DNA from: a candidate division WOR-3 bacterium | GTDB lineage: Bacteria; Hydrothermota; Tepidihabitantia; Tepidihabitantales; JAOUPE01 | Assembly (NCBI GenBank): GCA_039801565.1 | Contig: JBDRUX010000001.1 | Span: 1-64,000, forward strand | Reading direction: 5' to 3' | Length of the DNA stretch: 64,000 nt | Shown here: in pieces, positions 1 to 64,000 of the stretch | How the letters are laid out: each line of letters starts with the position of its first letter | Position numbering within the stretch: the stretch's first letter is position 1 | Translations under genes and position numbers: made by a program | The notes under the pieces: model-generated | Databases searched by the model: none | The model's input: only the letters and a program-made list of their open reading frames with translations | Told to the model about the DNA's origin: nothing

Positions 1-152
1 GTAGCATTTGAGTTTATTTTCGTTTTGTAAATAGCGAAGATGTCTTGAATCAAGTCGGAAACTTCACTATATTCGAGAATATAAGGTGTAACGATTCGAA
101 CGATTTTTTTGTTCAGTTCAATTTCTCTTAACGGCAATTGTTCAATGTGCAT
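1..152 (-). CDS. Hypothetical protein, N-terminus (runs off window start)
   Basis: ATG at 152 directly follows the coaE stop; frame stays open to position 1 (MHIEQLPLREIELNKKIVRIVTPYILEYSEVSDLIQDIFAIYK...). Confidence 0.55.
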   Translation of the reverse strand, partial: MHIEQLPLREIELNKKIVRIVTPYILEYSEVSDLIQDIFAIYKTKINSNA

Positions 153-806
153 TTAAATAACCCTACACCAATTTGAACGATTGCTAACGCTATTGTCGAT
201 CATTTTTCTGAATTCAGCAAATAATTTCTTTGCCTGTCTTGCTAATTCCTTTTTTGTGCCATTGTTCTTCACAATTATATCAGCTTTTTTCGCCATCGTC
301 TTTTCCGTTAACTGACAAGACAAGCGTCGTTCTGCTTCTTTTCGACTAATTCCCAATTCTTTAAGCCTGGCGATCTTTAATCGCTTTTTAGCACTTACCA
401 GTATTTTCACATCCACAGGAATTTTTTTATCCCAGTTGAAAAGCAAAGCTGCATCCAAGATAATGATATTTTTCTTTTCGGAAAACCGACCGATGGTTTT
501 ATTGATTCTATCAATAAGGGCGGGATGAACAATCCTATTAAGTAACGCAAGTTTCTTTCGTGAAGCGAAGACAACTTTTGCCAATTTCTTTCTCGAAATT
601 GTTCCATTAGAGTTTTGAATGTCCTTACCGAAAGATTGGACGATTTTCCGATATTGTGGGGTTGATTTTCGGAGTAATGACCAACCGATTTTATCAGCAG
701 GAATTACTTTCGCTCCGTAGTTTTGAAGAAATTTCGTCAGGGTTGTTTTTCCTGAGCCTAAATTCCCCCCAATGCCAATTACCAAAGAGCGCCTCACCCG
801 ATTCAA
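153..806 (-). CDS. coaE: Dephospho-CoA kinase
   Basis: IGIGGNLGSGKTT P-loop, ADKIG, LNRIVHP, ADIIVKN motifs. Confidence 0.93.
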   Translation of the reverse strand: MNRVRRSLVIGIGGNLGSGKTTLTKFLQNYGAKVIPADKIGWSLLRKSTPQYRKIVQSFGKDIQNSNGTISRKKLAKVVFASRKKLALLNRIVHPALIDRINKTIGRFSEKKNIIILDAALLFNWDKKIPVDVKILVSAKKRLKIARLKELGISRKEAERRLSCQLTEKTMAKKADIIVKNNGTKKELARQAKKLFAEFRKMIDNSVSNRSNWCRVI

Positions 807-855
807 ACCGGTTATTGGTTATTGGCTTTTGGGTTTTGGTCTAACAATTGTTTTG

Positions 856-2094
856 TCATCGGTAGGCTTTGACCAAAAGGGTGGTATTATGCCCTCCGAA
901 TCCAAAGGAATTGCTTAAAGCTGCCCGAATCGGCTTGGTACGAGTACCTTCTCGGACATAGTCTAAGGTCATTTCCGTATCAGGGTTGTCTAAGTTGATA
1001 GTGGGATGAACCTGACCGTGATAGACCGAAAGAGAGGTGACAATAAATTCAATCGCACCGGCTGCGCCTAAGGAGTGTCCAATCATTGATTTGGTTGAGT
1101 TTACCCAAAGTTTTTGCGCATATTCGCCAAAGAGGTGTTTAATCGCTTGGGTTTCGGTTAGGTCATTTAAATCGGTTGAGGTACCGTGGGCATTAATATA
1201 ATCCACTTCTTCCTTTTCAATTTCGGCTTCTTCGATGGCGCGGCGCATTGATTCATAAGCACCTTTACCATCTGGGGCTGGGGCAGTAATATGATAACCG
1301 TCTCCAGTAAGACCGTAGCCGGCGATTTCGCAATAGATTTTTGCATTTCGCCTCCGGGCGTGTTCCAGTTCTTCTAAAATAACAATTCCACAGCCTTCGG
1401 CAATGACAAAGCCATCGCGGTCTTTATCGAATGGTCGTGACGCCTTTTCCGGCGAGTCGTTCCTTTTTGAAAGTGCACCCATATTGGCAAATGCTGCGAT
1501 ACAATAGGGGGTGATTGGAGCTTCGGAGCCTCCAGCGATAATGACTTCCGCATCACCGTCTCTAATATGGCGAAACCCATTGCCAATGGCGTGAGCGCCC
1601 GAAGCACAAGCCGAAGTTGTACAGTAATTTGGTCCGCGCAAGCCGTAATAGATTGAGACCTGACCAGCGGCGATGTCTGGGATCATCATCGGAATGAGTA
1701 AGGGCGAGACCCGAGCTGGACCTTTGGTAAGAAATATTTCGTGTTGTTTTTCCCAGGTCTCAATCCCACCCATTCCTGACCCAATTATTACGCCAACCCG
1801 ATTTTTATCAAGACGATTAAAATCCAGTCCAGCATCGGTAACTGCTTCGACGGTAGCATAAAGGGCATATTGAGTATAGGTATCGGTGCGTTTTAAAAGT
1901 TTCGGGTCGAATTTTTGGGTTGGGTCAAAATTTTTCACCTCACCGGCAATTTGAACCGGCAAGGGGGATGGGTCAAATCGAGTTATCCGGCTAATGCCAC
2001 TGCGCCCAGCCAGAAGATTTGACCAAAAGGATTTTATATCATTGCCCAAGCAGGTAACAACACCCAGTCCGGTTACAACCACGCGCCGTTTCAT
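856..2094 (-). CDS. fabF: 3-oxoacyl-ACP synthase II
   Basis: RRVVVTGLG, TSACASG, NAHGTST, KSMIGH, NSFGFGGHN motifs. Confidence 0.97.
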   Translation of the reverse strand: MKRRVVVTGLGVVTCLGNDIKSFWSNLLAGRSGISRITRFDPSPLPVQIAGEVKNFDPTQKFDPKLLKRTDTYTQYALYATVEAVTDAGLDFNRLDKNRVGVIIGSGMGGIETWEKQHEIFLTKGPARVSPLLIPMMIPDIAAGQVSIYYGLRGPNYCTTSACASGAHAIGNGFRHIRDGDAEVIIAGGSEAPITPYCIAAFANMGALSKRNDSPEKASRPFDKDRDGFVIAEGCGIVILEELEHARRRNAKIYCEIAGYGLTGDGYHITAPAPDGKGAYESMRRAIEEAEIEKEEVDYINAHGTSTDLNDLTETQAIKHLFGEYAQKLWVNSTKSMIGHSLGAAGAIEFIVTSLSVYHGQVHPTINLDNPDTEMTLDYVREGTRTKPIRAALSNSFGFGGHNTTLLVKAYR

Positions 2095-2286
2095 ATCGAT
2101 TCTCTTAAATGATTTGAACTATTGAACTAACACCATGCGAAACGCATGCAGAATACTGCTCATTCTTCTCGGTACGCCTTGACCCGATATTTGAAGGGCT
2201 TAAGGTTTTCAAAAGATTAAAGTTGTTCAACCAGTTTTTCAGCAAGTTCATTAGCAATTTGAACCGTTTTGGCGCTATTTCTTCAT

Positions 2287-2541
2287 TCACTTCGTTTCAG
2301 CCTTCTTTGCTTCAAGTTTACTTTTCAAATACTCCACAGCCTTACCCACTGTATCTAATTTCTGACTGTCCTCATCCGGAATTTCGATATTAAACTTCTC
2401 CTCAAATGCCATCACCAATTCAACAATGTCCAACGAATCGGCACCTAAATCCTCGACGAACGATGCACTTTCCACCACCTTTTCTGGTGTTACATGAAGT
2501 TGTTCGACAATGATGTTCTTCACTTCATCAAATAACGCCAT
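2287..2541 (-). CDS. acpP: Acyl carrier protein
   Basis: [18 protein letters not shown] motif; GGAGG RBS; upstream of fabF. Confidence 0.97.
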
Positions 2542-2551
2542 TATTGCCTCC

Positions 2552-2579
2552 TTTTTTGAACTCTTGAACGATTTGAACC
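2552..2579 (+). repeat. Short TTGAAC-type repeat, copy 1
   Basis: tttttgaactcttgaacgatttgaacc, near-identical to 4087-4114. Confidence 0.75.
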
Positions 2580-2665
2580 TTTCATTTTATTCTGTAGATT
2601 TAGTAAAATTAGTTTTAGTTTAGCGAACATCTGGCAAAATGTCAATAGTGAAATAAACTTTCGAG

Positions 2666-3985
2666 TCAGTTCTTCTTTAATCGCGGTGACCAAGTTGGTG
2701 AGAAAGCACCACCGGTGTTAGTGATTTGTTTTTGATTCTGACCATTCCAAGTCATCGTGTAGATTTCCCAGACACCGGTTCGATTCGAGGCGAAGGCAAT
2801 ATGTAATCCATCCGGTGACCAACTTGGGTCTTCATTGTTACCGTCATAGGTGAGTTGCATTCTTGTTTCACCGTTGATGTCGGTAATAAAGATTTGGTTT
2901 TTACCACTGTTGACGCGTGAGACGTAGGCAATCAAGTCCCCCCGGGGTGACCAAGCTGGGGAAGTGTTATACGAACCTTCATAAGTGAGTCGCCTTAAGT
3001 CAGTGCCATCCACATTGATGACGTAAATCTGGGGTACGCCGGTGCGATCAGAGACAAAGGCAATTTCGCGTAAAGAAGGGGACCAAGTCGGTGAAATCGC
3101 AATTGATGAACTGGTTGTGATCCGCCTTGAATTACGACCATCCGGAGTTAATTGGTATAAATTGAGATTGTTGCCATCAGCCAAAGCGCAAGCTAAAACT
3201 CGACCATCCGGCGACCAGGCCGGTGTAGTATTCAAACCTTCTCTTGCTGTGACCGGACTGATTTTGCCTCGATTTAAATCATAAGTGTAAATATTAAGAT
3301 TGGATTTATTGTCATAAGAACAAAAAGCAATCTTATCACCTTTCGGTGACCAGTCCGGGTAAAGAACAAATCCTTTGAGATTGGTAATCTTATAGGGGTT
3401 TGCCCCATCATAATCAACTACTGCTAACTCTTTACCTTCTTTAGTTTTTAAGGAGAAAGCAATTTCGGTTTGAGAAACGCCATCTTCCCCGGTGAGAAGT
3501 TTAATCACATCATCAGCAATGTTATGTGCCAACCAGCGCCAATTTTCCACTATTTTATAATCTTTGGTAGCGATTACGCGTCGCAATAATAAATCGTAGA
3601 GCGTTATCTTTAGCTGCGTAGCAGATTTACGAAATGAAACTTCACCGGCTAAAAGAACTGATGCACCAGTTTTTGCCCAAAAATCTAATTTTTTCCCTTT
3701 AGTTTCGCGCATCGTATCGGCTCGATAAAGTGTGAAATAAAGCGAAAATTCTAAATCCGCAATTAGGACTTTATAAATATTCTCCGCCATCTCTTTTAAA
3801 CTTGGGGCACAATCTTTGGGTAAATCGAACTCGGCTACTGCTAAATCGAGTCGTTTCTTAGCACCACTGGCAGTGATTTTTGCCCAAATCTCGGGTGCCG
3901 GCTGGCTAAATAAGGGCAAAATTAAAAAAATTAGCCACTCAACAACAAAAATGAGAAAAAACTTAGTAAATGGTTTTGCTCGCAC
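2666..3985 (-). CDS. tolB: Tol-Pal beta-propeller protein TolB
   Basis: Hydrophobic N-terminus, TolB_N-like segment (AHNIADDVIKLLTGEDG), repeated PxWSPDG (PD40) units. Confidence 0.9.
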   Translation of the reverse strand: MRAKPFTKFFLIFVVEWLIFLILPLFSQPAPEIWAKITASGAKKRLDLAVAEFDLPKDCAPSLKEMAENIYKVLIADLEFSLYFTLYRADTMRETKGKKLDFWAKTGASVLLAGEVSFRKSATQLKITLYDLLLRRVIATKDYKIVENWRWLAHNIADDVIKLLTGEDGVSQTEIAFSLKTKEGKELAVVDYDGANPYKITNLKGFVLYPDWSPKGDKIAFCSYDNKSNLNIYTYDLNRGKISPVTAREGLNTTPAWSPDGRVLACALADGNNLNLYQLTPDGRNSRRITTSSSIAISPTWSPSLREIAFVSDRTGVPQIYVINVDGTDLRRLTYEGSYNTSPAWSPRGDLIAYVSRVNSGKNQIFITDINGETRMQLTYDGNNEDPSWSPDGLHIAFASNRTGVWEIYTMTWNGQNQKQITNTGGAFSPTWSPRLKKN

Positions 3986-4086
3986 ACTATCTATTTTAAA
4001 CCGTAATTGCTAAAAGTCAATCAAAAACAGTTGGGAGTCAATATGAGAATTTCATAACCTAAGAAAAGTGTAATGTGAAAGCCTGC

Positions 4087-4114
4087 CTTTTTGAACTCTT
4101 GAACGATTTAAACC
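4087..4114 (+). repeat. Short TTGAAC-type repeat, copy 2
   Basis: ctttttgaactcttgaacgatttaaacc; one mismatch to the copy at 2552. Confidence 0.75.
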
Positions 4115-4261
4115 ATTAGCGCACCCTTTCTGGATCCATTTTGTCACTGAGGTCGCAGAATAAAGAATTTTTTTCGGTGTCTCCGCGCCGCTGTGGCAAA
4201 ATTTCTGGATGGAGACTTTAACCGAAAAATCACGGAATACTGCTAAGGTTGAGTTTTGAAA

Positions 4262-6934
4262 CTATTCCAATTGTCCGATTGCAGACCGCTTTGGTTTTTC
4301 CTGTAAAGCAGCTTGGGCTGCAGCTAATCTGGCTACAGGGACACGAAAGGGCGAACAACTGACATAGTCTAAACCCTGGTGATGGCAGAATTCGATAGAC
4401 TTTGGTTCGCCACCGTGTTCACCACAAATCCCAATCTTTAAATCCGGTTTCACACGCCTTCCTAAACGAACTCCTAATTTAATCAAGACCCCAACCCCAT
4501 CTTCATCCAAGATGCGGAATGGGTCAGCGTCCAAAATCTTTTTTTCCAAATAATGGGGCAGAAATTTACCGGCATCGTCACGGGAAAAACCAAAGACCAT
4601 TTGGGTTAAATCATTCGTGCCATAGGAGAAGAAATCGGCCTTGCGGGCAATGTCGTCAGCGGTTATCGCCGCTCGTGGCAATTCAATCATTGTCCCACAA
4701 GCATAAGGAAGTGTGAAACCAAATTCTTGAAAGACCTCCTGGGCAACCCTATCCACCAATTCGCGTTGGACAACAAATTCGCGAACGGTTCCAATTAATG
4801 GTATCATCACCTCGGGTAAAACTTCAAAACCTTCTTTTTTCACTTCACAAGCCGCTTCAAAGATCGCTCGAACCTGCATTTCGGTAATTTCAGGAAAGAC
4901 AATACCCAGCCGGCAGCCGCGAAAACCTAACATTGGATTCACCTCCGAGAGTTGGCTAACGATTTCTTTGATAGTTTTCGGTTCTTTACCCAAGCGTTTC
5001 GCCAATTTCTCAATCGCCGCTTCATCTTTCGGTAAAAATTCGTGGAGTGGTGGGTCAAGGGTTCGGATTGTTACTGGCAGACCTTGCATTATCTTAAACA
5101 GCGCCTTGAAATCCTCTTTTTGCAAAGGCTTCAGTTTGGCTAAGGCCTTTCGTCGCCCTGTCTCATCTTCAGCTACAATCATTTCTTGAATTGCATCAAT
5201 CCGACCTTCGCCAAAAAACATATGTTCGGTGCGACAGAGACCAATCCCTTCGGCACCAAAATCCCGGGCAATCTTAGCGTCGGTTGGGGTGTCGGCATTT
5301 GCTCGAATCTTTAAACGGCGGAAAACATCAGCCCAGGAAAGGAGCGTTTTAAATTCATCACTTAAGGTTTGATTAATTGTCGGCGCCGCCCCTAAAATCA
5401 CATTGCCGGTTGTACCATCAATTGTGACCACAGTTCCTTGTTTTAAGACGGTGTCGCCGACCCGCATCTGCTTATTCCTCTCATCAATGATTAAACTCTC
5501 ACAACCGACAACGCAAGGTTTGCCCATTCCTCTTGCCACAACCGCCGCATGCGAAGTCATTCCGCCGGTAGCAGTTAAAAAACCTTGTGCCCGTGCCATT
5601 CCCCCTACATCCTCAGCTGAGGTCTGTTGTCGAACCAAGATAACCCTTCTCCCCTCATTGGTCAATTTTATTGTTTCTTCGGCAGTAAAGACAATTTCGC
5701 CAGAAGTCGCACCCGGTGAAGCTGGAATTCCTTTTGCTAAAGGAGTAAATTTATAGGAAGGGTCAAGAATTGGGTGGAGCAATGCCTCGACATCGGCAGC
5801 CGAAACTCTTAAGACCGCATCCTTTGGTGTGATGATACCCTCGCGCACCATATCAACAGCAATGCGAATTGCGGCCAGTGGTGTCCGCTTTGCCCGCCGG
5901 GTCTGCAATATCCAAAGCCGATTCCGTTCAATTGTGAATTCAACATCTTGTACATCCCGATAATGGGCTTCCAGCCGTTCTAAGATAGTCTCTAATTGTC
6001 GGTAAATTTCCGGCATTTCCTGGGCTAACCATTCCAAAGGTTTCGGGGTGCGAACTCCAGAAACGATATCTTCACCCTGGGCATTGGTTAAATACTCGCC
6101 GTAAAACTCTTTTCGACCATCGGCGGGATTACGCGTGAAGGCAACACCAGTTGCCGAATCTTCACCCATATTGCCAAAGACCATTGCTTGCACATTCACC
6201 GCAGTTCCCCAGTCTTCCGGGATATTGTAAATCCGGCGATAAGCCTTTGCTCGTTCGTTATTCCAAGATTCAAAAACCGCATTGATTGCCATTATCAATT
6301 GTTCTTTGGGGTCTTGTGGAACAGACCGCCCATCCGCCGATAATTTCTTATACCGACTAATAATCCTTGCTAAGGCTTCTTCAGTTAATTCGGTATCATT
6401 ACTCACACCCAGCCGTTTCTTCTCTTGGGCAAGAATTTTTTCAAATTCCTCATTCGGTAGTCCTAAGACAACTTCGGAAAACATTTGGATGAATCTTCGA
6501 TAACTATCTAAGGCAAACCACCGATTTTGAGTTTGTTTGGCTAAACCATCAACTGTTTCATCATTTAATCCAATATTCAAAACGGTATCCATCATTCCCG
6601 GCATCGAAACCCGTGCTCCGGAGCGAACCGAAACTAATAAAGGATTTTCCGCTACCCCATAGCGACGGCCGGTAACCGATTCAATAAACTCGATTCCTTT
6701 CTCAATTTCCTGTAACAAACCTTTGGGATATTCTTTCTTTTTAAGATAATAGACACAGGCCCGGGTTGAAATAGTAAAGCCAGGCGGGACTGGAATGCCA
6801 ATATTGGTCATTTCGGCTAAGCCGGCTCCCTTACCACCTAAAACTTCTAATATCTTGCCAGGTGTGCGAAAGCGCCGTGCCAGACCAGAACTTCTTGTCC
6901 TATTTTTTTTGCCAAAAGTAAATACCCAATGCAT
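4262..6934 (-). CDS. ppdK: Pyruvate, phosphate dikinase
   Basis: LGGKGAGLAEM, SVRSGARVSMPGMMDT, GGMTSHAAVVARG, GICGEHGG motifs; 890 aa. Confidence 0.98.
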   Translation of the reverse strand: MHWVFTFGKKNRTRSSGLARRFRTPGKILEVLGGKGAGLAEMTNIGIPVPPGFTISTRACVYYLKKKEYPKGLLQEIEKGIEFIESVTGRRYGVAENPLLVSVRSGARVSMPGMMDTVLNIGLNDETVDGLAKQTQNRWFALDSYRRFIQMFSEVVLGLPNEEFEKILAQEKKRLGVSNDTELTEEALARIISRYKKLSADGRSVPQDPKEQLIMAINAVFESWNNERAKAYRRIYNIPEDWGTAVNVQAMVFGNMGEDSATGVAFTRNPADGRKEFYGEYLTNAQGEDIVSGVRTPKPLEWLAQEMPEIYRQLETILERLEAHYRDVQDVEFTIERNRLWILQTRRAKRTPLAAIRIAVDMVREGIITPKDAVLRVSAADVEALLHPILDPSYKFTPLAKGIPASPGATSGEIVFTAEETIKLTNEGRRVILVRQQTSAEDVGGMARAQGFLTATGGMTSHAAVVARGMGKPCVVGCESLIIDERNKQMRVGDTVLKQGTVVTIDGTTGNVILGAAPTINQTLSDEFKTLLSWADVFRRLKIRANADTPTDAKIARDFGAEGIGLCRTEHMFFGEGRIDAIQEMIVAEDETGRRKALAKLKPLQKEDFKALFKIMQGLPVTIRTLDPPLHEFLPKDEAAIEKLAKRLGKEPKTIKEIVSQLSEVNPMLGFRGCRLGIVFPEITEMQVRAIFEAACEVKKEGFEVLPEVMIPLIGTVREFVVQRELVDRVAQEVFQEFGFTLPYACGTMIELPRAAITADDIARKADFFSYGTNDLTQMVFGFSRDDAGKFLPHYLEKKILDADPFRILDEDGVGVLIKLGVRLGRRVKPDLKIGICGEHGGEPKSIEFCHHQGLDYVSCSPFRVPVARLAAAQAALQEKPKRSAIGQLE

Positions 6935-6936
6935 AT

Positions 6937-7158
6937 TTATTTCCGCAAGAAAAGGTTAAGAATTAGGGTCAAGAGTAATGAGATGATGATTGAACTCATT
7001 AGCGGAAAATAGAAAGTAAAGTTTGACCTTTTGACCATAATATCACCGGGCAAGTGGCCGATTCCGATTTTAGTTAAAAGGATAAGGCTTAGCCCCAATA
7101 TGATAATAAAGAATCCAATCAGAATTAAGAATTTACCCAAGGGTGATAATTCCGTCAT
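6937..7158 (-). CDS. Small membrane protein, DUF2905-like
   Basis: Two hydrophobic segments around GHLPGDI...NFTFYFPL. Confidence 0.8.
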   Translation of the reverse strand: MTELSPLGKFLILIGFFIIILGLSLILLTKIGIGHLPGDIMVKRSNFTFYFPLMSSIIISLLLTLILNLFLRK

Positions 7159-7394
7159 TTTGAAGTGTCTTGAGCGCCGCTCAAAAAAACATCGAGCAGT
7201 TCTTTGGCTTTTTCATAATCTTCTTCTGCCACCAAGATTTCACCCCAATGGGGACGCATCATCTGGGCGATTCCATCGTAGGCTGGAATCTGATAGCTGT
7301 GAATAATTGAATAGATGCCTTCTTTTTCCAAAAGCGACTTGATACTAAGTGCCAAAAGTTCATTATCCGGTTTAAACAAAATTTTCGTTTTCAT
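7155..7394 (-). CDS. DUF2007-like putative signal-transducing protein
   Basis: IKSLLEKEGI...EILVAEEDYEKAKELL pattern. Confidence 0.75.
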   Translation of the reverse strand: MKTKILFKPDNELLALSIKSLLEKEGIYSIIHSYQIPAYDGIAQMMRPHWGEILVAEEDYEKAKELLDVFLSGAQDTSK

Positions 7395-7627
7395 TCGGAA
7401 AATATATTATAATTGATTTTAACTGAAATGTCAATGATAACACTTATTATTCTTTAAATTAAATAACAGGCTGATTTTTAAATTATTAAGATTGACATTT
7501 TTTAAGGTTTATTTTATTATTGAAACGGAAATGAGAATGAAAACAGCCGTTGTTCTAACTCGACTGGCGATGAAAATAAGTTTACGCTGCGCACTCCGTA
7601 GTCTTAATAAGAAAGGGGGTGATTGGA

Positions 7628-8659
7628 ATGGAAGACCGCAACAAAGGAATTCTGGCTTCGGTCAAATGTGCGGGTTGAGCATCCAAAATTGCTAAGGCGC
7701 AGTTGGCGCAAGCCTTATCAGTTTTGCCCGAAATTAAAGACGAAAACCTTTTAGTGGGGTTAAATACCGCGGATGATGCTGGTGTCTATAAACTGAATGA
7801 AGACCTCGCATTAGTCTATACGATTGACATCTTGACACCAGTTGTTCCCGACCCATTTCTTTATGGAATGATTGCGGCTGCCAATTCCTTATCGGATGTC
7901 TATGCGATGGGCGGTGACCCCAAATTAGCACTAAATATCATTGGCTTTCCGGCTAAAGGCGACCCAAAAATCTTGGGTGCGATTCTTCACGGCGGTCAAA
8001 AAAAGGCTTCGGAAGCTGGCGTGACCATTGCCGGTGGCCATACCTTCAATTCTGACGAAATAAAATATGGGCTTTCGGTGATTGGTTATATCCATCCCCA
8101 AAAAATTATAACCAATGCCCAAGCCAAACCCGATGACGTTATTATCTTAACCAAACCAATTGGTGTTGGTACCATTATCCAATCTTTATTACTCGATAAG
8201 ACCGAAGGGATTGATTACCAACCAATCTTCCAAGCGATGAGTGGTTTAAACAAAGAGGCTTCTTGGGCGATGCGCGAAGTTGGGGCAGATGCTTGCACCG
8301 ATATCACTGGCTATGGTCTTATTGGCCATCTGGTGGAAATGGCCGAGGCAAGTAATGTTGGAATTGAACTCTGGGCAAATAAGATTCCAATCTACCCAGA
8401 AGCGATTGCCATTATAAAAAGGGGAATCTTTGAACCAGGGATCACAATGAACCAAAATTCATTTAAAGATAAAGTTTTACTGAAAAGCACTGACAATAAT
8501 ATTAACAGTATCATTTTTGGTTCTGAGACATCTGGTGGTTTGGCAATTGTTCTGTCTCCCACCAAACTCGATGGCTTTCGAAATCGTTATCAAAGACCGA
8601 TTTCAGTGATAGGACGGATTACTAAACAAGACCCCGGCCGAATTATTGTAATTCCCTAA
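7628..8659 (+). CDS. selD: Selenide, water dikinase (selenocysteine at codon 17)
   Basis: ATG 7628 after a GGGGGTG RBS reads MEDRNKGILASVKCAG-UGA(7676-7678)-ASKIAKAQ, in frame with ORF 7703; DDAGVY, ANSLSDVYAMGG, GGHT, TDITGYGL, ETSGGL motifs. Confidence 0.95.
7693..7717 (+). promoter_or_regulatory. Candidate bacterial SECIS hairpin
   Basis: taaggc...gcctta stem starting 15 nt after the in-frame UGA, with G-containing apical region. Confidence 0.6.
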
Positions 8660-9015
8660 CTAATTTAATCATAAGCTATAGATTATTCCGAGACATCAGG
8701 AATAGATTTTGTGCCAGAAAAGTATATTATACTTGATTTGGTTAGATTGGCGGTAATCTTATGAGCCAAATTTATTATTTGTTCTTTAAATCGCAACTTG
8801 GAGTTTTCTTTACTCAGACGTTCCTCCTGAAAGTTTTGGAAAAAGGTCTTTCATTTTAATGGGGAAAAATAAGTTGAGAAAAAATTATTTTAAGATATTC
8901 ACTTTCTTATCTTACGAAATAACTAAGGACCGAGTAAAATTCATCCTCAAATTTGAGAACTCTAAATTACACAAGATTATTGACAATGTGTCAATAGCTA
9001 TTTATATTAAATTAT

Positions 9016-9098
9016 GCCGAGGTGGCGGAATTGGCAGACGCGCTAGGCTCAGGACTTAGTGGTTAACAGCCGTAGGGGTTCAACTCCCCTCCTCGGCA
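9016..9098 (+). tRNA. tRNA-Leu(CAG)
   Basis: GCCGAGG/CCTCGGC acceptor stem, GGAATTGGCAGAC D-arm, anticodon arm CTAGG-CT-CAG-GA-CTTAG, long variable arm, GTTCAACTC T-loop; CCA not encoded. Confidence 0.95.
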
Positions 9099-9170
9099 CT
9101 TCGTGCCTCGGAAAAAATCGGTCGTTGTATCCTTCGGATTTCAACTCCCCTCCTCGGCACTTCGTGCCTC
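9079..9170 (+). repeat. 31-bp direct repeat of the tRNA 3' end plus flank
   Basis: ttcaactcccctcctcggcacttcgtgcctc at 9079-9109 and 9140-9170. Confidence 0.9.
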
Positions 9171-9266
9171 ATTAAACTCTCCAAGTAACAACTAACTAAC
9201 AATTAAATACTTAAATTTTTTGTTTGCTACCGACCAGATATTTATTTTTTATTTTTTATTTTTTTA

Positions 9267-9926
9267 TTATATAAAGAATATCCTCACCGAGCGATATACG
9301 AACCAAACACCAACCAAAATTGCCACTATCCGTGCTGTGATTCTAATATCGTGGAATCGGCTAACCAGGCCAGCAAAAAGTAAAGGCAAAAGATAAATGG
9401 TTGTGGCTATAAAGAAGAAAAAGAAGAAAACTATACCATACCAAATTCTACCCATTTCCGTTGCGTTAGTTAGTGCTAATAAGAATGGTGGGCAAATATT
9501 GATTCCAGTCAGAAAGCCAAAAATTAAATTCAATCTACGATTCTGGTAGAATTTATCTAAATGACGGCACAGCGTCCAGTGAGGAAAGAATGTCGCAGCA
9601 CCATATAAAATCATCAAAACTCCTAAAATAAAATAAGCCGCCGGTAATATTATTAGATTAAATAACTGGGACGAAGCAATTATTCCGCCGATAAACCCAA
9701 AAATGACACCAAATAGTAAATAAGCAATCAACCTACCTAAAATAAAAATTGCCAAAGAGATTGTTGAACTTTTAAGATCGGATTTTACATTTGTTAGCAG
9801 CAATGGTCCAAACACCGGATAACAAAAACCGATACAAAATATCCCACTGGAAAAACCTAAAGCCAAGCCTTTTAAAATTATTTCAATCGTCGCTTTTCCT
9901 CTTCGGTCATTCGTTCTGGTGTCCAA
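9267..9926 (-). CDS. DsbD_2/TauE-SafE-like multi-pass membrane protein
   Basis: About 6 hydrophobic segments; GIFCIGFCYP, GRLIAY and GINICPP motifs. Confidence 0.75.
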   Translation of the reverse strand: MDTRTNDRRGKATIEIILKGLALGFSSGIFCIGFCYPVFGPLLLTNVKSDLKSSTISLAIFILGRLIAYLLFGVIFGFIGGIIASSQLFNLIILPAAYFILGVLMILYGAATFFPHWTLCRHLDKFYQNRRLNLIFGFLTGINICPPFLLALTNATEMGRIWYGIVFFFFFFIATTIYLLPLLFAGLVSRFHDIRITARIVAILVGVWFVYRSVRIFFI

Positions 9927-10318
9927 GTATTCTTTTTATCGAAATAGACCTTAACCGCTTTTACCTTTGGGACCTGCTTGACCGCTTGTATGACTGCATC
10001 CTTTAGTTCATTCATCAAAGGACATTTCCAAGTAGTTAGTAAAAGTCCAATCGTCACCTTATTGCCCCTCTCAATCTTAAGCTCGCTGATTAGTCCTAAA
10101 TCGTAAATATTAATTCCGATTTCAGGGTCAATTATGCCCCGCAAAGCAATTATAATATTTTCTTCATTTAATGAATCCGATTTAAAAACTATTTCTTGAG
10201 GAATAAGACTCGATTTGATTATCCGTTTAGAATGAACAAGTTTGGGCAAGAAGATTGTTAAGATGCCAATTCCAAGCATTAATGCGATTAAAAGAACCCT
10301 TCGCAAAATAATTGGCAT
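9878..10318 (-). CDS. DUF59/SufT-like metal-sulfur cluster assembly factor with N-terminal hydrophobic helix
   Basis: IIDPEIGINIYDLGLI, LTTWKCP, WTPERMTEE; ATG 10318 is the likelier start than 10387. Confidence 0.85.
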   Translation of the reverse strand: MPIILRRVLLIALMLGIGILTIFLPKLVHSKRIIKSSLIPQEIVFKSDSLNEENIIIALRGIIDPEIGINIYDLGLISELKIERGNKVTIGLLLTTWKCPLMNELKDAVIQAVKQVPKVKAVKVYFDKKNTWTPERMTEEEKRRLK

Positions 10319-10417
10319 ATAAACATAATACCCCAGAAGCAGAATCTTGGCAATAATTTTATTCGCTAAGCAAATGTTCGTTACCAATTTTTTCGAAATG
10401 AATTAATTTACAATGGA

Positions 10418-11986
10418 TTGAAAATTGTTATATTAAATATTGTGAAACTGGATTTAGTGGTAAAAGCTTCTGCCAAGACCAAGACCCTCGCTAAGACTAA
10501 TGACAAAATAGAATTCTTGAGCAGTTTTCTTAAAACCGTTTCCAAATCCGAAGGCAAGTTAACGGTTGGTTTGCTTTTGGGCGAAAATCCTTATGGCAAA
10601 ATTGGTATCGGCTGGGTAACCCTAAAGGAATCTTTACCCACAAACTATTCAACAAAATCCGAAGTCGAAATCAAAGATTTAGATTCAACCTTGAACCAAC
10701 TGGCGTTAATCAAAGGAAAAGAAAGTACCAAAGCAAGGTTAGAGATATTGACCAATTTCTTCAGTCGAATCACTAAAGAAGAAGCTAATTTCTTGTTCGA
10801 TTTCTTCATTGGTGAAATAAGACAAGGTGCCGGTAAAGGAATTTTAATCAAGGCTTTGGCAAAAGCGTTTGGGATTGACCAGGCGGAATTAGAAAGAATT
10901 GCGCTCTTTTATGGTAATTTTTTGGATTTGGTGGATAAACTCTACCAATATGGTGGCAAGATTGCCCGTTCTTTAGGATTTCAAATTTTCACTCCCATTC
11001 AGCCCATGCTGGCGGAAAATTGCGAGACGGTAAGAGAAGTATTTGATTTGGCGCCAGGGCGATGGGCATTTGAATACAAATTGGATGGCGCAAGATTACA
11101 GATTCATAAACAGGGCGAACAGATAAAAATATTTTCCCGACATCTGAAAGATATTACCCATAAATTACCGGAAGTGGTTGAGTTGGTGAAGAACCATATG
11201 CCCGAATCAATCGTTTTAGAAGCTGAATGTGTAATTTTGGACAAAAATGGCAAGACAATCCCTTTTCAGAATTTTATGCGCCGATTTGGCAAGAAAAATT
11301 TTGCTCCGCCAACCCATTTGGTTACCCCCTTATTTTTTGATATCCTTTATTTTGACTCGCATCTCTTAATTGATTTGCCTTATGAAGAACGTTATCGAAT
11401 TTTAAGAACCGTGGCGGGTAAAAATCTCATTGACCGGACTGTCACCGATAATGAACAACAAGCCGAAGCCTTTCTTAAGCAAGCGGTGGCTCTGGGCAAT
11501 GAAGGGTTGATGGCGAAAAGATTAGATGTACCTTATCTTTTGGGCAGTCGCGGTAAAGGTTGGTTGAAATTAAAACCCTATGAGACATTAGATTTAGTCA
11601 TAACCGCTGCGGATTGGGGCCACGGTCGAAGAACCGGCTGGCTTTCCAACTACCACTTAGCCGCTTATGACAAAAAGACCGGTAACTTTTTGCCCTTGGG
11701 TAAAACTTTCAAGGGCCTTACCGATGAAGAACTGGCTAGAATAACCAAGGCATTGCAGGAGATTAAAATTGCTCAAGATAAATATACGGTTTATGTCCAA
11801 CCCAAAATTGTAGTTGAAGTTGCCTTCAATGACATTCAGGTCAGTCCTTTCTATGCATCAGGATTTGCTTTGAGATTCGCGCGCATCAAAAAGATTCGTT
11901 TTGATAAATCAGTGCCGGAGGCAAATACACTGGATGATGTGATTAGGATTTATGAACAACAACAGGCAAGAAAGGGTAAGATTTGA
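10418..11986 (+). CDS. ATP-dependent DNA ligase (archaeal/LigB-type)
   Basis: PIQPMLA, EYKLDGARLQIH, EGLMAK, WLKLK, LRFARIKKIRFDK; start may be GTG 10442. Confidence 0.93.
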   Translation: MKIVILNIVKLDLVVKASAKTKTLAKTNDKIEFLSSFLKTVSKSEGKLTVGLLLGENPYGKIGIGWVTLKESLPTNYSTKSEVEIKDLDSTLNQLALIKGKESTKARLEILTNFFSRITKEEANFLFDFFIGEIRQGAGKGILIKALAKAFGIDQAELERIALFYGNFLDLVDKLYQYGGKIARSLGFQIFTPIQPMLAENCETVREVFDLAPGRWAFEYKLDGARLQIHKQGEQIKIFSRHLKDITHKLPEVVELVKNHMPESIVLEAECVILDKNGKTIPFQNFMRRFGKKNFAPPTHLVTPLFFDILYFDSHLLIDLPYEERYRILRTVAGKNLIDRTVTDNEQQAEAFLKQAVALGNEGLMAKRLDVPYLLGSRGKGWLKLKPYETLDLVITAADWGHGRRTGWLSNYHLAAYDKKTGNFLPLGKTFKGLTDEELARITKALQEIKIAQDKYTVYVQPKIVVEVAFNDIQVSPFYASGFALRFARIKKIRFDKSVPEANTLDDVIRIYEQQQARKGKI

Positions 11987-12041
11987 ACGAAACTTCTATA
12001 GATAAGGGTGATAAATTTAGAATTTAAACTCGGAGGCGATT

Positions 12042-12374
12042 ATGCGAAATAAACAAGGAGACCTTAAAACGCAGGTAAAAAGGCTAATCAACTTAGCCGA
12101 TTACCAAACCGACTCAATTGTGAGTCGAACTTTAATAGATAAAAAGAATGGAACCGTCACATTTTTTGCCTTTGCTGAAGGTCAAGCACTGAGTGAACAT
12201 ACGGCACCATTTGATGCTTTAGCTTATATCCTTGATGGCAAAGCCGAGTTTAAAATCTCAGATAAACTTTTTCAATTAAGTGCGGGTGATATGATAATTA
12301 TGCCCGCCAATGAACCGCATTCCCTGAAAGCCAAGCAACGGTTCAAGATGCTTTTGGTTATGATTCGGTCATAA
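12042..12374 (+). CDS. Cupin domain protein
   Basis: FAFAEGQALSEHTAPFDA...IIMPANEPHSL. Confidence 0.88.
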   Translation: MRNKQGDLKTQVKRLINLADYQTDSIVSRTLIDKKNGTVTFFAFAEGQALSEHTAPFDALAYILDGKAEFKISDKLFQLSAGDMIIMPANEPHSLKAKQRFKMLLVMIRS

Positions 12375-12394
12375 ACTCGTTTTCATCACAAATA

Positions 12395-13021
12395 ATGAAG
12401 GATTTTATCTATCCAAAAGCAAATGAAGCAAACCGCATAATCCGGCTTATTGCTTCGGTGATGACAGAGGACCCTTTAAATATTTATTTCTTGCCGGATG
12501 CAGAACAGCGAAAAAAGTTATTATTTTATCTCTATCAACCCATCATCCGGTCTGGTATCCAAAACCGCTACCTATTTATTACTTCTAAAAAGTGTGAAGG
12601 GACAGCGCTCTGGCTGCCACCTCAAGTTAAAGAGATTAATTTTTTTCATCAATTGTTGTACGGCGGGCTAGCGGTTTTTACGAAAATTGGACTAAAGGCA
12701 ATCCACCGAATGATAAATTACCAAAAGTTTTGTCGAATTTTGCGAGAACGGTACGCTCCGTTCCCACATTGGTATTTAATGTTGATTGCAGTTGCAAAAG
12801 AATGGCAAGGTAAAGGATTTGCGTCCCAATTAGTTAAACCGATATTACACCAAGCCGATTTAGAAAAGAGGTATTGTTACTTAGAGACCCAAAACGAAGA
12901 AAATCTGCCAATCTATGAACATTTCGGTTTTGAGGTAGTAGCGGAGAGAGCAATACCTGACACCAGCATAAGGCATTGGTGCTTACTCCGAAACCCAAAT
13001 TCCGCTAATGCGGTAGAATAG
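12395..13021 (+). CDS. GNAT family N-acetyltransferase
   Basis: HWYLMLIAV..QGKGFAS, YLETQNEENLPIYEHFGF. Confidence 0.88.
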   Translation: MKDFIYPKANEANRIIRLIASVMTEDPLNIYFLPDAEQRKKLLFYLYQPIIRSGIQNRYLFITSKKCEGTALWLPPQVKEINFFHQLLYGGLAVFTKIGLKAIHRMINYQKFCRILRERYAPFPHWYLMLIAVAKEWQGKGFASQLVKPILHQADLEKRYCYLETQNEENLPIYEHFGFEVVAERAIPDTSIRHWCLLRNPNSANAVE

Positions 13022-13133
13022 AAGGCAAAAGCGGAAATTTGCCCGAATCGGCTAATTCCTTTTTACTTCAATTAAATTATGATTTGCCTAAGATATGCCT
13101 GATTTGGGCTGTTAGGATAAAATAGTTTAATTT

Positions 13134-13526
13134 TTATAAAAACTTCGGTTCGCCGATCTTTGGGTGTTTATGCTTTTTATTCTTTTTAAGCCAATTTAGG
13201 GCTTCCATATTGCGTTTGTCCTTCTTTGACCACTCTACCAGTCTTTCACAAGGGAACTCATGACATTCATTACAAAAATCTAATCCCTTCTCATCGAAAC
13301 AGCACTTGAGGATTAAACAATTGGCTGACCAATGGGATTCACGGTCTCCCCGGCAGCCATAACAGCGAACATCGCGGGGGTCAACATAAAGATTGTTCAC
13401 TTTTTTCATCCAATTGGCAAGTTGTTCCGCTAAAATAGGATTGGTGGCGGCAGCGTAAATTTCGCATTGGCTGCAATCTAAACCGCAACACCCAATGAGA
13501 TGAAAATCTTGCTTCATATCTACCAC
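13134..13526 (-). CDS. DUF3795-like Cys-rich protein
   Basis: CCGLDCSQC, CYGCR, CLILKCC, FCNECHEFPC. Confidence 0.8.
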   Translation of the reverse strand: MVDMKQDFHLIGCCGLDCSQCEIYAAATNPILAEQLANWMKKVNNLYVDPRDVRCYGCRGDRESHWSANCLILKCCFDEKGLDFCNECHEFPCERLVEWSKKDKRNMEALNWLKKNKKHKHPKIGEPKFL

Positions 13527-13714
13527 CCCATTTAATTATTCTGTTTGCTAATGTACCGATAATTCCAATAATAAGGCATAGTCCCTTGTTATGATTAACT
13601 CTGAGACAATATTAAAGCTAATTTAGGAAATAGTCAATAGTTGTTTTAAAATATTTTTGTCAATCTTGACTTAATACAAATAATTCGGTAAAAATAGTTC
13701 AAATAGGAGGAACA

Positions 13715-14191
13715 ATGGCAAAAGTTTTAATTATCTATTACAGTTCGACAGGTAATACCAAGAAAATGGCAAATTATGTTGCCGAAGGCGTGAAGAAAGA
13801 AAAAGTGGAAGTTATCCTGAAACCAGTCTCTGAGATAAAGCCCGAGGATTTATTAAACTATGAAGGAATAATCATTGGTTCACCAACTTACTATGGAGGC
13901 GCAGCCGCTCCGATACGAGATTTAATTGATAAAAGTGTCAAATTTCATGGTAAACTGGAAGGCAAGGTGGGCGGTGCTTTCACCTCCTCGGGTTGCATCG
14001 GCGGCGGTAATGAAACAACAATTCTTTCAATTCTTACTGCTATGTTGATTCACGGCATGATAATTCAAGGCACCAGTGACAACGACCATTATGGACCAGT
14101 GGCAATTGGCGCACCGGATAAAAGAGCCAAAGCGAATTGTGTTGCTTTGGGCGAACGGGTAGCAAAATTGGTGAAAAAACTATCCACCTAA
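13715..14191 (+). CDS. Flavodoxin-like NAD(P)H-dependent oxidoreductase (WrbA-like)
   Basis: YYSSTGNTKKMA, IIGSPTYYG, GKVGGAFTSSG. Confidence 0.88.
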   Translation: MAKVLIIYYSSTGNTKKMANYVAEGVKKEKVEVILKPVSEIKPEDLLNYEGIIIGSPTYYGGAAAPIRDLIDKSVKFHGKLEGKVGGAFTSSGCIGGGNETTILSILTAMLIHGMIIQGTSDNDHYGPVAIGAPDKRAKANCVALGERVAKLVKKLST

Positions 14192-14262
14192 GGCAAAACT
14201 AATTACAATTCGATACCATCCCAAAAGGGATTGCAATTAATCTGACTAAAGAGAGCCAGTGA

Positions 14263-15414
14263 TTAAAAAAGTTTGCCTTTTAGTAGTTCCCGGGCAATTA
14301 CTAACCTTTGGATTTGGTTGGTTCCTTCATAAATTTGAGTGATTTTAGCATCGCGCATCATCTTTTCCACCGGATAATCCTTCATATAACCGTAGCCGCC
14401 AAAGATTTGGACCGCATCAATTGTCACTTCCATTGCGACATCGGATGCGAATAATTTTGCCATTGACGAATAACCAGCAATGTCTTTTGCCCCGGAATCA
14501 GCATGCCGGGCGGCCGCATAAACTAAGGCTCGAGCGGCTTCAATCTTTGTCGCCATATCGGCTAACATAAACTGAATTCCTTCCAGAGCAGAGATGGGAG
14601 CTCCAAATTGAACCCGGTTCAGAGCATATTCGGTGGCTGCTTCCAAGGCGCCTTGCGCAATCCCCACCGCTTGTGCCCCCACCCCGGGCCGGGTTCGGTC
14701 AAAGGTGCGCATTGCAATGACAAAACCAGCGCCTTCGGGTCCGATACGATTTTCCACCGGAATTCGACAATCTTCAAAGATGAGTTCCGCAGTTATGCTG
14801 GCGCGGATACCCAATTTATTCTCCCGGCGCCCGAATTTAAAACCCGGGGTACCTTTTTCGACGATAAAGGCCGAAAGTCCCCGACCACCTTTACTTTTAT
14901 CGGTTGAGGCGATTATCGTATAAAGATGAGCGACTTCGCCATTAGTGATGAAATGTTTTCGGCCATTCAACACATAATAGTTGCCGTCTCTTACCGCAGT
15001 GGTCTCAATACTAGCTGCATCGGAACCGGCATTAGGTTCAGTGATTCCAAATGCCCCGATCCATTCACCCGATGCCATTTTGGGCAGAATCCTTCGTTTC
15101 TGTTCTTCGTCGGCTGCCAGAATTATTGGGTAAGCAGCCAGTCCATTGGCAGCATAACAGACACCAACACCACCACAGATTCGGGAGATTTCTTCCACTA
15201 CCAGGCACATCTCAAATACACCACCGCCACTGCCACCATATTCTTCGGGAATATACACACCCAAAAAACCGGCTTTAGCAAATTCTTGCATTATCTCGTA
15301 GGGAAACTCGCCTTTTTCATCCAGTTGAGCCCGAACCGGTTTAACCTTCTCCTCGGCAATTTTTCGGGCTAAATTCTTAATCGTTTTTTGTTCCTCAGTT
15401 AAAAAATATTCCAT
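14263..15414 (-). CDS. Acyl-CoA dehydrogenase
   Basis: FGITEPNAGSDA, KLGIRAS, QIFGGYGY, IYEGTNQIQR. Confidence 0.95.
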   Translation of the reverse strand: MEYFLTEEQKTIKNLARKIAEEKVKPVRAQLDEKGEFPYEIMQEFAKAGFLGVYIPEEYGGSGGGVFEMCLVVEEISRICGGVGVCYAANGLAAYPIILAADEEQKRRILPKMASGEWIGAFGITEPNAGSDAASIETTAVRDGNYYVLNGRKHFITNGEVAHLYTIIASTDKSKGGRGLSAFIVEKGTPGFKFGRRENKLGIRASITAELIFEDCRIPVENRIGPEGAGFVIAMRTFDRTRPGVGAQAVGIAQGALEAATEYALNRVQFGAPISALEGIQFMLADMATKIEAARALVYAAARHADSGAKDIAGYSSMAKLFASDVAMEVTIDAVQIFGGYGYMKDYPVEKMMRDAKITQIYEGTNQIQRLVIARELLKGKLF

Positions 15415-15433
15415 TTTGCTCCTTTCTTTCTCT

Positions 15434-16489
15434 TCAATTTAATCTTGCCTTAATATCGTCGGCGACTTTTTCTAAACTTTCAAAAATGACCGCAGCAATT
15501 CTTTCAAAAACGGACAAAGGTTGACCAACTGGGTCTTCGATTTCTTCTTGTTGTCCAAAAGCATACTCTTTTAAGAGAAATGTCTTCACATCTGCTTCGG
15601 GAACCAATTCGAGAACGGCATCTTTGTGTTTTGGCGACATCACTAATATGAGGTCGGCGTGGTCAATCAATTCTTTCGTCAACGGCGCTGATAAATGATT
15701 GCTAATGTCGGCACCATATTTTTGAACTGCCTTGATGGCAAATTCCGAAGGCAAGTTGCCCGCCCCGGCAATTGTTCCTGCGGAATAGACAAAGACATTT
15801 TGGTTCTCTAACATCTTTTCTAAGATTCCTTTTGCCATTGGACTACGACAAGAATTGCCGGAACAGACAAATAAGACCGAAAAATAAATGCCCCTGCCCA
15901 ATTTTATCCTTCTCCCTAATACCTTTTCAATAGCGAGTATGGGAATTGCGCCTTTGCGGATAATAATTGGGATGGCTGAAGACAAATCGAGTATGGTTGA
16001 TAATAAGCGTTTCTTCAAGTCAGTTTCGATATATAAAGCTAATCGGTCTCGGTACTGGTTTAGCCAATCCGACTCTTCGTTCTCAATAAAGTAGATTGGA
16101 GTTTTTATTTGGGCTAAGATTTTTGTAATTAACTCGGAGCTTGTGATTTGGATTCCGATTTTGCCATTGAGGGCAGGGATAATCGCAATAAGTGGCGATG
16201 AAGAAAAATGGTCAAGAATTTTTCGAGCCAGCTCATTCAATTGTTCATAAGGGACTTCTGATTTTATAACAAATTGGGCCGGCTCGACTTTTTGATTATC
16301 ATTTAAAATATCACCAGTTGGAATCGACATCAGACGACCCGGATTGGTGCTGGCAAAGACATAGTTAAATTCGGTAGGTAAGAGAACAATATTTTCTTGT
16401 AAACTTTTTATCGTTTGGTCAATAACGGTTTTGGTGATTTTACCTTTCAGTTTAATTCTTTTCAAGGCGGAAAATTCCTTTATCACCAA
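15434..16489 (-). CDS. Degenerate Sua5/YrdC-like domain fused to low-molecular-weight protein (Tyr/Arg) phosphatase
   Basis: N-half LLPTEFNY and STILDLS..PIIIRKGAI; C-half FVCSGNSCRSPMA P-loop and EIEDPVG. Confidence 0.8.
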   Translation of the reverse strand: MVIKEFSALKRIKLKGKITKTVIDQTIKSLQENIVLLPTEFNYVFASTNPGRLMSIPTGDILNDNQKVEPAQFVIKSEVPYEQLNELARKILDHFSSSPLIAIIPALNGKIGIQITSSELITKILAQIKTPIYFIENEESDWLNQYRDRLALYIETDLKKRLLSTILDLSSAIPIIIRKGAIPILAIEKVLGRRIKLGRGIYFSVLFVCSGNSCRSPMAKGILEKMLENQNVFVYSAGTIAGAGNLPSEFAIKAVQKYGADISNHLSAPLTKELIDHADLILVMSPKHKDAVLELVPEADVKTFLLKEYAFGQQEEIEDPVGQPLSVFERIAAVIFESLEKVADDIKARLN

Positions 16490-17723
16490 TATCGGTTCGG
16501 TAATAGATGCCTTCGAATTTTATTTGCTTTAGTGCTTGATAAGCCTTTGTCTTAGCTTGGCGTAGCGTAGCGCCAATGCCAGTGACACCTAATACCCTTC
16601 CTCCGGCGGTATAGAATTTATTGTTTTTCCTTTCCGTCCCAGCATGAAAAATGAGGACGTCGTTTTGATTGGTGAGATTACCAGTTATTTCTTTCCCTTT
16701 TTCGTATTTGCCAGGATAGCCGGCTGCTGCGGCAACTACACAGAGCGCATAACCTTCCTGCCATTTTATTTCCCAACTGGCTAAATTACCGTTGATGGTC
16801 GCAAACATAATTTCGGTTAAATCTGAAGTCAGAAGGGGCAAAATCGCTTGAGTTTCCGGGTCACCAAAACGACAATTAAATTCCAAGACATAGGGTTCAC
16901 CTTGAGTTATCATAATCCCAGCATAGATGACACCACGATATTCAATGCTCTCCTGCTGGAATGCTTTTAAGAGCGGGGTGAATATCTTTTTCTCAATTTT
17001 TTTTATTAACTCTTCGTTAACCACCGGGGCTGGGGCATAGGCACCCATCCCACCAGTATTGGGACCTTGGTCGCCGTCAAGCAAGGGTTTGTGGTCTTGG
17101 GAAGGAATAAGGGCTTTAATCGTTTTGCCATCAGTAAGGGCGATAATTGAGGCTTCTTCACCTTTTAGATATTGTTCAATAATAATAACCTCACCGGCTT
17201 TGCCAAACTCTTTTTGCACCAAGGCACGTTCGATGGCACTAAATGCCGATTCTTTTGTTAAACAAACCATCGCTCCTTTGCCAGCCGCCAACCCTGATAC
17301 CTTAACGACAATTGGTGTGGTTTGCGTTTCGATATAGTTTTTGGCTGATTTTTCATCAGTGAAGATTTCAAACGGTGCGGTAGGGATATTATATTTTTGC
17401 ATTAATTCTTTGGCAAATTTTTTTTCTCCTTCCAGACGCGCCGCTGCTTTTGGGGGACCAAAAATTGGTATCCGATTCTTTTGGAATTCATCAACAATGC
17501 CTAACACTAAAGGCGCTTCAGGTCCAACCACTACCAAATCAACTTTTAATTGAGTGGCTAATCTTAAAAGGGCTGGGATGTCTTCGGAATTTACCTTTTC
17601 ACACTGAGCCAACTGAGCAATACCGCCGTTACCCGGAGCACAATAGATTTCATTTTCTGCTTGGCTAAGTTTCCATACCAAAGCGTGTTCGCGGCCCCCG
17701 CCGCCAATCACTAAAATTTTCAT
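16452..17723 (-). CDS. purD: Phosphoribosylamine-glycine ligase
   Basis: MKILVIGGGGREHAL, VVVGPEAPL, GPNTGGMGAY, EFNCRFGDPETQ. Confidence 0.97.
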   Translation of the reverse strand: MKILVIGGGGREHALVWKLSQAENEIYCAPGNGGIAQLAQCEKVNSEDIPALLRLATQLKVDLVVVGPEAPLVLGIVDEFQKNRIPIFGPPKAAARLEGEKKFAKELMQKYNIPTAPFEIFTDEKSAKNYIETQTTPIVVKVSGLAAGKGAMVCLTKESAFSAIERALVQKEFGKAGEVIIIEQYLKGEEASIIALTDGKTIKALIPSQDHKPLLDGDQGPNTGGMGAYAPAPVVNEELIKKIEKKIFTPLLKAFQQESIEYRGVIYAGIMITQGEPYVLEFNCRFGDPETQAILPLLTSDLTEIMFATINGNLASWEIKWQEGYALCVVAAAAGYPGKYEKGKEITGNLTNQNDVLIFHAGTERKNNKFYTAGGRVLGVTGIGATLRQAKTKAYQALKQIKFEGIYYRTDIGDKGIFRLEKN

Positions 17724-17867
17724 TGGGACTAATTTAGTCAAAAATTGACAATTGTCAAGAAAAGATAGGTCGAAAAGTTAAAATTAACTAAATAATTAGA
17801 GGCACAATAAGTGAATAATAAATATTTAGGCAGTATTATATTATACTGAACTCATTTTCAGTTGAAT

Positions 17868-17942
17868 TTGAAAGGAATCAAGCCAGGAATTTATTTCTTG
17901 CAATTTGGCACCGAGACCAAAAAGTTTCTGGTTATAAGATGA
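17868..17942 (+). pseudogene. Orphan 3' end of a sorting-domain gene
   Basis: Encodes LKGIKPGIYFLQFGTETKKFLVIR*; near-identical to 21082-21156. Confidence 0.8.
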
Positions 17943-18245
17943 AATGAACTCCAACTGCTGTCGGGGCAAAGACTGCTTAAGTTAAATTGGTGCTTGATAA
18001 AAATCAAAATGAATCTATAATATAATTGAGTAGTGATATGTCACTAATAAAAGCTCTCTCTCAAGGATAAATCTTTCCAATCTTTAACAAAATTTAGCCG
18101 GTTCCATAATTCAAAGCGGTTATTTATTGTTCACTCTGGAATCGGTTTTGTTTGGAAAAGGTTTTCGCGGCTGGTTAGAAACCTTTCCGAATTTTATTTT
18201 TACCAGCCCTTGACAAATGTCAAAAGATTCTTAAAGTAGAAGGAG

Positions 18246-18917
18246 GTGATAAAGATGCATTGCCGGCTTTTAGCTTCTACCCTGCTAATAATCTCAATTT
18301 CATTGCTGACTGCTTTTTCGGATGAGTTGCACTATTATTATATCTGCTCAGCCAATAATCCGCAATTTCCTGACCTCAAGGATGCTGTTTGCATTCTCGA
18401 AACTAATAACTCATTAGAACAAATCCCACCGGGCTTTTTACCAACGACTAAAGAACAGATTCATAGAATGGGTTACAAGACACCAAGTGAAGCGAAAGCC
18501 GATGCGGAGGCAATTTCACCACCTGACCAACCCTGCGGTTCATTTATTGACTGTTGGATTGGCAAAGAAACACCTGATTCGATTCGTGGTCGAAGTGGCG
18601 GTATAATACCTGAGCCTGACCAAAAATTTGTTGCCTGCGGTGGTTGGACAGAAGCGACACAAAGTGATACAGCAATTGGTTTAAGAGGTGTAACACGATG
18701 TAACGGTGAAGTGTGCAATTGGTTTCCTCTTGTGGGCCCGGTACCTCCTCCACCTCCACCATACTGGGTAGTACGTGCCTCGTACGGTGACATCATAATT
18801 TATGCTTATACTTGCCATTACAAATTAAGCCTTTCATTCTTATGGGCGCAAGGCTGTGACCACAAGTGGTTACCAAGCGGTAATGAGACAAGTACTGGAC
18901 AAACTCGACGTTTCTGA
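18246..18917 (+). CDS. Hypothetical secreted Cys-rich protein
   Basis: AAGGAGG RBS, signal-peptide-like N-terminus, many Cys, poly-Pro tract; TTGACA upstream. Confidence 0.7.
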   Translation: MIKMHCRLLASTLLIISISLLTAFSDELHYYYICSANNPQFPDLKDAVCILETNNSLEQIPPGFLPTTKEQIHRMGYKTPSEAKADAEAISPPDQPCGSFIDCWIGKETPDSIRGRSGGIIPEPDQKFVACGGWTEATQSDTAIGLRGVTRCNGEVCNWFPLVGPVPPPPPPYWVVRASYGDIIIYAYTCHYKLSLSFLWAQGCDHKWLPSGNETSTGQTRRF

Positions 18918-18934
18918 ATTATTTTTCAAAGAGT

Positions 18935-18971
18935 TACGGGGAGAGGTTAAATTTTTTTTCCTCTCCCCGTA
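18935..18971 (+). terminator. Intergenic stem-loop
   Basis: tacggggagagg / cctctccccgta 12-bp perfect stem. Confidence 0.6.
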
Positions 18972-18990
18972 TGGAACAAACTGAAATTTT

Positions 18991-21156
18991 ATGGTCAATT
19001 TGATAACTTTCTTCCTTTTTCTGTTTACGCCTGTTAAAGCAATGTCCAAAAGCGATTTTAAGCCGATTCATTACCAAAAGGTTTATCGAAGTAAAGATTG
19101 GGATTCACTCAATTCACGGTTTATTGGTAACTGGCCTTTTGGTGAAAGTTGGACATTAACTTTGGATACAGCAAGAAATATTGTTTTTCTTGGTTCTGGT
19201 GGGGGCGTTCTGGCAATAGATATTACAAATCCTTCCGACCTCCGTAAATTAGGAGAAATTAGAACTGGAGGAAGGGTTCGCGAGATGGTTTTAAAAGATA
19301 GTATTCTTTGCATCGCTTGCACAAATCAAGGGGTCGAAATCTGGAATGTGGCGAATGTTTCACAGCCGACTTTCTTAAGTTCTATTCTAGGTCCTTCGAA
19401 AGAAGTGGCTGTCAAAGATTCCTTTGCTTATATTGGAGGTAATAATTTAAGAATTTACAATATACGCAACCCTCAAAGACCGGTTGAAGTAAATTCTTAT
19501 GGAAATTGGTGGGAAATTGTTGATTTGACGGTTTCGGACTCTTTTGCCTATCTTACTGGGTACGGAATTGATTCGTCGGGTCTGTTAATCATCAGTATTC
19601 AAAACCCGACAAACCTCTATGTAGTAGGATTTTTAGATTTAGACAGCACCTTAGGAAGTATTGCAATATTAAATAATTATGCTTACATTACAGGTTATGG
19701 TTTACGCATCATTGATATTTCTAATCCAGCAAATCCTTATGAAGTTGGGTCGTGTATCACTCCGGTTTGCGGAACTGCTGCGGTTGCAATTTCCGATTCA
19801 TTTGCTTATGTTGCTAATGGCACACGGGGGCTGACCATAATTAATGTACAAAATCCAACAAATCCATTTGTGGTAGCAAATTGCACAACCACAACTTGGA
19901 GTGTTATGGTAGATATTGCAGTCTTAGATTCCTTCGCTTATTTGGCTGATGAGAAGAGTAAACGCGGGTTATGGGTTGTAAATGTCTCTAATCCTTTAAA
20001 CCCATTCGAAGCTGGTTTTTATACTGTGCCTGGTTGGTCATTTACTGTGGTGCTTGAAGAGAATTATGCCTATCTTGTTGGCTGGGAGGATGGTCTGCGA
20101 ATTCTCAATATCGAAAATCCTTCTTATCCTTATGAGGTTGGTTCATTTGCCACTGAACATGGCGCACAAGGTATAGCAATTAGAGATACTTTGGCTTATC
20201 TCTGCGATTTTGGCAAAGGATTAAGAATTCTTAATATAAGTGACCGCTCAAGACCTGCTGAATTGGGATTCTGTCCAACACCTGGTGCTGCCTGTGCGGT
20301 AGTAATAAAAGGTAATTATGCCTATATTGCGGATGGCACTTATGGCTTGCGAGTCATCAATATTGAAAATCCAACCAATCCTTATGAAGTTGGTTTTTGC
20401 GATACACCTGACTACGCATGGAGTATTGCGATTCAAGACTCTTTTGCCTATATAGCTGATGAAAGAGGTGGACTACGCATAATAAATATTCAAAACCCAG
20501 CCCATCCTTATGAGGTTGGTTCACTTTTGATACCCGATGGACCGGTAGTTGTAGCGGTAAAAGATTCTTATGCCTTTGTTGGTGGCTATGAAGGTGGAAA
20601 TATGAGAATTATCAATGTCGGAAATCCGGCTAATCCTTATGAAATTGGATTTTTTGAGACCTATGGTCCTTGTTTTGGGATTTCTCTTGAATATCCATAT
20701 GCCTATGTCTCGGATTGGTTTTGGGGTTTTTGGATTGCAGAGATAAGTGAACCTTCAAATCCGGTTCGGATGGGCTATTATAGGACACCTAACGCTGCCT
20801 ATGGGTCAGCATCGCGCCCACCTTATGTTTATGTTACAACTGGCTTATGCGGACTACAAATTTACGAAAATCTTCTGTTAGGAGTTGAAGAAAAGAAAAT
20901 CAGCCGTTTAGTGACAAAAGAGTTTGTAATTTATCCCAATCCGGCAAAGTCTGTTCTTGCTATCCGCTTACCGCTTTTGGCTAACCGCCAAAATATAAGA
21001 ATCTTTGATGTTTCAGGAAAGATGATAAAAGAGATTGCCGTTACCGAATCCAATCGCGATAACAATGAAATAAAAATATCGCTGAAAGGAATCAAGCCAG
21101 GAATTTACTTCTTGCAATTTGGCAACCAGACCAAAAAGTTTCTGGTCGTGAAATAA
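18991..21156 (+). CDS. LVIVD-repeat beta-propeller protein with T9SS-type C-terminal sorting domain
   Basis: More than 10 repeats of AYxAD..GLRIINIxNPxNPYEVG; C-terminal IYPNP...IFDVSGKMI...GIYFL...KKFLVVK. Confidence 0.9.
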   Translation: MVNLITFFLFLFTPVKAMSKSDFKPIHYQKVYRSKDWDSLNSRFIGNWPFGESWTLTLDTARNIVFLGSGGGVLAIDITNPSDLRKLGEIRTGGRVREMVLKDSILCIACTNQGVEIWNVANVSQPTFLSSILGPSKEVAVKDSFAYIGGNNLRIYNIRNPQRPVEVNSYGNWWEIVDLTVSDSFAYLTGYGIDSSGLLIISIQNPTNLYVVGFLDLDSTLGSIAILNNYAYITGYGLRIIDISNPANPYEVGSCITPVCGTAAVAISDSFAYVANGTRGLTIINVQNPTNPFVVANCTTTTWSVMVDIAVLDSFAYLADEKSKRGLWVVNVSNPLNPFEAGFYTVPGWSFTVVLEENYAYLVGWEDGLRILNIENPSYPYEVGSFATEHGAQGIAIRDTLAYLCDFGKGLRILNISDRSRPAELGFCPTPGAACAVVIKGNYAYIADGTYGLRVINIENPTNPYEVGFCDTPDYAWSIAIQDSFAYIADERGGLRIINIQNPAHPYEVGSLLIPDGPVVVAVKDSYAFVGGYEGGNMRIINVGNPANPYEIGFFETYGPCFGISLEYPYAYVSDWFWGFWIAEISEPSNPVRMGYYRTPNAAYGSASRPPYVYVTTGLCGLQIYENLLLGVEEKKISRLVTKEFVIYPNPAKSVLAIRLPLLANRQNIRIFDVSGKMIKEIAVTESNRDNNEIKISLKGIKPGIYFLQFGNQTKKFLVVK

Positions 21157-21272
21157 ATTGTAACGGTGCGGTAGCGAAGCGGTGCCGAAGGCACAATTAT
21201 CGCCTAAAGGACTTTTAGCTTGTTTTAAGGAGTCGGATAAATCCAATCGCTATTGTCTTCTACTCCACCTGT

Positions 21273-21485
21273 TTCTTTTCCTAACCTACCTTCGTCTAAG
21301 TCTAACAGCTCGCCTACTAACCAGATTACCAGACCTTTTACTAGCTAACTTACCAGCCGGCTCCCGAGTCAGCTCACCAACCAACTTCAAAGGCACGCTA
21401 CGGAACCAGTCCGTGCCTTACCCCCTACACTGCCCCTGATACTGTATAGGGGGTAGCCGGGGGCTAGCCCAACTCCTACCCTCCC
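21273..21485 (-). repeat. 12-bp-periodic degenerate array with G-rich head, copy 1
   Basis: Consecutive minus-strand 12-mers ctttgaagttgg, ttggtgagctga, ctcgggagccgg, ctggtaagttag, ctagtaaaaggt, ctggtaatctgg, ttagtaggcgag. Confidence 0.8.
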
Positions 21486-21595
21486 TTGGTTCTTTCTTTA
21501 GCAAAATCAAAGTCTTAACGAGTTAGAGCCTAACTTACTTAACACCATCATCAATTTGTAGGTTTTAACTTAAAAACAACAATAGACTGATTCGA

Positions 21596-21625
21596 TGTCA
21601 CGTCGCCAAAATCCTTCCGTCTAAT
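21596..21625 (+). promoter_or_regulatory. Candidate ECF-sigma promoter of the capsid-like gene
   Basis: TGTCAC-N16-CGTCTAAT upstream of the AAGGAGG RBS. Confidence 0.4.
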
Positions 21626-21663
21626 AATAGTGACAAAAATAGTTAAGAGAAAGGAGGTGTATA

Positions 21664-22032
21664 ATGGTAAGAAATGCTTTACGCAGGATTCAGAAATGGG
21701 ATAAGAAACTATCGGGCGATGTCTTAAGCCAACGCGTTAGTGAGTTAAAGCCGATGATGTTTTCACAAGTCGAAGCCGAATTCCCAACGCTTGTGAAGGT
21801 CGAAGAAAAGGTTAAGACGGTACTCGGTGAGTTCGGCGTTCCGTCCTGGCAGAATCCGCCTTATCTCAATTATAGCCGAGCGCTTTATAAATTGAGCAAG
21901 CGGTTTTGCGGTAACCAATTGCGCAAGATGGCGAATGTGGCATTAGTGAAGTGGTTGGCACTCGATTTAGACCAGCGCATTCTTGAAGCGATTCGCGACA
22001 CGGTCTTTTCCCTAACCGCACCAACTTCGTAA
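21664..22032 (+). CDS. Putative SIRV2/Adnaviria-type major capsid protein homolog
   Basis: Strong RBS; 122 aa; RRIQKWDKK, P..VKVEEKVKTVLGEFGV, Y, G.QL..M, ILEAI pattern collinear with the rudivirus MCP as recalled from memory. Confidence 0.75.
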   Translation: MVRNALRRIQKWDKKLSGDVLSQRVSELKPMMFSQVEAEFPTLVKVEEKVKTVLGEFGVPSWQNPPYLNYSRALYKLSKRFCGNQLRKMANVALVKWLALDLDQRILEAIRDTVFSLTAPTS

Positions 22033-22153
22033 GAGAATGCCAGTGTTTAACAATAACAGGGACATCTTTGCTTGGTAGTGACACTCTTAGCGCAAAGAGG
22101 TTGACAATGAATTCACCTTAAAGATAATGTCTTTTAAAGGCAAAAGGAGTAAT

Positions 22154-23857
22154 ATGAGCAATAATTTTAAAAATTTGCCCGACGCTGCCAAGCAAATGAT
22201 GAATTGGTCTTGGATAGATATCGAACCCTATTATAAGGAACTGCAAGCCTATAAGCTTAGTGCTAACAATGTGAACAATTACTTAAAAGACTGGACAAAA
22301 ATCCACGACTTAGTCGACGAGGTCTATAACCGACTCTATGTGGCAAAGGATGTGAATACAATGGATAAAGATGCCGAAGAACGTTATCAGCGATTCCTTA
22401 ATGAGATATTTCCTAAGGTACGCGAAGCCGAACAGAAACTGAAGACTAAATTGTTAGATAGCGGTTTGCAACCCTCGGGTTTTGATTTACCCTTGCGCCG
22501 GATGGCAACCGAAGCCAAAATCTTTCGGTCGGAAAACCTGCCCCTTTTGGTTGAACAACAAAAATTAGGCATTGAGTATAATAAAATCATCGGTAGCCAA
22601 ACCGTAGAGTGGGAAGGCAAAGAACTAACGATTACTCAATTAAAGGTGGAGTATCAGAATCCTGACCGGTCAAGACGTGAATATGCCTTCCGCAAAATTT
22701 CGGAGCGACAATTGGCTGACCGTCAGGCACTTAATGATTTATGGCAGCGTTTTCTGAAACTTCGGCTAAAAATTGCCCAGAATGCTGGATTTTCTGATTA
22801 TCGTTCTTACCGTTGGCAAGAACTTTTGAGATTTGATTATACTCCAGAAAATTGCCAGCAATTTCATAAAGCAATCTCAGAGACCTTTGTGCCCGCTGCG
22901 GTGCGGATATATGAAAAACGGCGGAAAGATTTAGGTATTGATGTTCTAAAACCCTGGGATTTGGATGTTGACCCCAAAAACCTACCGCCATTAAAACCAT
23001 TTGTTGAGGTTTCCGAACTTCAAACCAAGACCGCTAATATTTTAAATAAGGTCTCTCCCAAGATTGGCAAGTATTTTCAAACAATGGTTAAAGAAAATCT
23101 GCTTGACTTGGCAAATCGGAAAAATAAGGCACCCGGTGGTTATTGCACAACCTTTGAGGCTTCGAAACGACCATTTATTTTTATGAATGCGGTCGGAATG
23201 CATCAAGATGTGATGACCTTGCTGCACGAAAGTGGTCATGCCTGTCACAGTTTTGAAGCCAGTAACCTGCCTTATTTTCAACAACGCCAAGTTGGGTTGG
23301 AATTTGCTGAAGTTGCGTCAATGGGAATGGAACTTTTGGCATCGTCCTATCTGCTTAAAGACCAAGGCGGTTTTTATGAGGCAGACGACTTTCACCGAGC
23401 AAGAAAAAAGCACCTTGAAGATATTATCATCTTTTTACCTTATATGGCAGTGGTTGATGGTTTTCAGCATTGGGTCTACGAAAATCCTAATCAGGCAATG
23501 GAGCCGGATAATTGTGACCGGTATTGGGCAAAATTATGGAACCAATTTATGGTTGGTTACGATTGGCAGGGATTGGAAGATGTGATGGCAACTGGCTGGC
23601 AACGAAAACTTCATATCTACCTTGAACCTTTTTATTATGTCGAATATGGTTTGGCACAACTCGGGGCGTGTCAGATTTGGGCAAATGCGCTCCAAGACCA
23701 AGCGACCGCGGTGGCAAATTATCTCAGTGCCTTAGCCTTGGGTGGCACCAAGTCTTTGCCAGAGTTATACCAGCAAGCCGGTGCTAAATTTCGTTTTGAT
23801 ACCAATGCATTACAGATGATTGTTGACCTATTAGAACAAAAAATTGAAGCCGTTTGA
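22154..23857 (+). CDS. M3 family oligoendopeptidase
   Basis: KAPGGYC, TLLHESGHACH (HExxH), EFAEVAS, PFYYVEY; AAGGAG RBS before ATG 22154. Confidence 0.93.
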   Translation: MSNNFKNLPDAAKQMMNWSWIDIEPYYKELQAYKLSANNVNNYLKDWTKIHDLVDEVYNRLYVAKDVNTMDKDAEERYQRFLNEIFPKVREAEQKLKTKLLDSGLQPSGFDLPLRRMATEAKIFRSENLPLLVEQQKLGIEYNKIIGSQTVEWEGKELTITQLKVEYQNPDRSRREYAFRKISERQLADRQALNDLWQRFLKLRLKIAQNAGFSDYRSYRWQELLRFDYTPENCQQFHKAISETFVPAAVRIYEKRRKDLGIDVLKPWDLDVDPKNLPPLKPFVEVSELQTKTANILNKVSPKIGKYFQTMVKENLLDLANRKNKAPGGYCTTFEASKRPFIFMNAVGMHQDVMTLLHESGHACHSFEASNLPYFQQRQVGLEFAEVASMGMELLASSYLLKDQGGFYEADDFHRARKKHLEDIIIFLPYMAVVDGFQHWVYENPNQAMEPDNCDRYWAKLWNQFMVGYDWQGLEDVMATGWQRKLHIYLEPFYYVEYGLAQLGACQIWANALQDQATAVANYLSALALGGTKSLPELYQQAGAKFRFDTNALQMIVDLLEQKIEAV

Positions 23858-24027
23858 TCTGATTTAACGCAAACTCACTATCAGCCACCCAAGATACCGA
23901 ATTTTCTGAAGATTTAAGTCATTCGGAAAAATTAAACACATTGATAAATTTTGGTCTCGACTCTTAGTTAGTTGGTTTTTGCTTGACAATACAAAAAATT
24001 TTGGTATAATTAAGACAAGAAGGAGGT

Positions 24028-25794
24028 GTGAAGATGCGAACCCAAAAGTTAGCTCTTTTGGCTATAACTATAATTACAACTCAACTCGTGGGTCAGGCAT
24101 TGAACGAAAATTTTTCCGCCAATTTCCCACCCGAGTTGTGGAAGGTCTATAATCAGGATGCCGGGCAATTTACTTGGAGCAAGAGCTATATCAAATTCTT
24201 CTCTTGTCCAGCCTGTGCTCGGGTTCGGTTTGACGGAAGAACTATTACTAACGACGACTGGTTAGTGACCAGAAAAGTCTATCCGACTCCTAACAACAAT
24301 CAATTACGATTCTTCTATCGGAGTCATAACGCCCGTCCGGAGAGTCTCGAAATCTATGTCTCGACGACCGCCAACCGCCCGGAGGATTTCCAATACCGGC
24401 TTGATGCTTTTCGATTTAATAACCCAAGTTATGCCGAAAGAACTTATTCATTAGCGCAATTCGATTCCACGCCAATCTACATTGCTTTCCGTTATCCTAA
24501 AAGATTTGGTCGAGCTATTTATCTGGATGACATAACCGGTCCCAGTTATATCCCTAAAGACGTCGGGGTAAAGGGAATTGTCACGCCGCCCCTTTATCTT
24601 GGGCACGGCACCACAGTGTATCCACAAATTATCGTGAAAAATTATGGCGCCCAAGAAGCCGAAAGTTTTCAAGTGAGTTTAGTAATCACTGATTCCCTAA
24701 CTAGTGGTATCGTCTACAGTAGTGAACAGACAGTGGGTAACCTTTCGGCACAAGATAGCGTCTTAATTACTTTTCCTTTGAGCTGGCAGTCTCAGGTTGG
24801 GACCTATCAGGTTACTGCATTCACTCAGTTGGCCGGGGATATGGATTTGACTAATGACACCGTACATCAACGGACTCAAGTGGTGACTGCCGATTTAAAT
24901 GATGTGGCAGTGACGGCAATACTTCGTCCTCAAGGAACTTTGCCCCCAGGCACAATTACGCCGCAAGCGATGGTCGCCAACTACGGCACCAATACCGCAA
25001 CCTTTTTAGTCGCCTTTGATATCATTCACGAGAACAACACCGTTTATACTGATACAGAAAGTATCACCTTAGAGTCGAACCATTCCGCAATAATTGATTT
25101 TTCGGCTTGGATAGCAACGAGTGGCATTTATCAGAGTGTAGTGAAAGCGATGATTGAAAACGATGTGGACACGACTAATAATACCCTAACCGATATGTTT
25201 GAGATTATCACTTACTATCGCGATGTTGGTGCTATGCGGATTGTGGCGCCAACTGGTGAGTTGCTCCAATATTCGACAGTTGTGCCACAGGCGGAAGTGG
25301 AAAATTTTGGCGATTTGACCGAAACCTTTTGGGTTAAGTTTTGGATTGGTGAGGACTACGAAGACAGCGTCAATGTAACATTGAATTCTGGGGAAAGCCA
25401 ACTGGTCAATTTTTCACTCTGGACAGCCAATGAAATTGGTACTTTTGCGACTAAATGCTCAACTGCATTTTCCGACGACGCCGACCCCCTTAACGATTTT
25501 GTCACAGATTCGGTGAGGGTTGTCCCTGGTGCAGCCCTGAACGAGAACCTATCACCTTTGACTTTTAAAATAACGCCTAATCCGTTTGAAACGAAACTGA
25601 CATTTTCCTTAAATCCGGAAACGGAAGCGACCGTTGCCATTTATAATTCGGCGGGAATTTTGGTAAGACGATTGCAAGTTAGAAATGGTACAAACTGGGA
25701 TGGCACTGACGAGAAGGGTTATCGGTTACCTAAAGGAATCTACTTCCTAAGAATTGAATCGAATCCTTTGCCAAGCAAGGTCATCTTTCATTAA
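24028..25794 (+). CDS. Secreted protein with cleaved-adhesin-like domain, CARDB-like Ig repeats and FlgD/T9SS-like C-terminus
   Basis: DDWLVT, IYIAFR, IYLDDI; repeated DVGV/DVAV...NY/FG...D...NDT; PNPF...WDGTDEKG...GIYFLR. Confidence 0.8.
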   Translation: MKMRTQKLALLAITIITTQLVGQALNENFSANFPPELWKVYNQDAGQFTWSKSYIKFFSCPACARVRFDGRTITNDDWLVTRKVYPTPNNNQLRFFYRSHNARPESLEIYVSTTANRPEDFQYRLDAFRFNNPSYAERTYSLAQFDSTPIYIAFRYPKRFGRAIYLDDITGPSYIPKDVGVKGIVTPPLYLGHGTTVYPQIIVKNYGAQEAESFQVSLVITDSLTSGIVYSSEQTVGNLSAQDSVLITFPLSWQSQVGTYQVTAFTQLAGDMDLTNDTVHQRTQVVTADLNDVAVTAILRPQGTLPPGTITPQAMVANYGTNTATFLVAFDIIHENNTVYTDTESITLESNHSAIIDFSAWIATSGIYQSVVKAMIENDVDTTNNTLTDMFEIITYYRDVGAMRIVAPTGELLQYSTVVPQAEVENFGDLTETFWVKFWIGEDYEDSVNVTLNSGESQLVNFSLWTANEIGTFATKCSTAFSDDADPLNDFVTDSVRVVPGAALNENLSPLTFKITPNPFETKLTFSLNPETEATVAIYNSAGILVRRLQVRNGTNWDGTDEKGYRLPKGIYFLRIESNPLPSKVIFH

Positions 25795-25814
25795 AGCCGC
25801 CTCTTGAACCAGAG

Positions 25815-25849
25815 GAGGAGAGTTGTTTTTCAACTCTCCTCTTTTCTTT
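25815..25849 (+). terminator. Rho-independent terminator
   Basis: gaggagagttg/caactctcctc stem followed by T-rich tract. Confidence 0.8.
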
Positions 25850-25853
25850 CTTA

Positions 25854-25882
25854 TTGACAAATGCCCTTATTTTATCTATATT
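25854..25882 (+). promoter_or_regulatory. Sigma70 promoter of HU gene
   Basis: TTGACA-N17-TATATT. Confidence 0.7.
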
Positions 25883-25991
25883 TGCGGTATGACTGTGCTG
25901 GCAACCGTTGATTTTCAATGCTCCGACCTTTTAGGTTTCTGGAAAATCAATTGGACCAGCACAATTTTTTTGAAAGGAGGTGAAAGAGTAA

Positions 25992-26264
25992 ATGACTAAG
26001 GAAGAAATTATTAGCAAGATTGCCAAAGAGGCGAAAATCTCCAAAAAGGCAGCAGCGATTGCGCTCAATAGTTTTACCGATGCAGTAACAACTACCCTCA
26101 AAAAAGGCGGCAAACTATCCCTGGTCGGGTTTGGCACTTTTCTAACTCGCAAGACCAAGGCGAGAATCGGTCGTAATCCGCAAACCGGCAAGAGTATTAA
26201 AATTCCTGCGCGTCGGCGTCCGGTATTCAAAGCAGGCAAAGCATTAAAGGATGCAGTCAAGTAG
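25992..26264 (+). CDS. hup: HU family DNA-binding protein
   Basis: LVGFGTF, ARIGRNPQTG, PVFKAGKALKDAV. Confidence 0.96.
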   Translation: MTKEEIISKIAKEAKISKKAAAIALNSFTDAVTTTLKKGGKLSLVGFGTFLTRKTKARIGRNPQTGKSIKIPARRRPVFKAGKALKDAVK

Positions 26265-27372
26265 CAATAAATCGCTACTAAACAATTGTGGGGGGGACTT
26301 CCCAATTGGTCGCATAAGCCAGAAAATTGGAAATCCCTCCTACAACTTATTCAATTTAAAGCCGGTAATATTTAATAACCACCGCCTCGAGATTCTGGAT
26401 CAGACAAAACTGCCCAACCAGGTCGTTTATCGTCGTTTGAGAGATTACCGGGCGGTTGCCGAAGCCATAAAAACCTTACAGGTTCGGGGGGCACCGTTAA
26501 TTGGCATCACGGCTGCTTTTGGTTTGGCGCTGGAAGCTAACAAAAAGAAGAGAAATCTCAAAAAGCATCTAATCCGAGTAGCGGAAGTTCTAAAACAATC
26601 ACGACCCACTGCGGTAAACTTGGCTTGGGCACTCGACCGGTGTCTGGCCCGGATAGAAAATGTCCCAGAGCCAATATTAGCCGAATCCGTGACCGCCGAA
26701 GCGGAAAAAATCTACCAAGAAGAAACGATGCGGTCATTAGCTTTGGGTGAAATCGGCGCCAGACTTGTTAAGAAGAACAGCAATATCATTACAATTTGTA
26801 ATACCGGTAAGTTGGCAGCACCGGGCTTGGGCACAGCCTTAGCAGTGATTTACACCGCTTTTTTTCAAAAAAAGAACCCAGCAGTTTATGTTTGCGAAAC
26901 CAGACCACTGTTACAAGGAGCGCGCTTAACGATGTTTGAATTGGTTCAAGCCGGCATACCAGCAACATTAATTACCGATAATATGGTCGGAGCCGTTGTC
27001 CAAGAAAAGCAGATTGATATGTTTTTGGTCGGAGCTGACCGAATTGCCGGAAATGGTGATACCGCAAATAAAATTGGGACATTAACCTTAGCAATTATTG
27101 CTCACTATTACCAAAAGCCGTTTTATGTTGTCGCCCCGGTCTCAAGTTTTGACTTGACGAAACCGAATGGCGCTGAAATCCCAATCGAATTAAGGGATAA
27201 AATTGAAGTAACACAAATTATGGGGAAACCAGTCGCCCCGCAAAAAGCCAAAGTTTATAATCCAGCATTTGATATCACACCTAATGAATTAATTACCGCC
27301 TTCATCACCGATAAAGGTATTGTTTATCCACCGTTCCACAAAAATATCTGCAAAATATTGAAGGCAACTTGA
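26251..27372 (+). CDS. mtnA: S-methyl-5-thioribose-1-phosphate isomerase (true start probably further downstream)
   Basis: LDQTKLP, VRGAPLIG, RPTAVNL, ETRPLLQGARLT, GADRI..NGDTANKIGT. Confidence 0.92.
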   Translation: MQSSSNKSLLNNCGGDFPIGRISQKIGNPSYNLFNLKPVIFNNHRLEILDQTKLPNQVVYRRLRDYRAVAEAIKTLQVRGAPLIGITAAFGLALEANKKKRNLKKHLIRVAEVLKQSRPTAVNLAWALDRCLARIENVPEPILAESVTAEAEKIYQEETMRSLALGEIGARLVKKNSNIITICNTGKLAAPGLGTALAVIYTAFFQKKNPAVYVCETRPLLQGARLTMFELVQAGIPATLITDNMVGAVVQEKQIDMFLVGADRIAGNGDTANKIGTLTLAIIAHYYQKPFYVVAPVSSFDLTKPNGAEIPIELRDKIEVTQIMGKPVAPQKAKVYNPAFDITPNELITAFITDKGIVYPPFHKNICKILKAT

Positions 27373-28736
27373 TTCGAACTCGACAAAAAAATTACCGCAA
27401 AATTTTATCCTTGGCTTTATGGCTGATTTCTGCTTGTAGAACCGGTTTTGCGGTAGCGGATAGCCTACCCCCTTTGCCGGATTTATCTGATTTGACACTA
27501 AAATTCCCTTTGCCCAAAGAAAGTTTTACTCGGGCTGATACTAGCCGATTTCTCGTTTCGGGTGGCTTATTTCAGCCAATAAAGTCCTTTGATTGGTTTT
27601 TTAATGGTGCGGCACTAATCCCATTGCATTGGCAGAATAAATTTTTTTCTTTTTATAGCAATTGTCGTTCTGATATTGACTATGAACCGTTTTGGTTTTT
27701 TTCCGCAGCGATTAACTCCAACCTGCCAATTCGGCATTCCCTTTTAACTAATCATCTAAGCTTTGAATGCAAAAAGCGCGCCAATGTTAATTATGAAAAT
27801 CTCTCACTTCTTAATTGGAGTATTCACCCCATCGCCTTGGGTGAATTAGATTTAAAATTTCGATTTCGCGTTGCACGTTTTTTTCTAACCGAGGGATATC
27901 AATTTTATAACCTTAGCCTCCAAAACGATTACCTTGTTCCAACTCGGCTTGGTGATTTTGGACTGGGAGGTGGTTTTTTAATTCAGAAAAGAACCGACCC
28001 GCTATTACTCTTCAATCTTTTTCACCATATCATCCCCAAAAAACTTATTACCTTAAAACCTTATTTTGGTTGGTCAACCGACCGCAACTTTACCTTTGGC
28101 ATTACTTTGGGGTCAAAAGTCGGCAAGGCGACCGGTCTTCTGCAGTTCAGTTATAATGATAAGCAACTAATCAGTCTGGACTCGATTTATCGTGATGCTG
28201 GACCATTTAAGATAAACGAAACGCTCCATTATCCAATTAGTCAATATAGATTATCCGGGTTAGTTCGAGTCAATAATCAAGAATTTAATTTTTCACTTCG
28301 GTTTGATACGAACCAAATTCATATTGTGCAATCCCAATCGTTGCTTCGTTCCGAAAACAGTTTAAAAAAATCGGCCAATTTGCGCATCGAATTGAAGAAT
28401 TCATTGCCGTCTTTAATTAAAAGTTGGTTGATAGCCGAAGTAAATTGGGGCAATTTGTCATTAACCCCGGTTTGGGTACTTTCTTTTCATCCGAGTGTTT
28501 TTTACAAAAATTTCAGTTGGCAACTAACCGGTGAATTGGTAGGAAAGAGAAAATTGGCTGACCGGGAACTCAAACCGGTTTTTCGGACGAATGGCAGCTT
28601 TTCTTATTCTATTTCGACCTTTCGACTCAGCCTCGGCTGCAATAATATCTTCGAATCGAATTGGGAAATTTATCCCAATTATTTCGATAAGTATCGGAAA
28701 ATATTCCTTCAGTTAGAGGCAATTAAAATTTTCTGA
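27369..28736 (+). CDS. Hypothetical protein, possible outer-membrane beta-barrel
   Basis: Signal-like N-terminus, aromatic alternating strands, NNIF motif near the C-terminus, terminal Phe. Confidence 0.55.
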   Translation: MIRTRQKNYRKILSLALWLISACRTGFAVADSLPPLPDLSDLTLKFPLPKESFTRADTSRFLVSGGLFQPIKSFDWFFNGAALIPLHWQNKFFSFYSNCRSDIDYEPFWFFSAAINSNLPIRHSLLTNHLSFECKKRANVNYENLSLLNWSIHPIALGELDLKFRFRVARFFLTEGYQFYNLSLQNDYLVPTRLGDFGLGGGFLIQKRTDPLLLFNLFHHIIPKKLITLKPYFGWSTDRNFTFGITLGSKVGKATGLLQFSYNDKQLISLDSIYRDAGPFKINETLHYPISQYRLSGLVRVNNQEFNFSLRFDTNQIHIVQSQSLLRSENSLKKSANLRIELKNSLPSLIKSWLIAEVNWGNLSLTPVWVLSFHPSVFYKNFSWQLTGELVGKRKLADRELKPVFRTNGSFSYSISTFRLSLGCNNIFESNWEIYPNYFDKYRKIFLQLEAIKIF

Positions 28737-28824
28737 GGAAATTATATTTTTTAACAAAGCAATTACCCAATAAGGAAATCTTTTGACTGTTGACAAATTA
28801 CTGACCTTTTGAGATAATATTTTT

Positions 28825-29496
28825 ATGATCTTAGAAGAAAAAATTAATGAGTTAAAAGAAAAGATTCTTTTGATGGCGGATATCGCCAAGGGTATGGCGA
28901 ACAAAAGTATTCGTGCTTTAATTGAACGTAACGAAGCTATGGCGAAAGAAGTTGTTGAAAACGATGAGCCAAAGGTGAATAACTTAGAGATTGAAATCGA
29001 GGAGAGCGCAATTAATCTTATTGCTTTGCATCAACCCGAAGCTTCTCATCTTCGGACTGTAATGATGATTATAAAAATTAACAACGATTTGGAACGGATT
29101 GGCGACCATGCAGTAAATATCGCCCAAGGTGTGATGAATTGGTTGATTCACAAACCACTGGTCAAGCCATTAATTGATTTACCAAGGATGGCAGAAGGTA
29201 CTACCAAAATGCTTGCGGATAGCATTGATGCCTTTATTCGGGGTGACGCTGACTTAGCGAGACAGGTCTGTCGCCGCGATTCGGAGATTGATTCTTTGCT
29301 CGACCAGATAACCCGCGAATTAATCACCTATATGGTGAGCGACCCGAAGACCATTGACCGGGCGCTGGCATTAATTCTGGTGGCGCGTAACTTAGAACGC
29401 ATTGCGGATTTAGCCACTAATTTAGCCGAAGACGTCATTTATATCGTCAAAGGTGAAGTAATTAAGCATCACCGCATCAAGGATGAATTTAGCTAA
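28825..29496 (+). CDS. phoU: Phosphate signalling protein PhoU
   Basis: QPEASHLR, DLERIGDHAVNIA, LERIADLATNLAE. Confidence 0.95.
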   Translation: MILEEKINELKEKILLMADIAKGMANKSIRALIERNEAMAKEVVENDEPKVNNLEIEIEESAINLIALHQPEASHLRTVMMIIKINNDLERIGDHAVNIAQGVMNWLIHKPLVKPLIDLPRMAEGTTKMLADSIDAFIRGDADLARQVCRRDSEIDSLLDQITRELITYMVSDPKTIDRALALILVARNLERIADLATNLAEDVIYIVKGEVIKHHRIKDEFS

Positions 29497-29504
29497 GACG
29501 GGTT

Positions 29505-29532
29505 TAAACCTTTTTTTGCTTTGATTGTCTAA
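29505..29532 (+). promoter_or_regulatory. Candidate ECF-sigma promoter
   Basis: AAAC-N16-TGTCTAA upstream of a Spy/CpxP-like gene. Confidence 0.45.
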
Positions 29533-29561
29533 TAAATTATAACTTTTGGAAGGGAGCAAAA

Positions 29562-30032
29562 ATGAACGCAATAAAAATAACTTTGGCTCTAATTATAAGC
29601 TTAGGGTTTTTTGGTATAACCATAATCTGTGCCCAATCCGTCCCTGAACCGATGCCCTGCCCGCACCACCAAAAAATGGTCGAGAAGAAAGAAGCAGTAA
29701 AACTTGAGTTCACCTTAGAACAAGAAAGAGAACTCCATAAATTAAAACTTAACTTCCATAAAGAATCGGCACCATTAAGAACCGAAATCGAAACTAAAGA
29801 GATGGAATTACGGGAACTTTGGTTGGAAGAAAAACCGGATGTTGAGAAAATCATTAAGAAAGCTCAAGAAATTCACAAACTGCAAGGTCAACTTCAAGAA
29901 AAGGAAATCCGACATCGGTTTGCAATTTTAAAAATTCTAACTCCAGAACAACGGAAGGTTTTTCAATTTCGTCAACGCTGCCAATGTGGCCCGATGGAAA
30001 GGTGCCGAGCACCTAGGGATATAATGGACTGA
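29562..30032 (+). CDS. Spy/CpxP/ZraP-like periplasmic protein
   Basis: Signal peptide; FTLEQ...ILTPEQR (LTxxQ motifs). Confidence 0.82.
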   Translation: MNAIKITLALIISLGFFGITIICAQSVPEPMPCPHHQKMVEKKEAVKLEFTLEQERELHKLKLNFHKESAPLRTEIETKEMELRELWLEEKPDVEKIIKKAQEIHKLQGQLQEKEIRHRFAILKILTPEQRKVFQFRQRCQCGPMERCRAPRDIMD

Positions 30033-30392
30033 TTTTCTGCGTCTTAGAACGTAGATAAATAAATGTTAGTTCGAGCGGGTTTTAATATCTAACTAAATTT
30101 TCACGGCTTCTTAAAAGTCCCCGACAGCGTCTCTAATAGTTAGAGATTAATCTAATGAGGAAAAGAATATCTCTTTTTACATTTCAATTTTTCTAACTCG
30201 GCTTGTGGGACAGCAACTAATTAATAATACCGCCAATTTTTAATCAGCGTCTTTTGCGAGATTTCTCTTTTTACCGATTATTGACTGAAGAGGAGATGGT
30301 TTAAATCGGCATTAGATTGATAATGTTTCTAATCTTTAACCCCCGTTTGAAGATTTTTTACCTTTTGGTTTTTAAGAGGTAAGGTCCTTTTG

Positions 30393-30788
30393 TTAAATTT
30401 TGTTTCTATCGGTTGAAGTCTGTTCGATTATTACAACTGCCGTAGCATAATCTTGGGTATGAGAGAGGGTTAAATGGACGATGCGTTTACCTAAAATCTT
30501 TGAAGCTCTACCCGTAATGACCAAGCTGGGTTTTGATAATTCATCGTCAACCACTTCGATGTCCTGCCAGGAGATTTTACCTCGTAGTCCAGTACCGAGT
30601 GCTTTGGCAAATGCTTCCTTGGCAGCGAAACGCGCCGCATAAGAGAGATAAGGATTTGACCGCTTTTCACAGAAGGCGATTTCATTTTTAGTAAAAATTC
30701 GGCTTCGGAACCGCTTGGGGAATTTGTTTAGTGCTGATTTTATTCGGTTGACTTCGATTAAATCAATTCCGATACCAAAAATTGCCAT
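30393..30788 (-). CDS. acpS: Holo-ACP synthase
   Basis: GIGIDLIE, AARFAAKEAFAKALGTG, LSH. Confidence 0.96.
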   Translation of the reverse strand: MAIFGIGIDLIEVNRIKSALNKFPKRFRSRIFTKNEIAFCEKRSNPYLSYAARFAAKEAFAKALGTGLRGKISWQDIEVVDDELSKPSLVITGRASKILGKRIVHLTLSHTQDYATAVVIIEQTSTDRNKI

Positions 30789-30902
30789 ATTTAATCCGTT
30801 GGCTATGACTTAGAAGACAGTTCAAATCGTTTAACAGCTTAATAGTTCTTTAAAAATTTAGAGAGAGCAATGGTACGAATCATTTATCTTTTCCTTAAAA
30901 TT

Positions 30903-31583
30903 CTAACGATTTTCTTTGTCAATAATTGGGATAAGTTCTAAGATATCATTAATCTCGTAGTCTGCACCGGAGTTGATTGTGCCAAAGGTGTCACCATAGC
31001 GGGCAAAGACAGTTTTCATCCCTAATATCTTAGCCCCGATAATATCCCGTTCTGCCCAATCACCAACCATTATTGCTTGTTGGGCATCAATCTTTAAAAG
31101 TTCCAGTATCTTTCGAAATGGTTCGGGGTCGGGTTTGCGTTTGCCAGTGTCGTCAAAAGTGACAACAACATCAAAATAGTTGTGGATGTTTAGGGCACAG
31201 AGTCGAAGCCAGGCTTGAAGTCGCGGGGCATCAGATATTACGGCTAATCTTAAACCCCTTTTTAATAATTCCAACAGGGCAATATGGACATGGGGATAAG
31301 GAACTAAGGCACTTTCCCTTGCCCGGCGGTAACCAATAATGCCGGCGGCTTGGATCTTCGGGTCAATGCTACCCAATTCTTGTTCTAAGAATTTGTCAAA
31401 GACCTGTTGGTATTCAATCCCTTTTTCACTGTAAATTTGGTAAATTTTTCGTTTGGCTATTTCTTTTGTCATTTTTAATCCGGCATCAATCATTGCATCT
31501 ACTGCAGCATCAATCGCAACATCTTTCAGTTTTACAAAGTCAACCAAGGTATTATCTAAATCAAAGATCACCGCTTTAATCAT
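30903..31583 (-). CDS. HAD-superfamily hydrolase (subfamily IA)
   Basis: FDLDNTL, RKPDPEPF, MVGDWAERDIIGA. Confidence 0.9.
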   Translation of the reverse strand: MIKAVIFDLDNTLVDFVKLKDVAIDAAVDAMIDAGLKMTKEIAKRKIYQIYSEKGIEYQQVFDKFLEQELGSIDPKIQAAGIIGYRRARESALVPYPHVHIALLELLKRGLRLAVISDAPRLQAWLRLCALNIHNYFDVVVTFDDTGKRKPDPEPFRKILELLKIDAQQAIMVGDWAERDIIGAKILGMKTVFARYGDTFGTINSGADYEINDILELIPIIDKENR

Positions 31584-32593
31584 ATTTTTTCTTTAAGTTT
31601 TGCGGCAGCAATCTCCGGGGCAACCGAATTAATATAGAATCCCGACCCCCATTCAAATCCGTCCATTCGTTTGATTCTGGGAATTATTTCTAAATGCCAG
31701 TGAAAGTCGTCACGAATCGTCGCCCAATACCCCGGAATCGGTAAAAGGTTTGGTGCGGTGTGGAGTACATAATTATAGGGTGGGTCAGCAAGGACTTCGT
31801 ATAACGCCTGAAAAGTTCGTTTCATTACTTCCCCTAAGTTAATAATCTCTTCGCCGGTAATTTGTTCAAAGGTGTAAGAATGGCGTTTGGGATAGACAGC
31901 TAATTCAAAAGGAAATCGGGAGGCATAAGGGGCCAGCACAACAAAATGGCTGGTCTCTAAGACAATTCGCTTTTGGTCTTCCAACTCGAAGTTGAGGATG
32001 TCACAGACCAGACACCGTTCTTTATATTCAAAATATTCTTTAGCGCGGGCGAGTTCGTTTTTAATTTTCTGGGGTGTAGCAGGTAAGGCAATTAGCTGGG
32101 AATGAGTATGTTCGATAGCTGAAGCGCCAGCCAGTGCGCCATAATCTTTGAAGATCATTACGTAACGCAATCTTTTATCCCGGTGAAGGTCGCTGATTCG
32201 TTCCTGATACGTTTTGAAGACTAAAGCGATTTGGCTGGCACTTAAGAGGTGAAAATTTTTAATATGTTCGGGAGATTCAATAATGACTTCATTGGCACCG
32301 ATTCCGGAGACTTTATCGTGGATGCCGATACCAACGCGTAGTACTTCGCCTTCCACCCGGAGAACCGGGTCTTTATCTGGTATGACCCGTACCTGCCAAC
32401 CTGGTTGATTGGGTTGCGAGGTTTGACTTCGGATAGTGAAGATTTCCGGTGGAGTTTGGGCTTCATTGCCAGCACAGAAAGGGCAAATTGGTAACGGTTT
32501 GGGCGGCTGGCGATGGTTGAGCGGAATATCTTTATTTTCGGTGCGAATAATCACCCAAGTGTCGGTCAGAATATCTCTTCTTACTTCAGACAT
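31580..32593 (-). CDS. galT: Galactose-1-phosphate uridylyltransferase family
   Basis: MSEVRRD, CPFCAGNE, EVIIESPEH, HTHSQ, HWHLEIIPR, GFEWGSG; ATG 32593 is the likelier start. Confidence 0.88.
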   Translation of the reverse strand: MSEVRRDILTDTWVIIRTENKDIPLNHRQPPKPLPICPFCAGNEAQTPPEIFTIRSQTSQPNQPGWQVRVIPDKDPVLRVEGEVLRVGIGIHDKVSGIGANEVIIESPEHIKNFHLLSASQIALVFKTYQERISDLHRDKRLRYVMIFKDYGALAGASAIEHTHSQLIALPATPQKIKNELARAKEYFEYKERCLVCDILNFELEDQKRIVLETSHFVVLAPYASRFPFELAVYPKRHSYTFEQITGEEIINLGEVMKRTFQALYEVLADPPYNYVLHTAPNLLPIPGYWATIRDDFHWHLEIIPRIKRMDGFEWGSGFYINSVAPEIAAAKLKEKI

Positions 32594-33093
32594 CGGTTTT
32601 TGAAAAATGGTTTTAATCGCTGGTAAGTTGTAGATAATGATTCGCAAATCACTTTTGTCTGAGCTAATAAGGGGAAAAAATTGACATCGCCAATCCAACG
32701 TGGCACAATATGAATGTGGAAATGACTCGGTAACCCCGCCCCAGCATAACGACCTAAATTGGCTCCGATATTGAAACCATCCGGACGTAGTGCTTTTTTT
32801 AAAATTTTGACCGACTCTTGAATTAATTTAAAAAGCGCTGCATATTCATCGGGTTTTAGTTTCTCAATTGCGCCGATATGCCGACAAGGTGCCACCATTA
32901 AATGACCATTGTTGTAAGGATACCGATTCATCATAACTAAGGCATAAGAGTCAGTATAGAGAACCAAATTTTTAACCGGATCACCTTTTTGACTTTGGCA
33001 GATGAAACAGTGACCGGCATCTGTCACCTTGCCTTTTTGTTTGGAACATTCTTTGATGTATTCCATCCGCCAAGGGGCATAGAGTTGTTTCAT
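32581..33093 (-). CDS. HIT family hydrolase
   Basis: LYAPWRMEYI, CFIC, NRYPYNNGHLMV, HFHIHIVPRW. Confidence 0.93.
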   Translation of the reverse strand: MKQLYAPWRMEYIKECSKQKGKVTDAGHCFICQSQKGDPVKNLVLYTDSYALVMMNRYPYNNGHLMVAPCRHIGAIEKLKPDEYAALFKLIQESVKILKKALRPDGFNIGANLGRYAGAGLPSHFHIHIVPRWIGDVNFFPLLAQTKVICESLSTTYQRLKPFFKNRCLK

Positions 33094-33209
33094 ATTAATC
33101 TAATCACCAATCCCTTGAATGATAACGAATTTCCCGAATATTCGAGACACTCGCATCATTCGTAAAAATAAGATTCATCGCTTCATCTAAGTTTTGAATT
33201 CCATTTAAG

Positions 33210-34457
33210 TTAGAATAAGGTCATTTGCTCGCCCGCTACTTTTTCGCTAATTGGTTGGGTCTCTTCTGAGAATATTTTGATTGTACCGAATACCCCATCA
33301 TAGCCCGGAATAACGGTGATTTCACCTTGCCGCATCTTCGCGACACCCAAGGCGATTCTTTCATCGCTATACTGTTTAATCGCTTCAATCGGTGCCGAGA
33401 GCAAGACGGTAAACTCTCCACCCAAATTTTTAACTAAATTTTCGTATTTCAATCGAACTGCCGCGGTATCCCGACCGACCCCCAACGCCTCGGCGATAAT
33501 TTCTTCTAATGGCACAAGATTTTTATAAGGAATAGCGTTCTCGGGAATGAAACCTTCGGGACGGTCAGCTAAAGATTCAACCCGGTGTAAGACACCGATC
33601 GTTAACCGGCGTCCACAGACCGGGCATAAATCGTTATTTAAAACCGATTGTTTAGGTGAAAGCCGAACCTTACAATTCCGATGACCATCGTAATGATATT
33701 TTCCTTCTTCAGGGAAGAATTCGATAGTGTAGAGAAATTTTTTACGGTCTTTAGTCTTCAGCACCGTTCGAATCTCATCATAGGTCAAATCGCAATCGAA
33801 GACATTTGCCTCACGACCTAAGCGAGATGGTGAATGGGCATCAGAGTTAGAGATTAGGGAATAATCATCAAGAGCCGATAGTCGCCAGTTCATTGCCGGG
33901 TCCGATGATAGACCAGTCTCCAGGGCGAAAATCTCGTGGCTTAAATCACCAAAACAATCCTCAATCGAATCAAAACCTGAATGCGACCCGTAAAGCGAAA
34001 ACCAAGGTGTCCAGATATGGGAAGGAACAATAAAGGCTCGGGGTGCGAGCTCCTTAATTTTGGCTAACATCTGATAAGAATCGAGTGCAATGGTCGGTCG
34101 GCCATCGCTGGCTAAATTGCCATAGCGGCTCAAAAACTTGTTGATTCGTTCTACATCACTAAAATCTGGGGCGAAGATAATATTATGAATGCGTCGCAAT
34201 TTTGCATTCTTAGTATAAATATTGTTCACTTCGGCCGTGAGAATAAAATAAATATCTTTGCAGGTAAAAAGTCCTCCGCCCGTGGGCTTTAAATCTTTTT
34301 TCAGTAGTTCGAGCCATTTCGGGTGAGTGAAGTCACCGGTTCCTAATAATTTTATTCCTTTTCGTTGGGCACTGGCAACGATTTGCGGAATTACCATATC
34401 CTGACTGGTAGCACGGGAAAAAAGTGAATGAATATGAAAATCCGCAATAAATTCCAC
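33210..34457 (-). CDS. Endonuclease Q family (PHP domain plus Zn finger)
   Basis: DFHIHS, GTGDFTHP, SNSDAHS, GKYHYDGHRNC, CPVCG, PGYDGVFG. Confidence 0.88.
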   Translation of the reverse strand: MEFIADFHIHSLFSRATSQDMVIPQIVASAQRKGIKLLGTGDFTHPKWLELLKKDLKPTGGGLFTCKDIYFILTAEVNNIYTKNAKLRRIHNIIFAPDFSDVERINKFLSRYGNLASDGRPTIALDSYQMLAKIKELAPRAFIVPSHIWTPWFSLYGSHSGFDSIEDCFGDLSHEIFALETGLSSDPAMNWRLSALDDYSLISNSDAHSPSRLGREANVFDCDLTYDEIRTVLKTKDRKKFLYTIEFFPEEGKYHYDGHRNCKVRLSPKQSVLNNDLCPVCGRRLTIGVLHRVESLADRPEGFIPENAIPYKNLVPLEEIIAEALGVGRDTAAVRLKYENLVKNLGGEFTVLLSAPIEAIKQYSDERIALGVAKMRQGEITVIPGYDGVFGTIKIFSEETQPISEKVAGEQMTLF

Positions 34458-34632
34458 CTCCGTATTTTACCGAAAGAAACCTAATAGTCAAGAATGAAAA
34501 GCAAGAAGTATTAACTGAATCCAAAACGAGGCTAATTAAGAGAATACAAAGAAAGTAAAATTCGGGAACGAATTTTTGTGGTTCCAAAACATCGCTTTTA
34601 GGAGACGATTCGGATTTTCGAGAGTTCGATAG

Positions 34633-34776
34633 TTATTAGTTCAAATTGTTTAAGATGGTTTAAAACTTAAATATGAAAGAATAATGAGAAGAATTATTGT
34701 CACTTCTATCGTCCTGCTTGGTGTTTTTTTGTGCTTGCGATATTAGTGTTGTGTCACAAGTCGTTTCGGGTGTTGC
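34633..34776 (+). pseudogene. Diverged inverted copy of the upstream region and 5' end of the gene at 39506-40120
   Basis: Matches the reverse complement of about 40030-40171; MRRIIVTSIVLLGVF then frameshift. Confidence 0.85.
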
Positions 34777-34811
34777 TGTTGACATTTTTGTTACTTTGGT
34801 TATGATGAATT

Positions 34812-35894
34812 ATGCGTGCAACCGAAGCCGATGAGTTTTTTATGGCCCAAGCCTTGGAATTAGCCGAAAAGGGACGTGGCTTTGTTGCACCAAATCCTTT
34901 GGTCGGAGCGGTTGTTGTCAAAAATGGTAAAATTGTCGGAAAGGGTTATCATGAAAAATTCGGCAGAGCCCACGCTGAAATTAATGCTTTGAACGAAGCA
35001 AAAGAGAATGCACGCGGTGCTACCCTTTATGTCACACTCGAACCTTGCACTTTCTATGGCAAGACACCAGCTTGTGTCGACAGGTTAATTACTGCTGGTT
35101 TGCGCCGGGTAGTTATTGCTACCAAAGACCCTAATCCAAAAGTTTTTGGTAAAGGGGTCGCTTTGTTAAAGAAGGCCGGTATTGAAACAGAAGTTGGTAT
35201 TAAAGAAGAAATCGCCCAAAGACAGAATGAGAGTTATTTCAAATTTGTTAAGGCACAATTGCCTTTTGTCGTTTTAAAACTTGCCCAAAGTTTGGATGGC
35301 AAGATTGCGCTTTTAAACGGCAAGTCGAAATGGATTGATTCGCCAAGAAGTCGGAATTATAGTCAAAAACTGCGTCTTTATGCTGATGCTATTTTAGTTG
35401 GCATCAACACCATTTTAAAAGACGACCCACGCCTTACTTGTCGAATCGTTCCTGATAAGGAACTATTAAAAGTTGTCCTCGACACCAATTTACAAATTCC
35501 CCTTAATGCCCGAGTGCTTAATAAGGGTAACACTTTGATATTTACTGCTGTCGAAGATAGTCGAAAGCGAAACCAGTTGATTCGAAAAGGGGCAAAGATA
35601 ATTACAATCAAGGCTGACCAAGGAAGATTTTTGCCATGGCCGAGGATTCTATTAGAGTTATATCAAATTGGCATTCAGACCCTTTTGATTGAAGGGGGCG
35701 CAAAAATTGCTGCATCGGCTCTGCGAGCGAAAATTGTGGATAAAGTCTATTTGTTTTTAGCCCCAATCTTTTTGGGCGAAGGTCTGTCCTATACCCAAGG
35801 CATCGAACTTAAAAGTCTGAAGGATGCGATAAAATTAAAAGAATACAAACTGCAGCAAATCGGCAAAGATATTTTAATCGAAGGTTACCTATGA
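34812..35894 (+). CDS. ribD: Riboflavin biosynthesis deaminase/reductase
   Basis: PNPLVGAV, HAE, TLEPC...TPAC, SLDGKIA, LLIEGG. Confidence 0.96.
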   Translation: MRATEADEFFMAQALELAEKGRGFVAPNPLVGAVVVKNGKIVGKGYHEKFGRAHAEINALNEAKENARGATLYVTLEPCTFYGKTPACVDRLITAGLRRVVIATKDPNPKVFGKGVALLKKAGIETEVGIKEEIAQRQNESYFKFVKAQLPFVVLKLAQSLDGKIALLNGKSKWIDSPRSRNYSQKLRLYADAILVGINTILKDDPRLTCRIVPDKELLKVVLDTNLQIPLNARVLNKGNTLIFTAVEDSRKRNQLIRKGAKIITIKADQGRFLPWPRILLELYQIGIQTLLIEGGAKIAASALRAKIVDKVYLFLAPIFLGEGLSYTQGIELKSLKDAIKLKEYKLQQIGKDILIEGYL

Positions 35895-35921
35895 TAACCC
35901 TATTTATTAGCCAATAGTCTA

Positions 35922-36530
35922 ATGTTTACCGGTTTGATTGAAACAGTTGGTAGAATTGGGGCGATTAAATCTAAAGCCGGTAGCAAATTCTTGACGATAA
36001 TTGCTGATTTTGCTAAGGAATTGCGGATCGGCGATAGTGTTGCAATTGATGGTTGCTGTCTTACTGTAATTGAAAAAAGTGATAGGTCGTTCACAGTGGA
36101 AGCAACCGCCCCTACGCTAAAGAATACAACATTAAAGTATTTAAAAATAGATGACCTGGTGAATTTAGAGCGTTCGCTTAGTTTGACCGAACGAATGGGC
36201 GGCCATTTCGTTTTGGGTCATATCGATGAAGTCGGACAAATCAAAACAATTAGACCTACCGCTGGTGCTGGTAGATTATGTACAATAGAAGTTTCGCCGA
36301 AAAATGCCAGTCTATTGGTAAAAAATGGTTCAATAGCCGTTGCGGGTATTAGTCTTACAATCAATGCGGTTAATAACAATTCTTTTGTGGTCAATATAAT
36401 TAGTCATACGCTTTTGCATACCACTTGGCATCGGAAACGAAGTGGCGATTATGTCAATATTGAATATGACATTTTGGGGAAATTGGTGCAAAATTATTTA
36501 AAGAAGTATATTTCCGGTTCGAAGGAGTGA
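35922..36530 (+). CDS. ribE: Riboflavin synthase alpha chain
   Basis: MFTGLIE N-terminus, GCCLTV, VNLER, GGHFVLGHID. Confidence 0.96.
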   Translation: MFTGLIETVGRIGAIKSKAGSKFLTIIADFAKELRIGDSVAIDGCCLTVIEKSDRSFTVEATAPTLKNTTLKYLKIDDLVNLERSLSLTERMGGHFVLGHIDEVGQIKTIRPTAGAGRLCTIEVSPKNASLLVKNGSIAVAGISLTINAVNNNSFVVNIISHTLLHTTWHRKRSGDYVNIEYDILGKLVQNYLKKYISGSKE

Positions 36531-36534
36531 TGGA

Positions 36535-37377
36535 TTGGTGTTAACTCTATCCGTAAAACCAAACCTAAAAGTTAAAGAAGTTGAATGCCGAACTGCCTTA
36601 AATTTATCAAAAATTTCTGGGATGGCTTATTGCCTTAATCCTTATATTGGCTGTGAACACCGTTGCATCTACTGTTACGCAACCTTTATGAGGCGATTTC
36701 GTAATCATTCAGAAGAATGGGGAAGTTTTGTTGATGTTAAAATAAATTTTATTGACCGCTTAAAAAAAGAAATCCAAAAGAAAAAGATTGGTTCGGTGGC
36801 GGTTGGTACTGTGTCCGACCCCTATCAGCCGATTGAGGCAAAATACCACACCACAAGGCAGACAATCACACTTCTTAACCAGTACAATTTTCCCTATGAA
36901 ATCTTGACCAAATCGAATCTAATTGTTCGAGACATTGACTTATTGAAAGATAATAAAAATAGTTCCGTGGAGTTGACTATTACTACAGTTGATGAAGCAA
37001 TCCGTCAAATTTTTGAGCCCAAGGCTCCCTCGGTTCTTGCCCGATTGAAAACTTTAGAAAAATTATTAGCAAATAGCATTGAAACTACTGTTTTCTTTGG
37101 ACCGGTAATTCCTTATTTTTCAGATAGTCCAGAAAAAATCGGGCAGTTTTTTAGGATTTTACAAAGGATAGGTATTAGGCGGGTTTTAGTGGATAAACTC
37201 AACTATCTTGAGACAAAAATTGCACAAATAATCCGAGTACTTCGCAACACCTTTCCTCAAGCAATTCCCTATTACCAGAAAATCTTACTTAATCCAACTC
37301 ACTACCAAATTACTTTGAGGCAAAACATTGAGGTGGTAGCGAAAGATTTTAAATTTTCCGTGGAGGTTCTATTTTGA
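36535..37377 (+). CDS. Radical SAM protein (SplB-like)
   Basis: NPYIGCEHRCIYCYA, SDPYQPIE, ILTKS. Confidence 0.88.
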   Translation: MVLTLSVKPNLKVKEVECRTALNLSKISGMAYCLNPYIGCEHRCIYCYATFMRRFRNHSEEWGSFVDVKINFIDRLKKEIQKKKIGSVAVGTVSDPYQPIEAKYHTTRQTITLLNQYNFPYEILTKSNLIVRDIDLLKDNKNSSVELTITTVDEAIRQIFEPKAPSVLARLKTLEKLLANSIETTVFFGPVIPYFSDSPEKIGQFFRILQRIGIRRVLVDKLNYLETKIAQIIRVLRNTFPQAIPYYQKILLNPTHYQITLRQNIEVVAKDFKFSVEVLF

Positions 37378-37910
37378 CAATTCTCTTCACTTTATTCATC
37401 ACTACCAACTTTGACCAGAACTTGTACAATAAAATTCACAATGACTGGCAAAATCCGACGCTGGATTTGATAATGAAAGGAACCGAAATGGTTAGCGGTT
37501 TTGAATCACAGCTAATCGCTAATTTGGCTGTTATTTATTTCGGTCAAGAAAAAGAGCTAAAGACCGCAAAATTAGCCCTTACTGCCTGGGCAATAAGTTC
37601 TTTAGCAAACTTAAGCATCCGGGTGATTGTTAACCGTCCCCGACCCGAAGATTCTCTAACCCCGCGTTGGAATTCTTCGTTCCCTTCGGGTCATTCCTCA
37701 AGTTACTTCAGTTTAGCTACAGTTTATTCGGCGAAGTACCCAAAACTGACAATTCCGCTTTATACATTCGGAATTTTGGTTGGTTTCTCGCGCATCTATT
37801 TAGGCTATCACTATCCAACCGATGTCTTAGCCGGAGCAGTTTTGGGTTGGACTTGTGGCAAATTGACATTAAAAATGGAAAAGTTATTAAATCGGTTCTT
37901 AGAGTTCTGA
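37374..37910 (+). CDS. PAP2 family phosphatase
   Basis: RPRP, SFPSGH, SRIYLGYHYPTDV. Confidence 0.92.
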   Translation: MTILFTLFITTNFDQNLYNKIHNDWQNPTLDLIMKGTEMVSGFESQLIANLAVIYFGQEKELKTAKLALTAWAISSLANLSIRVIVNRPRPEDSLTPRWNSSFPSGHSSSYFSLATVYSAKYPKLTIPLYTFGILVGFSRIYLGYHYPTDVLAGAVLGWTCGKLTLKMEKLLNRFLEF

Positions 37911-37913
37911 ATA

Positions 37914-38606
37914 ATGGCGAAAAGAATAAAAGAACCGGTTGTGCAATACAATGGTCGAAAATTTCAAAGGATTTGGGTCAAGACCCATATCATTACCGAT
38001 CGAGATGATATTGGTGATGTGGTTGAGCAATATACCAAAGGGGTCTTAAGAAATAATGACATTGTGACAATTGCTGAAAGTGTCGTAGCGATAACCCAAG
38101 GTCGAGCAATCCCCATCAATAAAATCAAACCCGGTCTACTGGCGAAAGTTCTTTGGCGATTTGTCCGCAAAGTTCCTTACGGAATTGGGTTACGCAGTCC
38201 TTGGAGTATGCAGTGCGCAATTGAAGAGGTGGGGGGCTTAAGAATTTTACTGGCTGCTTTCGTCAGTGCTTTTGGTAAATTGCTTGGGCGAAAAGGGGAT
38301 TTCTATAAAATCGCTGGCAAACAAGCAGCAATGATTGATGCTGCGCATACTTCTGGAGTCAAAGAATTTTACGAATGCGTCATTATGGGACCAAAAACAC
38401 CCGAGCTGGTCGCAAAAAGAGTTAGTAAACAAATTAACCACCCGGTTGCGATTGTTGACGCCAATGATATTTCCGGCTGTTGGGTGGTTGGAGCATCCGA
38501 TGGCTTAGATTTGCAGATGATTGAAAAGGTGATGGCAGATAATCCAGCTGGGCAGGGTGACAGTTTAACCCCAATCATCATCATTCGGGAAGTGAAAGAT
38601 GAGTAA
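37914..38606 (+). CDS. Coenzyme F420-0:L-glutamate ligase (CofE)-like protein
   Basis: IAESVVAITQGR, AIVDAND, DNPAGQG..LTPIIII. Confidence 0.7.
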   Translation: MAKRIKEPVVQYNGRKFQRIWVKTHIITDRDDIGDVVEQYTKGVLRNNDIVTIAESVVAITQGRAIPINKIKPGLLAKVLWRFVRKVPYGIGLRSPWSMQCAIEEVGGLRILLAAFVSAFGKLLGRKGDFYKIAGKQAAMIDAAHTSGVKEFYECVIMGPKTPELVAKRVSKQINHPVAIVDANDISGCWVVGASDGLDLQMIEKVMADNPAGQGDSLTPIIIIREVKDE

Positions 38607-39501
38607 GTCCTTATATGCCATCGCATTCCCTCAAGACGGTAATATTGGCTATGCGGCGGGAGAATCAGGGATAATTTTAAAAAGCACTGATAGTGGCGCC
38701 ACTTTTTCACTTTTAGACGCGCCAACCCAGAATGATTTATATGGTATAGATTTTCCTTGTGATGCCCAAGTCGGTTTTATCGTTGGGGCAAAAGGGACAA
38801 TTCTAAAAACAACCAATGGAGGTAAGGAGTGGAAGCTGATAAAGATTAACACTGAACTCGATTTACGCGGACTCTGTTTTCCTCAAACCGATTTAATTGG
38901 ATTTGCCGTTGGTGACGACGGCTTAATTATTGAGACCGACGATTCAGGTGAAACCTGGACCATTCTCCATCAAGGTAGTGGTCGAAAACTATACTCAGTC
39001 CACTTTCCGTTCGATACTTTGACCGGTTTTGCTGTCGGCGAAAAGAGCGCTATCTATAAAACTGTCAATGGCGGTGAACATTGGTTTCTCTTAACCGAGC
39101 ATCTACAAGGTGAATATCGGTTTGACCTCTATTGTGTCAGCTTTCCTTTTGATGACCTTACCGGGTATGTTGTTGGTGACCGAGCGGTTATCTATAAGAC
39201 TACTGATGGTGGCGAAACCTGGAAACTTTTAACCGAGGCGTTTAAACCCTACCCGCTTTACGGGGTTCGTTTCCCAGCCAATGAATATAACGGGATACTG
39301 GTCGGTGGCAACGGCAAGATTTTTCGGACTAACGATGGATTGCAGAATATCTTATTATGCGAGTCGGGTGTCGAAGATGATTTGTATTCGGTCTATTGTG
39401 ATACGCAATGCGAACGAGCTTGGGTTAGTGGAGCTAATGGAACAATCCTTCGAACTATTGACGGCGGTTTCACTTGGACCAAAGTTAAAGTGAATATTTG
39501 A
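38599..39501 (+). CDS. YCF48-like BNR/Asp-box beta-propeller protein
   Basis: Repeated GFxVG..GxIxKTxDGGxTW units. Confidence 0.85.
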   Translation: MSKSLYAIAFPQDGNIGYAAGESGIILKSTDSGATFSLLDAPTQNDLYGIDFPCDAQVGFIVGAKGTILKTTNGGKEWKLIKINTELDLRGLCFPQTDLIGFAVGDDGLIIETDDSGETWTILHQGSGRKLYSVHFPFDTLTGFAVGEKSAIYKTVNGGEHWFLLTEHLQGEYRFDLYCVSFPFDDLTGYVVGDRAVIYKTTDGGETWKLLTEAFKPYPLYGVRFPANEYNGILVGGNGKIFRTNDGLQNILLCESGVEDDLYSVYCDTQCERAWVSGANGTILRTIDGGFTWTKVKVNI

Positions 39502-39505
39502 ATAA

Positions 39506-40120
39506 CTATTTTGGCAATTCTTTAAGCGCTTCCTCACAAGTCTTTCTCAAACTATCCGCCAATATCAAGACTTTTTCCAATTGCACTTTTAACCTCGTGA
39601 TTTGTTTCTTTATCTCAGTTTGGTCTTTTTCCTTAAGTAGAGCCTTGACGTGATTAGAAAGCGACTCTTTCAGTGACCTAAGACTGTGTAGTTTGCTCGT
39701 GTCGTCATCACTAAATGCTTTCAACAAAATTTTCGCCTCTTCTAAAATGGCCGTAAGTTCTTTTGCCCGGTATTTTTCTTTAATCTCAATGGTCGCCTTT
39801 GCCGTAGAAGTCCGGATTGGACAAGTCCGACTCGCATCAATAAAACCTTGACCAGCGCGGTCAAGACGAACCGTTATCTTCTTTTCGAAAGTTGTGACAT
39901 TAACTGAATCCCAATCGCTCTCTTTTTGCAACGAGACTTTATCGAATTTGAATTGAGTGGCTTCGATAGCTAATAGACAAGGCAGGTGAATATTCTTAAC
40001 TATAACTTTAAATTCCAGCGAATCCCCGACAACACCCGAAGCGGTTTGTGGCACAACACTAATATTACAAGCATAAAAAATACCGAGCAGAGCGATAGAG
40101 GTGATAATAATTCTTCTCAT
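39506..40120 (-). CDS. Hypothetical lipoprotein
   Basis: MRR + hydrophobic stretch + FYAC lipobox. Confidence 0.7.
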   Translation of the reverse strand: MRRIIITSIALLGIFYACNISVVPQTASGVVGDSLEFKVIVKNIHLPCLLAIEATQFKFDKVSLQKESDWDSVNVTTFEKKITVRLDRAGQGFIDASRTCPIRTSTAKATIEIKEKYRAKELTAILEEAKILLKAFSDDDTSKLHSLRSLKESLSNHVKALLKEKDQTEIKKQITRLKVQLEKVLILADSLRKTCEEALKELPK

Positions 40121-40185
40121 TATCTTTTCGTATTTAAGTTTTTAACCATCTTGAACAATTTGAACTAATAAATAAATTAGGGATA

Positions 40186-42264
40186 TCACCCCTTTTCTTT
40201 TTCGCGTTTTGCCTCTTCGATTATTTTAGCCGCGATTTCGCGTGGCACTTCTTCGTAATGGGAAAACTTCATTGAAAAATAACCGCGGCCTTGAGTCATT
40301 GACCGCAGGGTCGTCGAGTATTTATACATCTCGGCCATCGGCACCTGAGCCTTAATTACCTGTAAAGAACCCTCCGACTCCATTCCTAAAATTCTTCCGC
40401 GTCGAGCATTCAAGTCACCAATCGCATCACCCATATACTGTTCAGGAACTGTGACTTCAACATCCATTATTGGTTCTAATAAGACGAGGCCGGCTTTTTC
40501 GGCTGCTGCCTTGAATGCTAACGAACCAGCAATCTTAAAAGCGATATCCGAAGAATCGACTTCGTGATAAGACCCGTCGTAAATCGTTACTTTTACGTCC
40601 ACGACCGGATAACCCGCCAGAACACCCTGTGCCATTGTCTCTAATACCCCCTTTTCTACCGAGGGCAAATATTTAGAAGGCACTGCTCCAGCATAGATTT
40701 CGTCAATAAACTCAAAACCGGTTCCGCGCTCTTTAGGTTCGAGCCGAAGCCAGACATCGCCATATTGGCCCCGACCACCGGATTGTTTCTTATATTTTCC
40801 TTGTGCTTCAGCTTTGCGTTGAATTGTCTCTCGATAAGGAATCTTCGGTTTCACTAAGTCCACCGCGACATCAAATTTTCTTTTCAAACGAGCAACAATT
40901 ACATCTAAATGCAACTCGCCTAATCCAGAGATAAGTTGCTGTTTCAATTCATGGTCATACTTATAAGAGAAGGTTGGGTCTTCTTCATGCAATCTTGCTA
41001 AACCGTTAGAAACCTTTTCCTCATCGCCCTTAGATTTGGGTACAATTGCTACCGAAATCGAAGGTTCGGGGAATTTTATCGGCTCGATTACAAATGGGTC
41101 TTGAGGGCTACATAAAGTATGGGAGGTGTGAGTCTGTTTTAACTTAACCAAGGCGCCAATCTCGCCGGTCCGAAGTTTATTAGTCTCAATCCGCTCTTTA
41201 CCCTTTACATAATAAATCTGGTTAATTTTTTCCTCGCGTTCAACATTCGAATTCAATAAAATCATCCCCGACTCAATACTCCCCGAAAGCACCTTCACAT
41301 AATTCAAATCCCCAATATGAGGTTCAGAAACAGTTTTAAAGACAAAAGCGATAGTCGGACCTTTGGGGTCTCTCTTTCGAATGATTATCTCTTCACTACG
41401 TGGTTTAGTACCTCGAATTTCGGTAATATCAATACTCGACGGCATTGATTCCACAATAAAATCCAACATCAGTTGAACTCCAATATTCTCATAACCATCG
41501 CCACAAAGCACCGGGAAAAGTTTATGCTCTTTAGCCCCCTGCTTAATTGCGGCAACAATTTCCGAAGGAGTAATCTCATTACCTTCAAGATACTTATTCA
41601 TCAACTCCTCGCTGGAATCGGCACAAGCCTCTAAAAGCTTATCTCGATACTGATTAATTCGATCGTCAAGCTCGGCTGGCACTGGAATCTCCTTAATAAC
41701 TCCATCCTTATCACTATACGCCTTATTATGGATTAAATTAACAATTCCCTCGAAACCGGCTTCTTTACCAATCGGTAAAAAGACCGGACAGATTTTGCTA
41801 CCGAAATTCTTAATCACCTCATCAATTACTTTATAGAAATCACTGTGTTCTTTCTTCAATTTATTAATAAAAATTAATCTTGGCAACTCTCTCTGATTAA
41901 TCAATTTCCAGACTATTTCGGTACCCACTTCGATACCGGATACTGCATCAATTACCACAATAGCGATATCTACTGCGGCAAGACCAGAATAAACCTCGCC
42001 GATAAAATCCGCATAGCCAGGAGTGTCAACAATGTTAATCAGATTATCTCGATATGCCCCATAACCTAAAGCCAGACTAATACTAATTTTTCGAGCGATT
42101 TCATCTTCATCATAATCTAAAAGGGCATTCCCTTCATCAACTCGACCCAGCCGATTATTTTGTTTTAAGTTATAAAGAATTGCTTCGCCAATGGTAGTTT
42201 TACCACAACCACCGTGACCGAAAAAACCAATATTTCTAATATTTTCTGCGTTATACTCTTTCAT
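40186..42264 (-). CDS. fusA: Elongation factor G (EF-G2-like paralog)
   Basis: GHGGCGKTT, DTPGYADF, GELHL, KQSGGRGQYG, DGSYHEVDSSD; stand-alone, outside the rpsL-rpsG-tuf operon. Confidence 0.9.
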   Translation of the reverse strand: MKEYNAENIRNIGFFGHGGCGKTTIGEAILYNLKQNNRLGRVDEGNALLDYDEDEIARKISISLALGYGAYRDNLINIVDTPGYADFIGEVYSGLAAVDIAIVVIDAVSGIEVGTEIVWKLINQRELPRLIFINKLKKEHSDFYKVIDEVIKNFGSKICPVFLPIGKEAGFEGIVNLIHNKAYSDKDGVIKEIPVPAELDDRINQYRDKLLEACADSSEELMNKYLEGNEITPSEIVAAIKQGAKEHKLFPVLCGDGYENIGVQLMLDFIVESMPSSIDITEIRGTKPRSEEIIIRKRDPKGPTIAFVFKTVSEPHIGDLNYVKVLSGSIESGMILLNSNVEREEKINQIYYVKGKERIETNKLRTGEIGALVKLKQTHTSHTLCSPQDPFVIEPIKFPEPSISVAIVPKSKGDEEKVSNGLARLHEEDPTFSYKYDHELKQQLISGLGELHLDVIVARLKRKFDVAVDLVKPKIPYRETIQRKAEAQGKYKKQSGGRGQYGDVWLRLEPKERGTGFEFIDEIYAGAVPSKYLPSVEKGVLETMAQGVLAGYPVVDVKVTIYDGSYHEVDSSDIAFKIAGSLAFKAAAEKAGLVLLEPIMDVEVTVPEQYMGDAIGDLNARRGRILGMESEGSLQVIKAQVPMAEMYKYSTTLRSMTQGRGYFSMKFSHYEEVPREIAAKIIEEAKREKEKG

Positions 42265-42637
42265 GCTTGCCTCCTAAAAATTATACTCGACAAAGTCGAA
42301 TTCTCTTTTCTTTAACAATTCTTAAGAGAAAAATCCGATTCGGATCCATTATAAGAAGGATATTAAATTTTAAGCCGAAGTCAAGCCTCACTAATAACCG
42401 ATTCAACTGCACTACTCCTTTTTGTAATTTTTAGGGAAGATTTTAGCATTTATGGTATGGAATCCTTTTGGAGTAATGATGGTAATTAGTTGTCCTAGAA
42501 TATTTTTGGGTGCATAGTGGAATGGATAACCATCGTCAAATTCAATTGGGTACAAACTCCCATTAGCTAATGGCTACAACAGAGAAAAGTCTCTTTATAA
42601 TTGACTTTTTGCCATCTTCGATTAAAATTATTATGGA

Positions 42638-44983
42638 ATGGAGGATCATCAAATGAAAAGTAGAAAGCATAATTTGGCTTTTAAACCTTTTTGGCTTTGT
42701 TTAGGTATTGCGACTTTATTGTCAATTTCGAACACTTTCGGCAAAGAGATGGTTGTACGCATCTATGCTAAAAATTATCAGGAACTGAAAGACCGAATTC
42801 AATTCAAAGGCACAAATATTGAGATTGCGGGCGCCCGACCAAACGAATGGTACGATTTAATCGTCACTTCCGAAGATTATCCTTTAGTTCAAAATTGCGG
42901 TCTAAAATCGGAAATTATCCTCGAAGATTTAGCACAAGCCAAAGAACAAGCTCTGGCTGAAGGACAATACCACAGTTATGACGAGATTAATCAGATTCTA
43001 AGGAATATGGCAACCCAATATCCGAATATCTGTAAACTTGAGAGTTTAGGACTGACCTATGAGGGTCGGCAGATTTATGGCGTCAAAATTTCTGACTCAC
43101 CAGAGATTGATGACCCAACTGAGCCGGATGTCCTTTTTATTGGTTGTCATCACGCCCGCGAATGGGCATCGGTCGAAGTACCCAGGCATATTGCTGATAG
43201 TCTTACCCGCGCTTATAGTTCAAGCCCGGCAATACAGGATTTAGTGAACAATCACGAGATTTGGATTTTCCCGATAATCAATGTTGATGGTTATGTTTAC
43301 GACTATCCAGCCCAGCGCAGTTGGCGGAAGAATCGTCAGCCATTCGGCACCGCGGTGGGCACTGACCCGAATCGTAATTATAATGGTGCTTGTAATGGCG
43401 ATGCGATGGGCGATTGGGGCGCACTAACCGAAGGTTCCCAATCCACCCATTATCCATCTTCTGCTACCTTTATGGGTCCTTATGGTTTTTCGGCTTATGA
43501 GATTAAAAATTTAACCGACTTCTTTAAAACCCATGAATTCAATGCGGTGCTTTCTTTCCATTCTTATTCGGAACTGGTGCTTTGGCCCTGGGGGTATACC
43601 AATGCAACAACACCGGACAATACAATTTTAGTTCGAGTTGGTCAACGGATGGCGGGTTTGATGGAACGGTTAGGTGGTGGCTACTATACTCCTCAGCAAT
43701 CAATTGAACTCTATCCAACCGCCGGTGGTTCAGATGACTGGATGTATGGCTATAGCCATTGGGTTTCAGGCAATCCTTGTATCTCTTATACGATTGAACT
43801 TGGCACACAATTCTATCAATCCGCATCGCAACTCGACCATATCCAACTTCAAGCCTTTAAGGCTGCCGTTTGTATTACTAACTTCTCGGATAGTGTTCGA
43901 TTACTAATGAAAAGTATTGTGCCGCCGCCAATCCTTGCTCCATTGGACTCCAGTGTTACGGGCGATTTTACACTCCATTGGTCCCCAATCCGTCCTTATG
44001 CAAACCAACCCGAACAATGGGAAATTGAAGAATTGACAAGCTATTCTCTTATCGAAGACAATCTTGAAGGCACTACCGAACGATGGACTTTGGGTGGTTT
44101 TACTTTAAGCACTACCCAGTCCCATTCTGCCAGCCATAGTTTTTTCTCTGGCTCAGCCCATAATATTTCTAACTATGTCCGTACTACCTACCCTTATATC
44201 GTTCAGCCGAATGACTCTTTAACCTTCTGGTGTTGGTACGATTTGGAAAATAATTATGATGTGGCGGTAGTAGAAATATCGCCCAACTTAAAAGAATGGA
44301 CTCAACTTGACAATCGCTACACTGGCAATTCTGGTGGCTGGGTGAGGAAGGCTTACTCCTTAGAAAATTGGGTTGGTAAATCCATCTACATCCGTTTTCG
44401 GTGTATGACCGACGATGGCGTCTTACGCAATGGATTCTATGTGGATGACATATACCCGGTCCCTTATTTCAATCAAGCCCGGGTGGTTGCTTCAAATATA
44501 GCTGACACTTTTTATAATATAACCGGTCAACCAGTTGGCCAATATTGGTATCGGGTTCGAGGTTATAATACTGCTTGGGGTTGGGGTGATTACAGCACCT
44601 TAGAAGATATCGCTGTTATCGGAACCGGAACCCAGAAGGCGGAAAGCAAAATACGGAACGGGGAATGCGAAATGTGGCTTCGCTTCCAACCAAACCCCTG
44701 CAGAGATCAAGTTCGCATTACTTACTCAGTGCCAAAAGGAGAGAAACCGCTTTTGCAGATTTACGATGCATTGGGTAGACCGGTAAAATCATTTAACATC
44801 ACACCCTCGGAATTTAACTCTGGAGAAATCGTTTGGGCTAAGGATGATGATTTGGGCAGACCGCTAAGTTCAGGCATTTACTTCATAGCCTTATCTTATG
44901 CTACCTCAAAAGAATCGCACGTTAAATCGAAATGTTTGCACCAGATAAACGGCAGGCTAATTAAAAAAATAATTGTTCAATAA
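42638..44983 (+). CDS. M14 zinc carboxypeptidase with beta-sandwich domain and FlgD/T9SS-like C-terminus
   Basis: HHAREW, NVDG, WRKNR, DPNRNY, FHSYS, GGSDDW, IEL; PNP...IYDALGR...SGIYF. Confidence 0.9.
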   Translation: MEDHQMKSRKHNLAFKPFWLCLGIATLLSISNTFGKEMVVRIYAKNYQELKDRIQFKGTNIEIAGARPNEWYDLIVTSEDYPLVQNCGLKSEIILEDLAQAKEQALAEGQYHSYDEINQILRNMATQYPNICKLESLGLTYEGRQIYGVKISDSPEIDDPTEPDVLFIGCHHAREWASVEVPRHIADSLTRAYSSSPAIQDLVNNHEIWIFPIINVDGYVYDYPAQRSWRKNRQPFGTAVGTDPNRNYNGACNGDAMGDWGALTEGSQSTHYPSSATFMGPYGFSAYEIKNLTDFFKTHEFNAVLSFHSYSELVLWPWGYTNATTPDNTILVRVGQRMAGLMERLGGGYYTPQQSIELYPTAGGSDDWMYGYSHWVSGNPCISYTIELGTQFYQSASQLDHIQLQAFKAAVCITNFSDSVRLLMKSIVPPPILAPLDSSVTGDFTLHWSPIRPYANQPEQWEIEELTSYSLIEDNLEGTTERWTLGGFTLSTTQSHSASHSFFSGSAHNISNYVRTTYPYIVQPNDSLTFWCWYDLENNYDVAVVEISPNLKEWTQLDNRYTGNSGGWVRKAYSLENWVGKSIYIRFRCMTDDGVLRNGFYVDDIYPVPYFNQARVVASNIADTFYNITGQPVGQYWYRVRGYNTAWGWGDYSTLEDIAVIGTGTQKAESKIRNGECEMWLRFQPNPCRDQVRITYSVPKGEKPLLQIYDALGRPVKSFNITPSEFNSGEIVWAKDDDLGRPLSSGIYFIALSYATSKESHVKSKCLHQINGRLIKKIIVQ

Positions 44984-45188
44984 TTGTTATGCGTTAAACT
45001 TTTATCTCAACTCAGACCGTAGCGTTAGGACTTGCTCCAACAATACACTGCTTCATTTTTGGGGAAGTGTTTGAATTATCTCCGGGTAAATTTAGGAAAA
45101 ACTACTTAACTTGCGATTCTAAATGAGCGCTCTAACTAAATCGTCCCCTAATTAAATTAAAACCTATCTTCGAACCAATCTTGTCGAA

Positions 45189-45569
45189 TTAACCCGTCTC
45201 CGAATCGGATTTGGGCGGTGTTGACAGTTGTCCCATCATCTTTTCATACTTTTGTTTAAAATCAATCGCAGTCGGTTCTTTAAAAAATTCGACTAAGAAG
45301 TACCACCGACTCGAAGCAAATCAAGAATTGTTCGCAAAACGAGATTTTGGATAAATCCATTTTATAGGCGGGCAATAAAACTCCGTCCATGCTTTGATTT
45401 TAATCCTAACCAAGCAGCAACTTCCAGTTGGGTCAAATCAATCTTTTTTTCGTAATGCTTTAAGCTATCCGAATCAGATTTTGAAAGAAAAGAGAAACCC
45501 GGAACTTGTTTCAGGGTCGCCTGCGTCGAACTTTTCTGCCATTTCTTGAGAAAAAACCGGTATCGGCAA
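45189..45569 (-). pseudogene. XRE-family HTH regulator pseudogene
   Basis: Reconstructs to MPIPVFSQEMAEK[insert]LKALRK/KIDLTQLEVAAWLGLKSKHGRSFIARL*NGFIQNLVLRTILDLLRVGGTS/VEFFKEPTAIDFKQKYEKMMGQL; one stop, two frameshifts, one insertion. Confidence 0.75.
45497..45530 (+). repeat. REP-like palindrome
   Basis: acccggaa-cttgt-ttcagggt then cgcctgcgtcgaa; sister copy near 60069. Confidence 0.6.
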
Positions 45570-45654
45570 AACGTTAGCTAAAACTAACACAAAAATCAAG
45601 CCAAAATTTCTTTTAAGTATATGATATTTAAGATGTTATATATAATTTGTCTTT

Positions 45655-45885
45655 GGGTGGGGGTATGGTATAGGGGGTAGCCCCGTAGGCTGCCTCCTGA
45701 GCTAACCCGCAGGTTGCCCGGAAAGTTGCTTCGGAAGTTACTTTTGGAGCTGGTTGGCAGGTAGGCTCAGGAGTGACTTCGTAGGCGACCTCGGAAGCAA
45801 CCCAGTAGGCAACTTGGAAAGCAACCTGGAAGGCAACCTGGTCGTTAGCTCCGCAGGCTACCTGAGAAACGACCCTCTATACTGC
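45655..45885 (+). repeat. 12-bp-periodic degenerate array with G-rich head, copy 2
   Basis: 16 in-phase 12-mers at 45682-45873, e.g. ttcgtaggcgac ctcggaagcaac ccagtaggcaac ttggaaagcaac ctggaaggcaac. Confidence 0.9.
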
Positions 45886-46042
45886 CTCGCTGTTTCACCA
45901 ATCTTAATTCCTGTGTCTTGATCACCGATTTTAAGGATATAAAAATAGTTCAAAATGTTCAAATAGTTTAACTGAGCGAGCAGTAAATCTTGAAATGTTT
46001 CCCAGAAAGTGAAAAACATTGACAACGCTTTAAGTAGGGTTA

Positions 46043-46145
46043 TTGCTCATTAGAAAGAAAGGAAAGAAAATAACATTAGACAAACCTTGGAGTGCAAAAG
46101 CAAAATTAGAAATTGTCCTGGAAGGGTATCGCTCAGGGCAACATT
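46043..46145 (+). pseudogene. Possible IS3-family transposase OrfA N-terminal fragment
   Basis: KPWSAKAKLEIVLEGYRSGQ resembles HTH_Tnp_1 starts; no remainder or terminal repeats seen. Confidence 0.35.
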
Positions 46146-46281
46146 GCTGCGATATGCCAACACCGAGGTATTCCCAAAAATTTTCATTTCTGAGAAACGG
46201 TACACTTTGCAATGACACTCATTTTAAGCTTGACATATTCATTAGATAATATTATAATGATGAAAATGATAAGGAGGAAAA

Positions 46282-46875
46282 ATGCATAAAAGCACAAGAC
46301 TCCTTGTTTTGGGGTTCTGCGTATTAGGTATTATGGTATGGAGTTGTCACCGGACCACACCGAAAGCTTTACGAATTGTTGAGATAAACAACGGACAAAT
46401 ACTTACTGCTGATACACAAGATGAATGGACAACCGGTTCGGGCGAAGAGTTAGAAGAACATTCGGAAACACCAAGTTATAGTGTTGAAGTTGAAGTATCT
46501 TACACCGAAAGAGGAACTGGTTTGCCCACCTACCCTACTGCTTACACTGCAGAGATTACTGATTATACAGTTACCTTTAAAGATATAACTCCTGGTGCTA
46601 CTCCTGGGGAATTCGCACCCGCTCCAGTCAAAGGGGTGTGTTATTTCGTTGTTCCCTCTGACCCTGCAGGCAAAAAGACAGTTAAACAATCAATTCTTGT
46701 TCTTCCAGCAGCTTGGATTGATCAATACCCAGAATTGGAGGATGGGAAAGTATTAAATGCGAAAATTACGCTACGGGGTAAAGATATAATTTCCAATTTG
46801 GATGTTACGGGTGAGGGTATTCTGACAATTAATATTGCTAACTTCGAAGACGACCCCAACAAACGAGGCGAATAG
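46282..46875 (+). CDS. Hypothetical lipoprotein
   Basis: AAGGAGG RBS; signal peptide ending VWSC; TTGACA/TATAAT upstream. Confidence 0.75.
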   Translation: MHKSTRLLVLGFCVLGIMVWSCHRTTPKALRIVEINNGQILTADTQDEWTTGSGEELEEHSETPSYSVEVEVSYTERGTGLPTYPTAYTAEITDYTVTFKDITPGATPGEFAPAPVKGVCYFVVPSDPAGKKTVKQSILVLPAAWIDQYPELEDGKVLNAKITLRGKDIISNLDVTGEGILTINIANFEDDPNKRGE

Positions 46876-47077
46876 GGTTAAATAACTTGCTCAATTACAA
46901 CCAAACTTGATTTGAGTAAAGAGCAATTTGCAATGCTAGCCAGGATTTAACCTCTTTAATCTTGTAGCTACTAAGGACAAAATAATAAAACCAAAAAGAA
47001 AGGAGGGAAGCGATTAAAAACCATAACTTACAATACACAAAAGCGATGCATTATCAAGAAAGCAAAAGGAGGCTTTT

Positions 47078-49021
47078 ATGAAGCGACCGAAGTTCTTGGT
47101 TTTAGCCCTTACAGTTTGGGCAATACCTTCGATAATATTTGGGCTACCATCATTAGCCGGAAATCGAGGTTTATTCCGAGTTAACGATGCTCGGGTCGAA
47201 GGCGCTGGACTACTTACTTTTTCGGTTCATGGAATCGCAAGCTGGGAAGGCAGCCTTTCGGATAATCTCTATGGTGACTTAGTCGCCTCACTTGGCTATG
47301 CTCCGGTTAACTTTTTAGAATTCTATGTTTGGTCGGGTGGAATTATGCAGATTGTGAAAGATGTTACAACTGGTGAACCTAAAGCCGATTTCGGATTTAA
47401 CGATAAGGTCTTTGGTGGTAAGTTATCAATCCCTTGGATTCCGGTTTTGAAATTGGGTGCAACTGGTTATTACACAGTTGAAAGCGATATGGGCTTTGTC
47501 CACCCACTTTATCCAATAGCCGAAGAATTCGGCTGGAAAGGATTGGCTACTCTTCAATTGAACGAATTCTTACCATCGGCCCCAAACTTTTACTTCAATT
47601 ATGGGGAAACTAAATACCAAGATATTGCGATTAAATCAATGGGAATGGGATTAGAACTCGAGGCAAAAAATATAAGTTTTATCCTCGAAGCGACCTCTAA
47701 TAATGACTATTTTTATTATCCCGAGTCATCACTATTAAGCAAAGGTGCTTATATTAGACTCACGCCGGGATTACGTTTTAAGGTTGGTGGCTTTGGGGTT
47801 GATTTGGGCTTGAGCCTTGGTTTAACTCCACCGGCACCGGATTACGAGGTATTATTTGGTTTTAACCTGGCGACTCCTTTCTTACAACCACCAAAAGCCG
47901 CGGTCGGTACAATTGCTGGCAAGGTTATTGATTCCCGCACCGGTGAACCACTCGAAGCAACAATCAATTTCCCCGACCTGCCAAAATTAACACCACTCAC
48001 ATCTAATCCTAATACTGGTGTCTTTACTGCTGAGAAGATACCAGCCGGAGTGGTAGTAGTAGAAGTAACTAAAGAAGGTTACCTTAAAGAAGTAGTTCCC
48101 CTTACGGTAAAAGCAGATGGTATAACGAGTTACGAATTTAAATTAAAACCACTCATCACCTACGGTGTTATCGCCGGTAGGGTTTATGATGTAACCAATA
48201 ATCGTCCACTCCAAGCACTCATTTCTTTCCCCGGCACCAACATCCCGTCAGCAAGTTCCGATTCAGCCACTGGTTCGTTCCGTGTTGACAATATTCCGGT
48301 GGGGATTATTACCATTCAAGCGGAAAAAGATGGTTATTTTAAAAACGCCCAAACGATTCAAATCGAAGAAGGTAAAGTTACTTCGGTCGATTTAGCAATG
48401 GCACCGTCAGCATTTATGGCAACCTTAACTGGTAAAGTAGCTGATAAAAAGACTGCAAAGCCCCTTCAAGCAATAATCTCATTCCCGGGCACTGGAATTG
48501 CTGATATAACCACCGATAGTCTAACTGGAATTTATCAAGTCCAATTGCCAGTTGGTTCGCATCCCGTTGAAGTTAAAGCTGAAGGTTATATAACGCAGAC
48601 TGCCGTTGTAATTTTAGAAAAGGATAAGATTACTGAAAAGAATTTTGACTTAGTGCAAAAGGGGATGGTAATTACCCTTAAAGGTATCTATTTTGACTTT
48701 AACAAAGCGACGATTCGGCCAGAATCTTATCCAGTTCTTGATGATGCTGCCAAGATTCTTACTGACAATCCCAAGATTACGGTTGAAATCCAAGGTCACA
48801 CCGATTCCGAAGGTTCTGACTCTTATAATCAGAAGCTCTCCGAGCAGCGGGCTTATGCGGTAGTTGATTACCTTGTAAAGGTGAAAGGGATTGATATCAA
48901 TCGGCTAAAAGCGGTTGGTTTTGGTGAAAGCAAACCAATTGCTTCTAATGCTACAAAAGAAGGGCGTGCTTTAAATCGAAGAGTCGAGTTCGTAATCTTA
49001 GGCGAAATCGAACAGAAATAA
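47078..49021 (+). CDS. OmpA-family protein with N-terminal barrel-like region and three carboxypeptidase-regulatory-like domains
   Basis: Three GxIxGKVxD...PLxAxIxFP repeats; IYFDFNKA, IQGHTD, NQKLSEQRA, NRRVEF. Confidence 0.9.
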   Translation: MKRPKFLVLALTVWAIPSIIFGLPSLAGNRGLFRVNDARVEGAGLLTFSVHGIASWEGSLSDNLYGDLVASLGYAPVNFLEFYVWSGGIMQIVKDVTTGEPKADFGFNDKVFGGKLSIPWIPVLKLGATGYYTVESDMGFVHPLYPIAEEFGWKGLATLQLNEFLPSAPNFYFNYGETKYQDIAIKSMGMGLELEAKNISFILEATSNNDYFYYPESSLLSKGAYIRLTPGLRFKVGGFGVDLGLSLGLTPPAPDYEVLFGFNLATPFLQPPKAAVGTIAGKVIDSRTGEPLEATINFPDLPKLTPLTSNPNTGVFTAEKIPAGVVVVEVTKEGYLKEVVPLTVKADGITSYEFKLKPLITYGVIAGRVYDVTNNRPLQALISFPGTNIPSASSDSATGSFRVDNIPVGIITIQAEKDGYFKNAQTIQIEEGKVTSVDLAMAPSAFMATLTGKVADKKTAKPLQAIISFPGTGIADITTDSLTGIYQVQLPVGSHPVEVKAEGYITQTAVVILEKDKITEKNFDLVQKGMVITLKGIYFDFNKATIRPESYPVLDDAAKILTDNPKITVEIQGHTDSEGSDSYNQKLSEQRAYAVVDYLVKVKGIDINRLKAVGFGESKPIASNATKEGRALNRRVEFVILGEIEQK

Positions 49022-49040
49022 GTTCAACTAAATTGAATGT

Positions 49041-49075
49041 ATGGGGGCGAAACTTTGCCCCCATTTTTATTTTTG
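49041..49075 (+). terminator. Rho-independent terminator
   Basis: atgggggc/gcccccat stem plus T tract. Confidence 0.8.
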
Positions 49076-49190
49076 AAGATTGGTTAATGAGTGTCTTTGG
49101 AGAATGCGGATTGGCTCGAATTGCTTAAAGAATTCAAGTGGCGACCCAGAAGGTTGACATTTTTTGCTGAATATAATATAATTCATTCGG

Positions 49191-50141
49191 ATGGACCAGG
49201 ATTTTGCTAATCGTTGGGAGAAATCAAATATCCAGACCCTTGGTTTAGCTGTCAAAAAGCGAATTGGCATCCCAAGGGCTTTATTGTATTTTCGGTATGG
49301 TAATTTCTGGCGACGATTTTTCCAAGAACTTGGTTTTGAGGTTGTCTTATCACCCAAAACTGATAAGACAATTCTAAAAAAAGGTTTGGATAAGGTCTCA
49401 AGCGAAGTCTGCTTACCAATCAAAGTGATTTGCGGTCATATCGAGGAGTTAATTGATAAAGTCGACTACATTTTTCTACCCCGCTTGGTAACACTTAAAG
49501 ACAATCTCTATGCCTGTCCGAAGATGATTGGAGTTGTGGACGTTGCGCTTCTGAAGTTCTCTAATTCTTGCTCAATCCTGACACCGAAGATAAAAAATGA
49601 TTTTTTCTTACCTCATTTTTTAACCGGACTTAAGCTGACCGCAAACCCGATAAAATCATTGCGGGCGTTAAAACGAGCTAAGTCAGTTTTCTCAAAAGTG
49701 AAAGCTGTTCCTGAATTTCCAACCGACAAGCCTAAGATTGCGTTAATTAGCCATTTTTATAATCTCCAAGACGATTTTATTGCCAAAGATATTATTGAGA
49801 CCTTTAAAAAGAATGGGTTTCTAATCTATACCAAAGAAGATTTGCCTGAGACAATTTTAGCTTCGGCACAAGGTTTTGCCCAAAATATTCGATGGGTTTA
49901 TGAGCGGGAACTTTATAATGCCTTTAACTATTATTTAGATAAGGTCTCGGGCATTGTGACGATTATTTCCTTTGGCTGTGGGCCGGATTCCTTAATTGCT
50001 GAACTGATGGCAGAAAAAGCGAAAGCCAGCAACAAACCATTTTTATCGTTAATCATTGATGAGCATACCGGCCGGGCTGGTTTAATTACTCGTCTGGAAG
50101 CCTTTATTGAATTAATAAAAAGACAGATTAGTTTAAATTGA
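49191..50141 (+). CDS. Acyl-CoA dehydratase activase-related protein (DUF2229-like)
   Basis: IGIPRAL, EVCLPIK, ACPK, SFGCGPD, IDEHTGRAGLITRLEAF. Confidence 0.85.
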   Translation: MDQDFANRWEKSNIQTLGLAVKKRIGIPRALLYFRYGNFWRRFFQELGFEVVLSPKTDKTILKKGLDKVSSEVCLPIKVICGHIEELIDKVDYIFLPRLVTLKDNLYACPKMIGVVDVALLKFSNSCSILTPKIKNDFFLPHFLTGLKLTANPIKSLRALKRAKSVFSKVKAVPEFPTDKPKIALISHFYNLQDDFIAKDIIETFKKNGFLIYTKEDLPETILASAQGFAQNIRWVYERELYNAFNYYLDKVSGIVTIISFGCGPDSLIAELMAEKAKASNKPFLSLIIDEHTGRAGLITRLEAFIELIKRQISLN

Positions 50142-50216
50142 AAACACTTAAGACGAATAATTACAAATGAGCAGAGATAATTTGACCCGAATCGGGTCGG
50201 AGTTTTTAGTTTTTGG

Positions 50217-50296
50217 TTTGAGGGGGAAATCCCTCAAACTCCCTGTTCTTAAAGAAAAAATCTTTTGGGGTTTCAAAGGGGCAAAGCCCCTTTGGT
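50217..50296 (+). repeat. MITE-like intergenic repeat, copy A
   Basis: tttgagg..ccctcaa..ctccc...tttgggg..t.aaaggg.caaagccc(c)tttggt shared with 60410-60516. Confidence 0.65.
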
Positions 50297-50345
50297 TGTT
50301 GGTTTTTAGTCTAACAACGAACAACCAATTACCAACGACTGATTT

Positions 50346-51425
50346 GTGATGAAAGCAACCTTTCCCTATTTTGGCTACGATACCTTAGCCTTAAAGACTT
50401 TTGTCGAGAAACTTGGCTCCGCGGTGGTCTTGCCCCCACCTACCACTAAAAAAACCCTTGAGACCGGGGTTAAGCTTTCCCCCGAATTGGTCTGTTTACC
50501 GTTCAAGATAACTTTGGGTAATTTTATTGAAGCGATTGAGCGCGGTGCGGATACCCTTTTTATGGCAGCGGGTGCCCGGAAGTGTCGTTTTGGCTATTAC
50601 CATTATTTGCAAGAAAGAATTCTCGCCGACCGGTTTACTAATTTTCGTCTCTATGCCATTAGTCAATACACGCCCTATCAATTTGTCTTTGAAAAGATAC
50701 CCCGGATTTTTTCGGTTTCGCCAACTAGGGTTCTCTATGCCTTATCAATCCTTTTTGCCAAGAGTGCCTTGGTCGAAGCCTTCCTGAATAAATTGCGGTG
50801 GCTCCGAGCCGTTGATTTTGAACAAGCCGCAAAATTTGAAAAAGAAGGTATAAAGTTAATTGAGTCAGCAAAAAGCCTATCTGCAATCCGTCAGGCAATG
50901 CTTATTATAAAGCGTTACGACTCAACTAACTCAAGAAAACCCGAAATAACTATTGGGTTGGTTGGCGAAATCTTTTTTATGATTGAACCTTTTGCCAATC
51001 AAGAGATTGAAAAAGAGTTGGGTAGGTTAGGTGCTTTGGTTTTGAGTAGGCGCAGCCTTTATCGGCATCTACGCCATCTTTTAAAGATTGATTGGGAGTT
51101 TTATTGGTCAGCAATTTTAGCCCATCGTTACTTGAAAGATTCACCCGGTGGTGAAGCGATTAAGACCGTGGGCGAAGCAGTCCGTTTTGCTCGGGCAGGC
51201 GTATCGGGTATTGTACATATCTACCCATTCACCTGTATGCCGGAAAATATTGCCTTGGCTGCCTTGGAGAAAATCGGCGAAGATTACGATCTACCCATCC
51301 TGTCTTTGTCCTTTGATGAACATACTGCTAAGACCGGACTTTTAACCAGACTGGAAGCCTTCGTTGACTTAATTAAAAGACGGTCCAATTCGAAATTCAA
51401 AATTCGAAATTCAAAATTCTTATGA
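50346..51425 (+). CDS. 2-hydroxyacyl-CoA dehydratase/activase-related subunit
   Basis: PELVCLPFKITLG, CRFGYY, GLVGEIF, PFTCMPE, FDEHTAKTGLLTRLEAF. Confidence 0.82.
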   Translation: MMKATFPYFGYDTLALKTFVEKLGSAVVLPPPTTKKTLETGVKLSPELVCLPFKITLGNFIEAIERGADTLFMAAGARKCRFGYYHYLQERILADRFTNFRLYAISQYTPYQFVFEKIPRIFSVSPTRVLYALSILFAKSALVEAFLNKLRWLRAVDFEQAAKFEKEGIKLIESAKSLSAIRQAMLIIKRYDSTNSRKPEITIGLVGEIFFMIEPFANQEIEKELGRLGALVLSRRSLYRHLRHLLKIDWEFYWSAILAHRYLKDSPGGEAIKTVGEAVRFARAGVSGIVHIYPFTCMPENIALAALEKIGEDYDLPILSLSFDEHTAKTGLLTRLEAFVDLIKRRSNSKFKIRNSKFL

Positions 51426-52372
51426 TTGGTTATCTTGGGGTTGATGTTGGGTCAATCTCAACCAAAGGGGTTATTATTGACCAGGAGTATAAGGTAATTG
51501 CTAATACTTATCTGCGCACTCAAGGGAGACCAATTGAGGCAATAAAAGAACTCTTGAACTCCTTAGCCCGACAAGTAGACAATAAAATAAAAATTGCTGG
51601 TGCTGGCACAACTGGTTCAGCCCGAAGATTAGCTGGAGTGATGCTCCAAGCCGATATAGTGAAAAATGAGATAATTGCCCATGCGGTTGCTGCCAGCCAC
51701 TTTTATCCACAAGCGAGAACGGTAATTGAGATTGGTGGCCAAGACTCTAAGATTATTATCTTAAGGGATGGCATCCCAGTAGACTTTGCAATGAATACGG
51801 TTTGTGCTGCCGGCACTGGTTCATTTTTAGACCATCAGGCAACCCGGTTAGGAATTCCCATTGAAGAATTTGGCAAAAAGGCGTTGCAAGCAAAGAATCG
51901 CGTGAACATTGCCGGTCGGTGCACGGTTTTTGCTGAGAGCGATATGATTCATAAGGCGCAATTAGGGATTGCCACCGAAGACATTATTAGTGGACTATGC
52001 GATGCAATTGTTCGGAATTATATGAATGCGGTAGCAAAAGGAAAAGAGATTAAGCCGTTAATTCTCTTTCAGGGCGGGGTAGCGGCAAATATTGGGGTGC
52101 GCAAGGCATTTGAACGGGCATTGGAACAAGAAATAATTGTTCCAAAACATTTTTTAGTGATGGGTGCAATTGGTGCTGCAATCCTTGCCCGAGAACAGAC
52201 TGAAGGAAAGGTTAGTAAGTTTGCTGGTTTTGAAATTGCAACAATACCCTTCCAAACCCGAGCCTTTGAGTGTGAGGGTTGTCCCAACCATTGTGAGGTC
52301 GTCGAGACTTTAAAAGAAGGTGTTGTCATTGACCGTTACAGCGGTCGCTGCGGCAGGTGGTCCGAAATTTAA
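51422..52372 (+). CDS. Acyl-CoA dehydratase activase (HgdC/BadF-type ATPase)
   Basis: GVDVGSISTK, EIGGQDSK, MNTVCAAGTGSFL, RCTVFAESD, QGGVAAN. Confidence 0.93.
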   Translation: MIGYLGVDVGSISTKGVIIDQEYKVIANTYLRTQGRPIEAIKELLNSLARQVDNKIKIAGAGTTGSARRLAGVMLQADIVKNEIIAHAVAASHFYPQARTVIEIGGQDSKIIILRDGIPVDFAMNTVCAAGTGSFLDHQATRLGIPIEEFGKKALQAKNRVNIAGRCTVFAESDMIHKAQLGIATEDIISGLCDAIVRNYMNAVAKGKEIKPLILFQGGVAANIGVRKAFERALEQEIIVPKHFLVMGAIGAAILAREQTEGKVSKFAGFEIATIPFQTRAFECEGCPNHCEVVETLKEGVVIDRYSGRCGRWSEI

Positions 52373-52382
52373 ACTCTGAAAG

Positions 52383-53288
52383 GTGAGAATTATCGAAAAT
52401 TTTAAAGATGATTTATCCAAAACCGTTGAGGATTTAAAACGATTTATTAAGACCGAAGTCGAAAGACAAAATAAAGATGGCGTTGTGATTGGAATATCAG
52501 GTGGCATTGATTCAGCAGTCTGTGCTTATTTAGCCGTAAATGCCTTAGGTAAAAATCAGGTATTGGGATTAATCTTACCGGAAAGGGATACTAATCCCCC
52601 AAGTCTCGAAGACGCGCTCTTGGTATGCCAAGCATTAGCAATTGATTATAAAAAGATTGATATGACAAAGGTATTAACTAAAATTGGTATTTATCGTTTA
52701 GTCTCGGCTTTAGGGGGATTGGTGCCATATCGCATAAAGGCAAACTATGCCAGGAAGCGGTTGCAAAAGTTACAAGAATTGACCGGAGGCAATGCCTATC
52801 AACAAAATCTTTTAGGATTTAAACAACCCGAATTACGCAAAGCAACTGCTTATTATCGGGCTAAAAATCGTTTAAGATTGCTTTATCTTTATTATTATGC
52901 TGAACTAAAAAACTTATTAGTCGTCGGCACGACAAATCGCACCGAATATCTAATTGGTTTCTTTGTCAAATATGGCGATGGCGCAGCCGATATAATGCCT
53001 TTGCTAAATCTCTACAAAACGCAAGTTTGGGAATTGGCAAAATTTTTGAGTGTGCCAAAAAGAATTATTGAAAAAGTCCCATCTCCGGATTTAATTCCTG
53101 GGCTAAATGATGAAGAAATAATTGGTCTTAATTATTTGGAATTGGATTTAATTTTATTGGGCTATGATTCTGGTCAGAGTTCGGAAGCGATAAATAAATC
53201 TACCGGAGTACCTATAGAAAAAGTAGAATATGTCTTAAAACTTATTCGAAACTCGGAATCGTTCCGCCAACATAATTTACATCCATAA
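52383..53288 (+). CDS. nadE: NH3-dependent NAD+ synthetase
   Basis: GISGGIDSAV, GTTNRTE, GFFVKYGDG, YKTQV, PSPDL. Confidence 0.93.
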   Translation: MRIIENFKDDLSKTVEDLKRFIKTEVERQNKDGVVIGISGGIDSAVCAYLAVNALGKNQVLGLILPERDTNPPSLEDALLVCQALAIDYKKIDMTKVLTKIGIYRLVSALGGLVPYRIKANYARKRLQKLQELTGGNAYQQNLLGFKQPELRKATAYYRAKNRLRLLYLYYYAELKNLLVVGTTNRTEYLIGFFVKYGDGAADIMPLLNLYKTQVWELAKFLSVPKRIIEKVPSPDLIPGLNDEEIIGLNYLELDLILLGYDSGQSSEAINKSTGVPIEKVEYVLKLIRNSESFRQHNLHP

Positions 53289-53294
53289 AAGAAA

Positions 53295-53316
53295 AAGGCG
53301 GTCAAAAGACCGCCTT
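53295..53316. terminator. Bidirectional terminator
   Basis: aaggcggtc/gaccgcctt stem between convergent genes with A/T tracts on the flanks. Confidence 0.75.
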
Positions 53317-53375
53317 CAGTTTTATTTTATTCATTAGAGTTTACATAAGGTAGCAGTCCGACAAGAAATAATGAG

Positions 53376-55205
53376 TCATTTACTCTGATGACCGGTCAAA
53401 CGGATTGATTTTATTTGACTTTTCCAATCCTTGCCACCTTGCTCTTTGGACAGTGTAAAGAGTACAATATTGGCATTGTTCACAGTCTGGCCAGGTTGAA
53501 ATGTTAGCATATCGTCCCATTGACCGTTGCCATTAGCGTCCCAATAACCGAGGCCTTCGCCCGGGTCACTATAACCATTATTGTTCACATCATCAAATGC
53601 CTCAACATATGCCTCAAGCGGTGCCGAAAGTGAATAGATAATTGTGTAGGCTCCGGTGGCGGGATTGACGCTAACTATACCGACGGGAATAATAGTATTT
53701 GTGTGTGAAGTATCAAGGAAGGCAATACAGTAGTTAGATAGAGAATGCCCAGGCCAAGTAACCACTCCGGAAACAGTAAGATTTTGTCCACCACCTTGCT
53801 GTTGTAATGTTGCATTTATTGTAGTTGTCTGACCAGCGTTGACTGTGACCGTATCAATCCAATCATAATATCCGCTCAAAGTCAGTTTTACTTCATAATT
53901 ACCTGGATTGATGGTAAATGTCACATTGGTGGTGTGACCGGTATTTGTGCCGTTAATCCAGACCGTAGCACCGGTTGGGGTTGAATTAACCACTAATGTT
54001 CCGGTATTTCCACCACCTCCGCCGCCACCAGTTGAACTTATGAACTTGGATAAAAATGCATGCCAGTTAGTGGAACGAAATTGACATTGGACATATTTGG
54101 TAGATTCAAATAACTCGGCTCGATACGGAAAGTGAATATTTAATCCGCCCCGCGTCAATCCGGTAACATTAGTCATCGTCATTGGTACTGCATCATTTAT
54201 TCCATCAATAACCTCTTGTGCCGCATTTTTAATAAGGTTGATATTCTGAAGATTCGGTTCCTGTAACACCTTTTTGCAGAACTCACGCAAATCACAAAAT
54301 GCTGGGTCATCCCATTGCGTGTAGTGAGTTGAGTTGAAGGCATCTAAAACTTCATTCCAATTATTGCCGGTCTCAGTTACTAACATATTACCAAGATTGG
54401 AAATCCGAGAGGCGAGCGCAGTCATTTTGCTTAAATCAGTTACTGCCATATGCGCCTGTTTCTGCTTATTATTTGCCGTCGCATATACCGCCTCAACAAT
54501 CTTCTTAGAAATCTCAAGCGGAGTTGTGTTTGGGTTAGCGGAAAGGTGCCCCAGCCATTGTTCTGAACCAAGAATACTCTGCATCGGCATCGTGAATTGA
54601 CAGGCAACCATATAGTCAGCATTGTCTTTTAGTTCATAAGCGACCTCAACCATTGACATCAAGCAAGCGTGAAAGACAATAACATCAAAATGAAAGGTGT
54701 CTAGTGCCTGTTTCATATCCGGCATTGACATTAAATCACCAGCGCCATTCTGCTCATCCGAACACGCACCACGCCAGCCACCACCATGGTCATCAATTAT
54801 CAACATATAATGCTCAGCTGGATATTTCTCTTTACCGGCTTTGATGAAATTATGCAAGGTCGTTTTATCTGACATATCTTTAGTTCCCAAGTTCTCAATC
54901 ACAGTTGAACTGAGCGAATCTGGCATTTCGTTTTCAAACTTCTCAATATGGTAATACTTACAGTTGCCGCCGGTCTTTAAAGAACCAAGCATAACCATAA
55001 TTTGAACCTTATCGGTTGAGCCAATCTTCTCCATCTCTTGGGCATCGGCTATGCAATAGGAATTTCCGTTCAATGAGACATCAAGGTTATTATTCCCGTC
55101 CATATAGGCAAGTATTGTCCAAGTGGCTTTTTTCGTCTTATGGCAGGTGAGGGATAAAAAGCCCATAACCATTACAATTAGGAGAAGGAACTTCGATAGT
55201 TTCAT
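53376..55205 (-). CDS. Clostripain-family (C11) cysteine peptidase lipoprotein with PEGA domain
   Basis: LTC lipobox, WTILAYMDGNNNL, DDHGGGW, FHACLMSMVEVAYE; VNSTPTGATVWING PEGA. Confidence 0.88.
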   Translation of the reverse strand: MKLSKFLLLIVMVMGFLSLTCHKTKKATWTILAYMDGNNNLDVSLNGNSYCIADAQEMEKIGSTDKVQIMVMLGSLKTGGNCKYYHIEKFENEMPDSLSSTVIENLGTKDMSDKTTLHNFIKAGKEKYPAEHYMLIIDDHGGGWRGACSDEQNGAGDLMSMPDMKQALDTFHFDVIVFHACLMSMVEVAYELKDNADYMVACQFTMPMQSILGSEQWLGHLSANPNTTPLEISKKIVEAVYATANNKQKQAHMAVTDLSKMTALASRISNLGNMLVTETGNNWNEVLDAFNSTHYTQWDDPAFCDLREFCKKVLQEPNLQNINLIKNAAQEVIDGINDAVPMTMTNVTGLTRGGLNIHFPYRAELFESTKYVQCQFRSTNWHAFLSKFISSTGGGGGGGNTGTLVVNSTPTGATVWINGTNTGHTTNVTFTINPGNYEVKLTLSGYYDWIDTVTVNAGQTTTINATLQQQGGGQNLTVSGVVTWPGHSLSNYCIAFLDTSHTNTIIPVGIVSVNPATGAYTIIYSLSAPLEAYVEAFDDVNNNGYSDPGEGLGYWDANGNGQWDDMLTFQPGQTVNNANIVLFTLSKEQGGKDWKSQIKSIRLTGHQSK

Positions 55206-55482
55206 AGGTCCTCCGTTTCTAATAATAACTTAATAGTTCTGTTTATTCGAGGGACTATTCCTCTCCCTATCCTTTATCTTCCAAGAATGGGGAACAGCGA
55301 GGTGATTTGCCCCTCGTTCCGATTATAATCAAGAAAATTTATCGGGTCAAGCATTACTTTTCATTAAACTTAATTTATTTAAGGTGGCAATTTAATAATT
55401 TTAGCTACTGGCTGGATAGCCGAAGAGATAGATTATGAACGAAAAGGGTTGACAAAAGGCAAAGTCTTTATATCCTACTTGA

Positions 55483-55998
55483 GTGCCAAAGGTTTTGCTT
55501 TTTGGTAAGCCGAAATCGGGTAAGACGACTTTGGTGAAAAAGGTCTTAGCCGAACTGCCCAAAAATTCTTACGGCGGTTTTTGGACCGAGGAGATAAAAG
55601 AGCAAGAGGAGAGAGTCGGGTTTAAAGTTGTCACCACCGAAGGTGAGGAAGGTATCTTGGCACATAAAGACTATCGCAGTCCCTACCGAGTGTCAAAATA
55701 TTATGTCAATGTGACGGATTTTGAACGAGTAGCATTAAAAACACTCGACAATGCCGAAAAAAGCAAGGATTTAATTGTGATTGATGAGATTGGCAAAATG
55801 GAATTATTTAGCCAAAAATTTGCCCAAGTGATTGAAAAGATTTTTGCCAACAAGCATAAGAAAGTCCTTGCTACCATCCCGATTAGCAATATCCCTTTGA
55901 TTGAAAAACTTAAAAAACTATCTGACGCAACGGTGATGGAAGTGACACCAGCTAATCGTGATTTCTTGGCAACTAAAATCCTTAAACTAATTAAATAG
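55483..55998 (+). CDS. NTPase_1/THEP1 family nucleoside triphosphatase
   Basis: GKPKSGKTT, GGFWTEEI, VIDEIGKMEL. Confidence 0.92.
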   Translation: MPKVLLFGKPKSGKTTLVKKVLAELPKNSYGGFWTEEIKEQEERVGFKVVTTEGEEGILAHKDYRSPYRVSKYYVNVTDFERVALKTLDNAEKSKDLIVIDEIGKMELFSQKFAQVIEKIFANKHKKVLATIPISNIPLIEKLKKLSDATVMEVTPANRDFLATKILKLIK

Positions 55999-57351
55999 AT
56001 GGCGCGTTTCAAACAACCGGTTAATCCAGCCCGTACCTTAATTTTTGGTTATCTTATCATTATCCTCTGCGGAACCGCACTGCTAATGTTACCAATATCA
56101 GCTACCAATATTAAACCGGTGGAAGCTTTATTTACTGCTACCTCAGCGGTATGCGTCACTGGTCTAATCGTAAAAGATACGCCAACCGAGTTTACTCTAT
56201 TTGGGAAGTTTATCATCTTGCTTTTAATTCAAATCGGTGGAATCGGTTATATGACATTATCCACTGCTTTTTTCTTTTTCCTAAGAAGGGGAATAAGTTT
56301 AAGAGATAGACTTTTGATGAAAGAATCAATAAGTTACCTTTCCTATGAGAACCTACGCCGGTTTGCCTTCACAATAATTAGAGTTACGATTGTGATTGAA
56401 GGTATTGGGACAATTTTACTTTTTGGCTATTTTGCTCGACTCGGCATGCCAATTGGATATGCTTTTGGTCATGCGGTCTTTCATTCGATTTCAGCATTTT
56501 GCAATGCCGGTTTCTCAACTTTTTCGAATAATCTTACCGGCTTTGCCAACAGTTTCTTTATCCCAATTGTCATTTCTTTACTTCTCATCAGTGGTGGGAT
56601 TGGTTTCATTGTAATCAGCGATATTTATAAGACCTGGATAACAAAAAAGAATCTGCGGCTTTCGGTTCATTCCAAAGTTGTTCTAACAACTACTTTGATT
56701 CTAATTATCGGCGGAACGGCACTTTTGCTTTTATTAGAATGGAATAACTCATTAGCCCCTTATCCCTTGGCCCAGAAAGTTTTAGTTGCCTATTTTCAGG
56801 CGGTGACGCCAAGAACCGCTGGGTTTAGCACAATTCATCTTGGCGCTTTTAACCCAGCGGCGCTTTTATTACTAATATTTTTGATGTTTATCGGCGCTTC
56901 ACCCGGTGGAACCGGTGGCGGCATTAAAACCACCACCTTCAGTCTATTGCTATTGGAAATTAAGAACTTGTTACGAGGCAGGAGTGAAATTTTAATTTTT
57001 AAGAAAAAACTGTTACCAGGATTGACCGGACGGGCTTTTTTAGTTTTTACCCTATCTTTATCTTGGCTATTGACAGTAGGCTTTTTGCTCTTAATCTTAG
57101 AAGGTAAAAAAGGAGATTTATTGCGATTGGTTTTTGAATTGACATCAGCTTTTGGCACAGTTGGCTTATCATTGGGCTCAAAACTCCAAGCCCATGTCTC
57201 GGCATCTTATGATTTCTCAACGTTAGGAAAGCTAATTGTGATTGCAACGATGTTAGTGGGCCGAGTAGGAACTTTAACCGTTGGCACAGCCCTTATAAGA
57301 CCCAAAAAACTTAACTACACTTACCCGGAAGGGACGGTATTAGTTGGCTAA
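55999..57351 (+). CDS. Trk/Ktr potassium transporter membrane subunit (KtrB/TrkH)
   Basis: TSAVCVTGL, SAFCNAGF, PRTAGF, GGTGGGIK, SAFGTVGLS. Confidence 0.95.
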   Translation: MARFKQPVNPARTLIFGYLIIILCGTALLMLPISATNIKPVEALFTATSAVCVTGLIVKDTPTEFTLFGKFIILLLIQIGGIGYMTLSTAFFFFLRRGISLRDRLLMKESISYLSYENLRRFAFTIIRVTIVIEGIGTILLFGYFARLGMPIGYAFGHAVFHSISAFCNAGFSTFSNNLTGFANSFFIPIVISLLLISGGIGFIVISDIYKTWITKKNLRLSVHSKVVLTTTLILIIGGTALLLLLEWNNSLAPYPLAQKVLVAYFQAVTPRTAGFSTIHLGAFNPAALLLLIFLMFIGASPGGTGGGIKTTTFSLLLLEIKNLLRGRSEILIFKKKLLPGLTGRAFLVFTLSLSWLLTVGFLLLILEGKKGDLLRLVFELTSAFGTVGLSLGSKLQAHVSASYDFSTLGKLIVIATMLVGRVGTLTVGTALIRPKKLNYTYPEGTVLVG

Positions 57352-58033
57352 GAAATTTGCCGTAATTGGCTTAGGCCGTTTTGGTTCGGCTACCGCCCAA
57401 GCTTTAGCCGAAAAGGGATTTGAAGTGATGGTAATTGATACCGATGAAAATAAGGTCTCAGCTTTAAGTGATATCGCATCACAAAGCTTAGTCTTAGACG
57501 CTACCGATTCCAAAGCCCTCAAAGACGCCGGGATTGCTGATATTGATATTGCAATTGTCTCGGTTGGGCAAAAAATTGATTCCAGTATCCTAATAACCTT
57601 ATTGTTAAAGGAATTAGGGATAAAAGAAGTGATTGTCAAAGCGGTCAATTCTTTGCACGGTACAATCTTAAAGCGCATCGGCGCGGACCGGGTCATTTTC
57701 CCAGAACGAGAAGTGGCGGTTAAACTGGCGGAGAGCTTTGTCTCGCCCAAAATTTTCGATTACATTGAACTCTCACCAACTCACAGCGTAGTAGAAATCG
57801 CGGCGCCCAAACTATTCTTTGGTAAGACCTTAAAGCAACTGGCACTGCGCGAACGCTACAAAGTCCAAGTTATTGCCATCAAAAGGAAAATTCCATTCAT
57901 AACCGAAAAAGGATTGCCGGACTTCAAAGAAGAAGTGAATATTGCACCGAATGCCGATGACGAAATCAATGAAGGTGATATTTTAGTCCTATTGGGGCGT
58001 TATGAAGACTTAGAAAAGATTGAACGGATGTGA
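57344..58033 (+). CDS. Trk/Ktr potassium uptake NAD-binding subunit (KtrA/TrkA)
   Basis: FAVIGLGRFG, IGADRVIFPE, RCK_C C-terminus. Confidence 0.95.
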   Translation: MAKKFAVIGLGRFGSATAQALAEKGFEVMVIDTDENKVSALSDIASQSLVLDATDSKALKDAGIADIDIAIVSVGQKIDSSILITLLLKELGIKEVIVKAVNSLHGTILKRIGADRVIFPEREVAVKLAESFVSPKIFDYIELSPTHSVVEIAAPKLFFGKTLKQLALRERYKVQVIAIKRKIPFITEKGLPDFKEEVNIAPNADDEINEGDILVLLGRYEDLEKIERM

Positions 58034-58043
58034 GACTTTCCCA

Positions 58044-58310
58044 ATGAAAAAAACGCCAGCAAATCCAGAAGACTTATTGGAGACAGGCCAATTTTACCTT
58101 TTGAACCAAAAGTTTTCCGAGGCGATAAAGAAATTTAAGGAAGCCTTGAAACTGAAGCCTGATGACCCGAAAATCTATTTCCAATTAGGACTGGCTTATG
58201 AAGGTGCCTGCCAAATCAATGAAGCGAAAGAGATGTTTCGAAAAGTATTAGAATTGGATGCCGGGGCAAAAGAAGCCGCCGAACACTTGGAACGCCTGGC
58301 AGGAAAATAA
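58044..58310 (+). CDS. TPR-repeat protein
   Basis: AIKKFKEALKLKPDD, YFQLGLAY, AKEMFRKVLELD; ATG 58044 is the likelier start. Confidence 0.85.
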   Translation: MKKTPANPEDLLETGQFYLLNQKFSEAIKKFKEALKLKPDDPKIYFQLGLAYEGACQINEAKEMFRKVLELDAGAKEAAEHLERLAGK

Positions 58311-58313
58311 TTA

Positions 58314-58442
58314 GTGTATTGTCCAAGGTGTAAAACAAAAATGGTTGAACAGAAGCGAAGTTTTCATAAGAAACGAAAATGGGTATGTCCAAAATGTGGC
58401 AAGGTACGGATGCAGTTACCAAAATTAGCTAAAGAACAATGA
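58314..58442 (+). CDS. 42-aa zinc-ribbon protein (not in ORF track)
   Basis: GTG start; MYCPRCKTKMVEQKRSFHKKRKWVCPKCGKVRMQLPKLAKEQ*; ATGA overlap with next ORF. Confidence 0.75.
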   Translation: MYCPRCKTKMVEQKRSFHKKRKWVCPKCGKVRMQLPKLAKEQ

Positions 58443-59995
58443 TGAAGAGCGAAAGTTTAACTTTTAAAGATAAACCAAAGAGACCAGACTTGATTGGGGT
58501 TTGGTTATTATCTTTAGTAATCTTTACCCTGAATCAAGTTCAGGGTAATCCGCCCCAGGTGGCGAAAAAGGAGGGAATTATGCGCGAACCAGCGGTTGCC
58601 GGGCAGTTTTATCCAGGTAGTAAAGAAACATTAGATAAAACTGTAACTAAACTACTTAATAGTGTGACCGTTCCTAAGATTACCGGGAAAATCATCGGGA
58701 TTGTTGCACCCCATGCGGGTTATGAATATTCTGGGCAAGTTGCCGCGCATAGTTATAAATTGATTGCCAACTTAGACTATAAGACAGTAATCATAATTGG
58801 ACCAAGTCATCGGACATTTTTTGAAGGGACTGCAGTTTATAGCCAAGGGATATGGAAGACACCATTAGGCGAAGTGGCAATTGATTCGAAATTAGCCCAA
58901 GCCATAATTAATCATAATCCCAAATTGATTAAGGATTTGCCCCAGGCCCATAAATTGGAACACTCCTTAGAAGTCCAATTACCATTTTTACAAAAGACGC
59001 TAAAAGATTTTAAAATTGTACCCATTATGTTACTCGAACCAACTTTCCAAGATTGTGAGGCTTTAGCCGATGCGCTAAGTAGTGTGATTAAAGATAATTC
59101 AGCTCTTCTCTTAGCTTCCTCGGATTTATACCATGGCTACTCCTACAATGAGTGTGTAGCGACAGATAAACGGACCTTGGGCTTGATTGAAAAGATGGAC
59201 GCCAAGGCACTATTTAATGCCCTAAAGACAGGAGAAGCACAAGCTTGTGGTGGAATGCCAATTGTGGTGGTAATCCTGGCATGCCAAAAATTGGGTGCCA
59301 ATAAAGCCAAGGTTTTAAAATCAACTAATTCCAATGAAGTAACCGGTGAAATTGGTGGTTATTGTGTTGGTTACGGCTCAGTGGTTTTTTACCAGTCACA
59401 AGCCCAAGAAGGCAAAAAACCAAGTATTGAAGAAATGAGCGGCACAATTGGTTTGAGTCCTGAAGAGAAGAAAGAGTTATTAAAGATTGCCCGCACCACC
59501 TTAGAAAAACACATCCGAAAAGAAAAAATTCCTGAGTTCAAACCGAGTTCAGAAAAATTAAAAGAAAAGCGTGGGGTATTTGTCACCTTAAAAAAACATG
59601 GCGAATTGCGGGGTTGTATTGGTTATGTCGAAGGTATTAAACCGACCTACGAAGCGGTAAAGGAGAATGCAATCAATGCCTCAACCAATGACCCAAGATT
59701 TTCACCGGTCCGACCCGAAGAATTAAAAGACATCGACATTGAAATAACCGTGATGACGCCACTGCAAAGAATCACCGACCCAAAAGTTATTGAAGTTGGT
59801 AAACACGGAATTCTAATCAAACGGGGTTGGAATCAAGGCTTACTCTTGCCCCAAGTCGCCACGGAATATGGTTGGAATCGAGAGGAATTTTTAGCCCACA
59901 CCTGTTTAAAAGCTGGTTTGCCGATTAATGCCTGGAAAGAAAAAGATACCGAAATCTATATCTTTTCCGGCGAGGTCTTTGGGGAAAAGGAATAA
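58439..59995 (+). CDS. AmmeMemoRadiSam protein B (Memo) fused to protein A (AMMECR1)
   Basis: REPAVAGQFYP, APHAGYEYSG, EHSLEVQLPFLQ; RGVFVTL, LRGCIG, GLLLPQVA, CLKAG. Confidence 0.93.
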   Translation: MMKSESLTFKDKPKRPDLIGVWLLSLVIFTLNQVQGNPPQVAKKEGIMREPAVAGQFYPGSKETLDKTVTKLLNSVTVPKITGKIIGIVAPHAGYEYSGQVAAHSYKLIANLDYKTVIIIGPSHRTFFEGTAVYSQGIWKTPLGEVAIDSKLAQAIINHNPKLIKDLPQAHKLEHSLEVQLPFLQKTLKDFKIVPIMLLEPTFQDCEALADALSSVIKDNSALLLASSDLYHGYSYNECVATDKRTLGLIEKMDAKALFNALKTGEAQACGGMPIVVVILACQKLGANKAKVLKSTNSNEVTGEIGGYCVGYGSVVFYQSQAQEGKKPSIEEMSGTIGLSPEEKKELLKIARTTLEKHIRKEKIPEFKPSSEKLKEKRGVFVTLKKHGELRGCIGYVEGIKPTYEAVKENAINASTNDPRFSPVRPEELKDIDIEITVMTPLQRITDPKVIEVGKHGILIKRGWNQGLLLPQVATEYGWNREEFLAHTCLKAGLPINAWKEKDTEIYIFSGEVFGEKE

Positions 59996-60068
59996 ATCCG
60001 GGATATTGTCAAAAACTTTATGAAAGAGACCACAGAGAATCCGAATGGGATTAAGAAAGAAAAAGGGA

Positions 60069-60102
60069 ACTCTGAAACAAGTTCAGAGTCGACTTCGTCG
60101 AA
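60069..60102 (+). repeat. REP-like palindrome
   Basis: actctgaa-acaag-ttcagagt then cgacttcgtcgaa; sister of 45497-45530. Confidence 0.6.
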
Positions 60103-60409
60103 TCACAGAGATAAATTAAGTTCTTTGTGTTCGCCTCACGCAGTGAGATTCTTCTCAATATGCTTCTTCATCTTTTTCCTGTTTATTTGTGTTCATTCGT
60201 GGTTTTCCCCTTTTCGTTCGGTGGACGCTGCGTGTAGCTCGTAAGAGATTCGCTTTAAGGAACATAGTTCATCAAACGCGGATTGAAGGAAGGTCTAAAA
60301 AGACTGAAATTCAAGGAACACAGAGGGGGAGCCCGATTTGGGTAAGTTCTTGAGCTTAAAAAGAATTCTCTGTGTTCTCTGTGGTTGATTTTGACAATAC
60401 CAAATCTGA

Positions 60410-60516
60410 TTTGAGGAAAAACCCCTCAACTCCCCATCTTTAAAAGAGATGGTTCAAAATTGTTTCCGCCTCAGGCGGATTCAATTTGGGGATTTAAAGG
60501 GACAAAGCCCTTTGGT
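60410..60516 (+). repeat. MITE-like intergenic repeat, copy B
   Basis: Collinear with 50217-50296 but with an extra segment containing the tccgcc-tca-ggcgga hairpin. Confidence 0.65.
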
Positions 60517-60618
60517 AGTTTTGCATCGCAAAGGTTAGTTAAAACTAACGTTTCCCAATGACCAGTTTTTCTTCTATCATATTGATTATCCAAGTAGTTA
60601 GTCGTAAGACAGCTTAGA

Positions 60619-60858
60619 GGGAGGGTATGGCGGGGTGGCAGTATCCGGGGCAGTGGCAGGGCTAGCTTATAAAGCAACCCAATTAGTTGTTTTTGGTACA
60701 TATTCAGACTTTACCTTCGACTCTATCCGAATTACTACTTAGAGGAAAGTTTTCCGGCCTGGTTAGCGAATAGGTTCAAAGGCTGGCTGATAGGATAGAA
60801 GACAAACAAAATAAGCAGTGAACTGGAAAATTAGATAGTCAATCGCCTGAGAAGATAA
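60619..60858 (+). repeat. 12-bp-periodic degenerate array with G-rich head, copy 3 (most decayed)
   Basis: Head gggagggta...cagtatccggggcagtg shared with copy 1; following 12-mers mostly start with two pyrimidines. Confidence 0.7.
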
Positions 60859-60879
60859 TCTTCAGTCCCTTCCAGTGGA

Positions 60880-62286
60880 TTAACTGGGATAATCGGTAGG
60901 TGGATAAATCCCTGAAGGCGGTTTGCCAAATTCAGGAATTTCAATTTTTAACTGACGGAGTTTCCGATAAAGGTGGGTTCGGTCAATAGCTAAGACCGCC
61001 GCGGTCCTTTTCAAATTCCAATTGTTACGGGCTAACATCTTTAAGATGTAATCCCGTTCAAATTCTTCCCGGGCTTGTTTGAGCGTAACCAATTTTGATT
61101 TCACTTGTGGCTCACCTATCTCCATAATTCTAATTAAATCTTCCGCATTGATTTTTGGATTTTTCACCATTATCACTGCCAGTTCCATAAGGTTGCGTAA
61201 TTCCCGACAATTTCCGGGCCAGGGTTGATTCTTTAAAAACTCGATAGCATTATCGGTTAAAATCTTCTTCGGCACTCCGTGTTCTTCACAGAGTGTAGTC
61301 AGGAAATAATCGGCTAAGACTGGCACGTCTTCGGGTCGATTCCTTAATGGTGGAATATAGACATTAACCACATTGAGCCGATAGAATAAATCTTCCCGGA
61401 AGCGGTGTTCTTTAATTTCTTCCCATAGATTCTTGTTGGTGGCAGCAATTATCCGAACATCAACTTTATGGGTCTTAACACTGCCTAACCGTTGAAATTC
61501 CCCTTCCTGAATGAATTGGAGTAATTTGGCTTGGGCGGGTAGGCCCAAATCACCAATCTCATCTAAGAACAAGGTGCCGCCATCCGCCATTTCCAACTTG
61601 CCTTTTTTCTGGGTCTTGGCATCAGTAAAAGCCCCCCGTTCGTAACCAAAGAGTTCGCTTTCAATCAATTCCTTAGGTATTGCGGCACAATTGATTTTGT
61701 AAAAAGGTTGGTCCTTTCTTAAACTGCGGAGATGGATGGCTCGAGCCACCAAATCTTTACCAACCCCGCTTTCACCAACAATTACGACGCTCACTTTCTC
61801 GGGTCCAACATTTTCAATTAATTCAAAGATTTTTTTCATTGCCGAAGAAACCCCAACCATCTGGTAGCGTCTTAACAACTCTTCTTTAAGGAGCTGGACT
61901 TCTTTTTCGATTTGCTCCCGTTCCACTGCCCGTCGAATTAACAAAAGCAATCTATTTTTATCAAAATTGCTTTTTTCTAAGAAATCGTAGGCACCCTCTT
62001 TGGTGGCTGCGACCGCATCTTTGACGGTACCGAAACCAGATATGATAATTACGGGTAGCAGCGGATGGATTTTTTTAATTCTTTTCAGAACTTCGATGCC
62101 GTTGATATCGGGTAAAATTAGGTCGAGGAGGACAACATTCAGATTATTTTCTTGCACCAATTTAAGTGCCGACATACCATCTTCTGCCGTAATAACCGAA
62201 TAGTGTCCTTCGGTCAATATATTAGTCAAAGTCTGACGGGCTCGCTCGTCATCATCAACAACTAAAACTCGAGGATTTATTATCAT
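60880..62286 (-). CDS. Sigma54-dependent response regulator (NtrC family)
   Basis: REC domain (VLVVDDD, LLDL), GESGVGKD, ESELFGYERGAFTDA, FLDEIG, C-terminal Fis-type HTH. Confidence 0.96.
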   Translation of the reverse strand: MIINPRVLVVDDDERARQTLTNILTEGHYSVITAEDGMSALKLVQENNLNVVLLDLILPDINGIEVLKRIKKIHPLLPVIIISGFGTVKDAVAATKEGAYDFLEKSNFDKNRLLLLIRRAVEREQIEKEVQLLKEELLRRYQMVGVSSAMKKIFELIENVGPEKVSVVIVGESGVGKDLVARAIHLRSLRKDQPFYKINCAAIPKELIESELFGYERGAFTDAKTQKKGKLEMADGGTLFLDEIGDLGLPAQAKLLQFIQEGEFQRLGSVKTHKVDVRIIAATNKNLWEEIKEHRFREDLFYRLNVVNVYIPPLRNRPEDVPVLADYFLTTLCEEHGVPKKILTDNAIEFLKNQPWPGNCRELRNLMELAVIMVKNPKINAEDLIRIMEIGEPQVKSKLVTLKQAREEFERDYILKMLARNNWNLKRTAAVLAIDRTHLYRKLRQLKIEIPEFGKPPSGIYPPTDYPS

Positions 62287-62288
62287 GA

Positions 62289-64000
62289 TTAGGCTGGTAA
62301 GTTGATAGTAACGGTTGTGCCAACCCCTTCTTTACTTTGAATCTCAATTGTGCCTTGATGTTTTTCGATAATCTGTTTAGCCAAAGTCAGACCAAGTCCG
62401 ATTCCAGTCGGTTTATCAAAAGTGAAATAAGGGTCAAATACCGATTGCAAATATTTTTCCGGGATTCCCTTGCCAGTATCTGATATCATAACCCTTACCC
62501 AGTTTTTAATTTTGCCTTCAAAGGTTTGGTGAAAAAGCGAAGTTATAACCAATGTTCCTTTGTTTGCCATTGCCTCTACTGCATTATTGATAATAACCTC
62601 AAGGGCATATTCAATTTCTTTTCGGTCAATCCGCACTAAGGGGAGTTTTTCACCTAATTCTAATTTTAATTTAATCCCAGAACCGATGGTTAACGAATAT
62701 TTATCAATAAGTTCTTTTAATATGCGATTAATATCTTCGGCTTGCAAATCGAGTGGAGCGAACCGAGTGAACCGGAGAAAACTATCGGTTAATTTACGCA
62801 GCCTGGCTATCTCTTCCCTGATATTATGGACCAGCTCTTTTGCCCGTTGTTTATCTTCTACTTGGCAGACTTCTGCCAATTGTTCGGTTGCCAGTTGGAT
62901 ATTCATTAACGGCGTCCTCATACCGTGCGCCAACTTTTGAGCGACCGGTGCCCAAGTTTCGATTTGACCAAGATGGCGCAATTTCGTAATGTCTTCAATT
63001 CTTAAAGTATAGGTGTTGCGTCGTGGCAACTGATAAAAATTTAGCGATAAAATCTTCTCATCGGCTGCGTCTTTAATTGTAAATGTCTCGTTTTCGAATT
63101 GCTGAAAATCTTTTAGCTTATTGGAAAGTTCTGTAAGCCCAGCCTTTTGCAACTCTGCGAAAAGGTTGGCATTGTTTAAATTCTTGATGCCGAGCAGATT
63201 ACAAGCCGACACATTCGCGACTTTTATCTTTCCTTGGCGATTGAAGAGAATGTAGCCGATTTGGGTAATTTTGCTATAAAATTTCTTGGCAACCCTTTCC
63301 GAGTAAGTTAATAGCCACCACAAGATGTAAGAAATAATCAGCCCTAAAATGATGAGATTGAGTAAAATCGCGTTAAATAAATGTCCGGTCCTTTTAGCAA
63401 TTGGGGTTGGTTCAAATCGGTAGAGAATAAACTCGGTTTCATCTTTAGCCGGTTGACTAATCAGGACCTTTTTGGTCTTCTGCTCCCGTACCAATTTAAT
63501 AGCTCCTGAATTTAAGCCAACGCCTTGGTCTACAAGACTTTTGGCTAATGGCAATTGGGCGATAACTTTTAACTGATGATTGAAGATCACTAACTTATTA
63601 TCTTCGGTAGTGGTGATGATTTCTTTTCGGCCATCGCCAATTAAATCGTAGACTCCCATCACATCGATACCACGATGGTTGTCATAGGTCAAGATTTCAT
63701 CTAAATCCGAATTGAAGACTCGAATTTTACCATCTAAGTTACCGGTGATGATTTCATCGCAACCATCAAGGTTGATATCTGAACATGCCATTCCCCAAAA
63801 GTTTTCTCCGGTCTGGATAGATTTTTTTAACTTGCCATCGGGTGTCAAGATTAAAATTTTATCCGATTCATAGGATTCCCGTTTTGAAGATGTAGCTACA
63901 ATCACCTCCTTTCTACCATCTTTATCAATGTCTGAGGCGGCGATTTCGGTTTCACAGAAGTACTCACCGGTTTGTTGTTGCCATAATAATTTACCTTTGC
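62289..64000 (-). CDS. Sensor histidine kinase with FG-GAP-like extracytoplasmic repeats (N-terminus beyond window)
   Basis: Frame open to 64000; DIDKDGRKEV, DINLDGCDEI, DLIGDGRKEI; TM helix; LAHGMRTPL, NNAVEA, DTGKGI, GIGLGL. Confidence 0.9.
   Translation of the reverse strand, partial: KGKLLWQQQTGEYFCETEIAASDIDKDGRKEVIVATSSKRESYESDKILILTPDGKLKKSIQTGENFWGMACSDINLDGCDEIITGNLDGKIRVFNSDLDEILTYDNHRGIDVMGVYDLIGDGRKEIITTTEDNKLVIFNHQLKVIAQLPLAKSLVDQGVGLNSGAIKLVREQKTKKVLISQPAKDETEFILYRFEPTPIAKRTGHLFNAILLNLIILGLIISYILWWLLTYSERVAKKFYSKITQIGYILFNRQGKIKVANVSACNLLGIKNLNNANLFAELQKAGLTELSNKLKDFQQFENETFTIKDAADEKILSLNFYQLPRRNTYTLRIEDITKLRHLGQIETWAPVAQKLAHGMRTPLMNIQLATEQLAEVCQVEDKQRAKELVHNIREEIARLRKLTDSFLRFTRFAPLDLQAEDINRILKELIDKYSLTIGSGIKLKLELGEKLPLVRIDRKEIEYALEVIINNAVEAMANKGTLVITSLFHQTFEGKIKNWVRVMISDTGKGIPEKYLQSVFDPYFTFDKPTGIGLGLTLAKQIIEKHQGTIEIQSKEGVGTTVTINLPA

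Follow-up and report, generated by a model that had tools for sequence, protein, structure and literature searches.

Why does a degenerate array of 12-nt repeats face a gene for a capsid-like protein in a bacterial chromosome, and could the product of that gene be the reader of the array? The array, copy 1 of two in the 64,000-nt stretch of candidate division WOR-3 DNA analyzed here (hereafter, the window), lies in a 507-nt spacer between a T9SS LVIVD-repeat gene (18991-21156, plus strand) and the 122-aa open reading frame P0001 (21664-22032, plus strand). Along the minus strand, its parts follow in the order conserved box (21503-21519), G-rich head (21485-21419), and body (21392-21255); the letters and coordinates of this copy are as the initial annotation gave them.

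21255..21392, minus strand: body of copy 1, about 11.5 degenerate, G/T-rich 12-nt units of the CTnGGTAAGnTnG type
21419..21485, minus strand: G-rich head of copy 1, delimited by the family-B head alignment, the head HMM, and the repeat search
21449-21458: GGCTACCCCC in the head of copy 1
21461-21470: palindrome GGGCTAGCCC in the head of copy 1
21503..21519, minus strand: conserved box, about 20 nt before the head, GTTAAGACTTTGATTTT in copy 1 and AAGTTATTGATTTT family-wide
21597..21634, plus strand: GTCAC...CCGTCTAATAAT...GTGAC box just upstream of P0001, with similar boxes at the paralogues C12 and C14 and at family-B copy C26
21664..22032, plus strand: P0001, 122 aa, predicted SIRV2-type capsid-fold protein with an N-terminal basic helical arm and a four-helix bundle

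Array families in the genome

The head of copy 1 had been described as followed by 12-nt repeats in phase. This is borne out by autocorrelation, which reaches 0.40-0.43 at lag 12 compared to 0.19-0.34 at lags 6-11 and 13-18; against mononucleotide shuffles, the lag-12 value has P of 0.007-0.016 over the 97 nt originally delimited and is matched in 0 of 2000 shuffles over 141 nt (0.43). Spectral power at period 12, however, does not differ significantly from the shuffles (P 0.08-0.12), and the 12-nt phase of this copy is weak. The inverted repeat reported in the head is present, with 12-nt arms (21419-21430 and 21444-21455) that are 92% complementary and 13 nt apart. The 15-mer GTATAGGGGGTAGCC, said to be identical at 21444 and 45668, indeed matches exactly at both positions and at five further places, seven in total in the 2.31-Mb, 135-contig assembly, for a chance expectation of about 0.004 exact matches by our own arithmetic from length alone; with at most 2 mismatches, there are 83 matches on both strands of the whole assembly. 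Because the two 15-mers in the window are both on the plus strand whereas the elements that contain them are oppositely oriented, the identity reflects a common, near-palindromic building block rather than an aligned position.

The second array of the window belongs to a different setting, with the following features.

45280..45600, minus strand: putative decayed HTH-plus-capsid-fold gene remnant, divergent from copy 2, recognized by eye only (MAEKF..., ...KKIDLTQLEVAAWLG...)
45655..45890, plus strand: array copy 2, family A, head GGGTGGGGGTATGGTATAGGGGGTAGCC followed by about 17 units of 12 nt
45943..45971, plus strand: family-A tail box with the direct repeats AAATAGTTCAA and AAATAGTTTAA, from the repeat search and the family consensus

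Copy 2 carries the strongest 12-nt signal in the window (lag-12 autocorrelation 0.51, power 6.5, 0 of 2000 shuffles); the second-highest period-12 spectral power (3.8) is found at about 38137-38290, inside a coding region. The initial annotation assigned the same consensus to both copies, which is true in a loose sense only, what they have in common being the period and the head motifs. An nhmmer search with copy 2, which defines family A, produced 122 matches, of which 62 score at least 79 bits. Copy 1 is not one of the 122 and falls outside family A; the reciprocal search with copy 1, which defines family B, produced 21 matches, of which only one is a copy-2-type element. Judging from these sequence matches, copies 1 and 2 represent two different families with a common period and common head motifs. 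Altogether, the period-12 dispersed repeats of this genome comprise at least three families, with about 86-90 copies in the 2.31-Mb assembly, many of them at contig ends; the third type is characterized by central GGGCTAGCCC palindromes.

Copy 1 fits the definition of family B, with a match to the head HMM (73.8 bits) followed by a 12-nt periodic body, the spectral power of which is not significant. The head HMM detects 24 copies at 40 bits or more in the genome, and copy 1 is among the lowest-scoring full-length heads. The family consensus consists of the AAGTTATTGATTTT box, a spacer, GGGGCTAGCC(nnnGGCTAGCC)CCTGGCTACCCCCTATACnGTATAGGGGGCnGTATCGGGGGTAGG, and the periodic body. Conservation of the heads, on which the initial annotation had staked its reading of copy 1, is evident from their alignment: the motifs are kept in the 24 copies and in the sister genome G001, the only other genome of the same coded family (82% complete), which contains 23 head matches, strong copies among them, and one weak P0001 match, a free-standing gene. 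Genomes were searched at the DNA level with a sequence-only model, R1. The box that precedes the head occurs 19 times in the genome with at most 1 mismatch, 11 of these in family B, and is oriented into the array; boxes of the copy-1 type also precede arrays in other coded families. This box may be a promoter or a protein-binding site.

The genomic contexts of family B are diverse, with copies often located between convergent genes. Four copies (window 21157-21250; G000:C81, C18, and C5) end against the conserved 3' end of convergent genes for secreted proteins, the abutting part encoding a T9SS sorting domain. Family-A elements are closed by a triple (A/T)GTTCAAA-type box, AAATAGTTCAAAATGTTCAAATAGTTTAA (window 45943-45971; flanks of C5, C7, and C103), which is also present beside some family-B copies. 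Genome G046 has a dispersed repeat of its own, GGGCTATCCCCGGGGCTACCCC, at 9 sites on nine contigs, which differs from the family repeats; there is no capsid-fold gene within 1.5 kb of the two sites examined.

The capsid fold of P0001 and of an HTH-fused regulator

That the gene facing copy 1 is capsid-like, as the initial annotation had proposed, is strongly indicated by profile and structure comparisons. The profile of the P0001 family (23 members) matches the coat proteins of SIRV2 (PDB 3j9x, E 1.5e-6, residues 3-91) and SSRV1 (6wq0, E 4.5e-6). P0001 alone scores 20.3 bits against the Pfam family PF12193 (Sulf_coat_C), for which the cut-off is 25.2; 18 of the 23 family members match this domain (E at most 0.01), and three of the ten that were rescanned exceed the cut-off (L002, 26.6 bits; L004, 28.3; L014, 29.1). 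The AF2 model of P0001 (pLDDT 86) displays the defining architecture of the fold, a predicted N-terminal helical arm and a four-helix bundle. In a Foldseek search with this model, the best 8 of 48,161 structure representatives are all capsid proteins of filamentous archaeal viruses (TM 0.75 to 3j9x), and only such capsid proteins appear at the top of the two fold searches performed. The profile matches and the predicted structure jointly point to genuine homology between P0001 and the capsid proteins of the SIRV2 type found in filamentous viruses of archaea.

This family is present in 60 of the 61 genomes of the order, with up to 31 matches per genome. A profile search retrieved 794 proteins at E of at most 0.001, the named ones coming from 'candidate division WOR-3'; one of the 794 bears an automatic UniRef name that contains the Pfam domain. 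NCBIfam holds no family for P0001, PHROGs offers one unnamed family (E 0.0077), and the best ESM Atlas score is 0.87, with no Pfam family. The neighbors of P0001, namely, the T9SS LVIVD protein, an M3 peptidase, and GAR synthetase, make up ordinary chromosomal surroundings. An Adnaviria virus or provirus setting was rejected given these neighbors, the lack of visible virion genes, and the presence of the family in nearly the entire order.

The GTCAC...CCGTCTAATAAT...GTGAC box is likely to be the promoter or operator of P0001. In the form GTCAC...CCGTCTAATA(A/T)T...GTGA, it is found upstream of P0001 and of the paralogues at G000:C12 and C14, and also beside a gene-less family-B copy (G000:C26, about 12500-12540), suggestive of a past joint duplication of gene and array. 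Long GC-rich 5' leaders, conserved within groups, precede many of the P0001 homologues, in f2 (L011, L014, L017, L019, and L020) as well as at G000:C12 and C14; one example is CTGCGGCAGATTTT...GCCGC, immediately ahead of the ribosome-binding site. These leaders may be cis-regulatory RNAs.

The partner of the copy-2-type arrays is a different protein. An 'XRE repressor' gene diverges from family-A arrays, and one copy looks intact (G000:C63:13143-14114, 324 aa), with the array starting about 75 nt upstream. This protein has an HTH_3 domain at the N-terminus and two stretches that match the P0001 HMM; its C-terminal domain aligns with the P0001 family in hhalign at 97.4% probability (E 1.1e-11). 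With the model of the whole 324-aa fusion as the query, the top 50 Foldseek matches are all HTH and RRNPP-type regulators, the capsid fold not being among these best 50; the fold of the C-terminal domain is recovered with VIA-align and hhalign only. By these alignments, the XRE-type regulator paired with copy-2-type arrays ends in the same capsid fold as P0001. The HTH-fused family comprises 152 proteins at E of at most 0.001. In this genome, truncated or frameshifted HTH-plus-capsid-fold copies are found at G000:C44, C18, C92, C54, C27, and C100, and only C63 looks intact. The remnant next to copy 2 (45280..45600) has no listed match in the homologue search, its intact homologue being the C63 gene. 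Perfect palindromes, AATATTACTGnCAGTAATATT and TTGCATnnnATGCAA, adjoin the starts of HTH-fusion genes (L109, L111, L113, and L114), between gene and array, and are likely operators of the HTH domain.

Gene-array linkage across the order

The comparison set consists of the 61 genomes of the order, which are relatives and not independent samples, with coded family and genus labels. A pair of GGGCTAGCCC units 12 nt apart (GGGCTAGCCCNNGGGCTAGCCC, at most 2 mismatches) has matches in 13 of these genomes. Among the ten f2 sites taken in (the G046 sites were excluded and three further f2 sites left out), eight have a P0001-like gene at a distance of 160-315 nt that points away from the site, and at several f2 loci, the 12-nt periodicity extends beyond the central palindromes as far as the gene promoter. 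No P0001-like gene lies within 1.5 kb of the GGGCTAGCCCNNGGGCTAGCCC sites examined in f5 and f1. In the genome under study, arrays of about 17 units with central palindromes are located approximately 90-170 nt upstream of the P0001-like pseudogenes at C75 and C11 (lag-12 autocorrelation 0.49 and 0.51, respectively); upstream of the paralogues on C12 and C14, which are intact, there is no array. Relative to the gene, the G-rich strand is directed away at copy 1, but toward it on C75 and C11.

The closest orthologues of P0001, in f5, have an AAGTnATTGATTT box and a GGGGCTAG-type head upstream in all five cases, although no significant period-12 signal accompanies this head-like motif. Further upstream of the G005 orthologue, AT-rich sequence is tandemly repeated about every 36 nt (L002 733-890). 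In family B itself, a P0001-type gene adjoins only 1 of the 20 copies examined, copy 1, and such a gene as the general partner of the family in this genome was accordingly rejected; no HTH-fusion remnant lies upstream of any of the 24 family-B head matches, one of which is at a contig end. For the 62 family-A copies, a divergent gene remnant was recognized in 13, and 8 are at a contig end; the remaining 41 have no recognizable remnant.

The HTH-fusion genes show the linkage across lineages. At 12 of 17 loci of full-length homologues, the upstream period-12 power exceeds the 95% shuffle level, with ten of the 12 peaks at -228 to -390; the other two, at -612 and -714, look like neighboring coding sequence. 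The same test on downstream sequence, as a control, was passed by 2 of 18 loci, with 3 ties. Arrays of 15-22 units are visible by eye in seven of the nine fusion loci shown (f3, f4, and f5), for example, in f3, TATTnnnnnTCC repeated 22 times with a GATAGGGGGTGG head. The sequence of the unit varies by lineage (G/T-rich; TATTnnnnnTCC; TAAAAnnnnnnn; AT-rich), and the period stays at 12. Thus, 12-nt arrays lie upstream of capsid-fold genes in four further coded families, with unrelated unit sequences, and the phased repeats are placed beside the promoter of the linked gene in an iteron-like arrangement. By eye, free-standing genes, the products of which are presumed homodimers, seem to go with palindrome-rich arrays, and tandem-domain fusions with direct, asymmetric repeats. 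Full-text searches, with relevance judged by title and abstract among the papers listed, found no description of bacterial relatives of the SIRV2-type capsid fold or of WOR-3 repeats, and as far as such searches reach, the gene-array pairing seems to be undescribed in print.

A proposed docking site and its alternatives

Taken together, these comparisons identify copy 1 as a probable degenerate member of a class of non-coding, 12-nt periodic arrays that are cis partners of SIRV2-type capsid-fold genes across this WOR-3 order. The closest parallel to the period comes from the viruses themselves. In structural reports, the asymmetric unit of SFV1 and PFV2 is given as a dimer of the major capsid protein (MCP) with 12 bp of A-form DNA, and the capsid proteins, homodimers in rudiviruses and heterodimers in lipothrixviruses, wrap the DNA into the A-form (PMC6105669, PMC7189273). 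The 12-bp step per dimer of the Adnaviria MCPs (Rudiviridae, Lipothrixviridae, and Tristromaviridae; SIRV2, SSRV1, AFV1, SFV1, and PFV2) equals the array period here, and the homodimeric and heterodimeric forms are paralleled by the free-standing and tandem-domain proteins; unlike those of the viruses, the genes in question are bacterial and chromosomal, some are fused to an XRE HTH, and they are paired with short arrays rather than with a whole virus genome. Given that the 12-nt arrays adjoin genes with the fold of a coat protein that has a 12-bp footprint, we predict that the capsid-fold protein docks on the duplex DNA of the array, unit by unit in phase, and that docking starts at the palindromic, G-rich head. 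We consider this reading tentative, with a probability of roughly 0.45.

Under the docking model, the partner would be either a free-standing protein of about 120 aa, such as P0001, or an XRE-type HTH regulator with two such helical domains. It is this protein that would occupy the double-stranded array in phase with the repeat, with one dimer, or one pseudo-dimer of tandem domains, on each 12-bp unit. Beginning at the G-rich head of GGGCTAGCCC-type palindromes, conceivably with A-form geometry, it would build a short nucleoprotein filament, which would control the module from its place next to the divergent promoters. Through multiplication in this lineage, the array and its upstream box have reached about 90 copies, most of which, all other examined family-B copies included, have lost the gene. 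A duplex reader is favored over an RNA fold by unit letters that differ entirely from lineage to lineage at a constant period of 12, by the f3, f4, and f5 arrays, whose folding does not surpass that of shuffles (z +2.1 to -2.4), and by the variable strand orientation. Counting against docking, most copies have no partner gene nearby, and, to our knowledge, viral capsid proteins of the SIRV2 fold coat DNA without sequence preference. Also unfavorable to docking are the array-free paralogues on C12 and C14, the f5 orthologues with no significant period, the single weak P0001 match in G001 as opposed to 23 head matches, and the weak periodicity of copy 1.

Two known systems show what such a site could look like. 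In plasmids R1 and pSK41, the ribbon-helix-helix protein ParR coats the centromere-like iterons of parC, which have a period of 10-11 or 20; by analogy, the arrays would be phased short repeats beside the promoter of a gene whose product coats them co-operatively into a helical scaffold and autoregulates. The putative binding here differs in the fold of the protein, in the absence of partition ATPase genes, in the 12-bp period, and in the dozens of dispersed copies. The origin of assembly of tobacco mosaic virus, a single site in an RNA virus, has a periodicity that corresponds to the footprint of the coat subunit, 3 nt; the arrays would likewise combine a period that equals the footprint, 12 bp, with a role in nucleation, albeit in cellular DNA and at many sites.

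Alternatively, the array could have a promoter of its own and give rise to a non-coding RNA, which the adjacent regulator would control or which would serve that regulator as a ligand or sponge. The conserved box about 20-45 nt before the head, oriented into the array, and the strand asymmetry and folding in this lineage both fit transcription: the G/T bias is strand-specific, the G-rich (minus) strand of copy 1 folds with z of -3.05 compared to +0.44 for the plus strand, and the mean fold energy of family A is -103.8 kcal/mol on the G-rich strand and -81.8 kcal/mol on the other. In the family-A consensus, moreover, about 90 conserved nt with -35/-10-like words precede the head. The separate palindromic operator by the start of the fusion gene, between gene and array, is another point in favor, since this would be a possible binding site for the HTH, leaving the array as a candidate for the regulated transcript. 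There is also a precedent in Bartonella henselae, where Brt RNAs, multi-copy non-coding elements of about 200 nt, are paired with the Trp (XRE-family) HTH regulators (PMC5387305); as differences from the arrays, transcription and stable folds are reported for these RNAs, their regulator lies downstream, and they lack a 12-nt period and a capsid-fold domain. Against an RNA function, the heads show no covariation, the pairing register in family A slips by multiples of 12, with no pair common to 40% of the copies, and the orientation of the strand relative to the gene is not constant. A fixed long hairpin for family A was rejected, given that the RNAalifold consensus (-10.5 kcal/mol) contains local helices only. 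Neither the heads nor the arrays of other families display the conserved structure with compensatory changes expected of a structured small RNA; across the window, there is no Rfam match at gathering scores, only chance-level rows (E at most 10) around both copies, and no tRNA or tmRNA was found here. Scans for sigma-70-type promoters and intrinsic terminators at copy 1 returned 0 and 0, with the proviso that the promoters of the phylum may differ. When the preserved period, the lack of folding, and the variable orientation are set against the strand bias, the folding in this lineage, the box, and the operator, docking comes out ahead, and an RNA function appears unlikely.

Still less likely, by the same weighing, is that copy 1 is a decaying copy of a selfish, duplicating repeat with no present function, the period resulting from slippage or gene conversion and the gene having been copied along with the array. 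The count of roughly 86 in 2.3 Mb of assembly, with many of the copies located at contig ends, the diverse contexts, the many broken gene remnants, and, at copy 1 itself, the low-scoring head and weak periodicity are all compatible with such decay. MITEs, REP/BIME, and Correia elements similarly occur in many intergenic copies, have hairpin potential, and break assemblies, all of which applies here too; we know of none among them, however, with a strict internal 12-nt period kept across lineages or with a linked gene for a protein of one fold. The 12-nt period and the gene linkage both persist across five coded families with unrelated units, where neutral decay would have removed them; in 5 of 5 f5 genomes, the P0001 orthologue is preceded by a head-like element. 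At copy 1, the repeat search revealed neither the terminal inverted repeats expected of MITEs nor target duplications; copy 2 is flanked by a direct repeat of 12 nt (D3).

The two remaining readings concern the head and the coding potential. It is most improbable that the inverted repeat of the head functions by itself as a hairpin or cruciform, for example as a terminator or a site of recombination or replication. Its 12-bp arms are real and present in the minimum-energy fold, and the family preserves the runs of C and G in the two arms, but there is no T-run after the hairpin, and RNAalifold yields -3.98 kcal/mol for the heads with 0 compensatory pairs. Paired cells amount to 75.4% for the helix of the initial annotation and 73.8% for an alternative helix, compared to 78.0% and 76.0%, respectively, in shuffles, and without compensatory change, a hairpin under selection was rejected for both. 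The chance that the array is a gene for a small protein built of four-residue repeats is close to nil. One forward frame is stop-free in 16 of 44 family-A copies and translates to (V/L)GxL-type repeats, with the third positions varying most; nevertheless, its pN/pS is 0.63 compared to 0.65-0.94 in the other five frames, the stop count is 6 against 11.0 +/- 3.2 expected (P 0.06, from only 17 copies without indels), 27 of the 44 copies contain indels, and the consensus has, by eye, no start codon. A coding role was rejected on these four counts; in copy 1, there is no open frame of note in the direction of the array.

The central idea of the initial annotation, a capsid-like protein with 12-bp phased sites, is thus better supported than a single window could show; overall, its observation is partly confirmed and its interpretation partly supported. 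What is new is the capsid homology of P0001, the same fold in the XRE partner, and the arrays upstream of such genes in four further coded families. In a review, the capsid protein of adnavirians is described as unique to archaeal filamentous viruses, with no known bacterial connection (PMC10848233). Here, a large bacterial family with this fold is tied to arrays the period of which equals the viral footprint. A bolder proposal, which we regard as doubtful, is that chromosomal relatives of the Adnaviria capsid in WOR-3 build A-form-like filaments on 12-bp arrays, that is, cellular 'origins of assembly', with the fold being either the cellular source or a domesticated descendant of the viral capsid and the approximately 90 arrays serving as dispersed docking sites of a chromatin-like protein. 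Should binding fail, the conserved 12-nt period would still need another reader. Should it hold, these genes would set the origin of a viral capsid in a cellular context and might be the first bacterial example of A-form DNA packaging directed by sequence, and one small protein with a 200-bp array would make a simple in vitro system for the study of filament initiation.

Follow-up and report, generated by a model that had tools for sequence, protein, structure and literature searches.

The window analysed here, a stretch of 64,000 nucleotides from a candidate division WOR-3 bacterium, contains at 45655-45885 a repetitive element (copy 2) whose core is an array of 16 phased 12-bp units of the GYNRCYYSGKRR class on the + strand (45682..45873). 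At its gene-proximal end, the array is bordered by a head motif (45655..45681), which consists of G-runs on the + strand and, read along the adjoining regulator gene, is a C-run motif. Its gene-distal end carries a tail of the CCTCTATACTGCCTC type (45874..45897), which is conserved among the copies of the element in this genome. A sequence-only reading of this DNA had reported the G-run head, a parse into 12-nt units from 45682 without indels and the absence of identical units. Direct reading of the sequence confirmed these claims, showing that the 16 units run through 45873 and are all different. The unit consensus of that reading equals GYNRCYYSGKRR, the consensus of 51 full-length genomic copies, in another phase. 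Its description of a GC-rich element in AT-rich surroundings also holds, with a GC content of 0.576 compared with 0.26 and 0.325 in the flanks.

The identity of 45682-45873 with itself is 0.517 at a lag of 12, 0.548 at a lag of 24 and 0.519 at a lag of 36. The lag-12 value is far above that of 2000 dinucleotide-preserving shuffles of the same segment (mean 0.252, sd 0.032, max 0.372), corresponding to z = 8.3, and the periodicity noticed in the sequence is upheld against shuffled controls. Copy 2 gives the top lag-12 signal of the window, and the runner-up, at 21298-21489, lies in the opposite orientation. At this second place (21289..21480), a diverged array of TTACCAGCYNRC-type units with the head motif was found, oriented opposite to copy 2, with a lag-12 identity of 0.45-0.48 and a best lag of 24 at 0.54. 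This array is copy 1, and the earlier label "copy 2" thus fits. Tandem Repeats Finder detected only the best-kept section of copy 2, 45781-45841.

The repeated DNA around copy 2 spans about 45180 to 45980. On the distal side, the tail is followed by a flank ending in GTTCAAA repeats (45898..45975), which is common to about 30 other copies according to blastn coverage, and to copies in this genome only. The element was found at the same site in contigs of three other samples of one study, where the depth increases across the repeat, and no empty site was seen in the contigs of other samples of that study. A consensus promoter scan of the window returned no + strand promoter that would drive the array, and a look-up of RNA runs covering positions 41000-50000 listed none. 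A tRNA-Leu is the sole match of the window to Rfam at gathering score.

A truncated regulator gene beside the array

On the - strand at 45192..45436, three-frame translation and tblastn revealed the remnant of an XRE-HTH gene. The reading frame is interrupted by an in-frame TAA at 45362-45364 and by a frameshift, and it ends after about 100 codons, so that the HTH region is kept in broken form and the capsid-like C-terminal part of the intact protein (see below) is missing. In the tblastn search, residues 62-94 of the intact protein match 45195-45293 with 67% identity. The flank with this remnant is common to about 20 other copies in the genome. Between the remnant and the head motif, a degenerate promoter can be read directly on the - strand at 45571..45599, consisting of TTGATT, a 17-nt spacer with a near-palindrome, and TAACGT. 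This promoter is absent from the list of the consensus promoter scan. Intact relatives have TTGAYT at the equivalent place, with a palindrome of 15-22 bp covering the -10 element. Copy 2 in the window is thus a decayed instance of a gene-plus-array module, and its gene is a truncated pseudogene. Binding of this array would consequently have to come in trans from the few intact paralogues, or else the array is a relic.

Copies of the element in the genome

A blastn search with the element against its own genome (2.31 Mb, 135 contigs) returned 76 loci, many of which are no more than a few hundred bases from a contig end. A sequence-blind lag-12 scan found 101 regions with an identity of at least 0.45, including a few coding repeats such as 53503-53661. 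When 51 full-length copies were aligned in register, unit k proved orthologous to unit k across the copies, with a median pairwise identity over the 16 units of 0.72 and a maximum of 0.90. The pooled unit of these 51 copies is G1 Y2 N3 R4 C5 Y6 Y7 S8 G9 K10 R11 R12, showing that the unit is conserved as purine/pyrimidine classes and not base by base. The head motif is the best-conserved section of the family (90-99% column identity). The distance from head to tail, counted with the tail motif as one anchor, is 206 nt in 17 of the 24 doubly anchored copies, 194 nt in two and 242 nt in one. These last three thus differ from 206 nt by a multiple of 12, and the other four of the 24 are 1 nt off.

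The arrays are linked to regulator genes throughout the genome. Among 26 N-terminal HTH matches, 15 have an array within 400 nt upstream and eight lie at contig edges; the remaining three fall below the lag threshold, two of them with truncated arrays by blastn. Where an array lies near a gene, it sits on the 5' side of that gene in all cases (14/14), 34-196 nt from the HTH match. Other copies keep longer versions of the gene than copy 2 does, and the intact one encodes a 324-aa protein on contig C63. The genome holds only two near-full-length regulator genes against about 100 arrays. As a separate observation, the end of a T9SS cargo gene lies within 700 nt of 14 of the 76 arrays, where roughly 8% would be expected, a link that is too weak to build on.

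Such numbers raise the possibility of a selfish dispersed repeat (MITE- or REP-like) without present function here, i.e., the relics of a gene-plus-array burst whose genes have decayed. The 76-101 copies, with many at contig ends, their median identity of 0.72 with no pair above 0.90, the two near-full-length genes left and the dead gene of the window copy all point in this direction. However, phase and unit order survive about 28% divergence, the head motif is strongly conserved at 90-99%, and relatives have an intact gene, with the module kept in all 48 metagenomic loci described in the next section, which makes this explanation improbable. It concerns the fate of copy 2 and is compatible with a mechanism that operates at the level of the family.

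A conserved array-plus-gene module in related bacteria

In hot-spring WOR-3 bacteria, the array belongs to a conserved module, of which it forms the upstream half. This module is composed, in order, of the array, the C-run motif, an AT-rich spacer, a sigma-70-type promoter overlapped by a paralogue-specific palindrome, and a gene for an XRE-HTH protein of about 320 aa. As far as searched, the two-part module is confined to one order of WOR-3 bacteria: full-length relatives of the protein occur in four families of that order, and none was found at E 1e-15 or better in 206 genomes from other orders of the phylum. In metagenomes, 79 loci with relatives of 36-77% identity were identified. The upstream regions were evaluated over lags of 2-30. 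All 48 loci with at least 400 nt of upstream sequence, a number that includes some duplicate regions from co-assemblies, have a best lag of 12 (14 loci) or 24 (34 loci) and a lag-12 identity of at least 0.5, with the array at about -400 to -110, and the module is thus kept in 48/48.

Among 40 of these loci listed as distinct, the GYNRCYYSGKRR class lies on the strand antisense to the gene in 38, and the number of units ranges from 8 to 23, most often being 19. An alignment of 30 metagenomic loci shows a head motif of the GGGGTCACCCCCTAGGTGATACCCCCTCCC type between array and promoter, and from the array towards the gene it is succeeded by about 55 AT-rich bases, TTGAYT and the 15-22-bp palindrome over the -10 element. 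The palindrome differs between paralogues in the aligned loci, and a palindrome of its own over the -10 element of each paralogue is as expected for an autoregulated XRE gene. The distal side of the array is not conserved in the metagenomic relatives, and the downstream ORFs in 31 loci are housekeeping-like and mutually unrelated apart from duplicate contigs, indicating that the module stands alone.

Loci from genomes other than this one gave a more varied picture, in which 12 of 22 upstream regions have a best lag of 12 or 24 and 10 of 22 are without a clear array. Across other families of the order, the period stays at 12 or 24 whereas the unit sequence changes. The units are SAGTCTGCTCCC and TACCAGCCNRCY in the sister genus and AATAGSANNNNN in another family of the order, and a third family has a 24-nt AT-rich unit. 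The XRE genes of family f2 likewise carry arrays, of AAGCTCNNNNNN and of a GC-rich type; for the proteins of this family, confident alignment covers the N-terminal 95 residues only, and capsid-like homology of the C-terminal part is not established. A blastn search with the array in 40 relatives gave almost no matches because the unit sequences diverge, and a related-locus search in genome contigs returned no relative. The sequence-only reading had proposed selection on spacing as opposed to recent slippage. This proposal is supported by the unit-by-unit orthology of the copies, their near-constant length and the retention of the period despite differing unit sequence.

The array as non-coding double-stranded DNA

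The periodicity of 12 nt could also reflect a protein-coding tetrapeptide repeat, read in a stop-free + frame (N/D/S-L/P-G/V-S/G) or in an antisense frame, and one frame per strand is indeed open through most copies. However, the openness of these frames is explained entirely by the purine/pyrimidine pattern of the unit, with which no stop codon is compatible; there is no in-frame start codon, no start-bearing ORF spans the array, and the window copy contains an in-frame TAA. The base composition at the would-be four-fold sites of the sense frame is also unlike that of genes. GGN ends in A at 0.35, G at 0.64, C at 0.01 and T at 0.01, compared with T 0.44, C 0.26, A 0.19 and G 0.11 in the 556 long ORFs of the genome, and GTN ends in A at 0.98. 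For four of six NAY/NGY pairs, 92-98% end in C, whereas genes have T in 64-76%; the remaining pairs are AGY, with 78% C-ending, and GGY, with 7/14. In addition, conservation by phase shows no codon-type pattern, and the frame is not kept in copy 1. A coding array therefore has practically no probability left. The sequence-only reading had set a translated tetrapeptide-repeat protein against its own interpretation, and base use at the would-be four-fold sites of the only stop-free sense frame argues against such translation. Of that interpretation as a whole, the spacing and the non-coding status stand; it offered no mechanism, and it missed the gene-plus-array module and the adjoining dead gene.

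Another explanation is a non-coding RNA, in which the transcribed array would act as a leader, a sponge or a small RNA paired with the downstream XRE gene, similar to the Brt RNAs. A multi-copy family in tandem upstream of an XRE gene has a precedent in Brt/Trp (PMC5387305). Moreover, copy 2 is GC-rich, and a single copy folds into one long hairpin on either strand (-109 and -100 kcal/mol). This foldability is explained by the unit being palindromic at the class level. Shuffles of the unit order fold equally well, with a mean z over 51 copies of -0.27 for the + strand and +0.27 for the - strand, and all in-phase fold-back registers pair alike, with a Watson-Crick fraction of 0.40-0.53. Neither strand is favoured, G-U pairs (0.159) being about as frequent as A-C oppositions (0.139), and the pairing of arms within a copy differs from that between copies by at most 0.012. 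RNAalifold found no shared long hairpin, only energies of -19.7 and -7.2, and the gene is preceded by a promoter of its own, located between it and the array. In Rfam, the array has no match at gathering score, with chance-level matches only at E up to 10. An RNA function is thus unlikely to account for the array, and a selected long hairpin, whether in RNA or in single-stranded DNA, is likewise unsupported by the shuffles, the register scans and the comparison of within-copy and between-copy pairing.

The regulator protein contains a capsid-like domain

In the intact 324-aa protein, Pfam detects HTH_3 (PF01381) at residues 5-64 (E 5.4e-11, 42.8 bits vs. a cut-off of 23) and nothing beyond the HTH, so that the XRE-fused C-terminal domain has no direct Pfam match. 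The full-length protein was modelled by AlphaFold2 with a pLDDT of 86. In a fold search of this model against 48,161 PDB representatives, the best matches of residues 217-316 were the capsid proteins of AFV1, SIRV and SSRV1. In Foldseek, the HTH dominated the result for the full-length model, and weak RRNPP-type rows were obtained at a TM of about 0.2; an RRNPP receptor was rejected as a candidate.

The C-terminal residues 186-324, modelled alone, reached a pLDDT of 91 and are predicted to form a long N-terminal helix and a four-helix bundle. With this model, the top seven of 48,161 chains in VIA-align were all Adnaviria capsid proteins, with Z from 13.9 to 8.9, and the best unrelated chain had Z 8.8. 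The highest-scoring entries were 3fbz (Z 13.9), 6wq0 (Z 13.2, 123/131 residues aligned), 3fbl (Z 12.5, rmsd 1.4 Å over 79/82 residues), 3f2e (Z 12.1) and 5w7g_B (Z 11.0), accompanied by 6d5f (Z 9.3) and 6wq2 (Z 8.9), and in two capsid-protein entries the coverage was 119-123 of 123-131 residues. Foldseek with residues 186-324 likewise placed Adnaviria capsid proteins at ranks 1-6 (probability 0.97-1.0, E 0.065-0.57).

A profile of the XRE-fused C-terminal domain was then compared with 1.84 billion proteins and gave 119 matches, many of which are stand-alone proteins of about 123 aa. One such gene is present in the window on the + strand at 21664..22032, directly downstream of copy 1, and encodes a stand-alone 122-aa homologue of the Adnaviria capsid protein. 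This ORF matches Pfam PF12193 (Sulf_coat_C) over near its whole length with E 6.4e-4 and 20.3 bits, below the curated 25.2, and matches the XRE-fused domain in hhalign with a probability of 91.3%. A stand-alone profile was built from 50 sequences, including the window ORF. Against PDB sequences, its top seven rows are all Adnaviria capsid proteins, with E 5e-9 for SSRV1 (6wq0), 2.3e-8 for SIRV2 (3j9x), 4.4e-4 for SFV1 and 7e-4 for AFV1 ORF140, in nearly full-length alignments. Of the 50 members, 29 match PF12193 Sulf_coat_C at E 0.1 or better (best 1.3e-7), and the other Pfam matches are PF21660 MCP_C in six and PF25647 in two. The profile of the XRE-fused domain and the stand-alone profile are related to each other in hhalign with a probability of 99.1% and E 1.1e-18. 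Based on these results, the C-terminal 139 residues of the intact XRE protein are homologous to the major capsid protein of Adnaviria. This assignment rests on the family profiles, because a Z near 13 is not rare in helical bundles and the Pfam score of the window ORF is below the cut-off.

The stand-alone family was detected in 65 of the 66 genomes of the order, mostly with several to many members per genome, whereas none of 206 genomes from other orders of the phylum had one. The capsid-like genes lie singly among housekeeping genes, and this setting does not qualify them as coat genes of a filamentous virus. A scan of viral contigs with ORF 21664-22032 gave a single 10-residue chance match. 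Given the solitary position among housekeeping genes, the order-wide multi-copy occurrence and the lack of matches beyond chance in viral contigs, the capsid-like genes are homologues of the Adnaviria capsid family and not capsid genes of a known virus.

Proposed mechanism

In the virions of SIRV2, AFV1 and SFV1, 12 bp of A-form DNA are bound per capsid-protein dimer, according to PMC5517147 and PMC6105669. The array period of 12 bp is equal to this virion footprint of one capsid dimer. The array is read here as non-coding double-stranded DNA that forms the cis half of the module. Because the capsid homology came from a fold search blind to this number, and because virions have 12 bp per dimer, the array may be a phased track on which the capsid-like domain is placed, with a probability of roughly one half for this mechanism. 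Binding of the XRE protein to the array, its stoichiometry and its role are what we infer from the module. The HTH domain would bind the palindrome at its own promoter, and the capsid-like domains would be arranged in a row on the adjacent array, with a dimer every 12 bp as in virions. The resulting short nucleoprotein sheath of about 230 bp could control the promoter or mark the site. In this scheme, the pattern of purines and pyrimidines in the unit would be a positioning signal that acts via DNA shape and not base by base. Virion capsid proteins bind DNA without sequence preference, and a sequence-defined track would thus be a new property of this fold.

Several observations speak against the phased track, among them the small number of near-full-length regulator genes relative to arrays in this genome, the 10 of 22 loci of other genomes without a clear array, the family f2 arrays beside XRE proteins with unestablished capsid homology, and the lack of sequence preference in virion capsid proteins. 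In addition, the presence of a capsid-like domain is by itself no predictor of an array. As a control, only 1 of 28 upstream regions of stand-alone genes in other genomes has a best lag of 12 or 24, so that an array is absent at 27/28; in this genome, an array lies beside two of five stand-alone genes and is absent at the other three. A two-fold dimer would be matched by reverse-complement symmetry of the unit, but this symmetry is significant for the type of this genome only (p about 0.01-0.03). It is not significant in 12 arrays from other loci, nor in copy 1 of the window, and it is thus unsupported as a general property of the arrays.

Alternatively, the array may be an ordinary iteron or operator array, in which the units are sites for the HTH or for another host protein, in the manner of plasmid centromeres, and the 12-bp match to the capsid is coincidental. 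The position of the array upstream of a gene for a DNA-binding protein is the same as that of tubC upstream of tubR (PMC6009700). Furthermore, the unit sequence varies between lineages, as expected for co-evolving sites, and the HTH part tracks the arrays better than the capsid-like part does, given that the stand-alone capsid-like genes mostly lack arrays. However, paralogues with different palindromes, and presumably different HTH specificity, share the array class and the head motif, and the conservation is at the level of purines and pyrimidines and not base-specific. The downstream genes of the 31 loci included neither a partner NTPase nor another conserved neighbour, and the fold search that returned a family with 12-bp spacing was unbiased. 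Taken together, this explanation appears less probable than the phased track, although it is the strongest of the alternatives considered.

A wider and more tentative proposal is that the WOR-3 order holds the first cellular relatives of the Adnaviria capsid proteins, used as chromosomal DNA-wrapping proteins, of which the XRE-fused forms would be nucleated at their own promoters and polymerise on 12-bp tracks, perhaps forcing the A-form locally. This is possible, yet somewhat doubtful as a whole. In PMC10848233 and PMC12282232, the adnavirian capsid protein is called unique to those archaeal viruses, and the realm is described as unconnected to bacterial viruses. No report of bacterial homologues of the Adnaviria capsid protein, or of these arrays, was found in the non-subscription literature, and the capsid homology of the WOR-3 regulator tail and of the stand-alone family is new here. 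A whole bacterial order thus carries many chromosomal capsid-like copies, one architecture of which is paired with an array whose period is the dimer footprint. If this wider proposal is right, the genes would be the long-sought cellular source of the capsid or its domesticated descendant, and with the arrays, natural sequences that position such a sheath would be known for the first time. Should the binding be real, the module would provide a short, defined DNA substrate for studying A-form wrapping by the capsid fold and a testable route to the origin of the capsid of a virus realm, and it would be a novel type of regulatory element or chromatin in bacteria. The array family also accounts for the repeats that fragment the genome assemblies of this order.

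Comparison with known systems

The capsid proteins of Adnaviria (SIRV2, SSRV1, AFV1, SFV1 and SIFV) share a homologous domain with the module described here, as seen in the fold and, via the stand-alone family, in profile similarity. In contrast to the viral proteins, the WOR-3 proteins are encoded by bacterial chromosomal genes among housekeeping genes, and the domain is fused to an XRE HTH. Virions coat the whole genome without sequence preference, whereas the WOR-3 array is a sequence-patterned stretch of about 230 bp. The A-form DNA and the binding as dimers are features known for the virions.

The tubC site of pBtoxis consists of 12-bp iterons, and parC of R1 consists of 11-bp repeats. 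In working principle, tubC/TubR may be regarded by analogy as the system closest to the WOR-3 module. Direct repeats upstream of the gene of the binding protein are common to both, and TubR binds the repeats, spreads over them and represses its own promoter (PMC6009700). In contrast to tubC/TubR and parC/ParR, the WOR-3 module is without a motor NTPase or a conserved neighbour in 31 loci, and it is chromosomal and dispersed, with tens to about 100 copies per genome. The protein fold is also different, and the units are conserved at the class level rather than as a defined iteron.

The Brt/Trp system of Bartonella resembles the WOR-3 element in being a multi-copy family restricted to a genus or order, with elements of about 200 nt located directly upstream of XRE-family genes (PMC5387305). 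However, the Brt are RNAs expressed at high levels and predicted to form stable structures, whereas the array has no covariation-supported structure, and the WOR-3 element is strictly 12-nt periodic. REP/BIME and MITE elements likewise occur in many dispersed intergenic copies that break assemblies. In contrast to these, no conserved palindrome or hairpin was found in the WOR-3 element, which has an internal periodicity of 12 bp and whose linked gene is of the regulator type and not a transposase gene.

Intact array modules in metagenomic relatives

Among the metagenomic loci (L058–L136), intact modules, each combining an array with its gene, occur two or three at a time on several of the long contigs; one 85-kb contig, for example, bears three of them. 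Most paralogues are thus intact in the relatives, unlike in the genome studied here. The other array of the window, copy 1 (21289–21480), precedes a gene (21664–22032) for a stand-alone protein of 122 aa that is homologous to the Adnaviria capsid protein. Such stand-alone genes are present in 65 of the 66 genomes of the order, and elsewhere they mostly occur without arrays.

Sequences neighbouring the arrays

Arrays were often observed directly downstream of genes that end in a T9SS sorting tail, with instances at 42638–44983 and 17869–17946/21083–21160 in the window and at nine other loci (L017, L019, L029, L031, L045, L093, L105, L114 and L119). The end of a T9SS-tailed gene lies within 700 nt of 14 of the 76 arrays in this genome, about twice the naive expectation, with 155 of 1919 ORFs putatively T9SS-tailed according to our own iterated profile.

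A second dispersed repeat in the same genome consists of a TATAAT-type promoter, a ribosome site and a short ORF beginning MTRKQKRPRGG or MAREQKRPRGG, and it was found on contigs C4, C23, C27, C28, C30, C34, C43, C48, C74, C109, C112, C114 and C122. This repeat often adjoins the arrays, and contigs often end in it. It may represent the border of an insertion sequence, one that either targets the arrays or occurs together with them.

Other repeats in the window

Short tandem GTTCAAA/TTGAAC motifs are present at several intergenic sites (2114–2129, 2220–2248, 2546–2582, 4081–4117 and 45942–45968), and the shared flank of copy 2, the array beside a truncated XRE-HTH pseudogene, terminates in one set of these motifs. 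The 3′ end of tRNA-Leu(CAG) (gene at 9016–9099; repeated part 9070–9109) recurs 61 nt downstream at 9131–9170 with 90% identity over 40 nt, a duplication that could be an attachment-site scar. An inverted repeat of about 150 nt (34630–34775 and 40030–40174) has arms that are 86–88% complementary and separated by 5.3 kb, the left of which (34630–34775) spans an apparent gene start with a signal peptide. Finally, a unit of about 126 nt occurs in seven diverged copies at 19583–20660, within a long ORF with a terminal T9SS tail, and these units resemble LVIVD-type beta-propeller repeats.
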